Below are positions 1 to 64,000 of a DNA stretch of 64,000 nucleotides, one piece after another. The position numbers and the translations under genes were made by a program. The DNA is from an uncultured Gemmatimonadales bacterium. GTDB taxonomy: Bacteria; Gemmatimonadota; Gemmatimonadetes; Gemmatimonadales; GWC2-71-9. How positions within the stretch are numbered: position 1 is the stretch's first letter; each line of letters opens with the position of its first letter. The stretch covers positions 1,760,001 to 1,824,000 of the forward strand of contig CAVYSW010000003.1 in NCBI GenBank assembly GCA_963771275.1, given 5' to 3'. The notes beneath the pieces are model-generated. The model saw nothing but the letters and a program-made list of their open reading frames with translations, was not told where the DNA came from and did no database searches.

Positions 1-1
1 C

Positions 2-109
2 GTGGCGCTGGCGCGGCGCCTGCTCGCGGCGTGGTACGCGCCGGGGCTCGTGGCCAAGCTCCGGGCCCTGCTCGGCCGTCACGTTGCGCGGGACCGGTCT
101 CCTCCATAA
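2..109 (+). CDS. 3' end of a CDS truncated by the window edge (unknown product)
   Basis: Open frame VALARRLLAAWYAPG...DRSPP* with GC-rich codon usage, ending TAA at 107-109. Confidence 0.5.
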   Translation: MALARRLLAAWYAPGLVAKLRALLGRHVARDRSPP

Positions 110-112
110 GCT
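84..112 (+). promoter_or_regulatory. Putative sigma70-type promoter of the transporter operon
   Basis: TTGCGC-17 nt-TAAGCT upstream of the CDS at 182. Confidence 0.4.
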
Positions 113-181
113 TGCGCCTCTGTTGCCCCGAGCCCGCCTGCGGCGGGCGATCCCACGCCCATCCCGACGGAGGCGCCCCCG

Positions 182-1732
182 GTGCAGCTCTTCGCACGCA
201 AGCCGGTTGACCAGCTCGAAGCCGAGGCCGAGGCGGGCTCCACCACGGGGCTGCGCCGCGCGCTCGGCAAGTGGGACCTCACCGCGCTCGGCGTGGGTGC
301 CATCATCGGGGCCGGGATCTTCGCCACCACCGGCTCGGCGATCGCCGGCGGCGGCTCGCACATCGGGGCCGGCCCCGCGATCGTGCTGTCGTTCCTGCTC
401 ACGGCGGTGGCCTGCGGGTTCGCGGCGCTGTGCTACGCCGAGTTCGCCGCGATGATCCCGATCTCCGGCTCGGCCTACACCTACTCCTACGCGGCCCTGG
501 GCGAGCTGATCGCGTGGATCATCGGCTGGGACCTGATCATCGAGTACGCCGTGGGGAACGTGGCGGTGGCGATCTCGTGGTCGGGGCACTTCCACGAGCT
601 GCTGCGCACCATCGGGCTCGAGCTGCCGGCCTGGCTGGTGACCGACTACCGCACGGCGCACCAGGCCGCCGCCCGGCTGGCGGAGGCGGTGGGGAGCGGG
701 GGCGGTGTCGACGCGGCCACCCAATACCTGGCGACCGCGGCCTCGGGGGCGCCGCACATCTTCGGCGTGCCGATCATCATGAACGTGCCGGCGGTGGCGA
801 TCGTGGCCCTGATCACCGCGCTGCTGGTCTACGGCATCCGCGAGTCGGCGACGTCGAACACCGCGATGGTGGTGCTCAAGGTCGGCATCATCGTGTTCTT
901 CATCGTCGTGGGGGCCACGTTCATCAAGCCGGCCAACTACACGGTGCACGGCGGGTTCGCGCCCAACGGCTGGAAGGGCATCTCCTCGGCGGCGGCGATC
1001 ATCTTCTTCGCCTACATCGGGTTTGACGCGGTCTCGACGGCGGCGGAGGAGGCGAAGAATCCCAGGAAGGACATGCCGTTCGGCATCATCGCGAGCCTGA
1101 TCCTCTGCACGGTCCTCTACATTCTCGTCGCACTGGTGATGACGGGCATGACGCCGTGGAACCAGCTCGACACGCCGGAGCCGATGCTCACGGCGCTGGC
1201 CGGCGCGAGCGGCAGCCCGCGGCTGGCGGCGGTTGCCCGGGTCGTGATCGCGATCGGCGCGGTGATCGCGATGACGTCGGTGCTGCTGGTGTTCCAACTC
1301 GGGCAGCCGCGGATCTTCTTCTCGATGGCGCGGGACGGCCTGCTGCCGCCGTGGGCCGCGAAGGTGCACCCGCGGTTCCGCACGCCGTACATCCCGACGA
1401 TCCTCACCGGCGTGTTCGTCGCCGTGTTCGCGGCGTTCGCCAACATCGACGAGGCGGTCGAGCTGACCAACATCGGGACGCTGTTCGCCTTCGTGCTGGT
1501 GGCGGCGGGGGTGCTGGTGCTCCGGGTCAAGGAGCCGGCGCGGGAGCGGCCGTTCCGGGTACCGGGCTCGCCGGTGACCCCGGCGATCGCGATCGTGGCC
1601 TGCTGCTACCTCATGCTCAAGCTCCCGGCGGTGACGTGGTGGCGGTTCTTCATCTGGCTCGCCATCGGCGCCGTGCTGTACTTCTCCTACGGCTACCGGC
1701 ACAGCCGGCTGAAGCGGCAGGCACAGCCATGA
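182..1732 (+). CDS. APC-family (cationic amino acid transporter-like) amino acid permease
   Basis: GVGAIIGAGIF, CYAEFA, GSAYTYSY and FFAYIGFDAVST motifs; many TM helices. Confidence 0.93.
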   Translation: MQLFARKPVDQLEAEAEAGSTTGLRRALGKWDLTALGVGAIIGAGIFATTGSAIAGGGSHIGAGPAIVLSFLLTAVACGFAALCYAEFAAMIPISGSAYTYSYAALGELIAWIIGWDLIIEYAVGNVAVAISWSGHFHELLRTIGLELPAWLVTDYRTAHQAAARLAEAVGSGGGVDAATQYLATAASGAPHIFGVPIIMNVPAVAIVALITALLVYGIRESATSNTAMVVLKVGIIVFFIVVGATFIKPANYTVHGGFAPNGWKGISSAAAIIFFAYIGFDAVSTAAEEAKNPRKDMPFGIIASLILCTVLYILVALVMTGMTPWNQLDTPEPMLTALAGASGSPRLAAVARVVIAIGAVIAMTSVLLVFQLGQPRIFFSMARDGLLPPWAAKVHPRFRTPYIPTILTGVFVAVFAAFANIDEAVELTNIGTLFAFVLVAAGVLVLRVKEPARERPFRVPGSPVTPAIAIVACCYLMLKLPAVTWWRFFIWLAIGAVLYFSYGYRHSRLKRQAQP

Positions 1733-3021
1733 AGCTCCACACCAAGATTCTGCTCGGCCTCGTGCTCGGCGCCGTGCTGGGCGTGAGCGCGAACCAGCTG
1801 CTGCCCGGCGCGGCGTGGGTGAAGTGGCTCGCCGACAACGTGCTGGGGCCCGTGGGGCAGGTATTTCTGCGGATGCTGCTCATGACCGTGGTGCCGCTGG
1901 TGTTCGCCTCGATCACGCTCGGCGTCTCCGGCATCGGCGACATCCGCAAGGTCGGGCGGGTCGGCGGAAAGGCGATCGGGTACTTCGTGATCTCGACGGC
2001 CATCTCGGCGACCATCGGGCTCCTGCTGGTGAACGCCGTGCAGCCCGGCGCGGGGATGGACACGGCCGTGCGGGAGCAGCTGTTCGCCACCTACCGGGGC
2101 CAGGCGGAGGGCCTGCAGGCGGGCGGGGCGAGCGCCTTCGGCATCGGCATGTTCGTCAACATGGTGCCGCGCAACCCGGTGCAGGCCGCCGCTAACATGG
2201 ATATGCTGGCGATCATCTTCTTCTCGATCGTCTTCGGCGCGGCGCTGACGCTGATCCCGCGCGAGCGGGCGGAGCCGATGGTGCGGCTGCTGGACGCGCT
2301 GGTCGAGGTGGTGATCAAGATCATCGACTTCGCCATGCGGCTCGCGCCGTACGGTGTGTTCGGGCTGATCTTCGTGGTGACGTCGAAGTTCGGCTGGAGC
2401 CTGCTGGGTCAGCTCGGGATCTACATCCTGGTGGTCGTGGTCGGCCTGCTGATCCACGGGGCGGTCACGATCTCGCTGCTGGTCAAGTTCCTCGGCGGCA
2501 TGAACCCGCTGACCTACTGGAAGCGGATCCGGCCGGCCCTGTTGACCGCGTTCTCCACCAGCTCGAGCAACGCCACGCTCCCCACGGCGATCTCGGTGGC
2601 GGAGAAGGAGCTGGGGGTGCCGCCCAAGATCGCGGGGTTCGTGCTGCCGATCGGCTCCACGATGTGCATGAACGGCACGGCGCTGTACGAGGGCGTCACG
2701 GTGCTGTTCCTGGCCCAGGTCTTCGGGATCGTGCTCACGATCCCGCAGCAGGTGATCGTGATCCTGCTCTCGGTGCTGATGGCGATCGGCGCGGCGGGTG
2801 TGCCGGGCGGGTCGCTGCCACTCTTGATGATCGTGCTGGGCATCGTGGGGATTCCGCCCGAGGCGATCGCGATCATCATCGGCGTGGACCGGCTGCTCGA
2901 CATGTGCCGCACCACGCTCAACGTGGCGGGGGACATCAGCGCCACGGTCTACGTGGCGCGGTCGGAGAGCCTCGCGGAGGCGCGCGCGGCGGCGCGGGGA
3001 ACGCTGGCCGGCCCCACCTGA
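1729..3021 (+). CDS. Dicarboxylate/amino acid:cation symporter (DAACS, GltP-like)
   Basis: AFSTSSSNATLP, MNGTALYE and DRLLDMCRTTLNV motifs; ATGA overlap with the upstream gene; start MKLHTKI. Confidence 0.93.
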   Translation: MKLHTKILLGLVLGAVLGVSANQLLPGAAWVKWLADNVLGPVGQVFLRMLLMTVVPLVFASITLGVSGIGDIRKVGRVGGKAIGYFVISTAISATIGLLLVNAVQPGAGMDTAVREQLFATYRGQAEGLQAGGASAFGIGMFVNMVPRNPVQAAANMDMLAIIFFSIVFGAALTLIPRERAEPMVRLLDALVEVVIKIIDFAMRLAPYGVFGLIFVVTSKFGWSLLGQLGIYILVVVVGLLIHGAVTISLLVKFLGGMNPLTYWKRIRPALLTAFSTSSSNATLPTAISVAEKELGVPPKIAGFVLPIGSTMCMNGTALYEGVTVLFLAQVFGIVLTIPQQVIVILLSVLMAIGAAGVPGGSLPLLMIVLGIVGIPPEAIAIIIGVDRLLDMCRTTLNVAGDISATVYVARSESLAEARAAARGTLAGPT

Positions 3022-3140
3022 GCGCGGCCGCTCACCGGAGCAGCGTTTTTCCGAGCATAACGCTTGCCTTTTTCGGACCTGGTGGTTGTCCCACGGGTAG
3101 CGCATACTGTGTTCGGGCGCTCCTCCGCCGAGAGGGGTCT

Positions 3141-5318
3141 ATGCGCGCGTGCTTCGTGTTGCCCTTCCTGCTCATCGCGACATCCACGGCCGTCGGGCAG
3201 ACGCTGGCGGACGCCGAGCGCCTGGTGGCGCGCGGCGACACGGCCGGCGCCGTCGCGGCGTTCGAGGCGCTGATCGCCAAGAACGAGCGGAACGCGCAAG
3301 CGCACTACCGCGCGGGTCTCCTCCGCCTGGCGCGCGCCCAGGACGACGGCCCGGTCAGCGAAGACCGCCGCAAGGGCGAGGCGCATCTGCGGTACGCCGC
3401 GCGGTTCTCGCCGGACAGCGCGCGGTACTGGCTGGCGCTCGCCGACTTCTTCCGGTCCCAGACCTTGATGACGCTGCGGGTGCAGGTGCCGCAACTGGTC
3501 GGGAACGCGCAGGAAGCGGCCGATCGGGCCGGCAACCCGGTGGAGATTGCGGACGCGGCGTACCGCGGGGCGCGGGTGGAACTGGACCGGTGGGAGCAAT
3601 ACGGGCGACGCTATACGAACGCGTCCGCCGGGACTCACGTGGTGATGCCGCCGATCGTCGCCGAGTGGAAGGACTGGGACACGTTCGCCACGATGCTGAT
3701 CCGCCCGGCGGCGCGCGACATGGGGTCCGGGTACCTCGCGGCCGCGGAGCAGAAGCTGCGCCACGGCCTGGAGACGCGCCCGGCCGACGGCCGGCTGCTC
3801 GGGTTGCTGGTGGTGGTGCTCGGCGAGCAGAACCGCTGGGCGCAGGCCGTGTCGCTGATGCGCCACGCCACGACGCTCGCGCCCGACAGCGGGCGGAACT
3901 GGGCGCTCCTCGGCCTGGCCCTGGCGCGCGGCAACCGCTGGCACGAGTCCCAGGAGGCCTTCCGGACGGCGCTCCAGCGGATGACGCCGGAGGAGCGTGC
4001 GCCGTACCGGGATATCGGCCAGATCATGCGTCGGGCCGACCGGCTCCGCTGGGAGGGGACGCCCTACGCCGCGCGCGAGGCGTTCGATTCGCTGTACTGG
4101 CGGACGGCCCAGCCGCTGGTGTTCACCGAGACGAACGAGCTGCAGGCGGAGTTCTACGCCCGGCTGACCTACGTCGAGCACCGCTGGACGGATCCGTGGC
4201 GGGGCTATCGCGGCTCCCTCACCGACATGGGCGCGGTGTACGTCTCCTACGGCCCGCCGGACGTCTGGGTGGTGCTGGGGGATGATGGCCCCGCGCAGGC
4301 GATCGCCTGGTTGTACCGGGTGCCGAAGTTCCGCTTCGTGTTCACCCAGATGCAGGGCTACGCGCATGCGTACTTCGTCGACGACAGCAAGGAAGCGCTG
4401 CGCGTGGACCGGATCCTGAGCCCGGCGCGGTTCGACAACGTCCCGGTATACCGGGCGATGGACACGATTCCGGTGCAGGCGGCGCAGTTCCGCGGGCCGG
4501 GCGATTCCACCGCGATCGCCGTGTTCGGCGCGGTGCCGTTGCGCCGCATGACGGCCTCGCTGCCGCTCGTGACGGTGCCGCTCGTGTCGGGGGCCTTGCT
4601 GCAGAACCAGCGCGGCGTCGAGCTGCTGCGGGACCGGCGCACCGAGACGGTCCGCATCACGGGTGAAACGCCCGCCGTCCAGCACCGCAGCTGGCGGCTC
4701 ACGATCGGCCCGGGCGAGTACGTGCTGCGGGTGGAGGCCCACGTCCCGGCCCTCGACCGGGCGGCGCGCGGCGTGCGGCCCTTCGCGGTGCGGAGCTTCT
4801 GGGGCTCGTGGCTGATGCTGTCGGACTTGCTGGTCGCGGGGCGGGTCGCGCCGCGGGATTCCACCGCCGCCCGGTGGAGTGACTACCTGATCGAGCCGAA
4901 CGGCGGCTGGTTCACGCCGGGGCAGTCGGTGGGGTTGCTGTGGGAGATCTACAACCTCGTGCCCAACGACGCCGGCCAGGTGTCCTACACGGTGGACCTC
5001 CGGTTCACGATCGAGTCCCTCACGCGGCGCAACATCTTCGCGCAAATCGCGGGCGGGATCGCGGACGCGGTGGGGCTCACGGCCGAGGGGGACAACCGGA
5101 TCGCGCTGCACTACACCCACACGGCGGACGCGACGCCCAGCCGCGTGAACGTCGAATACCTCACGGTGAACCTGAAAGATGCGCCCGAAGGGGTCTACAC
5201 GATCGAGGTGGAAGTGACGGATCTCCGCACCGGCGGGTCGGTCGTCCGGCGCCAGGTGATCCACGTCGACCGGGCCCCGCCGGTGCGCTGCGACCCGTGC
5301 CCGGATCGGGTGCCCTAG
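3141..5318 (+). CDS. Secreted TPR + GWxTD-like domain protein
   Basis: Signal peptide MRACFVLPFLL; TPR-like helices; EFYARLTYVEHRW...GSLTDMGAVYVSYGPPD is a GWxTD-type motif; beta-rich C-terminus. Confidence 0.75.
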   Translation: MRACFVLPFLLIATSTAVGQTLADAERLVARGDTAGAVAAFEALIAKNERNAQAHYRAGLLRLARAQDDGPVSEDRRKGEAHLRYAARFSPDSARYWLALADFFRSQTLMTLRVQVPQLVGNAQEAADRAGNPVEIADAAYRGARVELDRWEQYGRRYTNASAGTHVVMPPIVAEWKDWDTFATMLIRPAARDMGSGYLAAAEQKLRHGLETRPADGRLLGLLVVVLGEQNRWAQAVSLMRHATTLAPDSGRNWALLGLALARGNRWHESQEAFRTALQRMTPEERAPYRDIGQIMRRADRLRWEGTPYAAREAFDSLYWRTAQPLVFTETNELQAEFYARLTYVEHRWTDPWRGYRGSLTDMGAVYVSYGPPDVWVVLGDDGPAQAIAWLYRVPKFRFVFTQMQGYAHAYFVDDSKEALRVDRILSPARFDNVPVYRAMDTIPVQAAQFRGPGDSTAIAVFGAVPLRRMTASLPLVTVPLVSGALLQNQRGVELLRDRRTETVRITGETPAVQHRSWRLTIGPGEYVLRVEAHVPALDRAARGVRPFAVRSFWGSWLMLSDLLVAGRVAPRDSTAARWSDYLIEPNGGWFTPGQSVGLLWEIYNLVPNDAGQVSYTVDLRFTIESLTRRNIFAQIAGGIADAVGLTAEGDNRIALHYTHTADATPSRVNVEYLTVNLKDAPEGVYTIEVEVTDLRTGGSVVRRQVIHVDRAPPVRCDPCPDRVP

Positions 5319-5366
5319 CGCCCGACCCCTGCGGGCCCACCTGCGCACGGGCCGGCCGGGCGTGCG

Positions 5367-6614
5367 CTACTCGTAGCGCAGCGACTCGATGGGGTCGATC
5401 GCGGCCGCGCGGCGGGCGGGCAGGATGCCGGCCATGAGGCCGATGGCGACGAGGATCGAGACGCAGCCCAGGGCGATGGGCCACGAGAGGACCGGGTTGG
5501 CGATGTACTGCATGGCCTCGTTGCCGTCGGACGGCAGCGCGTTGACGCCGAACACCACCAGCGCCGCCACTCCCAGCCCGAAGCCGCCGCCCAGCAGCGC
5601 GATCAGCAGGGCCTCGAACACGAACTGCGCCACGATGTGGGGCCGGCGGGCTCCGACGGCGCGCTTGATGCCGATCTCGCGCGTCCGCTCCCGTACCACC
5701 ACGTACATGATGTTGGCGACGCCCACGCCGGCCACGATCAGCGTGAACGCGCCGACCAGCCCGAGGAAGATCTGGATGCCGAGGCCGATGGCGTCGGTCT
5801 CCTTCTGATCCGCGATGAAGTCCCACATCGCCAGGGCGCGCTGGTCGGTGGGGTCGAACCGGTACTTGCTGCCCAGCACGCGATACAGCTGCTGCTTGAC
5901 GTAGCCCGCGTCCTCCACCGAGCGCGGCCGGATCAGCAGGTGCTCCACATAGCGGGGGCCGTAGATCGCCTTGAGCGTGGACGCGGGGATGATCGCGCGG
6001 TCCTCGTCGGGGCCGTTGTTGCTGGAATCCTGGAACTTGGGCGCCATCACGCCCACGACGGTGAACGGCAGGCCGTCCACGATCACGGTCCGGCCGACGG
6101 GGTCGGCCGTGCCGAACAGGCGCTCGGCCAGCTTGTTGCCGAGGAACACGACGCGGCGGCGGCGGTCCACGTCCTCGCGGTTGATGAACCGCCCGCCCGC
6201 GGCGGGAAACACGCGCCGCATCTCCGAGAACTCGGGGACCACGCCCTCCATGTAGGTCGTGGTCTTCTGGTCCCCCACCTTGAGGCTCGTGCCCCAGCGG
6301 CCGTAGGACGGGCTCCCCATCTCGATCTCGGGGGTCGAGCGCTCGAGCAGCGCGAGGTCGTCCTCGGTGAGGCGAATGCGCCGGCCGGTGGGCAGGCCCT
6401 CGAACTCGCGGCTGGTGGTGCCGCCGTACACCATGAAGATCCGCTCACCCGCGTTGAGCAACCCGGCGGTGAGCGTTTGCTTCAGGCCCTCGCCGAACGA
6501 CAGCAGCAGCACAATGGCGATGGTGCCCCAGGTCATGGCGAACATCGTGAGCCCGGCCCGCAGCTTCTGGGTCTTGAGGTCGCCGAAGAACTCCTCGAGC
6601 AGGATCTTCCACAT
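5367..6614 (-). CDS. ABC transporter permease (MacB/FtsX family)
   Basis: GVGVANIMYVVVRERTREIGIKRAVGA and PARRAAAIDPIESLRYE motifs; start MWKILLEEF. Confidence 0.92.
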   Translation of the reverse strand: MWKILLEEFFGDLKTQKLRAGLTMFAMTWGTIAIVLLLSFGEGLKQTLTAGLLNAGERIFMVYGGTTSREFEGLPTGRRIRLTEDDLALLERSTPEIEMGSPSYGRWGTSLKVGDQKTTTYMEGVVPEFSEMRRVFPAAGGRFINREDVDRRRRVVFLGNKLAERLFGTADPVGRTVIVDGLPFTVVGVMAPKFQDSSNNGPDEDRAIIPASTLKAIYGPRYVEHLLIRPRSVEDAGYVKQQLYRVLGSKYRFDPTDQRALAMWDFIADQKETDAIGLGIQIFLGLVGAFTLIVAGVGVANIMYVVVRERTREIGIKRAVGARRPHIVAQFVFEALLIALLGGGFGLGVAALVVFGVNALPSDGNEAMQYIANPVLSWPIALGCVSILVAIGLMAGILPARRAAAIDPIESLRYE

Positions 6615-6616
6615 GG

Positions 6617-7849
6617 TCAGTGCCGCAGGCACTCGACCGGATCGAGCGCCGCCGCGCGCCGGGCCGGGAAGAATCCGGCGAGGACGCCGATCCCCGCGAG
6701 CAGCACGAGGGTCACGAGGATCACGACCGGCGAGATCGTCGGCGTGCCGACGAAGTCCTGCATCGGGACGAGGCCCAAGAGCTTGACGATGCCCCACGAG
6801 CCGACGAAGCCGAGCACGGCGCCGACCCCCACGACCATCAGGCTCTCGGCGAAGAACTGGGCGAGGATGGTGCGGCGGGTGGCGCCCACCGAGCGCTTGA
6901 GGCCGATCTCGCGGGTGCGCTCCTTGACCACGATGTACATGATGTTCGCGACGCCGATGCCGCCCACCGTGAGCGTGAAGCTGCCGACGATGGCGAAGAA
7001 GGCGTTGAAGGCGAGGAACAGGTAGCTGAACTGCTGCTCCCAGTAGGACGTGTCCCACACCTGGAGGGCGTCGGTGTCCTTGGGATCGAAGGTGTAGCGG
7101 CGTCCCAGCGTCTCGTAGACACGACGCTCGACGTCCTTCGCGATTTCGGGCCCAGTCAGGCGGTAGACGAAGTCGGCGACCCAGCGATCGCCGAACAGGG
7201 CGACGTGCGTGCTCGCCGGGATGAACACGCGGTCCTTGTCGCGGCCGTTGTAGGACGAGTTCTGCGTCTTGGGGCGCATCACCCCGACCACCGTGAACGG
7301 CGTCTGGCCGAGGAAGATCTGGCCGCCGACGGGGTTCGCGGTGCCGAACAGCAGGGTCGCGAGCTCGTCCCCCAGCACGGCGACGCGGCGGCGCTCGTCG
7401 AGGTCCCGCTGATTGAGGAACCGGCCGCCCGTGTCGGCGATGATGTTGCGCATGTCGCCGTAGACGGGGTAGACGCCGGTGATGTTCGGGTTGGCGGACT
7501 TGGTCCCGCGCCGCACCGGCGTGCGGCGGTTGCTGTACTCGGGGCTCAGACTCACGATCTCGGGAATCTGGCGCTGGAGCAGAGGGCCGTCGTCCTCGCG
7601 CAACTGGATGTAGCGGCCTTCCGGGAACCCCTCGAAGCTGATGGTCGTCCGGCCGCCGAACAGGATCACGATGCGGTCGCCCAGCCCGTGGAACCGCTTG
7701 CGCGTCTGGCGCTCGAGGCCGACGCCGAACGCCAGCAGCACGACGACCGCGATCGTCCCCCACGCGATGCCGAGCACCGTGAGGGTGGTGCGCAGCCGTT
7801 GCGCCTTGAGGTCGGCCACGAACTCGCGGAACGCCGTGCCGAGCTGCAT
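6617..7849 (-). CDS. ABC transporter permease (MacB/FtsX family)
   Basis: GGIGVANIMYIVVKERTREIGLKRSVGA and PARRAAALDPVECLRH motifs. Confidence 0.92.
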   Translation of the reverse strand: MQLGTAFREFVADLKAQRLRTTLTVLGIAWGTIAVVVLLAFGVGLERQTRKRFHGLGDRIVILFGGRTTISFEGFPEGRYIQLREDDGPLLQRQIPEIVSLSPEYSNRRTPVRRGTKSANPNITGVYPVYGDMRNIIADTGGRFLNQRDLDERRRVAVLGDELATLLFGTANPVGGQIFLGQTPFTVVGVMRPKTQNSSYNGRDKDRVFIPASTHVALFGDRWVADFVYRLTGPEIAKDVERRVYETLGRRYTFDPKDTDALQVWDTSYWEQQFSYLFLAFNAFFAIVGSFTLTVGGIGVANIMYIVVKERTREIGLKRSVGATRRTILAQFFAESLMVVGVGAVLGFVGSWGIVKLLGLVPMQDFVGTPTISPVVILVTLVLLAGIGVLAGFFPARRAAALDPVECLRH

Positions 7850-7853
7850 CGGC

Positions 7854-8951
7854 CTACTTGATCTCGCGGGGCGGGGGCTCGACGAGCCGGTCGCCGTCGG
7901 CCAGCCCCTCGAGCACCTGGACGTTGATCGCGTCGCTCAAGCCCAGCTTGACGACGCGCTCCTCGCGCCGGCCGTCGGGAAGCAGCACGGTCACGCGGGC
8001 GGTGTCGCCCGTCATCGTGACGACGCGCTCGGGGATCGTGAGCACGCTGTCGCGCCGCTCGACGATCACGTCGGCGTTGGCGGAGTAGCCGGCGCGCAGC
8101 GTGGTCCCGTGGGTTTCCGTCAGCGCGATCTCGACCGGAAAGACGGTCGCGTTGTTCTCGGTCTTGGCCTTGAGCGAGATGCGGGTGAGCCGGCCTGCGA
8201 TCTTGGCGTCGGGCTGCGCGCCGATCTTGAGCTCGACCGGCATGCCCTCGTGGAGGCGGCCCACGTCGATCTCGTCCACCGTGCCGCGGAACATCAGGGT
8301 CGTCATCTCCGCCATCTTGATCAGGGCGGTGCCTTCCTGATACGTGCTGAGCGGAACGACCGGGTCGCCCACCTCGACGGCGTACTCGAGGATGTAGCCG
8401 TCGATCGGAGAGCGGATCACCGTCTCGAGGGCCCCCCGGCCGGTGTCAATCCGCCCCTCTTCCATGAGCGAGAGCCGCTCGGCGGCGATCTGGCGCTGGA
8501 TCTGGACCTGCTCGAACCGCTGCTTCGTGGCCAGGTAGTCCTGCTCCGACACCAGCCCCTGCGTGCGCAGGGTCTCGTTGCGATCGAGCTCGAGCCTGAG
8601 GTTGTTGACCTCGAGGTCGCGCAGCTGGATCTGGCGGCGGGCATCGGCGAGCTCGAGCGGGGTCGGCGTCGGCTTGATCTCGATGAGCGGGGTCCCGGCG
8701 CGCACGAACGCCCCCTCCTCGGCAAAGCGCCGCTGGACGACGCCGCTGACCTGCGACTTGACGCTGATCTCGACCTCGGGCTCGATCGTGCCGACCGCGA
8801 GGGCCTTGTCCACGATGCTGGCCCGTGTGACGGTCACCGTCTTGAGCGAGGCGTCGTCTCCCTTGCCGCCGGCGGCGCGGAGGGCCGACACGCCACCCAC
8901 GACGACGGCGACGGCGACGATCCCCAGGATGATCTTGGTACGGCGCTTCAT
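7854..8951 (-). CDS. Efflux periplasmic adaptor (MacA/HlyD-type membrane fusion protein)
   Basis: N-terminal TM anchor, GTIEPEVEISVKSQVSG, coiled coil, IRSPIDG, VLTIPERVV, GLADGD. Confidence 0.9.
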   Translation of the reverse strand: MKRRTKIILGIVAVAVVVGGVSALRAAGGKGDDASLKTVTVTRASIVDKALAVGTIEPEVEISVKSQVSGVVQRRFAEEGAFVRAGTPLIEIKPTPTPLELADARRQIQLRDLEVNNLRLELDRNETLRTQGLVSEQDYLATKQRFEQVQIQRQIAAERLSLMEEGRIDTGRGALETVIRSPIDGYILEYAVEVGDPVVPLSTYQEGTALIKMAEMTTLMFRGTVDEIDVGRLHEGMPVELKIGAQPDAKIAGRLTRISLKAKTENNATVFPVEIALTETHGTTLRAGYSANADVIVERRDSVLTIPERVVTMTGDTARVTVLLPDGRREERVVKLGLSDAINVQVLEGLADGDRLVEPPPREIK

Positions 8952-9028
8952 GGCGGACGATTCCGGATGGATGGCGATTTTCCCTACGGGTCCCCCCGCC
9001 CGGATGTTTCGCCCGTCCGGCGTGCCCG

Positions 9029-9057
9029 ATGACAGGTGCCGTCCGCCCCGGTACAAT
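9029..9057 (+). promoter_or_regulatory. Putative sigma70-type promoter
   Basis: ATGACA-17 nt-TACAAT, followed by an AAGGAGG RBS before the ATG at 9079. Confidence 0.5.
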
Positions 9058-9078
9058 CCGGGAAAGGAGGTCGTGTCC

Positions 9079-11217
9079 ATGAACCCCATCGCGCTCGTCG
9101 TGCTGGTGCTGGCGCCCGCCGGCGGGCCTGCCACCGCGCCCTGCATGGAAGCCGCGTTACCCGAGATCCGGCGTGCCGCCACCCGGGCCGATTCCATCGC
9201 GCTCGCCGAACGCTACCTGCGGGAGCCGCCCGGCGGTGACCAGGCCTGCGGCCAGGTACTGGCCGGCTTTCTCCTGGGGATGACCTCGACGCCGGCGGAG
9301 GACGACTGGCAGCATCGCCAGCGGGCGGGTGACATGATTACCGCCGCGTTGCGCAGCGCGCCGAACGAAGGGCGGCTCTACCTGGCGCTCGGCGTGACGC
9401 TGTACGCGCGCCAGAGCCGGGTGGATGCGACGCGCGCGCTCGACCGTGCGCTGCAGCGGCAGGAGAGCGGGGTTCCGCTCACGCCGCGCGAGGTCGCCCT
9501 CGTCCACTACCTGCGGGGCCTGATCGCGCAGGACCAGTGGCGCGATTGGCGGAGCTACGGCGAGCTCAAGACCACCGGGGAGGGACAGTGGCGCTGCTCG
9601 TCCGACGAGGCCGGCGGGCAGGAGAACTTCACCAGCTCGGCGACCGACCTCACCTGGCTCATTCCGGTCAACCAGATGTGTCCCGAGCGCTTCGCCGAGA
9701 ACATGGCGGTCTACTTCGGCGATCGGTCCGCCATGAAGCGCGACGAGCTGCGCGATCTGGAGACCGAGTTCACGGCGGCGATGACCACCGACTCGACCTA
9801 CGTCGAGCCGGTCGAGGCCCTGCTGGGCGAGTGGGTCTACCTGCGCGACTGGGATCGCGCGCGCCCGGTCGCCGAGCAGCTGGTGCGTCGACTGCCGGAG
9901 GACTACCGGTCCCATCTCTACCTCGGACTCGTCTACCACGAGACGGGCCGCGACTCCGCGGCTGCGATGGAGTTCGGGCGGGCTTCGCGCTTCATGCCCG
10001 ACAGCGTGGCCGCGGTGATCAACGACGTGGTCGGGCTGCTGCGCCCCGAGCAGGTCACGGCGCTCAACGCACTCGACAGCGCAGGCCAGGCGATGGCGGT
10101 GGCCGCGCTGTGGAGCTCGCTCGACCCGCTGTTCCTCACGACCACCAACGAGCGGCGGGTCGAGCACTACGCGCGCATCGCGGCCGCGAACCTGATGTTC
10201 GGATCGACGGCGGAACGCGAGCCGGGCTGGCACACCTTTGCCGGACGCATCTGGGTACGGTACGGGCGGCCCAAGCACATCTGGGAGCTGTCGGCGCCGG
10301 CGGGCCGCGTCGTGTTCTGGGACTACGGGCGCGGGCCCGACGTGAGCTTCACGCGGGGGACGGCGTACCGCGGCTACCGGCCGACCGACGAGGCGGTCCA
10401 GTACGCCAACGCCCTGTCGCGGGTGTCGCCGCAGACGTACGACGCGTCGGGCCTGTTCGACACGACCATGACGCTGCAATCGCAGGTCGCCCGGATGCTC
10501 GGTCCCTCGGGCAAGCCGCAGCTGCTGGCGTACGGGCAGTGGCCCGACAGCCTGGGGGAGGGCGCCGAAGCCGGCCTCATGCTGCTCGACCTCACGTACC
10601 AGCCGGTGGCCCAGTGGCGGGGCCGGACCGCGGACCGCCCCGGGCTGAGCGCCGAGCTGAACGGCATGGCGGCGGGGAGCTACTCCCTGACGCTCGAGGT
10701 CTGGGACCACGTGCGCGCGCGGCTGTACCGGCTGCGGGACACCGTCAGCACGCTGCCGATCGAGGACTCGACGTTCGTGGTGTCGGACCTGCTGCTGGTC
10801 GGGGACGTCACGTCGCAGCGGGGCGACGATGTGACGAGCCGGCGCGACCTCACGTTCACCCCGCTGTACGGGGGCATCGCGCCGCGAGGCGCCCCCGTCG
10901 GCCTCATATGGGAGGTGTACCACCTCACCGGCCCGGCGGAGGGGCGCGTGCGCTATCGGGTGGTGCTGGAGGTGCTCGACGCGGGTCGCCAGCCGGTGTT
11001 CGCCGGGGTGCTGCGCGGGGTCGGGCTCAAGGGGGGGCAGCGGCCGGCGAGCCGCATCGCCTACGAGACGTCACGGCCGATGGTGGATCGGCGGGCGGTC
11101 GAGTGGCTGGAGCTGACCAGCGATCTCAAGCCGGGCGAGTATCGCCTCGTCATGCACCTGATCGATGCGGAGAGCGGGCGGGAGGTCGTCCGCGAGCGGC
11201 GGCTGAAGGTGCGATGA
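9079..11217 (+). CDS. Secreted TPR + GWxTD-like domain protein
   Basis: Strong RBS; signal peptide; LDPLFLTTTNERRVEHYARIAAANLMF...PGWHTFAGRIWVRYGRP is a GWxTD-type motif. Confidence 0.78.
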   Translation: MNPIALVVLVLAPAGGPATAPCMEAALPEIRRAATRADSIALAERYLREPPGGDQACGQVLAGFLLGMTSTPAEDDWQHRQRAGDMITAALRSAPNEGRLYLALGVTLYARQSRVDATRALDRALQRQESGVPLTPREVALVHYLRGLIAQDQWRDWRSYGELKTTGEGQWRCSSDEAGGQENFTSSATDLTWLIPVNQMCPERFAENMAVYFGDRSAMKRDELRDLETEFTAAMTTDSTYVEPVEALLGEWVYLRDWDRARPVAEQLVRRLPEDYRSHLYLGLVYHETGRDSAAAMEFGRASRFMPDSVAAVINDVVGLLRPEQVTALNALDSAGQAMAVAALWSSLDPLFLTTTNERRVEHYARIAAANLMFGSTAEREPGWHTFAGRIWVRYGRPKHIWELSAPAGRVVFWDYGRGPDVSFTRGTAYRGYRPTDEAVQYANALSRVSPQTYDASGLFDTTMTLQSQVARMLGPSGKPQLLAYGQWPDSLGEGAEAGLMLLDLTYQPVAQWRGRTADRPGLSAELNGMAAGSYSLTLEVWDHVRARLYRLRDTVSTLPIEDSTFVVSDLLLVGDVTSQRGDDVTSRRDLTFTPLYGGIAPRGAPVGLIWEVYHLTGPAEGRVRYRVVLEVLDAGRQPVFAGVLRGVGLKGGQRPASRIAYETSRPMVDRRAVEWLELTSDLKPGEYRLVMHLIDAESGREVVRERRLKVR

Positions 11218-11218
11218 A

Positions 11219-11311
11219 AGGCTCAATGCTCAATGTTCAGTGTTCAATGTTCAATGTCCAGGTAGTTGAGCATTGAGCATTAAGCATTGAACATTGAGCC
11301 TTGAACATTGC
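11219..11311. repeat. Inverted arrays of heptamer repeats (GYTCAAT / ATTGARC) between convergent genes; probable long hairpin or bidirectional terminator
   Basis: About 6 GCTCAAT/GTTCAAT units followed by about 6 reverse-complement TGAGCAT/TGAACAT units; AT-rich island. Confidence 0.8.
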
Positions 11312-12328
<1,017 letters not shown>

Positions 12329-12493
12329 GAACCCTCCTGGGTGAGCCCGCTGCGCCCCCCGTGGTACGCTCACGGAGCTGGGAAGTTGCGGGGGCCATGG
12401 GATCCTGCTCGAGCGGCGCCGGGCCGCCGCGGTCGCGCGGTTGGGCGCCGAATCCTAACCTCAGGCGGCGGGATGGGGCCACCGCGCGGTTGC

Positions 12494-12521
12494 TTGCGAA
12501 ACTTTTCACAAGAGGTACATT
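12494..12521 (+). promoter_or_regulatory. atp operon promoter with an overlapping Rex-like operator
   Basis: TTGCGAA-ACTT-TTCACAA (12494-12511) versus the Rex consensus TTGTGAA-N4-TTCACAA; -35 TTGCGA, 16 nt spacer, -10 TACATT. Confidence 0.65.
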
Positions 12522-12531
12522 TCGGCGGCCT

Positions 12532-12783
12532 ATGGACCCCACAAAAGGGCCGGGCCGCGAGCTGAGTGAGGCCCACGGACTGGCCACGCTTGGATATACG
12601 TTTGGGGCTGCCGTTGTCGTCTTCACGGGGATCGGCTGGCTGCTCGACCGGTGGCTGGGCACGATTCCGGTCTTCACGGTCGTCACCGCGCTCGTCGGCG
12701 CCGTTTTGGGGTTCCTGAGCGCCTATTTCCGCATCCGCCAGGCCACGGAGGCCGAGCAAAAGCGGAAGCGACAGGGCCGATGA
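12532..12783 (+). CDS. AtpZ/AtpI-family (ATPase gene 1) small membrane protein
   Basis: IGWLLDRWLGTIP motif, two TM helices, first gene of the atp operon. Confidence 0.8.
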   Translation: MDPTKGPGRELSEAHGLATLGYTFGAAVVVFTGIGWLLDRWLGTIPVFTVVTALVGAVLGFLSAYFRIRQATEAEQKRKRQGR

Positions 12784-13124
12784 TCGTCGCGGGCCTGGGT
12801 GGTATCGGACTGACCGCGTTGGTGACGGCGATCCTCGTCCTGGCCTGGGGACGTGAAGCGCTTCTCCCGGGCGTGGCGTTCGGGCTGCTGGCGACGGTGA
12901 TCCAGGTGGTCTCCGCCGCGCTGGTGGGACCCGCGGCCAAGGGGGAGTTCAAGCGCTTGATCCGGCGCTGGGCGATGGGGATGGGGCTGCGGGTCGCAGG
13001 GATCGCCGTCTTTGGGGTGGCGGTCTGGGTCCGGCGGGACCTGTTCCCGCCGCTTCCCTCGGCCTTCGGATACCTGGGGGTGGTCGTCCCCCTGCTGTTC
13101 ATGGAGACGCGATTTCTCAAATGA
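12780..13124 (+). CDS. ATP synthase I-like membrane protein
   Basis: About four hydrophobic helices; translationally coupled between gene 1 and atpB. Confidence 0.65.
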   Translation: MIVAGLGGIGLTALVTAILVLAWGREALLPGVAFGLLATVIQVVSAALVGPAAKGEFKRLIRRWAMGMGLRVAGIAVFGVAVWVRRDLFPPLPSAFGYLGVVVPLLFMETRFLK

Positions 13125-13975
13125 TGCAGGAACCGAACATCGGTGAGATGGTCATGCATCATACGGCCGATGCCTACGCGATCGGCATCGAGCCGTTCTT
13201 CTCGTTCCACTGGAGTCGCTGGCCGGATCTCCACCTCGGGCCGCTGACGGTCAACCTCACGCCGACGAAGCACGCGGTGTTTCTCGTGGTCGCCGCCGTG
13301 CTCGTCTTCCTGACGATGCGCCTCGCGGGCAAGAGCCTCGAGCGCCAGCGCGCGCACGAGAACGCGCCCAAGGGGTTTGCCAACGCGATCGAGGCGATGG
13401 TGCTGTTCGTGCGCAACGACATGGCCATCGCGAACATCGGCCCGGACGGGGCGAAGTACGCGCCGTACATCATGGCGCTGTTCTTCTTCATCCTGTACGG
13501 CAACGTGATGGGGCTGATCCCCCACGCGGCGACCCCGACCGGGAACCTGGCCGTCACCAGCGCCCTTGCCCTGCTCACCCTCGGCGTCGTGGAGATCGGC
13601 GGGCTCGTGAAGCTCGGCCCGAGAGGGTACCTGCATACGATCTTCCCGCAGGTCTCCGGGCTGTCCGGGCCGTGGGCCGTGGCCCTGCCGATCATCATGG
13701 CGCCGATCGAGGTGATCGGCAAACTGGTGAAGCCGTTCGCGCTGGCCGTCCGTCTGTTCGGCAACATGACGGCCGGGCACTTCGTGATCCTGTCGCTGTT
13801 CGGGGTGATCTTCATTTTCGGCCGGGCGCACGGCTGGAACTGGGGCATCGGTGGGCTCACCGCGTTGCTCGTCGTCGGCGTGATGTGCCTGGAGCTGTTC
13901 GTGGCGCTGCTGCAGGCGTACGTGTTCGCCCTGCTGTCGGCCGTGTTCATCGGGCTGATGCAGCACGAGCATTGA
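13121..13975 (+). CDS. atpB: F0F1 ATP synthase subunit a
   Basis: KPFALAVRLFGNMTAGH and ELFVALLQAYVFALLS motifs. Confidence 0.96.
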   Translation: MMQEPNIGEMVMHHTADAYAIGIEPFFSFHWSRWPDLHLGPLTVNLTPTKHAVFLVVAAVLVFLTMRLAGKSLERQRAHENAPKGFANAIEAMVLFVRNDMAIANIGPDGAKYAPYIMALFFFILYGNVMGLIPHAATPTGNLAVTSALALLTLGVVEIGGLVKLGPRGYLHTIFPQVSGLSGPWAVALPIIMAPIEVIGKLVKPFALAVRLFGNMTAGHFVILSLFGVIFIFGRAHGWNWGIGGLTALLVVGVMCLELFVALLQAYVFALLSAVFIGLMQHEH

Positions 13976-14243
13976 GAAGGCAGAATGCTCAATGGTCAAG
14001 GCTCAAGGGTGCGGAAGGGCGGAGAGGCAGAGGAGAGGGGCAGAGGGGTAGGGAGAAGGACATAAGGGGCGGCCCGGGCGCTTCGCGCCGCTCCGTACGT
14101 ACCCGGTCGAATGACCGGAGAAGCCCGCCGGCCCGAGGCCGAGGGCGGGTCACCCATCGCACGGGATCGCCGGGAGACGGTTCCGGGCGCGGGAAGCGCG
14201 ACACGAGCACGTCATCTCCCGCCGGAACGAGGGAGCTTCGAGT

Positions 14244-14564
14244 ATGCTGAGCGTCTTGCAGGCGGTGCAGGATACGGTCGCGCACATGGGCGCGGCTGCG
14301 GACTCGGTGACGCAGGCGGCGACTGCCGCCGGGATGAGCATCGGCGACGGGCTGGCGCTCCTGGGAGCGGGGCTGGGGTTGGGGTTGATCCTGATCGGCG
14401 CGGGCATCGGCCTGGGCCGGATCGGCGGTCAGACGGCCGAGGCGATGGCGCGGCAGCCGGAAGCGGGTACGGAGATCCGCGGCGCCACGCTGGTGATCGC
14501 GGTGCTGCTCGAGGGGGTCACGATCATCTCGCTCGTGTTCGCGCTGCTCTTCAAGCTGGCGTAG
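14244..14564 (+). CDS. atpE: F0F1 ATP synthase subunit c
   Basis: GAGIGLGRIG, ARQPEA and the conserved Glu in VLLEGVT. Confidence 0.94.
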   Translation: MLSVLQAVQDTVAHMGAAADSVTQAATAAGMSIGDGLALLGAGLGLGLILIGAGIGLGRIGGQTAEAMARQPEAGTEIRGATLVIAVLLEGVTIISLVFALLFKLA

Positions 14565-14571
14565 CGCGGTC

Positions 14572-15123
14572 ATGGTGATGCCCATGTGGCTGGTGCTCGC
14601 CGCGACCCAGGAGGGCGACTCGGGCTTCTCCTCGCCGTTCGAGGTGAACTTCGGCCTGTTCTTCTGGACCTGGATCGTCTTCATCCTGCTGTTCTTCGTG
14701 CTCAAGCGCTTCGCGTGGCCGGCGATCCTCAAGGCCACCGAGGAGCGCGAGCGCAAGATCGCGCGCCAGTTGAGTGACGCCGAGCGGCTGAACGCGGAAG
14801 CACAGGCGCTGCTGGAGGAGCAACGGAAGCTGCTGGCCGGTGCCCGCCACGACGCGCATCAGCTGTTGCAGGACGCCAAGGTCGCGGCCGAGAAGGAGCG
14901 GGAGCAGATCCTGACGCGCACGCGGCAGGAGCAGGAGCAGGTGCTCGAGCGCGCCCGGAAAGAGCTGCAGGCGGAGCGCGATCGTGCGATCGCGGCGTTG
15001 CGGCGCGAAGCGGTGGACCTGTCGCTCGCGGCGGCGTCGCGGTTGATCGGCGAACGGCTGTCGGCGTCGGCCGACCGTAAGCTGGTGGAGTCGTATCTCC
15101 AGTCGATCGAGGAGCAGCGTTGA
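14572..15123 (+). CDS. atpF: F0F1 ATP synthase subunit b
   Basis: GLFFWTWIVFILLFFVLKRFAWPAILKATEERE followed by a long coiled coil. Confidence 0.94.
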   Translation: MVMPMWLVLAATQEGDSGFSSPFEVNFGLFFWTWIVFILLFFVLKRFAWPAILKATEERERKIARQLSDAERLNAEAQALLEEQRKLLAGARHDAHQLLQDAKVAAEKEREQILTRTRQEQEQVLERARKELQAERDRAIAALRREAVDLSLAAASRLIGERLSASADRKLVESYLQSIEEQR

Positions 15124-15659
15124 GGGAGCCGACGATCGCCCGGAACTACGCCCAGGCGCTGTTCGCGGCCGCTGAGCCGGGTGATCAGACGGAGCGGTTC
15201 GCCGCGGCGCTCGAAGCGCTCGTGGGAGCCGTCGAGGCGGACGAGCGCGTGCGGCAGGCGCTCGACTCGCCGCGGGTGCCGAAGGCGACCAAGATGGCCA
15301 TCGTCGAGCGGGCCCTGGCCGGCTGGGCGCCGAGCCGGTTCGTCCGGTTCGTGGTCGCCGTCGTGCGGCGCGGGCGGCAGGGACTGCTCGGCGCCATCAG
15401 CCGTGAGTACCAGCTGCTGACGGACGTCAAGTTCAATCGCGTCCACGCCGGTGTCACCCTCGCGCGGCCGGCAGACGCCGAGTTCAGGGAAGCGATCCGG
15501 CGCCGTCTGGCCGCCGCCCTCGGCAAGGACGTGGTGCCTCACTTCCATGAGAATCCCGCGCTCCTGGGTGGCGTGCTGCTGCGGGTCGGCGACCGCGTGA
15601 TGGACGGGTCGCTGCGGCGCAAGCTGAAACAGCTGCGGCGACAGATGTTGGGGGGGTGA
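15120..15659 (+). CDS. atpH: F0F1 ATP synthase subunit delta
   Basis: IARNYAQALF and NPALLGGVLLRVGDRVMDGSLRRKL motifs. Confidence 0.94.
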   Translation: MREPTIARNYAQALFAAAEPGDQTERFAAALEALVGAVEADERVRQALDSPRVPKATKMAIVERALAGWAPSRFVRFVVAVVRRGRQGLLGAISREYQLLTDVKFNRVHAGVTLARPADAEFREAIRRRLAAALGKDVVPHFHENPALLGGVLLRVGDRVMDGSLRRKLKQLRRQMLGG

Positions 15660-15773
15660 GCCGGAGCGGCAGAGGCGGCAGAAGCGGCAGCAGGGGCAGA
15701 GGGGGAGCGATGAGCCCCGGGGATTGCTTCCCGGGGCTCGTCGTTGATGCGCTGTTCACTCACGGGGGGACGC

Positions 15774-16655
15774 ATGGCGGAGACGGTGGGGTTCATCGGG
15801 CTTGGAGCGATCGGGACGCCGATGGCGCGGCACGTTGCACAGCGGTTCCCGGCGGTGGTGTGGAACCGGACGGCGAGCAAGGCGACGGCGTTCGCGGCGG
15901 CGCATGGGGCGACGGCGGCGCCGAGCCCTGCCGCGTTGGTGCGCGCGTGCGGAGTCGTGATCACGTGCCTTCCGACCACCCGCGAGGTGCGGGAGGTGAT
16001 CGAGGCTGCGGGCGGGGCCTGGCGAACGGGACAGCTGCTGATCGACGCGACGTCCGGCGACCCCGCCGGGTCACGAGCCAACGCGGCGTGGCTGGCGGAG
16101 CGGGGTGTGGGATTCGTCGATGCCCCGGTGAGCGGCGGCACGTCGGGGGCGGAGCAGGGCACGCTCACGGTGATGCTGGGCGGTGACGCGGCCTGGGTGG
16201 AACGGGCGCGCCCGTTCGTCCAGGCCTACGCCCGGAAGGTCGAGCACGTCGGCCCGGTGGGCGCCGGGCACGCGCTCAAGGCGGTGAACAACGCCCTGCT
16301 CGCGCTCAACATCGTGGCCGCCGGGGAGGGGCTGGCGGCGCTGGTCAAGCTCGGAGTCTCCGGACGCCGCGCCGTGGAGGTGCTGAACGCGTCGAGCGGC
16401 CGTTCCAACGTGACGGAGAATCTCATCCCGGAGCGGGTGTTGTCGGGCGCGTGGCCCCGCACGTTTTCCCTGGCGCTGCTCGACAAGGACGTGGGGGTGG
16501 CGCTCGCCGTGCTGCAGGACGCCGGCGTGGCGTCGGACACCTATCCCGCGGTGAAGCGCGCACTCGAGGAGGCACGCGCGATCCTCGACCCCGCCGCCGA
16601 CCACGTGGAGGTCATCCGGCGGATCGAGGACCGCGAGGGCGTCACGATCCGGTAG
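15774..16655 (+). CDS. NAD(P)-dependent beta-hydroxyacid dehydrogenase (3-hydroxyisobutyrate dehydrogenase family)
   Basis: GFIGLGAIG, FVDAPVSGG and GAGHALKAVNN motifs. Confidence 0.9.
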   Translation: MAETVGFIGLGAIGTPMARHVAQRFPAVVWNRTASKATAFAAAHGATAAPSPAALVRACGVVITCLPTTREVREVIEAAGGAWRTGQLLIDATSGDPAGSRANAAWLAERGVGFVDAPVSGGTSGAEQGTLTVMLGGDAAWVERARPFVQAYARKVEHVGPVGAGHALKAVNNALLALNIVAAGEGLAALVKLGVSGRRAVEVLNASSGRSNVTENLIPERVLSGAWPRTFSLALLDKDVGVALAVLQDAGVASDTYPAVKRALEEARAILDPAADHVEVIRRIEDREGVTIR

Positions 16656-16658
16656 CCG

Positions 16659-17207
16659 CTAGAACGTGACCTTGGGCGCCTCGGCGGCGCCGGCTTCCGC
16701 CTCGAAGTACTCGCGCGATCCGGCGCCGATCGCCTTGGCGGTGAGCACCTGCGGAAACGCGCGAATGTAGGCGTTGTACTGCCGGACGGCGTCGTTGTAG
16801 TCCTGGCGCGCCACGGCAATGCGGTTTTCGGTCCCTTCGAGCTGGTCCTGCAGCATCCGGAAGTTCTCGTTCGACTTGATGTCCGGGTTGTCTTCCGCGA
16901 TCGCGATCAGCCGTCCGAGCGACGCGCCGAGCGAGGCATTGGACTGCGCCATGGCCTTGAGGTCGCCGCTTTCGACGGCGCTGTGCACCGCCGCGCGGGC
17001 GTTGGCGAGCTCGGTGAACACCGCGAGCTCCTGCTTGGCGAAGCCTTTGACGACTTCCACCAGGTTGGGCACGAGGTCGGCGCGCCGCTGCAGCTGGACC
17101 TCGATCTGGCTGCGGTAGCCGTTCACCTGCTCGTCCAGCGTCTGGATGCGGTTGTAGCCGCAGCCCGTCAGGGCGACGGCGACGCACAGCAGCACGACTC
17201 GTCTCAT
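16659..17207 (-). CDS. lemA: LemA family lipoprotein
   Basis: LTGCGYNRIQ, QLQRRADLVPNLV and QLEGTENRIAVARQDYN motifs. Confidence 0.93.
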   Translation of the reverse strand: MRRVVLLCVAVALTGCGYNRIQTLDEQVNGYRSQIEVQLQRRADLVPNLVEVVKGFAKQELAVFTELANARAAVHSAVESGDLKAMAQSNASLGASLGRLIAIAEDNPDIKSNENFRMLQDQLEGTENRIAVARQDYNDAVRQYNAYIRAFPQVLTAKAIGAGSREYFEAEAGAAEAPKVTF

Positions 17208-17226
17208 CGGTGCACTCCTTCGAGAG

Positions 17227-17952
17227 CTAGGCTCGGTCGACAAAGTTCACGAACGCGGTCACCGCGTCGAGGAAATGCGCCGCAAGCGGATCGTACGGCG
17301 CGAGCTCCGGCGTCCTGGTGCCGGCGAGGCGCGCGAGGGGCCAGGCCAGCGCGTCCTCCCCGAACCCGCACAGCGCGGCGATCTGCCGCGCCACCTGCGC
17401 GTTCGGCGCCGGGGCGTCGCGGCCCGCGAGCCTGAGCCCGGTGCGGAACAACACCAGGAACGCCTTGCAGGATGCCGTGATCAGGTTCCCCAGAGCCTTG
17501 CCGTCGGGTGCCGCCGCCGCGTAGTGCGCGGAGAGCTGGATCTGCTTGCCGCGCGCCTCGCGCTCCAGCTCGCGGCGCAGATCGGCGCGCGAGGTCGGGA
17601 GGTCCTGCACCGGGTCGGCGCCGCGCAGGATCCGGTGGTGCTGCCGCACGTCTTCGATCTCGATGGGAAAGACGTCCGCCGAGGCGCGCCAGCTCGCCTC
17701 GGAGAAGATCAGCGGCGGCGGCTCGCCCGACTTGACCCACTGGCGCACCGCCGGGCCCAGCAGGCGCAGCGCGGCGGCGGAGGCGTCTCCGAGAAGCAGC
17801 AACAGGTTCACGTCGGAGCCGGGCCCGACGTTGCCCCGAACGGCGGAGCCGTAGAGCACGAGCGAGCGCAGGTTGTCACCGGCCGCGCGCTCCAGGTCGG
17901 TCGCGAACGCATCGAGCCGCTTGTCGAGGTCCCGCAGACGGTCTTGCGCCAT
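17227..17952 (-). CDS. Nucleotidyltransferase-fold protein
   Basis: LVLYGSAVRG...SDVNLLL and ADVFPIEIEDVR; lies between the TPM and LemA genes. Confidence 0.75.
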   Translation of the reverse strand: MAQDRLRDLDKRLDAFATDLERAAGDNLRSLVLYGSAVRGNVGPGSDVNLLLLLGDASAAALRLLGPAVRQWVKSGEPPPLIFSEASWRASADVFPIEIEDVRQHHRILRGADPVQDLPTSRADLRRELEREARGKQIQLSAHYAAAAPDGKALGNLITASCKAFLVLFRTGLRLAGRDAPAPNAQVARQIAALCGFGEDALAWPLARLAGTRTPELAPYDPLAAHFLDAVTAFVNFVDRA

Positions 17953-17953
17953 G

Positions 17954-18766
17954 TCAGAATCTCCCGCTTGCGCCGCCACCACCGAACCCACCCCCGCCCC
18001 CGAAGCCACCGAATCCGCCGCCTCCCCCGCCTCCCCCGAAGCCGCCCCCGCCGAACCCACCCCAGCCGCCGCCCCGGCCCCGGCCGCTGCTCGCGATCAG
18101 CGCCCACAGCAGCCAGCTGAGTCCACTGCCGCGCCGGCGGTACCGCCCTCCCGCCGCCGACGCGGCGAGCGCCCGCAGGAACATGAACGCGATGAAGAGG
18201 GCGAGCATGACGCCCGGCCCGATGGGGGCGCTGGGAGGGCGGGGCGCCGGCGGCGGCGTTGCCGCGCCGGTGAGGGCGAACCCGAACTCCCGCGCGTAGG
18301 ATTCGGCGAGCAGCTGGACGCCGACCAGCAGCCCCGCGTCGTACGCGCCGGCCCGCACCGCCGCCTGGCCGATCGCGTCGCGGATCTGGCCCGCCCGCGC
18401 GTCGGTGATGAAGCCCTCGGTGCCGAGTCCCGTCGCAATCGCGACCTCCGACCGGCCGTCGCCTGGGCGCTCCCCGGGCTTGAACAGCAGGACGACGCCG
18501 GCGTTCCGCGCCCGGTCGCCGGGTCCGCCGCGCGCGCCGACCCGCCACGCCCGGCCGATCTGCATTGCCAGATCGATCGAGGTGCGTCCCTGGAGATCCC
18601 GCACCGTCACGACGACGATCTGGCCCCCGGACTTGGCGCGGACCTCGTCGATCACCGCGGCCATGCGCTGCGCGATCTCCGGCCGGATCAGCCCGGCGAA
18701 GTCGTTGACGTAGCCGACAGGCTGCGGGATCTGCAGCTGCAGCAGCAGCACGAGCGGGAGCAACAT
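17954..18766 (-). CDS. TPM domain (YgcG-like) membrane protein with Gly-rich tail
   Basis: PQPVGYVNDFAG, GLGTEGFITD and a GGFGGGGASGRF tail. Confidence 0.9.
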   Translation of the reverse strand: MLLPLVLLLQLQIPQPVGYVNDFAGLIRPEIAQRMAAVIDEVRAKSGGQIVVVTVRDLQGRTSIDLAMQIGRAWRVGARGGPGDRARNAGVVLLFKPGERPGDGRSEVAIATGLGTEGFITDARAGQIRDAIGQAAVRAGAYDAGLLVGVQLLAESYAREFGFALTGAATPPPAPRPPSAPIGPGVMLALFIAFMFLRALAASAAGGRYRRRGSGLSWLLWALIASSGRGRGGGWGGFGGGGFGGGGGGGGFGGFGGGGGFGGGGASGRF

Positions 18767-18929
18767 GACCCGTAAGGTAGCAGGAGACCGGGGGGAGAGG
18801 GGGCAGAGAAGCAGCGATGGAGGAGTGGCGGGGGCGGCAGGGGCGGTGGCGGCGGCGGGGGGGCAGGGGGGGCGCAAACCCGCTACTTTTCACGCGTTCG
18901 GCCGTTCACCCTATTCGCTCATTCGCCCC

Positions 18930-19505
18930 ATGATCAACGCAGACGGCAATCGCAGGGATTTCTTCCGTGCGACCTTGGGACGGCTCGCGCGGGAGTTGGC
19001 CGAGCGGACGGAGCGGCGGGTCGTGGTGGAACGGTACTTCCGGCCGCCGGGTGCGGTGGAGGAGATCTCGTTCCTCTCGCTCTGCACGCGCTGCGACCTC
19101 TGTGCTGAAGTGTGCCCGGCCCATGCGATTCTGAAGGCACCGCCCGCCGCCGGGCTCGCCGCCGGCACGCCGATGATCGAGCCCAGGCGGGCAGCGTGCA
19201 CGGTCTGCGCCGACATGCCGTGCGCGGCGGCGTGCCCGACCGGCGCCCTCGTCGTTCCGGAGCGGCTCTGGGAGGGCTATCGTCTCGGCCGGCTCGAGCT
19301 GCTGCCCGAGCGGTGCATCGTGTTTCACGGCACGCCGTGCGGCGTGTGCGCGCGGGCCTGCCCCGTGGGTGAGCACGCCATCGCGCTGGACGGCGCGGGG
19401 CGACCGGTGATCAAGGTGGAGGGGTGCGTCGGCTGCGGCGTGTGCGTGCGGGAGTGCGTGACCATGCCGCCGTCGCTCACGCTGCATCGCCTGGAGGAGC
19501 GCTGA
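18930..19505 (+). CDS. Multi-[4Fe-4S] ferredoxin-type protein (NapF/NapG/MauM-like)
   Basis: RRDFF, RPPGA, CTRCDLCAEVCP, CGVCARACP and CVGCGVCVREC motifs. Confidence 0.85.
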   Translation: MINADGNRRDFFRATLGRLARELAERTERRVVVERYFRPPGAVEEISFLSLCTRCDLCAEVCPAHAILKAPPAAGLAAGTPMIEPRRAACTVCADMPCAAACPTGALVVPERLWEGYRLGRLELLPERCIVFHGTPCGVCARACPVGEHAIALDGAGRPVIKVEGCVGCGVCVRECVTMPPSLTLHRLEER

Positions 19506-19858
19506 TGGAGACACCCTATCGGGTCGAGAAGCCGTGGGGCCACGAGCTGGTGTGGGCCCGGACCGAGCGGTACGTGGGCAAGATCCTGCACATCGAGGCG
19601 GGGCACCTGCTGAGCCTGCAGTACCATCAGAAGAAAGACGAGACCATCTACGTCCTGCGGGGGGAGATCATCTTCCGGGTCCAGGAAGGGGGCAGGGGGG
19701 AGGTGCGCGAGGTGCCGATGCGGGAGGGGGACGCCTATCACGTCACGCCGCACACGGTGCATCAGATGGAAGCCGTGACGACCGCCGATCTGCTCGAGGC
19801 GTCCACGCCGGAGCTGGACGACGTCGTGCGGCTGCAGGATCGGTACGGGAGGGCCTAG
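19505..19858 (+). CDS. Cupin domain protein (mannose-6-phosphate isomerase-like)
   Basis: RVEKPWGHE, LSLQYHQKKDET and EASTPELDDVVRLQDRYGR motifs. Confidence 0.88.
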   Translation: METPYRVEKPWGHELVWARTERYVGKILHIEAGHLLSLQYHQKKDETIYVLRGEIIFRVQEGGRGEVREVPMREGDAYHVTPHTVHQMEAVTTADLLEASTPELDDVVRLQDRYGRA

Positions 19859-20842
19859 GTGAAGGTCATCATTCCGCTCGCCGGCAAGGGGACGCGCCTG
19901 CTGCCGCTGACCCGCCACGTGCCGAAGCCGCTGATCCGCGTGGCCGGTCGCCCGGTGATGGACTACGTGATGGACACGCTCGACGGGCTCGACGTCGAGG
20001 AGCTGATCTGCATCACAGGACACCTCAAGGAGCAGGTCGAGGCGTACGTGCGGACGCACTACCGCCAGCCCGCGCGCTTCATCGAGCAGCGCGTACAGGA
20101 CGGGACCGCCGGCGCCGTCGCGCTGGCCGAGCCGTACGTGGATGGGCCGGTCCTGATCGTCTTCGTGGACACGCTGTTCGACGCGGATCTCTCGCGGATC
20201 ACGCGGGACGACGCGGACGGCATCATCTGGGCCAAGGAGGTGGAGGACTACCAGCGGTTCGGGGTGGTCGTCACCGATCGGGACGGCTACATGACCCGGA
20301 TCGTGGAGAAGCCGACCGAGCCGATTTCCCGTCTCGCGAACATCGGCCTGTACTACGTGCGCGATTGGCGGACCCTGTACGAGGGGGTGCACTGGACGCT
20401 CGCGCGGCCGCCGCACAAGGGGGAATGGTTCCTCACCGACGCGTTCCAGTACATGATCGACCGCGGTCGCCGGATCCGCGTGGCGGAAGTGTCAGGCTGG
20501 TACGACTGCGGCAAGGTGGAGACGCTGCTGGAGACCAATCGCCACCTGCTGCGCACCGAGCGGGCGCTCGTCCCGCCGGCGCGACCGGGGGTCGAGGTCG
20601 TGGCCCCGGTGCGGATCGCCGCGGGCGTGACGCTCGCGGACTGCGTGCTCGGTCCGAACGTCACGGTCGATGCCGGGGCCACGATACGTGGCAGCACGGT
20701 GCGCCACGCGATCGTGGGGGAGCGGGCGCGGATCGTGGGCAGCACCGTCGAGCACTGCCTGGTCGGGGACGACGCCGTGATCGAGCGGCAGGAGCTGCGG
20801 GGCATGGTGGTGGCCCGGGACGAAGCGGCGCCGGCACGATGA
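19859..20842 (+). CDS. Sugar-phosphate nucleotidyltransferase with C-terminal hexapeptide repeats
   Basis: AGKGTRLLPLT...PKPL, IVEKP and WYDCGK motifs; left-handed beta-helix-like tail. Confidence 0.9.
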   Translation: MKVIIPLAGKGTRLLPLTRHVPKPLIRVAGRPVMDYVMDTLDGLDVEELICITGHLKEQVEAYVRTHYRQPARFIEQRVQDGTAGAVALAEPYVDGPVLIVFVDTLFDADLSRITRDDADGIIWAKEVEDYQRFGVVVTDRDGYMTRIVEKPTEPISRLANIGLYYVRDWRTLYEGVHWTLARPPHKGEWFLTDAFQYMIDRGRRIRVAEVSGWYDCGKVETLLETNRHLLRTERALVPPARPGVEVVAPVRIAAGVTLADCVLGPNVTVDAGATIRGSTVRHAIVGERARIVGSTVEHCLVGDDAVIERQELRGMVVARDEAAPAR

Positions 20843-21177
20843 TCGTGCCGATCACGGGGGTCGCCGCCGTCGACGCTGCCGTGGCGACCCGCGCGGTTGC
20901 CGTGCTCTACAAGCACAGCCCGCGCTGCGGCAGCTGCGTGGCGGCGCTCGATGAAGTGCAGCGTTTCGCCGCGGCGCACCCGGACATCCCGGTGTTCCAG
21001 GTGGATGTCCTCACGCAGCGCGCCGCGTCCGACGCAATCACCGCCCGACTGGGCGTGCGCCACGCCTCGCCGCAGGCGATCGTGATCCGCGAGGGGCGCG
21101 CCGTGTGGTCGGCGACGCACTGGGACGTGACCGCGGCCGCGCTGGCGGAGCAGGTGTCCCGGGTCGGCGCCGTCTAG
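20839..21177 (+). CDS. YtxJ/BrxC (DUF2847)-like thioredoxin-fold protein
   Basis: YKHSPRCGSC, LGVRHASPQAIV and WSATHWDVT motifs. Confidence 0.8.
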   Translation: MIVPITGVAAVDAAVATRAVAVLYKHSPRCGSCVAALDEVQRFAAAHPDIPVFQVDVLTQRAASDAITARLGVRHASPQAIVIREGRAVWSATHWDVTAAALAEQVSRVGAV

Positions 21178-21815
21178 TGCCGGCAGACGCGGCGGCGCGG
21201 TCCCGGGCGGTGTGGGTCCGACGGGCCCTGTGGCTCGTTGCCGGCACCATGGCCTACAACGCCGCGGAAGCGCTGATCGCGCTCTGGGCCGGCGCCGAAG
21301 CGGGCAGCATCGCGCTGTTCGGATTCGGGCTCGACAGCGTGATCGAGCTGGCCGCCGGCGCGGTGGTGCTGTGGCGGATGGGCGTGGAGGCGCGGGGCGC
21401 GGCCGCCGAGGACGTCGAGCGAACCGAGCGCCGCGTGCGGCGGTTCGTGGGCGTCACGTTCTTCGCTCTGGCAGTGTACGTGACCGCCCAGGCGGCGCGG
21501 ACGCTGTGGCAGGCGATACCTCCGGGCGGCAGCCCGATCGGCGTGGCATTGGCCGTGGCTTCGCTCGTCGTGATGCCGTCGGTGGCCTGGGGCAAGCTGC
21601 GCGTGGCGCGCGCCCTCGGGAGCCGTGCGCTCGTTGCGGAGGCGAAGGAGACGCTCGCGTGCTCGTACCTGTCGTTCTGCCTGCTCGTTGGACTCGGTGC
21701 CAACCTGGCCCTCGGGTGGTGGTGGGCGGACCCGGTCACCGGCTTACTCATGGTCCCGTGGCTGCTGCGCGAAGGGATCGAGGGGGTGCGGGGCGAAGGG
21801 GACGAGGAGGAATGA
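21177..21815 (+). CDS. Cation transporter (CDF-like TM domain)
   Basis: AYNAAEA, GSIALFGFGLDSVIE, ETLACSYLS and WWWADP motifs; start approximate. Confidence 0.82.
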   Translation: MPADAAARSRAVWVRRALWLVAGTMAYNAAEALIALWAGAEAGSIALFGFGLDSVIELAAGAVVLWRMGVEARGAAAEDVERTERRVRRFVGVTFFALAVYVTAQAARTLWQAIPPGGSPIGVALAVASLVVMPSVAWGKLRVARALGSRALVAEAKETLACSYLSFCLLVGLGANLALGWWWADPVTGLLMVPWLLREGIEGVRGEGDEEE

Positions 21816-22327
21816 GCGCGCTCGAGATCGTGGGACTCGACATCCGGCACTGGGAGGCGGTGCGGGCGATCCTCCAGGAGGGGATCGAGACCGGGCAGGC
21901 AACGTTCGAGACCGCGGTGCCCGATTGGAAGGACTGGGACGCGGCGCACCGGCGGGACTGCCGGCTGGTGGCCGTCGTGGACAGCGCGGTCGCCGGGTGG
22001 GCCGCCCTCGCGCGGGTGTCGCCACGGGCGGCGTACGCCGGGGTGGCGGAGGTGAGCATCTACGTCGGGGCCGCGTATCGCGCCCGGGGGATCGGCCGCG
22101 CGCTGCTCGGCGGGCTGATCGCGGCCTCCGAGGCGGAGGGCATCTGGACGCTGCAGGCGATCGTGTTCCCGGAGAACGCCGCGAGCGTGGCGCTGCACGA
22201 GGGCGCGGGCTTCCGCCTGGTGGGCCAGCGTGAGCGCATCGCGCGGCTGGGCGGGCGGTGGCGGGACACCCTGCTGCTGGAGCGTCGGAGCCTCGTTGCG
22301 GCGACTGACGCCACGGAGGCCCCGTGA
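21812..22327 (+). CDS. GNAT N-acetyltransferase (phosphinothricin acetyltransferase/ArsN-like)
   Basis: ATFET, VAEVSIYV, GIWTLQA and ENAASVALHE..GFR motifs. Confidence 0.9.
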   Translation: MSALEIVGLDIRHWEAVRAILQEGIETGQATFETAVPDWKDWDAAHRRDCRLVAVVDSAVAGWAALARVSPRAAYAGVAEVSIYVGAAYRARGIGRALLGGLIAASEAEGIWTLQAIVFPENAASVALHEGAGFRLVGQRERIARLGGRWRDTLLLERRSLVAATDATEAP

Positions 22328-23937
22328 CCGAGCCTGAGCCGCTGCGCGCGCTCGTCGCGTCGTACCTCGACCTCCGCTGGCACCTGGACCCGGTGGACGG
22401 CTCGGCGGCGGGCCGGGCCGAGCACGACGGACGGCTCGGCTCGTTCTCCGTGGAGAGCGCGGGGCAGCACGTGGCGGCCTTGCGCTCGCTGATGGGCGCG
22501 GTCGAGGAGCTCGAGCTGGATGCGCTCGAGGACGAGATCGACCGCACGGCGCTGCTCAACGAGATCCGCGTGGCGGTCCACCGCCTCGTGCAGGAGCAGC
22601 CACACGTGCGGGACCCGGGCTACTGGGTGGCGCACGTGCTGGAAGGCCTGCATCAGATGCTGCTGCTGAGCGATCGCCCGGCGGACGCGCGGGCACGCGC
22701 CGCCGCGGCGCGGCTGCGCGCCGTGCCGGCGTTCTTCGACGAGGCGCGCGCCACGCTGGCCGGCTGTCCGCTGGTGTTCGTCGAGACGGCGCAGCACATG
22801 GTGCAGGCCGGAGCGCCGCTGGTGGACGAGATCGAGGCGGCGTTCCCCGGCGGGCCGGAGCTCGACGTCGCGGCCGCGTGCGGGGCCGCGCGGGACGGGC
22901 TCGCGGCGTTCGCCGCGCAGCTTGCGGGGCCGCTCCGCGAGGGCGCGCCGGCCGACGGGTTCGCGATCGGCGAGGACGCGTTCAACTTCCGGCTGCACTT
23001 CCAGCACGCGGTGCAGGCCACGGCGACCGAGCTGCTGCGTTACGGATCGCGCCTGGTCGAGCAAGTCGAGGACGAGCTCGCGACCCTGGCGGACGCCATC
23101 ACGCCGGGCGCTCACTGGCTGGACGTGCTGGACCGCCTGCGCGACGACCACCCGACGGCCGACGGGCTGGTGGCGGCGTACGCGTCCGAGATGCAGCGGG
23201 CGCACGCGTTCGTTGCGCAGCGCGGGCTGATGCCGCTGCCGGACGGTCCGCTCGCGGTCGTGGCGACCCCGGGGTACCTGCGGCCGGTGATCCCGCTCGC
23301 GGCGTACCTGCCGCCCGGAGCCTGCTCCGCGGACCGGACGGGACGGTTTTTCGTCACCCCGCCGGTGGGAAGTGGCAATGGGGCAGACCACGGGCTGAGG
23401 GATCACTGCACGCACGAGATCCCCGCAACGGCCCTGCACGAGGGGTACCCCGGGCATCACCTCCACTTCCTCACCGCGCATGGGAGTCCGCGCCTCACCC
23501 GGCGGTTCCTGTTCACCCCGGTGACGGTGGAAGGCTGGGCGCTGTACTGCGAAGACATGATGGGCGAGGAGGGGTTCTACCGCTCCGCGGCGGAACGCCT
23601 CTGCCAGCGCGCCGCGCTGCTGTGGCGGGCGCTGCGGATCGTGCTCGACGTCGGCATTCACACCGGGCGCGTGAGCTTCGCGGACGGCGTGCGCCTGATC
23701 GAGCAGCGGCTGCACTACTCCCGCGCCCATGCGGAGGCGGAGGTCCGGCGCACCTGTGCGACGCCCGCCTACCAGATGGCGTACGCGGTGGGCCGGCGGG
23801 AGCTCCGGGCCCTGCGTGACGACTTCCGGCGCGCGGCGGGTCCGGACTACTCGCTGCGCCGGTTCCACGAGTCGGTGCTCGCGTATGGCGGGCTGCCGGT
23901 CAGCCTGATGCGCTGGGGGCTCGGCCTCGGTGGCTGA
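22324..23937 (+). CDS. DUF885 family protein (putative metallopeptidase-like)
   Basis: LHEGYPGHHLH, VEGWALYCE, RIVLDVGIH and RFHESVL..GGLP motifs. Confidence 0.9.
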   Translation: MTEPEPLRALVASYLDLRWHLDPVDGSAAGRAEHDGRLGSFSVESAGQHVAALRSLMGAVEELELDALEDEIDRTALLNEIRVAVHRLVQEQPHVRDPGYWVAHVLEGLHQMLLLSDRPADARARAAAARLRAVPAFFDEARATLAGCPLVFVETAQHMVQAGAPLVDEIEAAFPGGPELDVAAACGAARDGLAAFAAQLAGPLREGAPADGFAIGEDAFNFRLHFQHAVQATATELLRYGSRLVEQVEDELATLADAITPGAHWLDVLDRLRDDHPTADGLVAAYASEMQRAHAFVAQRGLMPLPDGPLAVVATPGYLRPVIPLAAYLPPGACSADRTGRFFVTPPVGSGNGADHGLRDHCTHEIPATALHEGYPGHHLHFLTAHGSPRLTRRFLFTPVTVEGWALYCEDMMGEEGFYRSAAERLCQRAALLWRALRIVLDVGIHTGRVSFADGVRLIEQRLHYSRAHAEAEVRRTCATPAYQMAYAVGRRELRALRDDFRRAAGPDYSLRRFHESVLAYGGLPVSLMRWGLGLGG

Positions 23938-25126
23938 GTCGGTGGGGCCGGCCGCCGAGGGCAAGCTGCCGCCGGTGGTGAAAGCGCTCGGGGCTGTCTC
24001 GCTGTTCAACGATCTCGCGAGCGAGATGGTGTACCCCCTGCTGCCCGCATTCGTGACGCGCGGGCTGGGCGGCGGGGCGCTCGCGCTCGGCGCGCTCGAC
24101 GGGATCGCGGACGCGGTGTCGGCGGTGGTGAAGATCGCGGCCGGCCGGCTGGGTGAGCGGCGGGCCTGGCGCCGGCCACTGATCGTCGCCGGCTACGCGG
24201 TGGCCGCCGTGACCAGGCCGCTGGTGGGGCTGAGCGCCGCAGCCTGGCAGGTCGTGGCCCTGCGCGCCGCCGACCGGATGGGGAAAGGGGCGCGCAACCC
24301 GCCGCGCGACACGGTCATCGCGGACGCCGTGGACAGCGGGCAACGCGGGCGGGCGTTCGGATACCACCGGGCGATGGACCACGCGGGGGCGATGATCGGG
24401 CCGCTGGTGGCGACCGCGCTCATCGCCCTGCTGGCCTGGACCCCGCGCCGCGTGATCACCTGGAGCGTCGTGCCGGGCGTCGTCGCGGTGCTCGTGGCGG
24501 TTCTCGCGCTGCGGCGGACGCCGGCCCTCGCGGCGCCCGAGCCACCGCCCGCCGCGAGCCCGATGCCCACCGGCGCCCCCCCGGCGCCGCTCGTCGCCCT
24601 GATCCTGCTGTTCGCGTTCACGCGCCTGCCCGAGACGCTGTTTCTGCTGCGCCTCCAGGAGCGCGGCATACCGGTCGCCGTGATTCCCGTGGTGTGGGCC
24701 ATGCTCCACGTCGTGCGATCGGCCGCCAGCTACCCGGGCGGCCGGCTTGCCGACCGGATCGGGCCGGCGCGTACGATGCTGGGAGGCTGGGCGGCGTATG
24801 CGGTGGTGTGCGTGGGACTCGCGCTCACGGTGTCGCCCGTCGCGGCCGGTGCCTGGCTGCTCGGCTACGGCCTGGTGGCGGCGGCGACGGAATCGCCCGA
24901 GCGCATGTTCGTGGCGGCGTGGGGTGGCCGCGCCACGCGGGGGCGGCGGTTCGGTCTGTACCATGCCGGGGTGGGCCTGGCCGCGCTGCCCGGCGGGCTC
25001 GCGCTCGGCGCGCTGTACGAGTGGCGTGGCGGGACCGCGGCGCTGCTCGCCAGCGGGGCCGCCGGTGGGCTGCTGGCGCTGGCGGGGCTCGCCGTGACCG
25101 GCCCGCCGAGGCGCGCCGCCGGGTAG
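23930..25126 (+). CDS. MFS transporter
   Basis: SLFNDLASEMVYPLLP, DRMGKGAR.PPRD and GRAFGYHRAMDHAGA motifs. Confidence 0.9.
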   Translation: MAESVGPAAEGKLPPVVKALGAVSLFNDLASEMVYPLLPAFVTRGLGGGALALGALDGIADAVSAVVKIAAGRLGERRAWRRPLIVAGYAVAAVTRPLVGLSAAAWQVVALRAADRMGKGARNPPRDTVIADAVDSGQRGRAFGYHRAMDHAGAMIGPLVATALIALLAWTPRRVITWSVVPGVVAVLVAVLALRRTPALAAPEPPPAASPMPTGAPPAPLVALILLFAFTRLPETLFLLRLQERGIPVAVIPVVWAMLHVVRSAASYPGGRLADRIGPARTMLGGWAAYAVVCVGLALTVSPVAAGAWLLGYGLVAAATESPERMFVAAWGGRATRGRRFGLYHAGVGLAALPGGLALGALYEWRGGTAALLASGAAGGLLALAGLAVTGPPRRAAG

Positions 25127-25191
25127 CGGGTCGCAGGCACGCGGGTTGCCGCCGGGCCCGGCGCGGCGTACCTTGTCCCGGCCTACTCCCG

Positions 25192-26070
25192 GTGGTCATC
25201 ATCCCGTTCAACCCGCAGGATTCCGAGTGGCTCGCCAGGCCGCGGGGTCGTGAGAGCGGCGCGGCGCTCGCGCCGCTCCCGCAGACGCAGCGCGCGCCGC
25301 TCGCGAGCGGCGGCACCCGGGGCAACACGGCGATCGTGACCGGGGGCGCGACCGGCATCGGGCGCGCCGTGGCGCTCGAGTTCGCCCGGGGCGGCACGAA
25401 CGTCGCGTTCAACTACATCGATCTTCCGGGACGGGACATCGTCGAGCAGGCGCTGCTCACGGAGACGGCGCTCCGGGCGTTCGGCGTCTCGGTGTATTCC
25501 GAGCGGTGCGACGTCCGCGACCAGGACGCCGTCGAGCGGTTCGTGCATCGCGTGAAGGCCGAGCTGGGCGGGGTGCATTGCCTGGTGAACAACGCGGGGA
25601 TCACGCGCGACGCCGCGATGTGGCGCCTCTCCTCGGAGCACTGGCGTGACGTGATGGACACGAACATCACGGGTGCGTTTCACTGCATCCAGGCGGTCGC
25701 ACGCCTGTTCCGGGCGCAGCGCGGCGGGAAGATCGTGAACATCGCGTCGATCCAGGCGTTCCACCCGAGCTTCGGCGTCGCGGCGTACGCGGCGAGCAAG
25801 GCCGCCCTGATCGGCCTCACGCGTTCGGCCGCGATCGAGCTCGGGCCCTCCAATGTGAACGTCAACGCGGTGGCGCCGGGCTACGTCCGGACCGAGGCGC
25901 TGGAAGCGCTGCCGGAGGACGTGGTGGACCGGGCAAAGAAGAACTCGGTGCTGGGCCGGCTTGCCGAGCCGGAAGACGTCGGCAGCGTGGTCGTATTTCT
26001 CTGCTCGCCGGAAGCCCGGCACATCACGGGACAGGTTATCTTTGTCGACGGCGGACTGAGCATCGTCTGA
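25192..26070 (+). CDS. SDR oxidoreductase (FabG-like)
   Basis: TGGATGIG, NNAGI, YAASK and ITGQVIFVDGG motifs; putative promoter TTGCCG-17-TACCTT at 25146-25174; start approximate. Confidence 0.88.
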   Translation: MVIIPFNPQDSEWLARPRGRESGAALAPLPQTQRAPLASGGTRGNTAIVTGGATGIGRAVALEFARGGTNVAFNYIDLPGRDIVEQALLTETALRAFGVSVYSERCDVRDQDAVERFVHRVKAELGGVHCLVNNAGITRDAAMWRLSSEHWRDVMDTNITGAFHCIQAVARLFRAQRGGKIVNIASIQAFHPSFGVAAYAASKAALIGLTRSAAIELGPSNVNVNAVAPGYVRTEALEALPEDVVDRAKKNSVLGRLAEPEDVGSVVVFLCSPEARHITGQVIFVDGGLSIV

Positions 26071-26137
26071 CCGCCGCCCCCGTCCGCCCGCCCCGCGCGG
26101 TGCGGCGGGAGCCGCCTTCCTCAGCAACGGACGTTTC

Positions 26138-26770
26138 ATGGCGCCTCGCTCGAGCGTCATCGCGCTGTCCTGTCTCCTCCTGACGGTCGCCTGCGGCGCC
26201 AAGCAGCCACCCGAGAACGCCGCCCCCGTCGCCGCGCTGCCGCTGCCGACGGCGGGGATCGCCGGCCAGGACGTCCCGGTCTACCCGCTCACGCTGCTCT
26301 CGGCGGACGCGGCGCTGGGCTGGGAGGCGGCGCTGACCCCCCACCGCGACGCGCTCGCGCGGGCCGACAGCATCATCGCGGCGCTGCTCGCGGAGCGCTC
26401 GCCGGAGGTTTCGTGGATCCTGCCGCCGGCGCTGCGGCACGCCGCGGCGCGGGCACCGGGGCTGCTCGCCGACCCCGATCGGATCGGCACCGCCCTGCTG
26501 CGCGCTCGCGGCCTGAAGGTGATCCCCGACCCGTTGCGCAGTCAGATGCGCCAGCTCAACGCGGTGGCCGGGGGGCGCTACGCGTTCGTCCCGGCCGCCC
26601 TGGTGTACGTGCGCACCCCGGAGGGGCGCGCGCGCGCGGAGCTCACGGTGGTGCTGGCGGACGTGCGGAGCGGACAGATCGGCTGGTGGACGGTGGCCAA
26701 CGCGGAGGGCGCCGATCCCTGGGCCGCGCTGATCGCGGCGTTCAAGACGCTCACCCCCGCGCTGCCGTGA
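26138..26770 (+). CDS. Hypothetical lipoprotein
   Basis: Lipobox-like LTVAC; GC-rich codon usage; operon position. Confidence 0.7.
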   Translation: MAPRSSVIALSCLLLTVACGAKQPPENAAPVAALPLPTAGIAGQDVPVYPLTLLSADAALGWEAALTPHRDALARADSIIAALLAERSPEVSWILPPALRHAAARAPGLLADPDRIGTALLRARGLKVIPDPLRSQMRQLNAVAGGRYAFVPAALVYVRTPEGRARAELTVVLADVRSGQIGWWTVANAEGADPWAALIAAFKTLTPALP

Positions 26771-26848
26771 CCCACGCCGTCACGCCGATCCCGGGCGGCG
26801 CGATCATGCCGCGCGGCACTGGGACCTGGACGCGGAATCTGGGGAGCC

Positions 26849-27166
26849 ATGCTACGACGAACGAGCTCGCTGTCGCCGTCGTTCGGCGGCTTGCGTGAGC
26901 GCGAGTGCCCGCGCTGCCACCGCGAGGTAGACCTGCTGCTGGGCGAGCTCTGCGCCGCGTGCCGGCGCGAGATCGACGGCCGCGCGGCCCGGGTGGCGCG
27001 ATGGGTGAGCCTCGGCACGACATTGCTGTTCGGCCTCTACGCGATGACGGCGCTGCCGGTCGACCGCACCGCCCGGATGGTGGGGGCGACGGCCACGGTC
27101 ATCTGGTTCCTGATCGTGCGACGGGTGGTCCAGCGGGTGGCGCGCGAGTGGTTCCTGACCCGGTAG
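26849..27166 (+). CDS. Small membrane protein with an N-terminal CxxC...CxxC zinc ribbon
   Basis: CPRC and CAAC followed by two TM helices; GGGAG RBS. Confidence 0.6.
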   Translation: MLRRTSSLSPSFGGLRERECPRCHREVDLLLGELCAACRREIDGRAARVARWVSLGTTLLFGLYAMTALPVDRTARMVGATATVIWFLIVRRVVQRVAREWFLTR

Positions 27167-27176
27167 CGGAGCGGCG

Positions 27177-28025
27177 ATGAGCTTCAGTCTGGTGCACCTC
27201 GCGGACGTCCACTTCGGCGGCGTCGCGGACATCGCGCAGATCGAGGCGGTGGAGGCCTTGGTGCCCGATCTGGAGCCGAATCTGGTCGTCCTGTCGGGCG
27301 ATCTCAGCCAGCGCGCGCGGCACGGCGAGTTTCAGCGCGCGCGCGCCCACGTGCGCGCCCTGGAGCGGGCCGCCCCGGTCTATGTGATGCCCGGCAATCA
27401 CGACGTGCAGTGGTGGTGGCGGCCGTTCGTCCCGCTGGGGGGGGCGGCCAAGTACGCCAAGTACCGGCGTTACTTCGGGCCGACGCTGGCGCCGACGCTC
27501 GATCTGCCGCAGGCGCTGGTCGCGGGCGTGCTGACGTCGCACGGGGTGGCGTGGGGATCGCTCACGCCGCGGCTGCGGGACATCGCGGTCAAGGGACACC
27601 TGCCCCGGAGCGAGATCCGGCGGGCGGCGGCGGCGTTCGCGCGCGCGCGGCCCGAGCAGGCCCGCATCCTGGTGTTGCACCACAACGTGCTGCGCGGCGA
27701 GCTGTCGCGGCGCATGGGCCTGGCGCGGTGGCGCCAGGCGCAGCGGCGCATCGCCGCCTGCGGGGCCGACCTGGTGCTCTGCGGCCACGATCACCAGGAG
27801 CAGGTGGGGACGCTGGAGCACACGGTGGTGGCGTGCGCCGGGACGCTGTCGACGCGCGCGCGCGGTCAGCGGCCGTCGGTGTTCTTCCGCATCGTGATCG
27901 AGGACGCGGCGACGCACGTGGAGCAGTACCGCTGGGATCGCGCGCATGGCGTGTTCCGGCGCTCGGACCGGCACCAGTTCGCGCGGCGACCGGACGCGCG
28001 CCAGCCCGCTGCCCCGGTCGGTTGA
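27177..28025 (+). CDS. Calcineurin-like metallophosphoesterase
   Basis: HLADVHFG, SGDL, PGNHD, LHHN and CGHDH motifs. Confidence 0.9.
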   Translation: MSFSLVHLADVHFGGVADIAQIEAVEALVPDLEPNLVVLSGDLSQRARHGEFQRARAHVRALERAAPVYVMPGNHDVQWWWRPFVPLGGAAKYAKYRRYFGPTLAPTLDLPQALVAGVLTSHGVAWGSLTPRLRDIAVKGHLPRSEIRRAAAAFARARPEQARILVLHHNVLRGELSRRMGLARWRQAQRRIAACGADLVLCGHDHQEQVGTLEHTVVACAGTLSTRARGQRPSVFFRIVIEDAATHVEQYRWDRAHGVFRRSDRHQFARRPDARQPAAPVG

Positions 28026-28710
28026 CGCCGCCCGGGCGGCGGACGCGGCGCTGCTCGAACGGCGGCTCGCGGAGGCCGGGCTCGAGGGCGTCGCCCGGAT
28101 CGTGGTACACGAGAACCGGGCGGTGCTGGTGACCGTGCGGCGCGGCGTGCTGAGGATCCAGCGCGGCTTCGCGTATGCCCCCGACCGCGTGCTGCGGGCC
28201 GTGGCGACGTTCGTGCGGGGCCGGCGACGGTCCCGGCGCGAGGTCGCGCGCGAGTTGCTCGCGTTTCCGGTGCATGAGTACGTTGCGGCGCGTCCGGCGC
28301 GGCGGCGCCGCACGCGCCCACGGCCCGGTGACGGCCGGATCGTGGCCGCGCTCCTGGCGCTGCACCGGGAGCTCAACCGGCGGCACTTCGACGGGCGCCT
28401 GGCCTCGCCGCGGTTCCGGCTGTCGGATCGGATGCGGGTGCGGCTGGCCGACGTGACGCTGCGCGAGTCCCGGGGCGGCCCCGTCGAGATCGGGTTCAGC
28501 CGGCGCCACCTCCGGCGCGACGGCTGGGACGAGATCGGGAAGACACTGTTGCACGAGATGGTGCACCAGTGGCAGGTCGAGTCGGGCCTGCCATTGAACC
28601 ACGGAGCGGAATTCCGGCGCAAGGCGCGGGAGGTGGGTGTGGAGCCCTCCGCGCGGCGCCGCGTGGCATGGGCGGCCGCCCGGCGGGCGGCGCCCGAGCG
28701 GGAGGATTGA
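27946..28710 (+). CDS. SprT-like zinc metalloprotease domain protein
   Basis: LNRRHFDGRL, TLLHEMVHQW and NHGAEF motifs; true start probably near 28010-28030. Confidence 0.8.
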   Translation: MACSGARTGTSSRGDRTRASPLPRSVDAARAADAALLERRLAEAGLEGVARIVVHENRAVLVTVRRGVLRIQRGFAYAPDRVLRAVATFVRGRRRSRREVARELLAFPVHEYVAARPARRRRTRPRPGDGRIVAALLALHRELNRRHFDGRLASPRFRLSDRMRVRLADVTLRESRGGPVEIGFSRRHLRRDGWDEIGKTLLHEMVHQWQVESGLPLNHGAEFRRKAREVGVEPSARRRVAWAAARRAAPERED

Positions 28711-29894
28711 TGGCGTTCGAGGCAGTGGATTTCTACGACGTCGAGTCGCTCCTCAGCGAGGAGGAGCGCGCGGTGCGCGACACGGTGCGCCGGTTCGTCG
28801 ACGAAGCCGTGATGCCGATCATCAACGAGCAATACCTGGAGGGCGGCTTCCCCGTGCAGCTGGTGCCGCAGATCGGCGCGCTGGGCCTGCTCGGGGCGAA
28901 CCTGCCCGAGAAGTACGGCTGCGCCGGGCTCAACAACGTCGCCTACGGGCTGATCATGCAGGAGCTGGAGCGCGGCGATTCCGGGATCCGCTCGTTCGCG
29001 TCGGTGCAGGGCGCCCTCGTGATGTACCCGATCTTCACGTTCGGCGACGAGGCCCAGCGGATGCGGTGGCTGCCGCCGCTCGCGTCCGGCGAGATGGTGG
29101 GGTGCTTCGGGCTGACCGAGCCGGACTACGGCTCGAATCCCGCCGGGATGATCACGACGGCGCGGGCGACGCAGGACGGCTGGGTGCTGAATGGCGCCAA
29201 GATGTGGATCACGAACGGCTCGATGGCGGACGTCGCCGTGGTGTGGGCCAAAACCGGGTCGCTGGACGATGCGAAAGCAATCCGGGGATTCATCGTCCCG
29301 ACGGACACGAAGGGCTTCACCGCCAGGGACCAGAAGGGCAAGCTGAGTCTGCGGGCGAGCGACACGAGCGAGCTGGTGCTCGAGGACGTCCACGTGGGGA
29401 AGGACGCGCTGCTGCCCAACAGCGGCGGGCTCAAGTCACCGCTCAGCTGCCTGACGCAGGCGCGCTACGGCATTGCGTGGGGCGCGGTGGGCGCGGCGCT
29501 GGCGTGTTTCGACGAGGCGGTGCGCTACGCCAAGAACCGCATCCAGTTCGACCGGCCGATCGGCGGCTTCCAGCTGCAGCAGGCCCGGCTCGCCGAGATG
29601 CTCACCGAGATCACGAAGGCGCAGCTGCTTTGCGTGCAGCTCGGGCGGCTCAAGGATCGGGGCACGGCGACCCCCGAGCAGGTCTCGCTCGCCAAGCGCA
29701 ATAACGTGAGTATGGCGGCCGAGTGCGCGCGGGAGGCCCGCCGGCTGCTCGGGGCGAACGGGATCCTGGTCGAGTACCAGTCGATGCGGCACATGGCGAA
29801 CATCGAGAGCGTGTACACGTACGAGGGGACGCACGACATTCACACGCTCGTGCTCGGCCAGGCGATCACAGGGCTCAACGCGTTCGGCGGATGA
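28710..29894 (+). CDS. Acyl-CoA dehydrogenase (glutaryl-CoA dehydrogenase-like)
   Basis: ELERGDSGIRSFASVQ, GCFGLTEPDYGS, LNGAKMWITNG and YTYEGTHDIHTL motifs. Confidence 0.92.
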   Translation: MAFEAVDFYDVESLLSEEERAVRDTVRRFVDEAVMPIINEQYLEGGFPVQLVPQIGALGLLGANLPEKYGCAGLNNVAYGLIMQELERGDSGIRSFASVQGALVMYPIFTFGDEAQRMRWLPPLASGEMVGCFGLTEPDYGSNPAGMITTARATQDGWVLNGAKMWITNGSMADVAVVWAKTGSLDDAKAIRGFIVPTDTKGFTARDQKGKLSLRASDTSELVLEDVHVGKDALLPNSGGLKSPLSCLTQARYGIAWGAVGAALACFDEAVRYAKNRIQFDRPIGGFQLQQARLAEMLTEITKAQLLCVQLGRLKDRGTATPEQVSLAKRNNVSMAAECAREARRLLGANGILVEYQSMRHMANIESVYTYEGTHDIHTLVLGQAITGLNAFGG

Positions 29895-29979
29895 GCCGAT
29901 GGCCGATAGCCGATGGCCGATAGCCGACGGGGAATCACCAAGGACAGAACGGCTCTCGGCTAACGGCCAACGGCTAACG
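29895..29979. repeat. Inverted heptamer arrays (GCCGATR / CGGCTAA) at a convergent gene junction
   Basis: 5x GCCGAYR, a 20-nt spacer, then 4x CGGCYAA-like units. Confidence 0.72.
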
Positions 29980-32092
29980 TCTTCTCCAGGAACGCCGCCG
30001 TCGCCGAGTCCACCGTCACCGCGTTCTGATAGCGCATCCAGTGGTGCGTGTCTCCCGGGATCGCCAGCGCCTCGAACGGAATGCCCCCGGCAACCAGGCG
30101 GCGCACCAGGTCCACGCTCTGGCTGAAGCGTACGTTGCGGTCATCGTCGCCCTGAATCACCAGCACCGGTGAGTGCCACGTCGCCATCGAGGAGACCGGT
30201 GACGACTGCCAGGCGACCGCCAGCGCACGCGCGAGGTCGGCCGGCTCCTCGTAGCGCTCGCGGTTCAGCATGCCGCGCGCCCGCTCCGCGGTCCAGTCGT
30301 GCACGCCGTGCAGGTCCACGCCGGCGGCGAACAGGTCGGAGTTCCGCGCCAGCGCCATCGCCGTGAGGAACCCGCCGTACGACCCGCCGTAGATCCCGAT
30401 CCGCGCGGGATCCACGTGGGAGAGCGTGCGCAGGTATTCCGCTCCCGCCTTGACGTCCTGATACTCGGCCGCGCCGCGCGCGCCGGTTTCCGGCGGCTGG
30501 TGGAATTCGTAGCCATAGCCGATGCCGAGCCGGTAGTTCACCGACAGCACCACGAACCCGCGGCTCGCGAGGTACTGATTCATCGCGTAGCAGTTCGCGT
30601 AGTAGTCCGAGTAGTGCCAGCCCAACAGCATCTGCCGCGGCGGCCCGCCGTGCACGAAAATCACGGCGGGCTTCCGGGCCGGGCCGCCGGGCCGCTCGAA
30701 CAGCTGGGCGTGGACGGTGACGCCGTCCGGCGCGCGGAAGACGACCTGGGTCGGGGTCACGAGCTGCGCGGTCGGGAAGTCGGCCGGGATCCGGTCGGCG
30801 GCGAGCGTGCGCTGCGCGCCGCCGTCCAACGGCATCACGCTGACGAGCGGCGGGCGCTGGGCCGTGGCGCCGATGAACGCCATCGTCTTGCCGTCACCGG
30901 TGACGACCGGCGTCCACTCCAGTCCCGTACCCGGCGTCATGACCTTGGGGCTCGCGCGGTCCACCGGCACCTTCACCACGTGCCGCCGGTCGATGTCGAG
31001 CCGGTCGCTCCCCGCGTTGGCGGCGAACACCAGCCAGCGGCCGTCGGGACTCAGCGAGATGTACTCGGCCATGAAGTCGCCGGGCGTGAGCAGCAGCGGA
31101 TCGCCGCCCGAGTCCGCGATCGAGTAGAGATGCGGCCAGCCGTCCTGGTAGGACAGGAACACGATCCGCCCGCCGGCGGCCCAATGCAGGTTGGTCCCAC
31201 CCTGCGTCGACGGCACCGAGCCGCGCAGCGTTTCCGGCGCCTTCCACAGGCGCCGCGCGTCGCCGGTGGCCACGTCGGCCGTCCAGATCTCCCACGGGCG
31301 GTGACGCTGGACGAGCAGGGAGTCGGGTGCGCCGCCCGCGCCGGACGTCCGGATGAAGGCGATCCGAGTACCGTCGGGCGACCAGCGGGGCGAGCCGTCG
31401 CGCGCGAACGAGGGGGCGAGCCAGCGGAGCGGCGTCGCGTCGTTGGTGTAGACGCCGACGTACGCGTGGTCCCCGCGGCCCGACATGAATGCCAGGCGCG
31501 CGCCGTCGGGGGACCACTGGAGATCGCCGTTGCTCCCGCGGTCGGTGACGATCGCCTTGGCGGGCACGGAGCCGTCGAGCGCCACCGCCCAGATCTGGCC
31601 GCCCTTGATGAACGCCACGATGTCGCCCCTGGGGGAGATCGTGGGCTCGTCCCCGTCGCCGATCACTCCGGGCTCGCCGCCGTCGAACGGGACGGCCAGG
31701 ATCTGCACCTTGGGTGGAGTGGGGCTGGCGGTCACGTTCACCGGCAGAGCGTCGTCCCAGTTGGCGCCGTGGTCGCCGCCCCGTACGTACACGACCCACC
31801 GTCCGTCGGCCGAGAGGCTGACACTCGAAAGCTCCTGGCCGTCGTCGGCGAGGTAGCCGGTGAGGCGGCGCGCGGCGAACTCGGGTCCCTCGGCCACGTA
31901 GACGTTGCGGAGGCCCTGCTCGTTCATCGCCCACGCGATGCGCGAGCCGGTGGCGGCGGCGGTCAGCTCGTTGGGGAACGGGTAGGAGCGGACCTGGGCA
32001 ACCGAGAAGCCCGCAGCGGAACCGCGCTGAGCGGTGGCGGGAGCGACGCAGATCGCGAGGGAGCAGAGCGCGAGCGCCAGGCGGCGGAGCAT
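29960..32092 (-). CDS. S9 family (prolyl oligopeptidase/dipeptidyl aminopeptidase) serine peptidase
   Basis: Signal peptide; WSPDG propeller repeats; GIYGGSYGG, GDDDRNV and DTHH catalytic motifs. Confidence 0.93.
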   Translation of the reverse strand: MLRRLALALCSLAICVAPATAQRGSAAGFSVAQVRSYPFPNELTAAATGSRIAWAMNEQGLRNVYVAEGPEFAARRLTGYLADDGQELSSVSLSADGRWVVYVRGGDHGANWDDALPVNVTASPTPPKVQILAVPFDGGEPGVIGDGDEPTISPRGDIVAFIKGGQIWAVALDGSVPAKAIVTDRGSNGDLQWSPDGARLAFMSGRGDHAYVGVYTNDATPLRWLAPSFARDGSPRWSPDGTRIAFIRTSGAGGAPDSLLVQRHRPWEIWTADVATGDARRLWKAPETLRGSVPSTQGGTNLHWAAGGRIVFLSYQDGWPHLYSIADSGGDPLLLTPGDFMAEYISLSPDGRWLVFAANAGSDRLDIDRRHVVKVPVDRASPKVMTPGTGLEWTPVVTGDGKTMAFIGATAQRPPLVSVMPLDGGAQRTLAADRIPADFPTAQLVTPTQVVFRAPDGVTVHAQLFERPGGPARKPAVIFVHGGPPRQMLLGWHYSDYYANCYAMNQYLASRGFVVLSVNYRLGIGYGYEFHQPPETGARGAAEYQDVKAGAEYLRTLSHVDPARIGIYGGSYGGFLTAMALARNSDLFAAGVDLHGVHDWTAERARGMLNRERYEEPADLARALAVAWQSSPVSSMATWHSPVLVIQGDDDRNVRFSQSVDLVRRLVAGGIPFEALAIPGDTHHWMRYQNAVTVDSATAAFLEKTLAVGR

Positions 32093-32192
32093 GATGGACC
32101 ATCCTGCGGTTGGGGAGCGGCGGGAATGTACGCGGTGGGCGGGCGGCGTCGGAAGGAGGGTGCCTCGCGGTACCGTGCGCAGTCTCGGTCCG

Positions 32193-32855
32193 CTAGCCCT
32201 TCGGCTCCGGCGCGGGCGGCTCCGGCTCGTCGCCCAGGCCGACGAGGATGGCGTAGCGCAGCATGGCCCAGTCGCTGTCGAGCCCGATCTGTCGCCGGAT
32301 GGCCTTGCGGTGGTGATGGATGGTGTACGCGCTCAGGCCCAGGGTGGCCGCCATCTGCTCCGTGGTCATGCCCTGTCCGATCATCCGCACGATGGCCTGC
32401 TGGCGCGGCGTGAGCCGGCTGAACCCCAGCCGATCGATCTCGGGACCGCGCCGGACACGACGCGGCAGACGGGGCGAGAGGTAACGTCGCCCCTCGAGGA
32501 CTTCCTCGATGGCGGTGCGGAGCTCGTCGAGCGAGGCGTCCTTCGGCACGAAGGCGGAGGCGCCGAGGCGGATGGCCGCGTCCACCAAGACGGAGTCCAC
32601 ATGCATCGTGACCACCACCACGCGCGGCGCGGAGCTGATCTCCTGCAAGTCGCCGAGCAGGTCCATGCCGGTGCGGTGCGGGAGCGACAGGTCGAGCAGC
32701 AGCACGTCAGGCCGGTGTTCATGCACCGCGGCGATGACCTCGCGCCCGTCCCGCACGACCGCGAGCACGGTGTAGTCCTTTCCCAGCATCGCGCGCAGCC
32801 CCTCGCTGAAGAGCTCGTGATCCTCGGCAAGCAGCAGGCGTGGTTTGGCTCTCAC
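32193..32855 (-). CDS. NarL/LuxR-family response regulator
   Basis: LAEDHELF and LLLDLSLP receiver motifs; LTPRQQAIVRMIGQGMTTEQMA..LGLS HTH. Confidence 0.92.
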   Translation of the reverse strand: MRAKPRLLLAEDHELFSEGLRAMLGKDYTVLAVVRDGREVIAAVHEHRPDVLLLDLSLPHRTGMDLLGDLQEISSAPRVVVVTMHVDSVLVDAAIRLGASAFVPKDASLDELRTAIEEVLEGRRYLSPRLPRRVRRGPEIDRLGFSRLTPRQQAIVRMIGQGMTTEQMAATLGLSAYTIHHHRKAIRRQIGLDSDWAMLRYAILVGLGDEPEPPAPEPKG

Positions 32856-33625
32856 GGGTTCGCCTTGCCCGCCGGGACGCACACCGTGACGGTCGTCCCT
32901 CGGCCCGGCCGGCTCTCGATGCTTGCCTCGCCGCCCACCAACTGGGCGCGCTCCTCGATGCCGATGAGTCCAATGCCCCCGGTCCGGCGGCCCGCCGCCC
33001 TGGCAAACCCGCGTCCCCGGTCCTCGACGACCAACTCGATCCCCCGGGCGTTCTCGTGAAGCCCGAGCCAGGCCTCCGTCACCCCGGCGTGCCGCGTCAC
33101 GTTGCGGAGCGCTTCCTGCGCCGTGCGGAACAGCGTGAGGCTCGCCTCATCCGAGAGGCTCGTCGGGGCCGCCGGCAGGTTGAGGTGCACCGTGAGCCCC
33201 GAGGTCCGGAGCAGCTCCTCGGCGAGCTGCTCGAGCGCCGGGGCGAGCCCGACCTGCCCGATCAGGGTGGGATGCAGCCGATGGGCCAGCCGCCGCAAGG
33301 AGACCGCCATGTCCTCCACCTCGCCGAGGATCCCCGAAAGGTGATGGAGCTGGCCTCCGGAGAGGCTCGGCCCGGAGCGTTGTAACTCGTGCAGCTCGTG
33401 GGACAAGAGCGCCAGGCGCTGGATGGCGTCGTCGTGCACCTCGCGCGCCACGTGGGCGCGCTCCTCGTCTTGCGCCGCGAGCAGGCGTTGACCGTAGCTG
33501 CGGTGCAGGCTCAGGAGCCGGCGCTGGGCCACCACTACGGCGAGGCCGAGGGCGCCGACGAGGACGCCAACGGCGAGGACGGTGGCGAGAAAGCCCCACC
33601 AGAGCGCTTCGGCGGCAGCGGGCAC
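32852..33625 (-). CDS. Histidine kinase (HisKA_3/NarX-type) with one N-terminal TM and no sensor domain
   Basis: ERAHVAREVHDDAIQ H-box; QEALRNVTRHA, EDRGRGF and GIGLIGIEER boxes; start approximate. Confidence 0.88.
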   Translation of the reverse strand: MPAAAEALWWGFLATVLAVGVLVGALGLAVVVAQRRLLSLHRSYGQRLLAAQDEERAHVAREVHDDAIQRLALLSHELHELQRSGPSLSGGQLHHLSGILGEVEDMAVSLRRLAHRLHPTLIGQVGLAPALEQLAEELLRTSGLTVHLNLPAAPTSLSDEASLTLFRTAQEALRNVTRHAGVTEAWLGLHENARGIELVVEDRGRGFARAAGRRTGGIGLIGIEERAQLVGGEASIESRPGRGTTVTVCVPAGKANP

Positions 33626-34251
33626 AGCACTCCCCGGGTGATGGCGGCGAACGCGAGAATGTCCACGATGGCTTTCAGGTTGAACGCGGACAGAAGCAGA
33701 TCCCCGCGGCCGACGCGTACAAGATACCAGGCGAGGGGTTGCTGCGCCGTGGCCGTGCCGGTGAACAACATGATGCCGCCCAGGATCCAGAACCAGTCCT
33801 GGCGCAGCAGCCGCCCGCGCTCGGCGAGGCTGCGCGTCATGAAGGTCCAGAGCGCCGCGAAGAACAGGACGAGCGCGTGAAATGGCGCCGTGATCAAGCT
33901 GTACATCCGCGGGTCGTCCACGCCGAGCGTGAGGCCCGCGCTGACCAGCACGAACAGGGGGATCGCGATGCGGAGCGCGAGCCGGCCGGTCGCACCGCGG
34001 TGCCAGCACGACAGAGCCCACAGTGCCACGGCTCCGCCGAGCGGCATGAACAGGTAGCTCACCCAGAGGTTGTTGTGACCCCGGCTCCCGAGGGCGAGGG
34101 AGATGCCGTCACTGGCCGCCTGCAACAGGCACCAGGCAGTCACCCAGCGACGCGGGGCGGTGACGAGCCGACCCCATGCGACGCCGAGCAGCGGCGGCAG
34201 CAGCTGTGAGGCGGCCGCCGCATGCAGGATCCAGGGTGGCCTGGGCGGCAC
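33535..34251 (-). CDS. Polytopic (about 6-7 TM) membrane protein, candidate sensor partner of the kinase
   Basis: Successive hydrophobic helices; NNLWVSYLF and DWFWILGGIMLF segments; tightly packed between the small gene and the kinase. Confidence 0.75.
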   Translation of the reverse strand: MPPRPPWILHAAAASQLLPPLLGVAWGRLVTAPRRWVTAWCLLQAASDGISLALGSRGHNNLWVSYLFMPLGGAVALWALSCWHRGATGRLALRIAIPLFVLVSAGLTLGVDDPRMYSLITAPFHALVLFFAALWTFMTRSLAERGRLLRQDWFWILGGIMLFTGTATAQQPLAWYLVRVGRGDLLLSAFNLKAIVDILAFAAITRGVLCPLPPKRSGGAFSPPSSPLASSSAPSASP

Positions 34252-34255
34252 CGGC

Positions 34256-34570
34256 TCAGGGGCTCAGCTGGCTCGGGCTGCCGCAGAAGGGCGGACAGGG
34301 ATAGTGGAGGTCGAGCACGTCGCCGTCGGTCATGTCGTTGCCGCCCTCATCCACCCCGACCAGCACCAGCGCCGAGGCGCCGTCTTCCCGGCGGCCGTAG
34401 TAGAAGCGCATGGCTGCGCAGCCCGGCTGCAGCAGCAGCTCCTCGACCGCGGCGCGCGCGAACATCCCGCCGCGCTCGCCTTTCGGGCCGGCGGCATCGC
34501 GGTGACGACGTGTGAATTGCGCGGCGTCAGCCAGGGTGATGCGATGGTCACGCTTGGGAGGCAGAGGCAT
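34256..34570 (-). CDS. Small protein with a C-terminal PCPPFC motif (unknown function)
   Basis: RBS-like AGGAG upstream; HRITLADAA, QPGCAAMRFYYG, LVLVGVD..GND and YPCPPFC segments. Confidence 0.78.
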   Translation of the reverse strand: MPLPPKRDHRITLADAAQFTRRHRDAAGPKGERGGMFARAAVEELLLQPGCAAMRFYYGRREDGASALVLVGVDEGGNDMTDGDVLDLHYPCPPFCGSPSQLSP

Positions 34571-34645
34571 TGATGGGGTCTCCTGGGGAAGGACGTGCTC
34601 AACTCTGGTGCCAAGTGCCAGCGCCTGCAAGAGTTGCAAAACGCG

Positions 34646-34741
34646 ACTGCTACCAGTAGCAGGTCATGCACTGCTACCAGTAGCAGGTCGTGCACTGCTA
34701 CCACTAGCAGGTCGTGGGCTGCTACCACTAGCAGCTTGTGG
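34646..34741. repeat. Four tandem 24-bp units, each with the palindrome CTGCTAC-CA-STAGCAG; probable operator array
   Basis: Palindromes start at 34647, 34671, 34695 and 34719 (exact 24-bp period) in a divergent intergenic region. Confidence 0.88.
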
Positions 34742-34804
34742 AATCGCGCCGAACAGCCGAGCCTAGGCGTTGTGTCTCACGTGCCGAGTCCGTCCATCCC
34801 GGTC

Positions 34805-36568
34805 ATGGCCGCGGATCTTGGGCACGCCGCTGCTCGGCTGCATGGCCGGGCTGCTCGGCGTGCCGCCGAGCGTGCCGGGGTGCCACGCGGTGCGCTGGGC
34901 GTCGCGCTCGTCTGCGTGGCCATCGCAACGCTGTGCGTGGTGGCGTCCGGCGACGTGCTGCATCTCGCCGTCTCGCATCCCGAGCGGCTCGCGCCAGGCG
35001 ATATCCTGAGGGCCGTGGGGCTGCTCCTGAGCGCAGGGGCGGTGTTCTGCGCCGGCCTGTGGTACTGGTCCGGAGCCGTGCGGCGCTCGAGCGCCGCCCT
35101 CGCCGCGCGCGAGCGGCTGCTCGAGGCGATCGCTCGGGAAGCGCCGGTGGGAATCGTGGTGGTCGGGGGTGAGGACGAGGTGGTGTCCTGGAACGCGGAA
35201 GCCGAGCGTCTCCTGGGGTGGAGTGAAGCGGACATCCTGGGGAAGCCGATTCCGTGGCAGGGTGAGGACGGGACCGGGCCTTCGTGGGTCGGGCGGGTGC
35301 GGCAGGGCGAGCGCCTGGCGGACTCGGACGCGCGGCTCCGGCGCAAGGACGGCTCATGGATCGAGGCGATCGTGTCGGCGGCGCCGCTGACCGATGGCGG
35401 CCGGCACGTCGGCGTCGTCGCGGTGCTGGTGGACGTGACGCGGCAGCGGCGGCTGGAAGCACAGCTCCGGCAGGCGCAGAAGATGGAGGTGCTCGGTCAG
35501 GTGGCGGGCGGCATCGCGCACGACTTCCGCAACATCCTCACCGTGATGAGCACCGTGGGCGAGGCGATCCGCTCGCGCCTGCCGCCGGAAGCAGGCGAGC
35601 TGCAGGCCGATGTGGCGGAGCTGCTACGCGCCGCCGAGCGCGGGGCGACCATCACGCGGCGGCTGCTGATCTTCAGCAGGCTCGAGGAGCTGAAGCTCCG
35701 CCCCACGGATCTGCGCACGGAGGTGCAAGAGGCCGTGAGCGTGCTGCGGCGGTTGGTTTCGGCGACGATCGCGATATCCGCCGATCTGCCGCGCGAGGCC
35801 GTGCCCGTCAACCTCGATTCGAACGCCATGATCCACATCCTCGCCAACCTCGCGACCAACGCCCGCGACGCGATGCCCGACGGGGGACAGCTGCGGCTGA
35901 TCGTCCGGCGGGTTGCCGAGAACGGCGAACCGGAGCGCGCCGTGGTGGAGGTGGTGGACACCGGCACAGGCATGGACCCGGACACACTCGGCAAGGTGTT
36001 CGAGCCGTTCTTTACGACCAAGCCCGCGGGCATCGGCACCGGGTTGGGGTTGCCGATCGTCCAGGGGCTGGTGGTGGAACAGGGGGGAACCGTGAGCGTG
36101 GACAGCAGAGTGGGCCGGGGGACGACCGTCAGGCTGTTCTTCCCGCTCGCCCCCAACGTGCTCACCCGAGCAGCCGCGAGTCCCGGCGTGATCCGCGGCG
36201 GGAGCGAAGCGATTCTGGTGGTCGAAGACGAAGAGGCGATCCGCCGTTCCGCGCAGCGGGGCCTCGAGCGCCTCGGCTATACGGTGCTGGTGGCGGCGGA
36301 CGGTGTCGAAGCGCTCGCGCTGCTCCGCGCCGGCCAGCGGGTGGATCTCGTGATCTCAGATGTGGTCATGCCGCGGATGGGTGGCCTCGAGTTCCGCGAG
36401 CGCCTGCTGCAGGACGGCATCCGGACGCGATTCCTGCTGGCGAGCGGCTACTGGCCCGAAGAGCGCGGCGCGGCCCCGGTGCCGCCGCCGGACGTGCCGT
36501 TTCTCCCCAAGCCGTGGACGCTGAACGAGCTGGCGCGCAAGGTCCGAGAAGTGCTGGACCAGGAGTGA
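34805..36568 (+). CDS. Hybrid sensor histidine kinase (2 TM, PAS, HisKA, HATPase, REC)
   Basis: WNAEAERLLGW PAS; QAQKMEVLGQVAGGIAHDF; FEPFFTTK..G.GTGLGL; VVEDEE...SDVVMP. Confidence 0.92.
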   Translation: MAADLGHAAARLHGRAARRAAERAGVPRGALGVALVCVAIATLCVVASGDVLHLAVSHPERLAPGDILRAVGLLLSAGAVFCAGLWYWSGAVRRSSAALAARERLLEAIAREAPVGIVVVGGEDEVVSWNAEAERLLGWSEADILGKPIPWQGEDGTGPSWVGRVRQGERLADSDARLRRKDGSWIEAIVSAAPLTDGGRHVGVVAVLVDVTRQRRLEAQLRQAQKMEVLGQVAGGIAHDFRNILTVMSTVGEAIRSRLPPEAGELQADVAELLRAAERGATITRRLLIFSRLEELKLRPTDLRTEVQEAVSVLRRLVSATIAISADLPREAVPVNLDSNAMIHILANLATNARDAMPDGGQLRLIVRRVAENGEPERAVVEVVDTGTGMDPDTLGKVFEPFFTTKPAGIGTGLGLPIVQGLVVEQGGTVSVDSRVGRGTTVRLFFPLAPNVLTRAAASPGVIRGGSEAILVVEDEEAIRRSAQRGLERLGYTVLVAADGVEALALLRAGQRVDLVISDVVMPRMGGLEFRERLLQDGIRTRFLLASGYWPEERGAAPVPPPDVPFLPKPWTLNELARKVREVLDQE

Positions 36569-36708
36569 CACGCGCCCGAGCGCCTTTCCGGCATGGTACC
36601 CCGGGAAGGCGCTCGCTGGGGGGCTTGGTTCTCCCCCGGTGCGGTGCAGAGCGGCTCGGTCCAAGGCGGTCCATCGCCGAGGAGGGTATCAGGAAGAGGA
36701 GGTTTGTC

Positions 36709-39700
36709 ATGCCGAATCTCGCGCTCTTGGTGGCAACCGTGGTCGCGGCCTGTCTCTGGCCCACCGACGAGCCGCCGCAGGGAGCCACGCCCGGCGTGCT
36801 GGTGAGCCCACAGGCCCCGATCGACACGACCGTAGGAATGAGCGCCGACACCTACCTGCGACAAAGTGAGCCCAACCGGAACTTCGGTACGGAGCCCTTC
36901 CTCCGGGTGCGGCCGACGGGAAAGAATCGCGCGCTGCTCGCCGTGGACCAAACGGCGCTCGCCGCTCTGATCGGCGGGGCCACGGTGACGGCGGCCCGGC
37001 TGGAGCTCACGATCACCGAGAACGCCAACAACTGGGGGCCGGAGGGACGGGCCATTGCGTTGCACCGGCTCACGGTGCCGTGGAGCGAGACCGCGGCGAC
37101 GTGGAACTGCGGGGTGGACACGGTGCCGGGGAACCCGCAGGCGGAGTGCGCGGCGAGGACGGCGTGGGAGATGGGCGGTGCGGGTCCGTGGGTCGTGCCG
37201 CCCACCGCGACGGCCACCATCACGAACGGGCTCCGTGGGGTGGTGACGTTCGACGTGGCCGCGGATGTCGCGGCGTGGCTGAGCGGGACGCCGAATGCGG
37301 GGTGGATCCTCAAGCGGGTGGACGAGGGGCCGAGTGGGGCGGTGGAGTTCGGGTCGCGGGAGAGTGGGAGCCCGCCCGTGCTGGTGCTCACGCTGGCGGT
37401 CGGAGACACGAGCCGACCGCCGATTCCCGATGGGTTCGTGGCACCGGACGGCGCCGTCGCACTGTTGGTTTCTCCGCCGGGGGACGATTCCGTGTTGGTC
37501 CTCCGAGATTTCATCCGAATCATCTTCGACGATACAACAAGCGGTTACACCATCAGAAGCGTCTTTGCCCGCTACGGCGGGCACATCGTCGGTGGCGATA
37601 CGCTGCTCGAGTCTTACATGGTGCAGGTACCAGATCCGGGGCCCACTTATGCTGCCCTCGACTCCCTGCTTTCGCGCGTGCGGAGCGAACCCGGGGTCCG
37701 TTTCGCCATTCGGTATGTCTTTAGTGAGCCGGTTCGCGATCCTGGTCGCTACCCCGAGGACGATCCCCAGTCCTCGCGGCGACAGGACTGGTGCGGGCCC
37801 GGTACGGATGGAACACGCGCGCTCACGGCGATACGTGCTCCGCTTGCATGGAGCTGCGAGACGGGGCTCTACGGAACAGATGCCGTCGCTATCGGTGTGA
37901 TGGAGGACGTCGTTGACGCCACCATCCCGGACTTGGCCCCGTCCTTCAGCCGTCTCCATGCTGCGAGTGCAAGTCAGCCCATTAACACAACCGTCACCTT
38001 GTCGGTGGGTGCCCTCAGTCACGGGACTGGCGTGGCAGGAGTGCTGTCAGCTCGCGGGGACAACGGTTTGGGAGTGCCTGGTCTGACCTGGCAAAGCGAG
38101 CTCCATGTGTTCAGGCTGGCGCGGGAGGACGGCAACACCACCAGGATGATCCGGGATCGCGCGCAGGCCATAGAGCGGGCCATTCGCCTCGCTGCCGCGA
38201 CCCCCGTGCGGATCCTGCATAGCTCGGTCGAGGCGACTGCGGATCCGGAGGAGGCAAGGGTTCTTGCAGCGGCGATTGCGGATTTCGTGAACACGTCCCC
38301 CGGCCGCATCTTCGTCCAGGCCGGCGGAGACAATCGGTACACAATCCGGCCCGATACGATCTTGCAGATAGGGCAGGGCGGGTTCGTCATGCACCAGGCG
38401 ATGGTGCTGCTCGATCCCACGGTAAAGGCGCGCGTCCTGTTGGTCGGCGCCGCCAATCGGGACGGGACTGATATCTGGGGCTTGGGCCTCGACCCGAACG
38501 CGTGGGGTAGTGCGACCCTCATTTCTGGCGTCACGGACATACTCGTGCCCGCTGCGGATATCCTCACACTTGTGCGGCCGCAGGATTTCAATGGCGCCTC
38601 CGTCCGGTCGGGGTCCGGGACTTCCTTCGGCGCACCCATGGTCTCCGGCACCGCCGCGCTCTTGTGGGCCTTCGATCCGACACTGACGGCCGACGAGGTG
38701 AAGGGCTACATCGTCGACGGTGCCAGAGAGCGGATGAGCGCCACGGGCACGATTGAGCCCAGCCCGGTGGTTCCCAACAGCGGGGGGTTGAATCTGCTGG
38801 ACGCCTACGAGGCGCTGGCGCGGGCGTCGCGGGAGCGCCCCGGCACGACGCCGATCTGCGGCGGCCAGGTGTGGGCCAGCGAGGCATCCATCCACGTCGA
38901 TCAGGGAGCGCCGGCGCTCCGGATCATCCCCGTCCCCAGTGCGCGCTTCCTCGGCCTCGCGTCCGTCGCGCAGGGCGGGCGCCGGATTGCCGTGACCGAC
39001 TTCCGCTTCCCGGATCCGACGGAGACCCTGATCGTGACCAACACGGGTGCCATCGACTCGGTGCTCGGTGGCGTCTACGCCCGGCAGTACCTGGAACGTG
39101 GCACGGCCGATCTCAAGGTCGCGGCTCCGGACGGGTCGTTCGCCGAGGGGCTCGTGCTCACGCTGCGCGGCACGGGGGTGGACCTCACCGACCAGCACCT
39201 GGACGGCGTGACGGCACCGCCCGGGGCCAGCGAGAGCAGGGCGGAGTACATCATCGTGTCGCCCCTGGGTGACCTGGCCGCCGTGCAAACGCCGGCGTGG
39301 ATGCCCGACGGCGGCGGCACCGCCCGGTGGGACCTGGTTCGGCTCACGAGCCCGCCGCAGGCGGCTGGGAACATCATGGACCTCCAGTTCCCGGCTGATC
39401 CCGTTCCGTGCGCGACCGACTGCCGGCTCGGCATCTGGAATGCCGCGTGGACCCATGACAGCCGGCGGGTGGTCTTCACGCTCGCCCATGCCGACTACTA
39501 CCAGGGTGGGGGCGGTGGCGGTGATTTGGGGCCGCCGGCCGGAATCGCGACCGGCGCGCAGCTCGAGAACGGCGACCTCATCGCGATTGCGACGCGGCTG
39601 ATCAGCGTGCCGATCGTGAACGGAGCGGCCCAGGCGGCCGACAGCACGCCGTTGCTCGAGGGAGAGTGGCTGGCGAGCCCGCGCTTCACGGCCGATGATG

Positions 39701-39915
39701 TGCTCCTGATCGCGGAGCACCTGGGGCTGGTGGACGGTGTGGTGGGGGGGACCTGCGAGGAGAAGCGGCGTCTCCCGGCGAGCCCATTCACGGTGCAGGC
39801 AGCCCGAGCACCGCTGTTGGCCGCGTTCTGCGATCCGTACGCCGATGGCCCGCGGATCTTCAACGCCCCGCCGGCGGCCGTGGCCAGCCGCACGAGGTAT
39901 GTCCAGCGGCGATAG
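36709..39915 (+). CDS. Secreted S8 subtilase with an N-terminal DNRLRE-like domain
   Basis: GAGGAGG RBS; signal peptide; ADTYLRQSEPNRNFG; SHGTGVAGVL and SGTSFGAPMVSGTAALL catalytic His/Ser motifs. Confidence 0.85.
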   Translation: MPNLALLVATVVAACLWPTDEPPQGATPGVLVSPQAPIDTTVGMSADTYLRQSEPNRNFGTEPFLRVRPTGKNRALLAVDQTALAALIGGATVTAARLELTITENANNWGPEGRAIALHRLTVPWSETAATWNCGVDTVPGNPQAECAARTAWEMGGAGPWVVPPTATATITNGLRGVVTFDVAADVAAWLSGTPNAGWILKRVDEGPSGAVEFGSRESGSPPVLVLTLAVGDTSRPPIPDGFVAPDGAVALLVSPPGDDSVLVLRDFIRIIFDDTTSGYTIRSVFARYGGHIVGGDTLLESYMVQVPDPGPTYAALDSLLSRVRSEPGVRFAIRYVFSEPVRDPGRYPEDDPQSSRRQDWCGPGTDGTRALTAIRAPLAWSCETGLYGTDAVAIGVMEDVVDATIPDLAPSFSRLHAASASQPINTTVTLSVGALSHGTGVAGVLSARGDNGLGVPGLTWQSELHVFRLAREDGNTTRMIRDRAQAIERAIRLAAATPVRILHSSVEATADPEEARVLAAAIADFVNTSPGRIFVQAGGDNRYTIRPDTILQIGQGGFVMHQAMVLLDPTVKARVLLVGAANRDGTDIWGLGLDPNAWGSATLISGVTDILVPAADILTLVRPQDFNGASVRSGSGTSFGAPMVSGTAALLWAFDPTLTADEVKGYIVDGARERMSATGTIEPSPVVPNSGGLNLLDAYEALARASRERPGTTPICGGQVWASEASIHVDQGAPALRIIPVPSARFLGLASVAQGGRRIAVTDFRFPDPTETLIVTNTGAIDSVLGGVYARQYLERGTADLKVAAPDGSFAEGLVLTLRGTGVDLTDQHLDGVTAPPGASESRAEYIIVSPLGDLAAVQTPAWMPDGGGTARWDLVRLTSPPQAAGNIMDLQFPADPVPCATDCRLGIWNAAWTHDSRRVVFTLAHADYYQGGGGGGDLGPPAGIATGAQLENGDLIAIATRLISVPIVNGAAQAADSTPLLEGEWLASPRFTADDVLLIAEHLGLVDGVVGGTCEEKRRLPASPFTVQAARAPLLAAFCDPYADGPRIFNAPPAAVASRTRYVQRR

Positions 39916-40029
39916 CGGGGAGGCGGGAACGCGGGCTGGTCATTTCCATACGTGCAGTGACCAGGAATGCCAGGAACCGCCATGCTGTGCTCCGTGCATC
40001 TCGTGGCCATGACTTGAATCCATCACCCC

Positions 40030-42387
40030 TTGCGGATGGTGCCCGTGAAAACGTATTGTGGGGTGGTGGCTCAAGCATCCCCGCGCGTCAGACGGAGCCG
40101 CAGAGTGCTGTTGCTCTTCGGGCTTCTGGCTCCCACCATTGTGACTTCCCCACTCCTCCGCCGCGTGAGTCAGCAGGATGTCCGTCCGATCTTGCAGGTG
40201 GACTCTGCGGCAATGCTCCGGCAGGCGCGCGACACACTGAGACGCGGCGCGCTCGACGCCGCGATCCGCCTGGCCGAGCGCTACGCTCGCCGGTATCCCA
40301 AAGACCCCGCCGGACCGCTGCTCCTCGGCGATGCGTACATGCGCAAGATGCCCGCGGGCCGGTTCCGGGCGATGGAGTACTACCGCGCGGCCCAGCGGCT
40401 CGCACCGAAGAGCCCGGTGCCGCCCTACCGGCTGGCGGTCGCGGCCTTCTACATCGGCGGCGCGGACGGGGAGCGGATCGCGCGGGATGGGCTGGAACGG
40501 GTCCTGGAACTGGAGCCCCAGTATCCGGGGGCGTGGGAGAAATGGCGGCTCCTGTACCGCTCGCCGAGCGACCGCCGCAAGGTCATGGCCCTCCTCCGGC
40601 CACATGCGTCGGTGCCGCAGGTCGCCGAACGGCTTGCGGTGCTCCACATCGAAGACGAGCAGTACGGCGCCGCCGACTCGGTGCTGGGGGGCCTTCTCGC
40701 TCAGGACCGAGACAATGCGGGCTGGCTTGCGCTCCAGGCCCAAGGCAGGCTGGAGGCGGGTGATACCACGGGTGGCATGGCGCTCTACCAGCGGGCCCTG
40801 GCCCACGCCGCCACCGACTCCGAAGAGGTGCTCTGGCAACAGGTCATCGGGATCGCGTCGCCGGAGGAGTTTCTGGCCTGGGAGCGCGGCATCCCGCCGC
40901 GCGAGCGGGGCGCCTGGCTGACGGCGTTCTGGGCCCGGCGCAATCCCGATCTCTTCGCGGGCGTGAATCGCCGGATCGTGGAGCACTTCACGCGGCTCCG
41001 CTACGCGCGGAAGCGCTACCCGCTGCTCCATCCCATAGTCTCCTACCAGCGGGACGCGGTGGCCCGGGCCATGAACCTGGAGCCCTCCCGCGGCGAGCGG
41101 CAATTTCACCTCCGGTGCGAGGTCTACCAGGCGCTGGCGCCGTCCGGCGGCGGCCACGTTGCCCTGCCGGGCGTCTCCCACGCGCGGGAGCGGGCGCTCA
41201 CCGACATGGGGATCCTGTCGTACCTCACGGATGAGGAGAAGCAGAGTGCGTGGGCGACGGTGCGGGCTGGAGCCGCGAGGGGGCGGATAGACGCGCTACC
41301 CAACATCTTGAAAGAGGCCCTGGCGGAGGGAGGGGACCTGGCGTTTGCGCCGACGCAGTTCGCGCCGCTCGGGTTCGACCTGCGCGACGTGGACTCGGTG
41401 GCCGCGCGGATCGGCTACAGCCTGGCCACCGGTTTGGATGACCGGGGACTCATGTACCTCCGCTTTGGAAAGCCGGACCAGGCGCTGCTGGGCGGCGACA
41501 ACTCGCTCGATCCCCAGTGCAACACCAGCGAGGTGGAGCGGTGGCGGTACCCCGGGATCGGCGAGGTCCGATTCGCCAAGCCGAACGCGTTCTCCAAAGG
41601 TCTCCGTGTCGTGCCGGAGATGGTGTTCCGGCCGATGAACCCCGATCAGTTCGAGGTGATGCGGGCGGGGCTCACGCGCGATGCCTCCTCCGAGCCCGCA
41701 CCCTTGGAGTTCGGCGTGTGGACGGCGCAGTTCCGCGATCGCGAGGATCCGGAGTACACGGATGTGCTCGTGGTGAGCACGCTCGGCCGGCTGGCCGCTA
41801 CGCTGGCGCCGCCGGAAGGCGGAGCCTCGGGGCAACGGGAGAGCGGCACGGGCCGCGTGACGCTGGTCGAGCGGAGCGGGGCGTACGCCCTGCTGGCGCA
41901 CGCGCGGCAGGGCGACCAGCTCGGGCGGCAGTCCCTCAACCTCGCGGTCAAGGACTTCCGGGGTCACTCGATGAGCGACCTGCTCCTGGCTCCGGCGTGG
42001 GAATCGGCGGTGGACAGCGTGACCCGCGCCGACATGATCGCCCGGGCGCCGCGCGACCTGACCTTCGCGGCCGGGGTCACCGCGCGGGCCTACGTCGAGC
42101 TCTACGGGCTCACGGCGCAGGCGGGGCGGCAGACCGTGCGCGCGCGGTTTCTCGTGCTGCGAACGCGGGATCCCTATCGCGATATCGCGCGGGAAGCCTG
42201 GGAGGGCGCCACGGCGTTCGAGTTCGATCGGGCGCAGCCCGTGAAGGGCGACGACCCCGTCCGTTTGGCGCTGGACATTCAGCCGGGGTATCTCCCGCGG
42301 GGCACCTATCTGCTCCGTGCCGAGGTGCTCGACCTCACCTCCGAGCGGCAGCTGGGGCGGGCTGCCATCGCATTCCAGGTGCGTTGA
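40030..42387 (+). CDS. TPR + GWxTD-like domain protein
   Basis: TPR helices; FWARRNPDLFAGVNRRIVEHFTRLRYA and GLDDRGLMYLRFGKPD segments; start uncertain. Confidence 0.75.
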   Translation: MRMVPVKTYCGVVAQASPRVRRSRRVLLLFGLLAPTIVTSPLLRRVSQQDVRPILQVDSAAMLRQARDTLRRGALDAAIRLAERYARRYPKDPAGPLLLGDAYMRKMPAGRFRAMEYYRAAQRLAPKSPVPPYRLAVAAFYIGGADGERIARDGLERVLELEPQYPGAWEKWRLLYRSPSDRRKVMALLRPHASVPQVAERLAVLHIEDEQYGAADSVLGGLLAQDRDNAGWLALQAQGRLEAGDTTGGMALYQRALAHAATDSEEVLWQQVIGIASPEEFLAWERGIPPRERGAWLTAFWARRNPDLFAGVNRRIVEHFTRLRYARKRYPLLHPIVSYQRDAVARAMNLEPSRGERQFHLRCEVYQALAPSGGGHVALPGVSHARERALTDMGILSYLTDEEKQSAWATVRAGAARGRIDALPNILKEALAEGGDLAFAPTQFAPLGFDLRDVDSVAARIGYSLATGLDDRGLMYLRFGKPDQALLGGDNSLDPQCNTSEVERWRYPGIGEVRFAKPNAFSKGLRVVPEMVFRPMNPDQFEVMRAGLTRDASSEPAPLEFGVWTAQFRDREDPEYTDVLVVSTLGRLAATLAPPEGGASGQRESGTGRVTLVERSGAYALLAHARQGDQLGRQSLNLAVKDFRGHSMSDLLLAPAWESAVDSVTRADMIARAPRDLTFAAGVTARAYVELYGLTAQAGRQTVRARFLVLRTRDPYRDIAREAWEGATAFEFDRAQPVKGDDPVRLALDIQPGYLPRGTYLLRAEVLDLTSERQLGRAAIAFQVR

Positions 42388-42446
42388 GGGCGGTGCCCCA
42401 CGTTCGAGCCCCTCGGGGACGCCGCTGGTGGAACCCGCGCGCGGAT

Positions 42447-43676
42447 GTGGATCCTGCTGAAGCCGGCCCTCGGCGTGTCCTATCGCCCAGGCGACGCGTA
42501 TGCCTCCAACGCGGTGCGATCGCGCAGCTCGTCGTGCCCCTGCTACTGAGCCACGTGGCCTGTGATAGGGAGGCGCGGGCCTCCCATACAGTTGAGCCCC
42601 GCGATAGCGCTGGCGTAGTGATCTTCGAAGCGCCGGCCGACGGGCGGCAGGTCCCCACGTGGAGTGTTGGCACGCCCGAGGTGTTGATCGGGGAGGCCGA
42701 AGGTGGTGAGCCACTCTATCGAGTGACTGCGGGGCGCCAATTCGTGGACGGCTCGTTCGTGATTGCGAACGAGGGGAGCCATGAGCTGCGCTTCTATTCC
42801 CCCCAGGGTGTCCTGGAACGCTCGGTCGGACGTGAGGGCTCTGGTCCCAACGAATTCCGCGCGCTCGACTTCTTGGAAGTAGTCGCTGAGTCGGTGTGGG
42901 TGTACGACGGGCTGAACCAGCGGATGAGTGTGCTGGACCGCTCCGGCGGGTTCGCACGGGTCATTCCGCTGGGCACCGTCTCTACCCAGGGGCTCGCCCG
43001 CGCCGTGGGCGTGTTTGATGATGGCTCCATTCTCGTCATCAGGAGCGAGCCCGGGACTATCGTGCCGGGGCTCAACGCCATCTACCGGCGAGCCTTCGTG
43101 CTGCACCCCGATGGCTCGATCGCCGAGCTAGGGCGATTCTTCCGCGGGGAGTCCTACTGGACCGACGTAGGGGATGGCATCGTTGACGTGGGGCAGCCCT
43201 TCGCTCGCGAAGGGCTCATGGCCGTGCGCGGCAGCGAGTGGTTCTACAGCGGGGGCGCGGAGTACCGGGTGGAGCAGTACGACATGAGCGGTCGGCTGAG
43301 CGCGATCTTTGCCTATGCAGGGCAGCCGCGAGCGGTGACCCAGGCGGACCTCGATGACTACTGGAAGGAAACCCGTGATGAGGCTGGCGGGCCGAGTCTG
43401 CGCGAACAGCTCTTGCGGAAAGCGCCCCTGCCGGAGCGGATGCCGGCGTACGCTGGGCTCCTGATCGATCGGGAGGGCAACGTGTGGGCGGCGCCGCACG
43501 GTGGAGTCAAGCCACAGAACTGTTGGCGTGTCTACCAGCGGCGGCCTCCGGCGTTTGCCCAAGCATGTCTCCCGGACCGATTCACGGTGCTCGATATCGC
43601 CGGCACATCCGTGCTGGGTGTTCTCCGCGACGAGAACGATGTTGAGCATGTGGCTCGATACCGCCTAGTGAAGTGA
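42447..43676 (+). CDS. Six-bladed beta-propeller (lipo)protein
   Basis: VAC then RDSAGVVIFE; GREGSGPNEF and LIDREGNVW segments; start approximate. Confidence 0.75.
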   Translation: MDPAEAGPRRVLSPRRRVCLQRGAIAQLVVPLLLSHVACDREARASHTVEPRDSAGVVIFEAPADGRQVPTWSVGTPEVLIGEAEGGEPLYRVTAGRQFVDGSFVIANEGSHELRFYSPQGVLERSVGREGSGPNEFRALDFLEVVAESVWVYDGLNQRMSVLDRSGGFARVIPLGTVSTQGLARAVGVFDDGSILVIRSEPGTIVPGLNAIYRRAFVLHPDGSIAELGRFFRGESYWTDVGDGIVDVGQPFAREGLMAVRGSEWFYSGGAEYRVEQYDMSGRLSAIFAYAGQPRAVTQADLDDYWKETRDEAGGPSLREQLLRKAPLPERMPAYAGLLIDREGNVWAAPHGGVKPQNCWRVYQRRPPAFAQACLPDRFTVLDIAGTSVLGVLRDENDVEHVARYRLVK

Positions 43677-44457
43677 GCTGCGGCGCCTTTTCAGCGGGAT
43701 TCCCTGGTGTGTGTCGCCCGACCGTGGAAGCGGGCTCCAGGACTGCGCGCCACCTGTCAGAAGCGACCCCCCGCGCTATCTTCGGGAAGGCGGTTGATCG
43801 CCTTGGGGGGACCGTGATCCAGTCTCGAGCGTCAGTGCCGGATGCCAGACTGCGGGAGGTTGCCCGCGATGTCGCCGGGCGATTCGGTCTGCGACTGGTC
43901 GTCCTGTTCGGCTCGACCGCGCGCCAGGAGCCGGAGCCCCGGGACCTCGACCTCGGCGTCTTGAGGTCGGAACCGCTCGATGCGGTGGTGATCACGAACG
44001 CTTTCATTCGCGCCTTGGGTACGCAATCGGTCGACGTGACCGACCTGCGGCGCGCGGACCCCGTCCTGCTGGCATTGGCCGCGCGTGACGGAAGGGCGCT
44101 GTTTGAGACGGAGCCGGGCCTCTTTGCCCAATTCGCTTCCGTTGCTGCGCGCCGATTCGCCGACACCCGGAAGTTCCGGGATGCGCAGGCGCAGGCGTTG
44201 CGCGCCGCGATCGGTCCCCGATCCGCGGCCCCATGACCGAGCTCGATCGCGCGCTGGTGCGCCGCAAGCTGGCGGCGATCGCCCGCAACTTGGCGGACCT
44301 TGCACCCATTGAGGCGCTGACCCTCCCGCAGTATCTGGAGGATCGGCTGCGGCGCAAGGCGGTCGAGCGGTTGCTCCAGGAGGTCGTCGAGGCAGGCGTG
44401 GACGTGAATCTGCACGTCTTGCGCACCTTGGGCGTTCCGCTGCCCGGCGACTACTAC
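42449..44457 (+). repeat. Segmental duplication, copy 1 (propeller gene + MNT + HEPN 5' part)
   Basis: 42449-42995 matches 45661-46262; 43677-44457 matches 46335-47114. Confidence 0.88.
43814..44236 (+). CDS. MNT (minimal nucleotidyltransferase) antitoxin, copy 1
   Basis: LVVLFGSTAR...DLDLGV and VDVTDL motifs; coupled to the HEPN gene. Confidence 0.85.
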   Translation: MIQSRASVPDARLREVARDVAGRFGLRLVVLFGSTARQEPEPRDLDLGVLRSEPLDAVVITNAFIRALGTQSVDVTDLRRADPVLLALAARDGRALFETEPGLFAQFASVAARRFADTRKFRDAQAQALRAAIGPRSAAP

Positions 44458-44586
44458 GGAGTGACAGCCACGGCGGTACCCATGGCCGAGGTGAAGGACA
44501 TCCAACTCACCTCGAACTTCGGGGAGAGCCTCGCTCGTGGCGCACGCCCTCGTGGTCGCGCGGTGCAGAATCGGGGTGAACGGTGA
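44233..44586 (+). pseudogene. Truncated HEPN (DUF86/HepT) toxin, copy 1
   Basis: Same protein sequence as copy 2 up to PGDYY (44457), then unrelated sequence; lacks the RNxxxH catalytic motif. Confidence 0.82.
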
Positions 44587-45635
44587 GGTCGTCCTGGATC
44601 CTAGCGTTGACCTGTGCGACCGCTGCCGGCAGTGCGGTCGCACAGGCACCTCGGGTGACCCATGTGCCGAATGTGCGGCCGTCGCCCGTGATGCCGGCCA
44701 TGGACACACTCTGGAGTGTGGGGCTCGACGAAGCAGCAGGCCCGGACTCTCTGTTCGGAAACATGGCCTCTGTGGTGGCGGCGCCCGACGGGCTTCGCAT
44801 CCTCGTCGCTGACCCTAATGCCGGCGAGATGCGAGTGTTCGATGCGGCCACCGGCCGGCTCTTGGCCAAGATCGGGCGGCGTGGAGGGGGCCCCGGGGAA
44901 TTCCGCTTCGCAGACCGCGTGACCATCACTCGCCAGGGCTCCATTCTGGCGTACGACCGAGGACGCGGCGTGGTCATCCAGTTCGACAGTACGGGCCGCT
45001 ACACCAAAGAGGTCCGGCTGGAGAGTCCAGTTTCGCCGGAAACCCTAGTGGCGACTGACAGCCTCTTCGTGTTCTCCGGCGTCATGCACCAAGGGCCATA
45101 CACTCGCCGCGCCATCCACGTGTTCGACCGTGCGCAGGGCCGTTCCCTCCGCTCGTTCGGCAGGCTTCCCGACGCGCCGTCGGAAGTGATATCTCAGACT
45201 ATCGGCGCGGGCCTCCTCTCATGGTCCGGGGACGGGAACCTCTGGCATGCGCAGCGCGCGCCCTACCTGATTGAGAAGTTCACGCCTCAGGGCGAGTTGC
45301 TTCTCAGCCTGGAGAGGGAGAATGACTTCCTCCCGAGCGCCGCATCCTCGTATCGGGTGGCGTACCAGGCGCAGCGCATGCGGATAGAGGAGGACCCGTA
45401 TGCCGTGGCCGTCGCCATCCTGGAGACTGAGGACGGCACGCTGTTGCACCAAGTATGGCTCTCCGGCCGCCGATACGTGCTCGATGTGTTTGATGCCACG
45501 CTACTGCTCCGGGCAAGCTATGTCGGTGAGATGCCGGTCCTGGTGGCCCCGCTGGGAGACAGCCGCTACGCGGTCAACGGCAAGGGGCCCGACGACCAAT
45601 ACTGGGTCGGCGTGGTCCGGATGCACCTCCCCTAG
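44583..45635 (+). CDS. Secreted six-bladed beta-propeller protein
   Basis: Signal peptide ending AVAQA; IGRRGGGPGEF, FDSTGRY and FTPQGEL segments. Confidence 0.75.
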   Translation: MRSSWILALTCATAAGSAVAQAPRVTHVPNVRPSPVMPAMDTLWSVGLDEAAGPDSLFGNMASVVAAPDGLRILVADPNAGEMRVFDAATGRLLAKIGRRGGGPGEFRFADRVTITRQGSILAYDRGRGVVIQFDSTGRYTKEVRLESPVSPETLVATDSLFVFSGVMHQGPYTRRAIHVFDRAQGRSLRSFGRLPDAPSEVISQTIGAGLLSWSGDGNLWHAQRAPYLIEKFTPQGELLLSLERENDFLPSAASSYRVAYQAQRMRIEEDPYAVAVAILETEDGTLLHQVWLSGRRYVLDVFDATLLLRASYVGEMPVLVAPLGDSRYAVNGKGPDDQYWVGVVRMHLP

Positions 45636-45752
45636 CGTAACAGGCCGGCGTGCTTTCGCAGGATCCTGCTGAAGCAGGCCCTTGGCGCGTTCTGTCGCCC
45701 AGGCGGCAGTTGGCTGCGGCATGACCGTCCTCTCGATTCGGAACGGGTAGCC

Positions 45753-46328
45753 GTGAAAGCGCACTGCCTCCAACGCGATGTGATCGCGCAGCCCGTCGTG
45801 CTCCTCTTCCTGGGCCAAGAGGCCTGTGATAGGGAGGCCCGGGCTCCCCATACAGCCGAGCTCCGGGATAGCGCTGGCGTTGTGATCTTCGAAGGGCCGG
45901 CCGACCGACGGCAGGTCCCCACGTGGACCGTGGGCAAGCCCCCCGAGCTTCTGATCGCCGAGGCCGCAGGTGGCGAACCGCTGTATCGAGTGACTGCGGG
46001 GCGCTAGTTCGTGGACGGCTCGTTCGTGATCGCGAACGAGGGGAGCCATGAGCTGCGCTTCTACTCCCGCCAGGGCGATCTCGAGCGTTCGGTCGGACGT
46101 GAGGGCTCTGGTCCCAACGAATTTCGCGCGCTGGACTTCCTAGCAGAGGTCTCTGATTCCCTGTGGGTGTATGACAGGCTGAGCCAGCGTATGAGTGTGT
46201 TGGATCGCTCCGGCGAGTTCGTACGGGCGATTCCGCTGGGAACCGTCTCGACGAAGGGACTCCCGCCACTGAGGGAGGCCTGGCCCCTCTTCACGTACCT
46301 GTCATACAGCGCCGAATGCCGCTCATAG
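45753..46328 (+). pseudogene. Degraded paralog of the 42447 beta-propeller gene
   Basis: In-frame TAG at 46005-46007 where copy 1 has CAA; homology ends at about 46262. Confidence 0.85.
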
Positions 46329-46334
46329 CGATCC
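46289..46334 (-). repeat. Decayed copy of the 3' end of the S9 peptidase gene (48679-48724)
   Basis: 36/46 nt identical by hand alignment; encodes DRYERHSALYDRYVK versus DRYERYLAWYDRYVK. Confidence 0.75.
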
Positions 46335-46470
46335 GCTCCGGCGCCCCTTCAGCGCGCTTCCCCGGTGTGGGATGCCCGACTTTGGAAGAGGGCTTCAGGA
46401 GTGGCGCCACCTATCGGAAGGCGCCCCCCGGGCTATTTTCGGGAAGGCGATTGGTCGCCTCGGGGGGGCC

Positions 46471-46893
46471 GTGATCCGATCTCCAGTGTCAGTGCCGGAT
46501 GCCAGACTGCGGGAGGTCGCCCGCGACGTCGCTGGGCGATTCGGCCTGCGACTGGTCGTCCTGTTCGGCTCGACCGCCCGCCAAGAGCCGGATCCCCGCG
46601 ATCTCGACTTGGGTGTGGTGGGGTCAGAGCCGCTCGACGTGGTGGCGATCACGAACGCTGTCATTCGCGCGCTGGGCATGCAATCGGTCGACGTGGCCGA
46701 CCTGCGGCGCGCGGACCCCGTCCTGCTGGCACTGGCCGCGCGCGACGGGAGGGCGCTGTTTGAGGCGGAGTCGGGCCTCTTCGCCAACTTCGTCTCGGTT
46801 GCCGCCCGCCGATTTGCCGACACCCGGAAATTCCGGGATGCGCAGGCTGAGGCGCTGCGCTCCACGATTGGCCGCCGGTCCGCGGCCCCGTGA
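46471..46893 (+). CDS. MNT antitoxin (MntA-like), copy 2
   Basis: LVVLFGSTAR...DLDLGV motif; GTGA overlap with the HEPN gene. Confidence 0.87.
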   Translation: MIRSPVSVPDARLREVARDVAGRFGLRLVVLFGSTARQEPDPRDLDLGVVGSEPLDVVAITNAVIRALGMQSVDVADLRRADPVLLALAARDGRALFEAESGLFANFVSVAARRFADTRKFRDAQAEALRSTIGRRSAAP

Positions 46894-47321
46894 CCGAGCT
46901 CGATCGCGCGCTGGTGCGCCGCAAGCTGGCGGCGATCGCCCGCAACCTGGCGGACCTTGCACCCATTGAGGCGCTGACCCTCCCGCAGTACCTGGAGGAT
47001 CGGTTGCGGCGCAAGGCGGTCGAGCGGCTGCTCCAGGAGGTCGTCGAGGCGGGCGTGGACGTGAATCTGCACGTCTTGCGCACCCTAGGCGTCCCGCTGC
47101 CCGGCGACTACTACAGCGCGTTCATCGACATTGGGCGGCACGGGGTGGTGTCGCTGGATCTCGCCGAGCGCCTCGCGCCCGCCGCAGGACTGCGGAACCG
47201 GCTGGTGCACCAGTATGACGAGATCGACGACGCCATCGTGCTGCGGGCCGTGAGTGAGGCGCGGCGGGATTTTGGCGCATACCTGTCCGCCCTTGAGGAC
47301 TACGTGCAGCGAACGGACTGA
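46890..47321 (+). CDS. HEPN (DUF86/HepT-like) RNase toxin, intact
   Basis: AVERLLQ and AGLRNRLVHQYDEID (Rx4HxY motif). Confidence 0.9.
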   Translation: MTELDRALVRRKLAAIARNLADLAPIEALTLPQYLEDRLRRKAVERLLQEVVEAGVDVNLHVLRTLGVPLPGDYYSAFIDIGRHGVVSLDLAERLAPAAGLRNRLVHQYDEIDDAIVLRAVSEARRDFGAYLSALEDYVQRTD

Positions 47322-47367
47322 CGGTCCGTCCGAGCCTCCCTTGGACTCTCAGCCCTCTCATCTCGCG

Positions 47368-47454
47368 CCCTTCACGTACTTGTCACACGCCGCCACATGC
47401 CGCTCGTAACGGTCCTTCTGACAGCTCGGCTTGCCGATCCCGTGCGGCTGGCCG
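47368..47454 (-). repeat. Copy of the 3' end of the S9 peptidase gene (48677-48763)
   Basis: 76/87 nt identical by hand alignment; encodes GQPHGIGKPSCQKDRYERHVAACDKYVKG. Confidence 0.9.
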
Positions 47455-48597
47455 TCGCAACGGGTTTCGTAGCCTTCGTGGCGGTTGCGTGCAGCCCGAA
47501 ACCGCCGGCGTGGTGTGATGCGCCAGCCGGCGCGACAACGATCGTCATGGCCACTCCGACACCCTCGCAGGGAGTGCTTCGGTTGAGGGAAATGTGGGAA
47601 GCCCGCCCAGGTGAGGACCTGGGACTCCGCGGCCCGAGCGCCGTCGCGGTTGATCCCGCTTCCGGGATGATCGCGGTCGCGGATCACGTCAGCACACAGC
47701 ATCGATCTCATCACAGGTGAGGGGACGTGGGCTTGGCGTTGGATGCGTCCGGGACGAGGACCGGGTCAACTCTCCTTGCCCGCCGCCCTCGACTGGGCAC
47801 CCGATGGCACGTTGGCGATACTGGATCCAGTTCTTCGTAAGATCGTCCGACTCGACTCCGCAGGCCACCATGTCGCGGAATCCCCGTTGCCCCCGGCGCT
47901 CATGGGGAACCTGCCTGACTGGTGGGTGTTGCTTCGAGGGTCGGACATCATCGGCGTACCCAGTCCCAGGCTGATGAGCACGGATCCGAGACTTGCCATC
48001 GACATGGTGCTGCTTATCTCCAGGAACTACGGCGCCGGCCTCGACACGATCATCACGAAGGCTGTCCGGGTCTTTCAAGGGAGCGGGTTTTCCCCGAGCA
48101 TCCTCCCAGGGTCGTCCGTTCCGGTCGCCGCGCCCCTGGAGGATGGTCTCCTCGCTGTCGCCGGTGATATCCCGCAATTCCGCATCCGCATCCTGGGGCC
48201 CGACGGGAACGTGCTGCGCGTCGTCTGCCGGATCACTCCGGCCCTTCCGCTCTCGGAGGCAGAACTCCGCCTCGCGGCTGAACTCGGTGCGGCTGAGCCC
48301 GCACCGAACCTCGCGCGAATCGGCCGGCTGTTCTCGGATGGCGAGGGTCGAATCTGGGCCCAACGGGATCGGGTCTCGGGCGTGTACCTCCAAGATCGAT
48401 GGTTCGGCCCGCCCGGCGCGACGTTCGATGTGCTCGATGGCAGCGGGAGGTACCTGGGTGAGGTTCAAGCACCTAATGACACGCGACTGGCGGCAGCGCA
48501 CGGGAACACGGTGATCGGCCTGCGTTCCGACAGCCTTGGGGCGGTGTCGGTCGTGGCCTTCCGGCTGGAGCTGCGGAGCGTGGCGGTTGATCGGTGA
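47397..48597 (+). pseudogene. Six-bladed beta-propeller lipoprotein with one frameshift (about 47686)
   Basis: ORF 47397-47720 (VAVAC lipobox, AVAVDP) continues in another frame as SAHSIDL...RPGRGPGQL, FDVLDGSGRYLGEV; may be a sequencing error. Confidence 0.65.
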
Positions 48598-48630
48598 GAT
48601 CGGTGGGTCCTGCACAGGCAACCTCCTGCG

Positions 48631-48670
48631 CGCTCCCCGCTGCACCCTGCACGCTGCCCGCTGCACGTTC
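48631..48670. repeat. Heptamer tandem repeat (CGCTGCA-like) at a convergent junction
   Basis: cgctccc cgctgca ccctgca cgctgcc cgctgca. Confidence 0.6.
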
Positions 48671-48672
48671 GT

Positions 48673-50693
48673 TCACCCCTTCACGTACCGATCATACCAC
48701 GCCAGGTACCGCTCGTAGCGGTCCTTCTGATAGCTCGGCTTGCCGATCCCGTGCGGCTGGCCGGGATAGACGACCAGCTCCGTGGTGCGGCCCAACCGCC
48801 GGAGCGCCTGGTAGAGCTGCTCCGAGTTCATGATCGGCACGTTCCAGTCGCGCTCGCCGCCCATGATCAGCGTGGGGGTCGTGATCTTCTCCACCGACCA
48901 ATAGGGCGAGATCCGGTCCCAGGCCTTCTGGTTCCGCCACGGGAGCCCGAGCTCGATCTCCCATAGGTTCTGGTAGTGGTCGTGTCCATAGTTCGACGTG
49001 TACAGCACCTCGCTGGCGCCCGTGATCGCCCCCTTGAACCGCGTGGTCTTGGTGATCACGTAGTCGGTCAGGATCCCGCCGTACGACCAGCCGCCCACGC
49101 CGAGGCGATCGGGATCGGCCACACCCATCCGCACGACATGGTCCGTCGCCGCCATCACGTCGTCGAAATCCTCGTTCCCCCAGTCGGCGAAGATCGCGCG
49201 CGCGAACGCGCTGCCGTAGCCGGATGACCCCCGCGGATTGGGCAGCACGACCGCGTAGCCCTTGGCCGCGAACAACTGCGCCTCGAAGTTGAACCCCCAC
49301 TCGTACTCGGACACCGGGCCGCCGTGGAGCCGGAGCAGGGTGGGGGAGCGCTTTCCCGACTCTGCGCCCACCGGGCGATAGAGGAACGCTTCCACCGTGA
49401 CCCCGTGCGTGCTGGGGAAGCGGATCTTCTCGGCACCGGCGAGCCGGACCTTGGGAGAGCCACTCGTCGTTCGTGTGGCTGATGCGGCGCAGCGTGTCCG
49501 GGCCGACCGCGAAGATCTCCGCCGGCAGCTCGGGCTCGCTCACCAGCGCCACGAGCTGCCCATCGCGGCCCGCGTCGAACGTGGAGACCGTCCGCGGCCC
49601 GCTCGTGATCGGGACGAGCGCGCCGCCCGTCACGGGCACGCGCACGAGCTCGGAAGCGCCGGCATCCTGAAGCAGCAGCACGATGCTCCGGCCGTCGGGC
49701 GCGAACCCGGGGCCCGCGCCGGGCCGGTCCAGCGCGGCGGTGAGCGCACGCGGCGTCGCCGCCCTCCACGGCGACGATCGCCAGATGCTCGGGGTCGTAG
49801 ATCATCCCGATCGGCTCGGTCGCCGTGTTGCGCGTGTAGGCGATCCAGTGGCCGTCGGGACTCCAGGCCGGTGCGTGGTCGGGTCCCGGATTGTCGGTGA
49901 GCCGCCGCACCGTATCGCCCTTCGTCGTGTCGTCGCTCGCCACCAGCCAGAGGTCGTCGTTGTCGGAGCCGTCCACGCTGTCACGGTTGCTCACGAACGC
50001 GATCAGCCGGCCGTTGGGCGACCATTCGGGATCATCGTCGTCGTAATCGCCGGCCGTGATCTGGCGGCTGCTCCGGGCCGAGACGTCGAACACGAACAGG
50101 TGGGTGCGGCGATGATCGAGGTAGCCCCGGCCGTCCCGCTTGAACTGCAGCCGGTCGATCACCCACGGCGGGGCTGTCTTGGCCGCCCGGCCATACCACG
50201 AGGTGTCACCCGCCTGCTCCGGCGTGGGGTCCCGGATCACGAGCGCCAGGCGCGTGGCGTCGGGCGACCAGGTGAAGCCGTCCACCCCCTGCTTGACCTC
50301 GGTGAGCTGCTCGGCCTCGCCGCCCAGCCGGTTGAGCCGCCAGACCTGCGTCTCGCCGCCCGAGCGCGCGGCGAGGAACGCGAGGTACTTGCCGTCGGGG
50401 CTCCAGCGCGGGCTCGACGCCGACGAGCCCTTGGCGGTCATCGGGATCGCCTCGCCGCCGTCCAACGGCGCCATCCAGATTTGGGCTTCGGACTTGTCGT
50501 CCTTCAGGCTCGATGTGCTCACGACGTAGGCCACCCAGCGGCCGTCGGGACTGAGCTGCGGACTCGACACCCGTTTGATCTCGAGGAAATCGTCCACGGT
50601 GACGAGCCGGCGGGCCGGCTCCTGGGCGCGGACGGCGACGGGCAGCAGCGTGAGCAGGGCGGCGATGGCGACACGCGACGGTCGAGCGGACAT
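48673..50693 (-). pseudogene. S9 family peptidase with two frameshifts (about 49757 and 49453), real or assembly error
   Basis: Three frames join into signal peptide + WSPDG propeller + GVGGWSYGG catalytic domain; each shift is one extra base. Confidence 0.8.
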
Positions 50694-50915
50694 GGCGACT
50701 CCGGGTGGCGGATGGACGCGCCGGCAATCTAGTCAGGGTGCCGGAAACGGGGGATTCTCCAGTGGCCGAGGGAGTGGGCTCAGGACGCTGGCCGCGGGGC
50801 ACTCGGTCCGCGAGCTGGCCGGCCACGCGTGGGCTGGTCACCGGCGCGGGGCGCGGCCATTGCGAACCGCGCCGCGGCGAGGGAGAATGTAGGGGTTCAT
50901 CGCCCAGGCGGACCG

Positions 50916-51395
50916 ATGGCTTCCGAGATCAAGCTCCTGCTTGAGGTGCTCGACGCGGCGTTCTTGGGCCGCGGCTGGCAGGGGACGACGCTGAGCGGCG
51001 CATTGCGCGGCGTCACCCCGACGCAGGCGCTGTGGCGGCCGCGCCCCGGCCGGCACAACATCTGGGAGGTGGCGCTGCACACCGCGTACTGGAAGTACGT
51101 GGTGCGACGACGGATCACGGACGACGAAATGCGCGGGGCGTTCCCGCGGAGCCCGAGCAACTGGCCGGCCGTTCCGGCCGCGCCCGAGGTGACGGCCTGG
51201 CGCCGCGACGTACGGCTCGTGAAGGAGATGCATGCCGCCCTGCGGGCCGCCGTCGCCGCGCTGCCGCCCAAGCGCCTGGGCACCCGCGCTCCGACGGGAA
51301 AGTGGACCTACGCGGAGATGATCCACGGCGTCGCGGCGCACGACCTGTATCACACCGGCCAGATCCAGCTGATCAAGCGGTTGCTGCGCGGCTAG
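50916..51395 (+). CDS. DinB-family protein
   Basis: HNIWEVALHTAYWK and HGVAAHDLYHTGQI motifs. Confidence 0.88.
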   Translation: MASEIKLLLEVLDAAFLGRGWQGTTLSGALRGVTPTQALWRPRPGRHNIWEVALHTAYWKYVVRRRITDDEMRGAFPRSPSNWPAVPAAPEVTAWRRDVRLVKEMHAALRAAVAALPPKRLGTRAPTGKWTYAEMIHGVAAHDLYHTGQIQLIKRLLRG

Positions 51396-51568
51396 TACAT
51401 CGGTTCCCAACTACGGTTGCGTATTGCACCGCGGAGACCGCAGCGATCGCAGAGTGACGGCAAGCCCGACTCCGCGCTGGACCGCGGCCACGAGTCTTTG
51501 CGTCCGCTGCGCATTCTGCGGTTGATGCATCCATCCCCGCGTTGGAACCGTCAAGCGAGGTTCGCACC

Positions 51569-52060
51569 ATGACACGACGCTACTGGCTCATGAAAGTCGA
51601 GCCCTCCGCCTACACGATCGCCGATCTCAAGCGCGACGGCCGGACCGGCTGGGAGGGCGTGCGGAACTACAAAGCCCGGAATCTGCTGCGCGATGAGATC
51701 AAGGTGGGCGACGGTGTGCTGTTCTATGCATCGAATGCGGATCCGTCCGGCGTCACCGGGATCGCCGAGGTGGTGCGGGAAGGCTACCCCGATCCGCTCC
51801 AGTTCCAACGCGACCACCACTACTACGATCCCAAGGCGAAGACCGACGCCCCAACGTGGTACGCCGTGGACGTGGGGTTCGTGGAGCAGTTCGACGTCGT
51901 CGTGAGCCTCGCGGAGCTCAAGGCCCATCCCGTGCTGCGCGACATGATGGTGACCAAGCGTGGCATGCGGCTCTCGGTCCAGCCGGTGACGCCGCTGGAG
52001 TTCGAGACGGTGCGCGCGATGGGACGCGCCACGCGCCGACCTCAGGGAGGAAGTCGATGA
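51569..52060 (+). CDS. EVE domain protein
   Basis: YWLMKVEP, WEGVRNYKARNLL and RLSVQPV motifs. Confidence 0.92.
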   Translation: MTRRYWLMKVEPSAYTIADLKRDGRTGWEGVRNYKARNLLRDEIKVGDGVLFYASNADPSGVTGIAEVVREGYPDPLQFQRDHHYYDPKAKTDAPTWYAVDVGFVEQFDVVVSLAELKAHPVLRDMMVTKRGMRLSVQPVTPLEFETVRAMGRATRRPQGGSR

Positions 52061-53145
52061 CGAACGCCCCCTCAGCCGCCCCGCACCGACCGGGGCGCCC
52101 CTCGCTCAAGATCGGCATGTCTCCCGGCACGCTGATCCACGTGGGCCGACCGCCGGACCAGGCCGTGACCGTCGAGGTGTGCCACTTCGAGAGCGAGCGT
52201 CCGCTCGAGCAGTGCGTCCTGGGGCGGGCGGACGAGGCCGCGCCGTACCGGGGCGCGGCCGGCGTCACCTGGATCGACGTGAACGGCGTGCACGACGTGG
52301 GCGTGATCGAGCAACTCGGTCAGGTGTTCGGGCTGCACCCGCTGCTGCTCGAGGACATCGTCAATACGCATCAGCGCCCCAAGCTCGAGCTCCACGGGGA
52401 GCATCTGTTCCTGGTGCTGAAGATGCTGCTCGACGATCCCGAGGCGGACGGCTTCGAGATGGAGCAGGTGAGCGTCGTGATCGGCCCGCGCTACGTGCTG
52501 ACGTTCCAGGAACGGGAGCGTGACACGTTCGATACTATCCGCCGGCGCCTGCAGGATCCCGCGACGCGCATCCGGCAGCACGGCGCCGATTTCCTGGCAT
52601 ACGCGCTCGTGGACACGATCGTCGACAACTACTTCGCGGTGCTCGAGCGCGTCGGCGACCGGATCGCGGAGCTGGAGGACGAGGTCCTGGAGTCGCCGGG
52701 CCGCGAGGCGCTCCAGCAGATCTTCAGCATCAAGGGGAGCCTCGTCGAGCTGCGCCGCGCGGCGTGGCCGCTGCGCGACGCCCTCTCGGCGATGAGCCGT
52801 GGCGACACGCCGCTGATCCAGCCGGCCACGCTGCCCTACCTGCGCGACGTGCAGGATCACGCGCTGCGCGTGATCGACACGATCGAGACCTACCGCGACA
52901 TGGCGACCACGATGGTCGAGATGTACATGTCGAGCGTCAGCAACCGGCTGAACGAGGTCATGCGGGTCCTCACCGTGATCGCGACGATCTTCATCCCGCT
53001 CACCTTCGTCGCCGGCGTGTACGGCATGAACTTCCGGTTCATGCCCGAGCTGGCGTGGCATTGGGGCTATCCCCTGATCTGGGGCGTGATGATCGCGATC
53101 GCGCTGGGCCTGCTGGTGTTCTTCCGCCGGCGCGGCTGGACGTGA
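52057..53145 (+). CDS. corA: Magnesium/cobalt transporter CorA
   Basis: LHPLLLEDI, QRPK and AGVYGMNF..MPEL motifs. Confidence 0.95.
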   Translation: MTNAPSAAPHRPGRPSLKIGMSPGTLIHVGRPPDQAVTVEVCHFESERPLEQCVLGRADEAAPYRGAAGVTWIDVNGVHDVGVIEQLGQVFGLHPLLLEDIVNTHQRPKLELHGEHLFLVLKMLLDDPEADGFEMEQVSVVIGPRYVLTFQERERDTFDTIRRRLQDPATRIRQHGADFLAYALVDTIVDNYFAVLERVGDRIAELEDEVLESPGREALQQIFSIKGSLVELRRAAWPLRDALSAMSRGDTPLIQPATLPYLRDVQDHALRVIDTIETYRDMATTMVEMYMSSVSNRLNEVMRVLTVIATIFIPLTFVAGVYGMNFRFMPELAWHWGYPLIWGVMIAIALGLLVFFRRRGWT

Positions 53146-53147
53146 CG

Positions 53148-53176
53148 TTGCGGGGGCCGGGAGCGATGTGTAGCTT
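53148..53176 (+). promoter_or_regulatory. Putative sigma70-type promoter of the etf operon
   Basis: TTGCGG-17 nt-TAGCTT upstream of etfB. Confidence 0.45.
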
Positions 53177-53238
53177 CCGGCGTCCAATCTCTCCGGCGGT
53201 TACAGCGCCCCTAAGCTCCAGTCATCCAAGAGGTTACG

Positions 53239-53991
53239 GTGAAGACAGCCGTCTGCGTGAAGCGGGTACCGGACTCGGAAGCCCGCATCAAGATTGCCGC
53301 TGATGGCCGGTCGATCGACGAGGCCGGCGTCAAGTTCGTGCTCAATCCCTATGACGAGTTCGCGGTCGAGGAAGCGCTCAAGCTGAAGGGGGCCACGGGG
53401 GCGGGCGAGGTCGTGGTGGTGTCCGTGGGCGGCGACGCGTCACAGGAGACCATTCGCACCGCGCTCGCGATGGGCGCCGACCGCGGCGTGCTGCTCAAGA
53501 CCGACCGTCGGCCGCTCGACCCGCTGCCGGTGGCGCGCGCGCTGGCGGACGAGCTCAAGTCGGGCGGATACGATCTCGTGCTGTTCGGGAAGATCGCCGC
53601 CGACGACTGCAGCCACGCGACCGGCGCCATGGTGGCGGAGCTGCTGGCCGTGCCGTCGGTGACCGCCGTCTCGAAACTCCAGGTCGCGGAGGGAAGACTG
53701 TCCGCGGAGCGGGAGATCGAGGGGGGCGTGGAAGTCGTCGAGTGCGCCCTGCCGGCCGTGGTGACGGCGGAAAAGGGACTCAACGAGCCCCGCTATCCGG
53801 CGCTCAAGGGGATCATGGCGGCGAAGAAGAAGCCGCTCGAGGTAAAGCCGGTGACGCTGCCGGACCCGGGTCTCGAGGTCCTGCAGCTCGCGTACCCGCC
53901 CGAGCGCAAGGCGGGGCGGATCGTGGGCGAGGGGGCGGATGGCGTGCCGGCGCTGGTCGAGGCCCTCAGGCTGGAAGCGAAGGTGCTCTGA
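53239..53991 (+). CDS. etfB: Electron transfer flavoprotein beta subunit
   Basis: VCVKRVPD, LNPYDEFAVEEAL, ALAMGADRG and NEPRYPALKGIMAAKKKP motifs. Confidence 0.95.
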   Translation: MKTAVCVKRVPDSEARIKIAADGRSIDEAGVKFVLNPYDEFAVEEALKLKGATGAGEVVVVSVGGDASQETIRTALAMGADRGVLLKTDRRPLDPLPVARALADELKSGGYDLVLFGKIAADDCSHATGAMVAELLAVPSVTAVSKLQVAEGRLSAEREIEGGVEVVECALPAVVTAEKGLNEPRYPALKGIMAAKKKPLEVKPVTLPDPGLEVLQLAYPPERKAGRIVGEGADGVPALVEALRLEAKVL

Positions 53992-54965
53992 TGGCAAACG
54001 TTCTGGCGTACCTCGAGCAGCGCGACGGCGGCATCAAGCGCGTCGCCCAGGAAGCGCTCACGGCGGGCCGCGTGCTGGCGGACGGCCTCGGTGGAGAGCT
54101 GCATGCCATCGTCGTCGGGCCTCCCGGTCTCTCAGTGGACGTGGCGGGCGCGTACGGGGCGGACAAGGTGTTCGTCGCGGCGGACGAAGCGGCCCGGCTC
54201 TACCAGTCGGGACTGTACGCCGCGGCGGTCGCGAACCAGGCCCGCGCGGGCGGCTACGCAGCGGTGCTGCTGGGCGCCACGGCGATGGGAAAGGATCTGG
54301 GGCCGCGGATCGCCGCGCGCCTCGGCTGTCCGATCGCCGCCGACGTCACCGCGATCGCGGTCGAAGGCGGGATCGTGGTTACCCGGCCGGTGTATGGCGG
54401 CAAGGCGCTCTACCGGCTCAAGGTCACGGCCCCGTGCTGTGTGATCTCGCTCAGGCCGAACAACTTCACGGCCGCCGCCGCGCCGCGGACCGGAACCGCG
54501 GAGCCGGTGACGCTGCCCGCGGACGCGGGCGCGTCTGCGCGGACCGCGCAGGTGAAGGAGCCGGAACGCGCCGCGCTCGACGTGACCGAAGCCGCGATCG
54601 TCGTCGCCGGGGGGCGCGGTCTCAAGGAGCCGCAGCACTTCAAGCTGCTGGAGGATCTGGCGGCGGCGCTCGGCGGCCAGGCCGCGGTCGGCGCATCCCG
54701 CGCGGTGGTGGACGCGGGGTGGCGCCCCCACGCCGAGCAGGTGGGCCAGACCGGCAAAACGGTGAGCCCCAATCTGTACGTGGCGGTCGGCGTCTCGGGT
54801 GCGATCCAGCATCTGGCCGGGATGCGCACCTCGAAGGTGATCGTGGCGATCAACAAGGACAAGGACGCGCCGATCTTCAAGGTCGCCGACTACGGCGTCG
54901 TGGGAGACCTGTTCGAGATCGTCCCGCGCCTGATCGACGAGATCAAGAAAGTCCGGGGGAACTGA
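53991..54965 (+). CDS. etfA: Electron transfer flavoprotein alpha subunit
   Basis: [12 protein letters not shown] and [26 protein letters not shown] motifs. Confidence 0.95.
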
Positions 54966-54966
54966 C

Positions 54967-55617
54967 ATGCTCCGTTCCGGTGTGCTCGCCTGCGCCGCGC
55001 TGCTCGCGACTGGGGTCGCGCGAGGACAGGAAATCCGTCGTGTCCAACCCACGGCGTTTCCCGCCGCCGTGGCGCTGTCGTTCGGGCTCGGCTTTGGCGG
55101 AGGGCGGGCCGACGCCGCGGCCGGGCAGGGCCTGTGCACCGGCGGCGGTGCCTGCCGGTTCAAGCTCGGATCGGGCCCGACGCTCGGGTTCGATGTGCAG
55201 CTGCCGGTGACCAGCACCCTGGGGGTCGGATTGAGTGGCGCCGTGGGGCGCCCGCCACGCGTGACCTGCGGGGCGGAGTGCACCAGCTCGGACAACGCGA
55301 CCGCGATCCACGTGTCGGCGCTGCTGCTGTGGCGCTTCAAGGCGCGCGCCCCGATCTACTTCGGCGTGGGCCCGACGTTGAGCTGGATCAACCCCGGGCC
55401 GGTCCTGCAGTGGGACACAACGGCCGTGAAGGAGCCGGGCGGCGTGCTGGTGATCGGCTACGACTTCGGCATCACACCGACGGTCGGTGGCCGGCTCGCC
55501 TGGTGGAACTACCTGACCAAGCCGGACGACTCCAGCCTGCCGAGCGTGCTCACCCCGGCCGGCCTGGCGTGGGACAAGATCTTCACGCTCGGCGTGCGGC
55601 TCGGGTTGCACAAGTGA
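54967..55617 (+). CDS. Putative outer-membrane beta-barrel protein
   Basis: Signal peptide; alternating beta-strands; PIYFGVG; terminal FTLGVRLGL. Confidence 0.6.
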   Translation: MLRSGVLACAALLATGVARGQEIRRVQPTAFPAAVALSFGLGFGGGRADAAAGQGLCTGGGACRFKLGSGPTLGFDVQLPVTSTLGVGLSGAVGRPPRVTCGAECTSSDNATAIHVSALLLWRFKARAPIYFGVGPTLSWINPGPVLQWDTTAVKEPGGVLVIGYDFGITPTVGGRLAWWNYLTKPDDSSLPSVLTPAGLAWDKIFTLGVRLGLHK

Positions 55618-57272
55618 GCGCGAGGACGATCGTCCCGGCGGCGAGCCAGCCCGCGCTGCCGATCGAACGGCTCATGCTCGAAGAGGCACCGCAAGACGAG
55701 CGCATCGATCTGGACGTCGTGTTCGTCGGAGGCGGGCCCGCCGGGCTCGCCGGCGCGATCGAGCTGGCACGCCTGGTGCGGCGGGACAACGAGGCGGGAG
55801 GCGGGCTTGGGCCGGTCGAGATCGGCGTGATGGAGAAGGCCGCGACGCTGGGGGAGCACTGCCTTTCGGGCGCGGTGCTGAACCCGCGGGCGGTGCGGGA
55901 GCTGTTCCCCGACGCGGAGCCCGCCGCCCTGCCGTTCCACACGCCCGTCACGCGCGAAGCCGTCTACCTGCTCACGCCGCGCGGGGCGCGCCGCCTCCCC
56001 ACCCCGCCCACCATGCGCAATCACGGCAACTACGTGGTCTCGATCTGCGAGCTGGTGCGATGGCTCGGCGCGCGCGCGGAGGAAGCCGGGATCAACGTGT
56101 TCGCGGGATTCCCCGCGGCGTCCCTGCTGATGAGCGGCGCCCGCGTGATCGGGGTGCGGACCTCGCCCGCGGGGCTGGGCCGCGACGGCGCGCCGCAGGC
56201 GAGCTTCCAGCCGGCGACCGACATCGCGGCGCAGGTCACGGTGCTGGCGGAAGGCACGCGGGGGCCGCTGGCGCAGGCGTGGTTCGCCCGCCAGGGCCTG
56301 CAGGGTGCGAATCCCCAGGTCTACGCGCTCGGCGTCAAGGAGCTGTGGGAGACCAAGCGCCCGCTGAACCGCGTCATCCACACCATGGGGTGGCCGCTGC
56401 CGCGGGACGCGTTCGGCGGCAGCTGGCTCTATCCGCTGGAGCCGAATCTGGTGTCGCTCGGGCTCGTCGTGGGGCTCGACTACCGCGACGCCGCGCTCGA
56501 CGTGCACGACCTGCTCCAACGCCTCAAGCTGCATCCGCTGGTGCGGCCGATCCTCGAGGGCGGCGAGCTGCTCGAGTGGGGCGCCAAGACGATCCCGGAA
56601 GGCGGCTACTACGCGGTCCCGCCACGCCGCTCGGGCGACGGGGCCCTCGTCGTGGGCGACGCCGTGGGATTCGTGGACGTGCCGTCGCTCAAGGGCATCC
56701 ACTACGCCATGCAGTCGGGGATCTACGCCGCGCGGGCCGCGTTTGCCGCGCTCAAGGCCGGGGACACCTCGGCGGCCGGCCTGGCCGCGTACGACCGGAT
56801 GGTGGACGACTCCTACATCATGCGGGACCTCTACCGCACGCGGAACATGCGGCTGGCCTTCAAGGACGGCTTCTTCCGCGGGGCGCTCAAGGCGGGGCTG
56901 ATGACCCTCACCGGCGGGCGGTTTCCCGGCTCCCGGATCGCCATGGAGCCCGACGCCGCGGCCCCGAAGCGGGTGGGCCCCGCGACGCCGTTCACGCCCG
57001 ACGCCGCGCTCACGATCTCCAAGCTCGACGCGGTGTTCAAGGCCGGGAACGCGACACGTGACGACATTCCGTCTCACCTGATCGTCCCGCAGGCGGCCGA
57101 TCGGGACACGGCGGAGCTGTACGCCCATATGTGCCCGGCCGGTGTCTACGAGTGGGTGGACGGCCTGCGCGTGAATGCGCCGAACTGCGTCGACTGCAAG
57201 GCCACGGACGTGCTCGGGCCGCGGTGGACCCCGCGCGAGGGCGGGAGCGGGCCGGCCTACAAGCGGATGTGA
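55614..57272 (+). CDS. ETF-ubiquinone oxidoreductase
   Basis: VFVGGGPAGL, HCLSGAV, GAKTIPEGGY, KGIHYAMQSG, CPAGVYE, NCVDCKA and WTPREGGSGP motifs. Confidence 0.92.
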   Translation: MSARTIVPAASQPALPIERLMLEEAPQDERIDLDVVFVGGGPAGLAGAIELARLVRRDNEAGGGLGPVEIGVMEKAATLGEHCLSGAVLNPRAVRELFPDAEPAALPFHTPVTREAVYLLTPRGARRLPTPPTMRNHGNYVVSICELVRWLGARAEEAGINVFAGFPAASLLMSGARVIGVRTSPAGLGRDGAPQASFQPATDIAAQVTVLAEGTRGPLAQAWFARQGLQGANPQVYALGVKELWETKRPLNRVIHTMGWPLPRDAFGGSWLYPLEPNLVSLGLVVGLDYRDAALDVHDLLQRLKLHPLVRPILEGGELLEWGAKTIPEGGYYAVPPRRSGDGALVVGDAVGFVDVPSLKGIHYAMQSGIYAARAAFAALKAGDTSAAGLAAYDRMVDDSYIMRDLYRTRNMRLAFKDGFFRGALKAGLMTLTGGRFPGSRIAMEPDAAAPKRVGPATPFTPDAALTISKLDAVFKAGNATRDDIPSHLIVPQAADRDTAELYAHMCPAGVYEWVDGLRVNAPNCVDCKATDVLGPRWTPREGGSGPAYKRM

Positions 57273-57280
57273 TCGGGCGG

Positions 57281-58540
57281 TTACTCGAACGGCGGGTCCG
57301 CCACGTGGACGGGCTCGTCCAGCAGGATCGCGCTCAGCCTTTCGCCAACCGTCACCGCGTCGCGCGCGGCGGGAAGCACCAGCAGCGCGTTCGCCCGCGC
57401 CATCGACGTCAGAATCCCTGAGCCCTGGGGTCCGGTGAGCCGCGCGACGCGCTCGCCATCCTCTTCGACGACGACAGCGCGCAGGAAATGCGTCAGCCTC
57501 GCCGGGAAATGGAGTGGCTCGGCAAGGCGTACCGGCACCGTCCGCCGGAAGAACGTGCGGTAGCCGAGCAGCTTGCGCACGGCCGGTCGCACGAACAGCT
57601 CGAACGTCACCATGGTGCTCACGGGGTTGCCGGGGAGGCCGATCCACCGCACGCCGCCCAGGCGGCCGTACCCCACCGGCGCCCCCGGGCGCATGCTGAT
57701 GCGCCAGAACGTCAGGCTGCCGCCGGTCTCCTCGAGCACGCGCCGCATGTGGTCGTGCTCGCCGACGCTGATGCCCGCCGTGGTCACCAGCAGGTCCGCG
57801 TCGCGCGCGGCCCGCACTCGGCTGGTGATGTCCGCCGGGTCGTCGCGGGCGATCCCGAGGCTGACGGCGGTGGCCCCCGCCTGCCGGAGGCCGGCGAGCA
57901 GCGTGTAGGTGTTCGAGGACGCGATCTTGCGGCCCGCGCGGATCGCCGCGACCTCGTCGAGCTCGGCGATCTCGTCGCCCGAGCCGAGGATGGCGACCCG
58001 GGGCCGGCGATGCACCGCGACCTCCGCCATGCCGAGCGACGCCAGCACGCCGAGCTGGGCGGGTCCCAACGGCGTGCCCCGCTCGAGCGGCACGCTGTCC
58101 CGGCGGATGTCCTCCCCGCGGCGGCGGACGTTGTGCCCCACATCGCGCGGGTCGTCGATCCGGACCCGATCCCCGTCGAGCGGGGTCGCGTCCTCCTGGC
58201 GAATCACGCCGTCCGCCCCCACGGGGAGCGGGGCGCCCGTGAAGATGCGCGCGCACTCGCCGGGTCCGAGCGGACGGGTGGGAAATCCGCCGGCCGGGAT
58301 GGTCTCCCCCACGCGCAGCTCCACGGCGCCCGGCAGGGCGCCGGCGTCGCCGCTCCGGAAATCGGCGCCTCGGACGGCGTAGCCGTCCATGGCGGAGTTG
58401 TCCCACGGGGGCAGGTCGAGCGGGCTCCGCGCGTCCTCGGCGAGCACGCACCCGAGGGCGTCGGGCAGCGCGACCTGCTCCGCGGCGAGCGGTCGGAGGT
58501 CCTGCAGGATGGTCCGGGCGGCCTCTCCCGGCGATCGCAC
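57281..58540 (-). CDS. moeA: Molybdopterin molybdotransferase MoeA
   Basis: PPWDNSAMDGYAV, RIFTGAPLP, SGDE and GLPGNPVS motifs. Confidence 0.95.
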   Translation of the reverse strand: MRSPGEAARTILQDLRPLAAEQVALPDALGCVLAEDARSPLDLPPWDNSAMDGYAVRGADFRSGDAGALPGAVELRVGETIPAGGFPTRPLGPGECARIFTGAPLPVGADGVIRQEDATPLDGDRVRIDDPRDVGHNVRRRGEDIRRDSVPLERGTPLGPAQLGVLASLGMAEVAVHRRPRVAILGSGDEIAELDEVAAIRAGRKIASSNTYTLLAGLRQAGATAVSLGIARDDPADITSRVRAARDADLLVTTAGISVGEHDHMRRVLEETGGSLTFWRISMRPGAPVGYGRLGGVRWIGLPGNPVSTMVTFELFVRPAVRKLLGYRTFFRRTVPVRLAEPLHFPARLTHFLRAVVVEEDGERVARLTGPQGSGILTSMARANALLVLPAARDAVTVGERLSAILLDEPVHVADPPFE

Positions 58541-58542
58541 GC

Positions 58543-59076
58543 CTAGCCCTCGACCACCAGCGCCCGTTCCCAGGCGAGATGCGCGAGACTGGTGAACCAG
58601 GCGGTGTCGGTGAAATTGAAGACGGGGCAGGGCAGCCGCAGCGTGCGGTCGTCCGTCACCATCGCGATCCAGTCACCGGGCTCCGTGCGCGACAGGTCGA
58701 ACAGCGGCGTGGAGTGTTCGCTCTTGCGGTGCACTTCGATCTTCGGCAGGGGGTAGCGCTTGAATCCCTCGACCACCACCATGTCGGTGTCGAGAAAATG
58801 GGCGCGCACGAGGGCCAGCGGGTCGGCCGTCTCCGCAATCCGCTCGAACAGCACGCGCTGTCCCGGGGATTCGAGCATCGTCTTCACGACGCCCCCCTCG
58901 TGGAAATGGCGCCAGGTGTCCTTCCCCTCCTGGTCCACGATGGCGGGGTGATGGCCGTGCTTGATGGTGCCGACGCGCCGGCCGCGTCGCACGTACTCCT
59001 GGGCGAGCGCCACGACGAGCGTCGTCTTGCCCGCATTCTTCTTGCCGATCACCGAGATCACGCGCGTTGCCGCCAC
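58543..59076 (-). CDS. mobB: Molybdopterin-guanine dinucleotide biosynthesis protein MobB
   Basis: GKKNAGKTTL, IKHGHH, GKDTWRH and VVEGFK...PKIEV motifs. Confidence 0.92.
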   Translation of the reverse strand: MAATRVISVIGKKNAGKTTLVVALAQEYVRRGRRVGTIKHGHHPAIVDQEGKDTWRHFHEGGVVKTMLESPGQRVLFERIAETADPLALVRAHFLDTDMVVVEGFKRYPLPKIEVHRKSEHSTPLFDLSRTEPGDWIAMVTDDRTLRLPCPVFNFTDTAWFTSLAHLAWERALVVEG

Positions 59077-59675
59077 AGCTCCTCCGCCCGCACCAGGTCC
59101 TCTGCGGTATTGACGTTGAAGAAGAGGCGCTCCGGATCCCCGAACTGCGCCACCTGCTCGAGGGGCAGCGTGCCGACGCGCACGTCCGCGTGAAACCCGA
59201 TGGCGCGGTAGTCCTCGTCGTCCAACCGCCGCCGAATGGCCGGCTCGCACGCCGGACCATAGATCGCGCAGAGTGGCTCCACGGCGCGCCGGCCCGGACT
59301 TTGGGGGAGAAAGACGTCGTAGCCCTCCGCCTGCCGGATCAGCGCGGTCAGCAGCTCCTCCGACACGAACGGCATGTCCCAGGCGACGACCAGAGCGGGA
59401 CCCTCGCCGGCCGTGACCGCCGTGTAGATCCCGCCCAGGCTGCCGCACCCGGGCCTGACGTCCGGCACGGTGGTGAGATCGGGTCGCCACGCGTGGGCGT
59501 CGGCGGCGTTCGCGACGAGCAGCGGTGGTGCGCCGACCGCCGAGTGCACGGCGGCCGCGACTGTATCGAGGATCCGTTCGCCGCCGACGCGCTCGAGCCC
59601 CTTGGGCGCACCGCCGAACCGGCTCGCGGCACCGCCCGCGAGCACGACCGCGCGCACCTTAGTAGCGCCGTCCAC
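59058..59675 (-). CDS. mobA: Molybdenum cofactor guanylyltransferase MobA
   Basis: LAGGAASRFGG.PKG, GSLGGI, DMPF, EPLCAIY and FFNVNT.EDL motifs. Confidence 0.92.
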   Translation of the reverse strand: MDGATKVRAVVLAGGAASRFGGAPKGLERVGGERILDTVAAAVHSAVGAPPLLVANAADAHAWRPDLTTVPDVRPGCGSLGGIYTAVTAGEGPALVVAWDMPFVSEELLTALIRQAEGYDVFLPQSPGRRAVEPLCAIYGPACEPAIRRRLDDEDYRAIGFHADVRVGTLPLEQVAQFGDPERLFFNVNTAEDLVRAEELWRQRA

Positions 59676-60462
59676 GTTTCCGCTCCAGGACGATGTCGAA
59701 CCGTGCCACCAGGGAGAAGCTGTGCCTCGTGGCGGTGCCGGTCGGGGCTTCCGCGAGACTGCTCGCCGGCCCGGTCACCGTGGGGAAGAACAGCACGTTG
59801 TCGCGGATTTCGAGGCCCACCTGGTAGCCCGGACTGACGGGCACCAGCACCCCGAGCCCGACGGCGAGGGTCGGATGCAGGGCACTGTGGCCGGCGTCCC
59901 CGATGACGAGACGGGTCTGCGTTATCCCGTCCACATCCGTGAACCGGCCGACGAGCTCGACGGTGCTCGCGTTGCGCGTGGTGAACCCGCCCTGCGCGCG
60001 GAGATACGGTGACGCGAACCCCCCCGGCGCGAACCGATAGGTCCCGCCGATGGCGAACGCGATCGTGGAGGCCGCCCCCCCACGCTCCGTGATGTCGTCG
60101 CAAATCTGGAGGTTGACTGTGTCGGCGGGCGGAGCCCGATACGTGAGCTCGCAGCGGTCGTCCAGGCCGAACCCCATGAAGAAGATCTCGCCCGTAATGC
60201 CGAAATGCGGCGAGGAGAAGTAGGTGGCGCTTGCCCCGAGCGAGACGCCGGGTTCGAGGCTGCGAGACAGCCGCAGCGTGTCCGACATCGTGGGCTCTCC
60301 GAGCAGGGACAGCGGCTGTTTGCCGATCTGCCAGAGCGACGAGCCGGTCGTCACCCCCCCGAAGATCGTCACGAGCAGGTTCGGCTCCGCACGACGCTGG
60401 GCGGCGGCCGGGGCCGGCAGCAACGGCAGGAGCAGGGTCCAGCACAGCGCGATACGTGGCAT
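59659..60462 (-). CDS. Putative outer-membrane beta-barrel protein
   Basis: Signal peptide MPRIAL...AAAQ; SPYLRAQGG; C-terminal FDIVLERKRGRRY. Confidence 0.6.
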   Translation of the reverse strand: MPRIALCWTLLLPLLPAPAAAQRRAEPNLLVTIFGGVTTGSSLWQIGKQPLSLLGEPTMSDTLRLSRSLEPGVSLGASATYFSSPHFGITGEIFFMGFGLDDRCELTYRAPPADTVNLQICDDITERGGAASTIAFAIGGTYRFAPGGFASPYLRAQGGFTTRNASTVELVGRFTDVDGITQTRLVIGDAGHSALHPTLAVGLGVLVPVSPGYQVGLEIRDNVLFFPTVTGPASSLAEAPTGTATRHSFSLVARFDIVLERKRGRRY

Positions 60463-60470
60463 CGCCCGTC

Positions 60471-61226
60471 TCACGGATGATGGGTCTGCGGGGCGCCGCT
60501 CACCGCTCGCCCCACGAGGGTCATGCCGGCGCGCTGGGCGATCGTCCCCGCGAGGGTCGACGGCACGGAGGGGGTGGCGATCCAGGCCAGACGGGCACGC
60601 GCCGCCTTGAAGGCCAGTTCCGCGGAGATCCGCCCCGTCACCAGCAGCGCGCGATCGGCCACCGGTCGGCGCGCCAGCAGGGCCCCGCCGATCACCTTGT
60701 CCACGGCGTTGTGGCGGCCGATGTCCTCGGCATGGTGCAACAGCGTCGCGCCGTCGGTCAAGGCGGCGGCGTGAATGCCGCCGGTCGTCTGATAGCGCGT
60801 CCCGCGGGCGAACAGCTCCTTGAACAACCCGCGCAGCACGTCCGGCGGCGGCGGGTCCCCCCGTGGCGTACCGCGCGGGGTGGTGCTGGGATCCGCCAGG
60901 AACACCGATACCGCGCCGCAGCCGGAGGCCAGCACGGGTGAGCGATGCTCGGCCCGCACCGCAGCGAGCCGGTCGTCCGGAATCTCGGCCCAGAACCCGA
61001 GATCGGTGGCGCACGGGCGCAGCGACGTGAGGTCGCCCAACGACGCGATGTACCCCTCGCCGTGCAGCCACCCTACCGCGAGCTCCTCGAGCGCCTCGGG
61101 CGTGCACATCCACGTGACGGTCGGGCGGCCATTCACCTCGAGCCAGACCGCCACCTCCTCCACGAGCGCGGGCTCGGGCCCGCGACCCCGCCGCATCGCG
61201 ACCACGGCCCGCTCAGGCTTCGCCAC
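60471..61226 (-). CDS. fdhD: Formate dehydrogenase accessory sulfurtransferase FdhD
   Basis: MCTP, SGCG, TGGIHAAAL, EDIGRHNAVDKVIG and TGRIS motifs. Confidence 0.92.
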   Translation of the reverse strand: MAKPERAVVAMRRGRGPEPALVEEVAVWLEVNGRPTVTWMCTPEALEELAVGWLHGEGYIASLGDLTSLRPCATDLGFWAEIPDDRLAAVRAEHRSPVLASGCGAVSVFLADPSTTPRGTPRGDPPPPDVLRGLFKELFARGTRYQTTGGIHAAALTDGATLLHHAEDIGRHNAVDKVIGGALLARRPVADRALLVTGRISAELAFKAARARLAWIATPSVPSTLAGTIAQRAGMTLVGRAVSGAPQTHHP

Positions 61227-61638
61227 GGTACTCGGCGGAGAGGTCGTCGTCCTCCGCGATCCGCACCGCCTCGAGCCGGACCCCCGCCGGCAGGCGTGGT
61301 TGCACGCGCCGCCAGACGTACACGGCCAGCGCCTCGGCGGTGGGGATCTGGCGTCCGAAGGCGAACTCCGGAACGTCGTGGTTGAGATGCCGGTGATCGA
61401 GCGGCTGCCGGACCTGCTCATCCAGCAGGCGGTCGAGCAGCACGAGATCCACGAGCATCCCCGTCTCCTCGGAAACCGATCCCGCCACGGTCACCGCGCA
61501 ACGGTAGTTGTGGCCGTGGCCGTGCTCCCGCGCGCAGGCACCGAACACCGCGGCGTTGCGCTCCTCCGGCCACTCGGGGCGGTGGTAGCGGTGGGCCGCG
61601 CTGAAGCGGACCGTGCGGGTGAGTCGGGCCGTGGCCAT
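61213..61638 (-). CDS. queD: 6-carboxytetrahydropterin/6-pyruvoyl-tetrahydropterin synthase
   Basis: FSAAHRY, HGHGHNY, ETGM, LDHRHLN and PTAE motifs. Confidence 0.85.
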   Translation of the reverse strand: MATARLTRTVRFSAAHRYHRPEWPEERNAAVFGACAREHGHGHNYRCAVTVAGSVSEETGMLVDLVLLDRLLDEQVRQPLDHRHLNHDVPEFAFGRQIPTAEALAVYVWRRVQPRLPAGVRLEAVRIAEDDDLSAEYRGEA

Positions 61639-61659
61639 GCTCGGGAATCTACCGCTCGA

Positions 61660-62658
61660 TCAGAACAGCCGCACGGCCATTGCCTTGATGCTGAACACGA
61701 CCGGCGAGCCGATCGAGATTCCCAGCTCGGCGAGCGCGACCGGGGTGATCTGGGCCACCAGCTCCACGCCCACATCCGCCGTGAGCCGCACGTGCCCGCG
61801 CCCGTCGTCGCTGATCCTCACGACCCGGCCGGGGAAGCTGTTCCGGACGCTCGAGTGGAGCGGCGCCGCGCTCACCACGATGTCGTCCGGCGGAATCGCC
61901 AGCGTGGCCGGCCCGGCGCGATCGGTCACCACCGTGAGCACCAGCGGGCCTGCATGGACCTGGCGGGGACCCGAGCCCGGCGGGAGGTCGACGCGAAACA
62001 GGTTCTCGGGGGTGACCGGCGTGAGGCGCCCGTCCGCCAGCGCCAGCACCCGGGATGACCAGCGGTACGCGTCCTCGAGCTGATGCGACGCCAGACACGT
62101 TGTGATGTCCTGCGCCTCGAGGTAGGCGAGCACCTCCCCCAAGGCGCTGCGCGCCGCAGGATCACCGGCGCTCGCCGGCTCGTCGAGCAGCAGCACGCGC
62201 GGGGCGAGCAGCAACGCGCGGGCGATCGCGACCCGCTGGACCTGACCCACGCTGAGCGTCCGCGCCCGGCGGTCGGCGAGGTCACCTGCGCCGACCCGCT
62301 CCAGCGCCTGCCGCAGCTGCTGCCGCTCGGCGGCGCGCGTGCGGCGTCCCGCCAGCGTGAGTCCGTACACGAGGTTCTCGCCGACCGTCATGTCGAACAG
62401 CAGGGGCTGTTGCTCGACCAGGGTGACGAGCCGCCGGGCGCGCCGTCGCTCGCGTGCCGTCACCACCGGGCGTCCGTCGAGCGCGATCTCCCCGCGCGTC
62501 GGGCGCTCGACGAAGCTCATCAGCCGGAGCAGCGTGCTCTTGCCCGAGCCGTTCGGGCCGACGAGCCCCGTGACCGTCCCGGGCTCGAGCGCTGCGGCCT
62601 CGATCGCGAGCACCAGCCGGCTCCCGTAGCGGTGCTCGAGGCGCTGGACGCTAAGCAT
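61660..62658 (-). CDS. Tungstate/molybdate ABC transporter ATP-binding protein with C-terminal TOBE domain
   Basis: GPNGSGKST, LSVGQ, LLLDEP and HSSVRNSFPG...IKAMAV motifs. Confidence 0.88.
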   Translation of the reverse strand: MLSVQRLEHRYGSRLVLAIEAAALEPGTVTGLVGPNGSGKSTLLRLMSFVERPTRGEIALDGRPVVTARERRRARRLVTLVEQQPLLFDMTVGENLVYGLTLAGRRTRAAERQQLRQALERVGAGDLADRRARTLSVGQVQRVAIARALLLAPRVLLLDEPASAGDPAARSALGEVLAYLEAQDITTCLASHQLEDAYRWSSRVLALADGRLTPVTPENLFRVDLPPGSGPRQVHAGPLVLTVVTDRAGPATLAIPPDDIVVSAAPLHSSVRNSFPGRVVRISDDGRGHVRLTADVGVELVAQITPVALAELGISIGSPVVFSIKAMAVRLF

Positions 62659-63340
62659 CGCCGCGACCCTGCAGCATGTGCAGCAGCACGTTCACCGTGA
62701 GGGCGAGTCCCAGCAGCAGCAGCCCGAGCGCGATCGCCAGCGCGAAGTCCCCCTGCGAGGTCGCGAGGGTCACGGCGGTCGTCAGGGTACGCGTGCTGTA
62801 GCGGATGTTGCCACCGACGATCAGTGCCGCCCCGACCTCCGCCAGGACCCGCCCGAACGAGACCACCAGGGCCGTGAGCAGGGCGAATCGGGCCTCCCGC
62901 GCCACGGTCCAGTGGACGCGCCATCCGCGACCGCCGAGCGTGAGCGCGGTGCGACGGACCCGCGGGTCGACGCCCTGAACGGCGGCCGCCGTGAGCGCGG
63001 CCGCGATCGGCGCCGCGAGCAGCACCTCGGCGATGACGATGGCCCACCAGGTGTACAGCAGGCCGAGCCCGCCGAGTGGGCCGCTCCGGGCGAACAGGCC
63101 CCACACGAGCACGCCGATCACGACGGACGGGAACGCCAGCATGGTGTTGAGCGCGGTGATCAAGGCGCGACGACCCCAGAACCGCGTCGTCCCGACCCAG
63201 AAGCCGAGGGGAATGCCGACGAGCGAGGCGAGGAGGGTGGCGGCGAGGGCGACGCGGAGCGACAGGGCCGCGATGCTGAAGATCTCCGGGTCGCCACCCA
63301 CCAGCAGTGCGACCCCGCGTCGCAGGCCGTCAGCGAACAC
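62651..63340 (-). CDS. tupB: Tungstate ABC transporter permease (TupB-like)
   Basis: RSGPLGGLGLLYT and FGRVLAEVGAALIVGGNIRYSTRTLTTA motifs. Confidence 0.85.
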   Translation of the reverse strand: MFADGLRRGVALLVGGDPEIFSIAALSLRVALAATLLASLVGIPLGFWVGTTRFWGRRALITALNTMLAFPSVVIGVLVWGLFARSGPLGGLGLLYTWWAIVIAEVLLAAPIAAALTAAAVQGVDPRVRRTALTLGGRGWRVHWTVAREARFALLTALVVSFGRVLAEVGAALIVGGNIRYSTRTLTTAVTLATSQGDFALAIALGLLLLGLALTVNVLLHMLQGRGDA

Positions 63341-63349
63341 AGGGCCCGA

Positions 63350-64000
63350 TCAGAGTCTGAACGCGAACCCCAGGCCGATCTGCAGACTCGGATGCGCCGT
63401 CCACTCGGACGTGGAATTGACCGCCGGGTCGAGCAGCGGCGCGGCGTCCGGCACGCCCGTCGGCGTTTCGAAGAAGCTGGTCGGGTACTTGAGCTGCCAG
63501 AACAGCAGCCGTCCTTCCAGCCGCACGAACACCGATTGGCTGGCGTAGAACCGCAGCCCGAGGTGCGGCCCGCTGAGAAACTTGGTCTTGATGCGGAAGC
63601 CGGAGGAGTCGGCCGGCACCGTCTGGCCGAAGGCCAGCCCGAGCGTGGCGCCGAGGTACGGCGCGAGCCCCTTCCACGTCTTGTCGCCCGTGAGCAGAAT
63701 CGAGAGGCCACTCTCGACGATCACCACCGACTGGCGCACCGGGCCCGTCAGCTGTGCGTCCGGTGCGGCGGAGGGATGGGGTACCATCCGCTGCAGGCGG
63801 TTCCAGGTCAGGCCGAGCGTGAGATCCGTCGGGCCGGTCAGGCGCATGTCGTAGCGCACGCCCGCCAGGTAGCCGTCGGCCGGCCCGACCCCGACCTTGC
63901 CGCCCGACCCGGCGAGGTAGCCGCCGACCACGGTGACCCCGCTGCGGATGGTGATTGGATGGAACGGCGAATGCGCGGGATCGTGCCCGACCTGCCCCGC
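63350..64000 (-). CDS. Putative outer-membrane beta-barrel protein (5' end beyond the window)
   Basis: KTWKGLAPYLG, alternating strands and terminal IGLGFAFRL; frame open to the window edge (QVGHDPAHSPF). Confidence 0.65.
   Translation of the reverse strand, partial: AGQVGHDPAHSPFHPITIRSGVTVVGGYLAGSGGKVGVGPADGYLAGVRYDMRLTGPTDLTLGLTWNRLQRMVPHPSAAPDAQLTGPVRQSVVIVESGLSILLTGDKTWKGLAPYLGATLGLAFGQTVPADSSGFRIKTKFLSGPHLGLRFYASQSVFVRLEGRLLFWQLKYPTSFFETPTGVPDAAPLLDPAVNSTSEWTAHPSLQIGLGFAFRL

Follow-up and report, generated by a model that had tools for sequence, protein, structure and literature searches.

A conserved four-gene cassette in Gemmatimonadales pairs a small CPPxC protein and a separate seven-helix membrane protein with a kinase and its regulator: a candidate self-activating signalling circuit

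Results

Genetic organization of the cassette

The window analysed here is a stretch of 64,000 nucleotides from an uncultured Gemmatimonadales bacterium. Four genes on its minus strand encode, from upstream to downstream, a small protein, a polytopic membrane protein, a histidine kinase and a response regulator (Table 1). They are real genes conserved as a group, and their GC3 of 0.85-0.91 against a GC2 of 0.44-0.57 follows the pattern typical of such genes. An earlier note made from the letters of this DNA had described them as tightly packed, which was borne out: a gap of 4 nt separates the first two, the kinase gene shares 91 nt with the membrane gene and opens with a GTG start behind GGGGAG, and the kinase and regulator genes share a GTGA overlap. 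No Rfam match was found, and four RNA runs yielded 0, 0, 0 and 4 partial reads, too few for an expression test.

Table 1. Genes and regulatory features of the cassette and its flank.
Feature	Coordinates	Strand	Description
Small protein	34256..34570	-	104 aa, AGGAG upstream; unnamed family, without signal peptide
Membrane protein	33535..34251	-	238 aa; stand-alone seven-helix protein, unnamed family
Histidine kinase	32852..33625	-	257 aa; N-terminal membrane helix, coiled coil, HisKA_3, HATPase_c
NarL/LuxR-type response regulator	32193..32855	-	220 aa; REC and GerE HTH
Palindrome array	34646..34734	.	four 16-bp palindromes, likely operator judging by sequence
TTGCAA hexamer	34634..34639	-	7 nt past the most proximal palindrome; likely -35 element
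Divergent hybrid kinase	34805..36568	+	N-terminal hydrophobic segments, PAS, HisKA, HATPase_c, REC

The array is a 24-bp x 3.7 palindromic repeat; the range of the earlier note, extending to 34741, takes it in without naming it. The divergent hybrid kinase gene adjoins the same intergenic array and is an optional neighbour, since a similar upstream gene occurs in only a minority of loci. When extended, its frame remains open over the array here and in locus L001. However, reading the array as a coding repeat of such an extended ORF was rejected because locus L003 retains four palindromes at the 24-bp spacing while the rest of the sequence and the peptide differ.

Conservation and distribution

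The earlier note had proposed gene neighbourhood and the CPPxC motif as points to be checked, and on both the association held. The membrane gene was linked in 25 of 25 metagenome loci and the kinase in 24 of 25; across 106 loci from three lineage samples, an HMM recovered the seven-helix gene in 90, and of the 16 loci without a match about four were cut by contig or locus ends, six had the kinase further on and six had neither gene inside the examined flank. The small-protein family comprises 2,605 clusters at 50% identity, and in some ignavibacterial genomes three to six almost identical copies stand in tandem, a pattern that would fit a signal limited by dose. Homologues of the small protein were absent from the viral contigs, phage and plasmid collections searched, and the tandem operator from the viral contigs. 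No protease or exporter was conserved in or beside the operon in the 25 metagenome loci, nor were AgrB, ComQ or a C39 exporter in the loci examined; a neighbouring S9 peptidase was rejected as the dedicated processing enzyme, being present in 1 of the 25. A search of open-licence PMC and bioRxiv found no publication on the module.

The small protein

The present copy has the length stated earlier and, as also stated, no signal peptide; the claim that it ends in DLHYPCPPFC was wrong, since the C-terminal motif [DE]-x-x-x-P-C-P-P-x-C is followed by eight residues, GSPSQLSP. In 107 aligned small proteins C92, P93 and C96 are invariant, and R55, Y57 and D79 are conserved in a folded core of 85 residues. 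Pfam holds no family for the protein, NCBIfam and PHROGs gave no match for the 107 proteins, PDB sequences gave no family or fold match, and the Atlas clusters holding relatives are all unnamed. The structure model is confident and places the tail within the folded domain (strand 90-92, pLDDT 82-86). Foldseek against PDB and viral structures and a wide structural search returned no clear match (best Z 3.2), an absence that does not prove a new fold. Residue 88, which sits between the conserved D/E87 and CPP, is the most variable position of the family and likewise among 11 close relatives.

Of the 150 best representatives, a rule based on hydropathy alone assigns a hydrophobic extension at the N-terminus to 41; the remaining 109, like the present copy, have no signal-like N-terminus. 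On inspection by eye, a signal-bearing homologue stands directly before the seven-helix gene in seven loci (L094, L099, L100, L102, L103, L124 and L133). The copies in L124 and L133, and one in L125, have a lipoprotein-like Cys at the N-terminus, and the operons of L101 and L125 each contain one signal-less and one signal-bearing copy. Because in the seven loci a signal-like or lipoprotein homologue occupies the same slot, we hold with moderate confidence that the small protein acts outside the cell membrane. A third cysteine, C51, is retained by 56 of 64 proteins without a signal and by 14 of 22 with one (p=0.02; single-domain proteins only, with three not parsed). Distant members have tails devoid of Cys (L109, L114, L119 and the first gene of L125). 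In 61 tandem proteins, CxxxC is kept in both domains of 25, in the last only of another 25 and in the first only of 8.

Distances between small proteins track those between seven-helix proteins, with partial r of 0.29-0.36 for the outer half and about 0 for the kinase. Co-variation of the tail with the receptor outer half was not significant, being matched by 15 of 200 control column sets within the phylum and by 112 of 200 over all lineages.

The seven-helix membrane protein

The membrane protein, read earlier as having six or seven helices, was modelled with seven (pLDDT 92.5) and is predicted to be a GPCR/rhodopsin-like bundle with its N-terminus out and its C-terminus in. Pfam has no family for it. 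Its closest folds are GPCR-like (Z 13.6-11.5, rmsd about 4.2 over about 200 residues) and rhodopsins are among the nearest; against the GPCR superfamily Z was 11-13.6, rmsd 4-5 and identity 6-14%, with Foldseek E>0.01, and a Z of 12-13 between helical bundles may reflect only a common arrangement. K+R values are 3.3, 1.7 and 2.6 in loops 1, 3 and 5 and 0.95, 0.84 and 1.2 in loops 2, 4 and 6. The outer helix halves are more variable than the inner ones (2.34 vs 1.92 bits, p=1e-4, the columns not being independent), and the best-conserved residues lie mostly in the inner half. Such inner-half conservation also fits a cytoplasmic partner.

Retinal binding was rejected, as no conserved lysine occurs in the middle of helix 7, the sole Lys column being 193, near the outer end, with K in 38%. 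A functional role for the conserved Cys-Pro that ends helix 7 was likewise rejected, because it falls on the ribosome site and GTG start of the kinase gene, which overlaps the last ~28 codons of the membrane gene, a segment poorly ordered in the model. Among 82 membrane proteins there was no Pfam match of LiaF or IgaA type (E<=0.1); KbaA (PF14089) matched two weakly (best E 9e-5) and the other 80 not at all. Here and in the loci inspected, the seven-helix protein and the kinase are encoded by distinct ORFs that overlap; a search of 8000 long candidates gave no fused form, though as evidence this is weak.

The kinase and its membrane helix

Pfam identified HisKA_3 and HATPase_c in the kinase, preceded by one N-terminal hydrophobic segment, in agreement with the earlier description of a kinase with one membrane helix and no sensor domain. 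Across loci, the gene 3' of the seven-helix gene opens with a similar single helix, followed by HisKA_3, PAS-GAF-HisKA_3, PAS-HisKA or hybrid kinases. A helix profile built from kinases of the same phylum matched three ignavibacterial kinases at E<0.002; in the present genome, the cassette kinase was its only match. As a similar helix heads different kinases, it would seem to behave as a docking module, and a contact between it and the seven-helix protein may be inferred from the sequences with moderate confidence.

The regulator and its putative operator

The last gene encodes the NarL/LuxR regulator recognized before, with Response_reg and GerE domains and the recognition helix YTIHHHRKAI. 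NarL/LuxR regulators use 16-bp inverted-repeat operators of 7-2-7 geometry, and at the level of sequence the cassette has, as do NarL/LuxR two-component systems, a 16-bp inverted repeat at its own promoter: palindromes CTGCTA-N4-TAGCAG at a spacing of 24 bp, starting at 34647, 34671, 34695 and 34719. The present genome contains seven exact palindromes against 0.013 expected, and the exact palindrome was found in one of 251 genomes. Related palindromes lie upstream of 26 of the 57 relatives, where 3.2 would be expected, and perfect ones upstream of 18 (0.3 expected), the CT..AG definition having been drawn from the same sequences that were later counted. In the samples from Bacteroidia and Ignavibacteria the palindrome showed no enrichment (3/52 vs 2.9).

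The type of site agrees with position 4 of the recognition helix in 22 of 23 loci, a match without statistical weight because only two independent changes underlie it. Each genome's own site allele recurs genome-wide (12, 22, 18 and 8 sites), against none in a cassette-less genome. At least five sites were present in only 4 of 171 genomes, and the last of these to be examined carries the cassette, preceded at 52 nt by a site, and a regulator whose recognition helix is the one predicted; this blind-tested genome shares its genus with one used in building the pattern. The CTAT pattern found no match in G188, itself a cassette genome. TTG[CA] occurs within 10 nt of a palindrome arm at 22 of 47 sites, compared with 30 of 234 control windows, and of the 26 sites proximal to a cassette only 8 have a -35-like hexamer after them; a consensus sigma-70 scan upstream gave no full promoter, and no terminator was found. 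Downstream, 13 of 40 genes were signal-like against 65 of 371 (p=0.03, crude), and an efflux component, proteases and surface proteins are among the members of the putative regulon.

These patterns make a strong case that the regulator would bind the palindromes. It probably switches on its own operon together with a small regulon, given that palindromes precede relatives, vary with the recognition helix, recur genome-wide and often abut a -35-like hexamer. The autoregulation that the earlier note drew from peptide quorum-sensing loci is supported by the operator statistics.

Discussion

The seven-helix model, its GPCR-like fold matches and the shared kinase helix support the split-receptor anatomy of the earlier interpretation, which as a whole is partly supported. 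We propose, with a probability of about one half, a self-activating circuit in which the small folded protein, at the outer face of the cell membrane, would be the ligand of the separate seven-helix protein, which in turn would relay the signal to the kinase by way of the latter's single membrane helix. Once phosphorylated, the regulator would bind the 16-bp palindromes next to the -35 hexamer and switch on its own operon together with about 10 to 20 further promoters, among which exported proteins are modestly enriched. Specificity likely depends on the variable residues immediately preceding CPPxC, which would be shown on the folded domain, not cleaved from it. That the small protein is the input of the system is likely; that it is an agonist is a weaker conclusion. 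For a signal-less copy, non-classical export or lysis are candidate routes out of the cytoplasm.

An alternative that we regard as rather unlikely, yet worth weighing, is that the small protein serves at the outer face as a brake or adaptor, itself induced by the regulator, which holds the seven-helix protein and the kinase off until envelope damage, oxidation or metal at its two cysteines frees them, in the manner of LiaFSR or RcsF-IgaA-RcsC. An autoregulated operon is equally compatible with negative feedback, the closest 107 proteins all keep C92 and C96, a putative regulon of this content would suit such a role, and the lipoprotein-like copies of L124, L133 and L125 would remain cell-bound, as is described for RcsF (PMC12471899). 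However, the hypervariable residues at the motif and in the receptor outer half suggest private specificities, needless for a generic stress input, and the amplified identical tandem copies and the Cys-less tails argue against an obligatory thiol sensor. Those tails in distant members are also why the redox or metal input suggested in the earlier note is not favoured as a general mechanism.

The same note had offered a released, disulfide-cyclised tail as the ligand. As a precursor, the small protein would be cut and its CPPxC peptide would diffuse as an autoinducer of the agr/com kind. The variable residues between D/E87 and CPP do resemble a pherotype, the preference of tandem proteins for keeping the terminal CxxxC implies that the terminal motif matters most, and autoregulation is found in peptide quorum sensing. 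Nevertheless, the folded core with its conserved R55, Y57 and D79 is unlike a leader peptide, the model packs the motif into that core, some tails have no Cys, and the loci conserve neither AgrB, ComQ, a C39 exporter nor a protease, the S9 peptidase being confined to its single locus; we therefore consider this origin of the signal improbable. About equally improbable is that signal-less copies stay cytoplasmic and bind the inner face of a seven-helix protein sensing an outside small molecule, as soluble transducers or modulators paralleled by the Anabaena sensory rhodopsin transducer: most relatives have no signal peptide, conserved receptor residues concentrate in the inner half, and L101 and L125 hold both kinds of copy, but a cytoplasmic site leaves the seven loci with a signal-bearing copy directly before the receptor gene inexplicable, and the inner-half conservation is expected for a kinase interface too.

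The proposed circuit of outer ligand, separate receptor and kinase has partial counterparts. In agrBDCA and comQXPA, a signal gene, a kinase and a regulator share one autoregulated operon with variable signal and receptor, ComP being a HisKA_3 kinase and ComA a palindrome-binding regulator of the NarL type; these systems build the sensor helices into the kinase, carry a dedicated processing enzyme in the operon and use a short peptide as signal. The cassette also has kinase and regulator in one operon, with autoregulation suggested by the operator statistics of its own phylum. In contrast, its receptor is a separate gene and no polytopic sensor is fused to the kinase, conserved processing or export genes are lacking, and a folded domain of 100 residues is the signal candidate. 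LiaFSR and VraTSR combine a sensor-less or sensor-poor HisKA_3 kinase, a NarL-type regulator, a separate membrane partner and autoregulation, and in Rcs, as that source presents it, the lipoprotein RcsF feeds an inner-membrane partner (RcsF-IgaA-RcsC; PMC12471899). The membrane partners of LiaFSR and Rcs are of unrelated families, and the cassette kinase has one helix.

RocA of group A Streptococcus is not known to have a co-encoded soluble partner, and CsrS retains its own sensor. RocA has seven membrane helices, binds CsrS (CovS) in the membrane and alters regulator phosphorylation, in the account of PMC6635533; the likeness lies in a separately encoded seven-helix protein acting with a kinase, and the same account gives RocA a cytoplasmic domain and a gene outside the csrRS operon (PMC6635533). 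Sensory rhodopsins are described as seven-helix receptors whose signal passes towards a histidine kinase by way of the membrane helices in a separate transducer, Htr, whereas the cassette protein, lacking the lysine in mid-helix 7, would bind no retinal and its partner is the kinase itself. KbaA of Bacillus subtilis is described as a membrane protein acting upstream of the kinase KinB (PMC6011975); no small protein of this kind is known to be encoded beside it, and any kinship would lie in the 2 weak matches among 82.

The two large unnamed families appear to form a conserved input module for kinases, and if the small protein is a self-made outside signal, the cassette would be an undescribed route of bacterial signalling. 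We know of no well-described peptide or protein signalling in these lineages, and a search of open-licence PMC and bioRxiv, which found none, is consistent with this. The likely operator makes the system directly testable, four genes and a known promoter array being a ready reporter with natural helix/site alleles, among them sites of the CTGCTA, CTACCA and CTAGGG types, as built-in specificity controls. If the protein-ligand model is true, it would add a GPCR-like modular coupling of receptor to kinase to bacterial signalling and be a source of orthogonal signal-receptor pairs.

A bolder version of the proposed circuit is offered tentatively, the odds being against it: a hormone-like system with a folded 100-residue ligand of new fold, a stand-alone GPCR-fold receptor and interchangeable kinases to which it couples by one membrane helix, in which signal-less ligand, kept in the cytoplasm until lysis or leakage lets it reach neighbours, would be a kin-specific, self-amplifying alarm or density signal. 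This hormone-like reading places the variable Cys-Pro-Pro loop on the ligand, and the system it describes is spread over Gemmatimonadota, Bacteroidia and Ignavibacteria.

Organization and distribution of the cassette

The four minus-strand ORFs that the earlier note had read in this region all stand where it placed them, with a codon bias typical of real genes, and are joined by a 4-nt gap, then a 91-nt overlap and then a GTGA overlap. Pfam found HisKA_3 and HATPase_c after one hydrophobic N-terminal segment, as expected of the sensorless kinase that had been called, and REC and GerE domains in the NarL-type regulator; no Pfam family matched the small protein or the membrane protein. The cassette is present once in the window's genome (G000). 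A close homologue of the membrane protein bears a Gemmatimonadota label, as do most of the Atlas clusters closest to the cassette proteins.

The expected linkage was borne out in 25 metagenome loci, some of them near-duplicates: the membrane gene followed the small gene in all 25 and a kinase was found in 24, the sole exception being a 1.1-kb contig. The small gene was present in 34 of 251 Gemmatimonadota genomes, 33/151 genomes of an ignavibacterial class sample and 22/151 Bacteroidia genomes (some matches weak), and its family comprises 2,605 clusters at 50% identity. After removal of 9 duplicates and 13 operator loci, a match to the seven-helix membrane protein (7TM) was found in 90/106 loci, and a window-like kinase in 60/106, a count made inside short flanks that overlooks ignavibacterial PAS-kinases. 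Among the 16 loci lacking a 7TM match, about four are truncated, six carry a kinase farther along, and six, mostly exported or tandem forms, show neither in the flank examined. No published description of the module was found among openly licensed articles in PMC and bioRxiv. The cassette is a real, widespread and undescribed input module for two-component systems.

Some arrangements depart from this order. L017 has a hybrid kinase, kinase and regulator, then the small gene and 7TM. In five Bacteroidia loci (L122, L123, L126, L127, L131) the homologues are exported and mostly two-domain, and the flank examined contains neither a 7TM nor a kinase gene; these proteins may work in trans or serve a different purpose. 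In genome G032 (contig C169; L035/L142) one kinase is preceded by two small-gene and 7TM pairs with differing tails, and G234 (C3; L036/L143) keeps a single pair plus a 7TM remnant, which suggests pair duplication with two inputs into one kinase.

A secreted S9 peptidase gene lies 100 nt downstream of the cassette on the same strand; the enzyme was appealing for the Pro-rich tail, yet it occurs in only 1/25 loci and was rejected as a dedicated processing enzyme. Upstream, a PAS hybrid kinase and a large secreted subtilase are encoded divergently, and the operator array could also control that direction.

Location of features in the window, in its genome and in other loci
Feature	Location	Strand	Remark
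Small-protein gene	window 34256-34570	-
7TM gene	window 33535-34251	-
Kinase gene	window 32852-33625	-	HisKA_3
Regulator gene	window 32193-32855	-	NarL/LuxR type
Putative operator array	window 34646-34734		four 16-bp palindromes
S9 prolyl/dipeptidyl peptidase	window 29960-32092	-	secreted
PAS hybrid kinase	window 34805-36568	+	divergent
Subtilase	window 36670-39912	+	secreted, CBM96 domain
Candidate regulon sites	G000 C3:28026, 204698/204722, 984436, 1014947, 1289763		loci within L056-L066
Candidate regulon sites	G000 C3:1440844, 1443114, 1451280, 1735204		loci within L056-L066; site and AraC-like gene at 1443114 duplicated at 1451280
Candidate regulon sites	G000 C5:158, C9:10312, C9:282047		loci within L056-L066
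Successive kinase-type helices	L221:3197-5024
ThsB-like TIR gene	L207:963-1394 (G166)

The small protein

AlphaFold2 models the small protein as a compact alpha/beta domain (pLDDT 90) that has no clear structural match in the PDB or among viral structures. The CPPxC motif is conserved as anticipated, C92, P93 and C96 being invariant among 107 aligned proteins, in which H9, R55, Y57 and D79 are almost invariant as well; the most variable residue is position 88, both family-wide and among 11 close relatives. The protein had been said to end in CPPFC; it extends 8 residues beyond, and the motif is predicted to lie inside the fold, in strand 90-92. That the protein serves as the source of a released tail peptide, one option in the earlier proposal, appears improbable. 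Several Bacteroidia copies retain Pro-Pro without Cys, and some ignavibacterial genomes carry 3-6 near-identical small-gene copies, the final one with a Cys-less tail; the disulfide is therefore not universal. These tandem arrays (L078, L079, L083, L087-L090, L093, L095, L104) encode proteins with a non-hydrophobic N-terminal extension of 30-45 residues, and the Cys-less copy, possibly an antagonist or decoy, adjoins the 7TM gene.

A hydropathy rule finds a hydrophobic N-terminal extension in 41/150 of the best representatives; 61/150 are tandem two-domain proteins. We infer that the small protein acts outside the membrane, mainly because signal-like or lipoprotein-like copies occupy the slot directly 5' of the 7TM gene, as seen in seven loci. 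In two further loci a signal-less copy precedes the 7TM gene and an exported copy follows it. A role as a cytoplasmic transducer is improbable.

The membrane protein and the kinase helix

The membrane protein, described before as polytopic, has seven helices in its model (pLDDT 92.5), with an N-out/C-in orientation from charge bias and outer helix halves more variable than the inner ones at all depths tested. In the fold search its closest matches were designed GPCR-like proteins, adhesion and class C GPCRs and microbial rhodopsins (Z 11-13.6, rmsd 4-5), a resemblance that may be no more than a common helix arrangement; the family lacks the retinal lysine, which sets it apart from the rhodopsins. 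At its start the gene after the 7TM encodes one helix and a coiled coil; it continues directly as HisKA_3, or as PAS-GAF-HisKA_3, PAS-HisKA or hybrids. A profile of this helix matched three ignavibacterial kinases at E<0.002 and three more weakly, and in the window's genome the cassette kinase only. From the similar helix ahead of differing kinases and these matches, the helix is probably a docking part. In L221 it begins two successive genes, a 184-aa ORF without kinase domain and a full kinase.

Small-protein distances track those of the 7TM, not of the kinase (50 dereplicated pairs, relatedness handled by partial correlation alone). The link between small-protein tail and 7TM outer half was suggestive within Gemmatimonadota, where 15/200 controls reached it, and absent across all lineages (112/200).

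Putative operator and candidate regulon

Four palindromes (CTGCTA-N4-TAGCAG) spaced 24 bp lie upstream of the cassette, and L003 has four copies with identical spacing and both arms changed. The 14-base pattern occurs 7 times in the window's genome against 0.013 expected, and is absent from all 250 other genomes. Related 16-bp CT..AG palindromes, a pattern defined on the sequences on which it was counted, were found in 26 of 57 distinct upstream regions of relatives (3.2 in doublet shuffles), and perfect ones in 18/57 (0.3); no enrichment was seen in the Bacteroidia and Ignavibacteria samples (3/52). Glu at recognition-helix position 4 accompanies GG sites and other residues CTAC, CTAT or CTGC in 22/23 loci, a pairing that amounts to only two changes on the tree and so carries no statistical weight. 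Genome-wide, each genome's own allele has 12, 22, 18 and 8 sites in cassette genomes and 0 in a cassette-less one; CTAT genomes have 2-4 sites in three cases and 0 in G188. Among 171 genomes, CTACYA sites number at least five in four and one in six. Three of the rich four were already known as cassette carriers; in the fourth (same genus as G166) the cassette is present and preceded by a site, and the recognition helix reads HTVAFH; three single-site genomes have no cassette. The putative pairing of regulator and palindromic operator is well supported from sequence.

At 22/47 sites a TTG[CA] hexamer falls no more than 10 nt from a palindrome arm, against 30/234 control windows, with 0 the commonest offset. 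This is the arrangement expected of an activator next to a -35 element.

Proposed mechanism and known systems

The most likely scheme runs from ligand to 7TM, kinase and regulator. The small protein would arrive at the outer side of the cell membrane and bind the variable pocket of the 7TM, which would shift the kinase membrane helix, and the regulator would then switch on its own operon and a small regulon; contact between 7TM and kinase, like the external site of action, is read from anatomy. A feedback brake or stress sensor is an unlikely role for the small protein, if the least unlikely of its rivals.

In agr and com, a signal gene sits in an autoregulated operon, which the cassette resembles; however, its putative receptor is a separate gene and no processing gene is conserved in it. 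Nor does it belong to LiaFSR, with no LiaF match in its membrane proteins, and KbaA (PMC6011975) matched weakly in 2/82 7TM proteins. Its predicted working resembles that of RocA-CsrS, where a 7TM partner binds a kinase (PMC6635533), combined with the agr/com-like autoregulated signal gene. If the ligand is a folded protein, the cassette would be categorically new; otherwise it is a variant of a known signalling type.

Genes 3' of sites in the window's genome include a HlyD-type gene, a secreted TonB_C protein, a secreted amidohydrolase, a PPC-domain lipoprotein, a REC-HD protein and AraC-like genes, one ahead of a subtilase; those in four more genomes are mixed. Signal-like starts occur in 13/40 downstream genes against 65/371 (p=0.03, crude), no gene being called at 13/47 sites. 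Several G000 sites adjoin toxin-antitoxin or other apparently mobile genes. In G166 one palindrome is followed downstream by the ThsB-like TIR gene, and the same contig holds another site with near-identical flanks.
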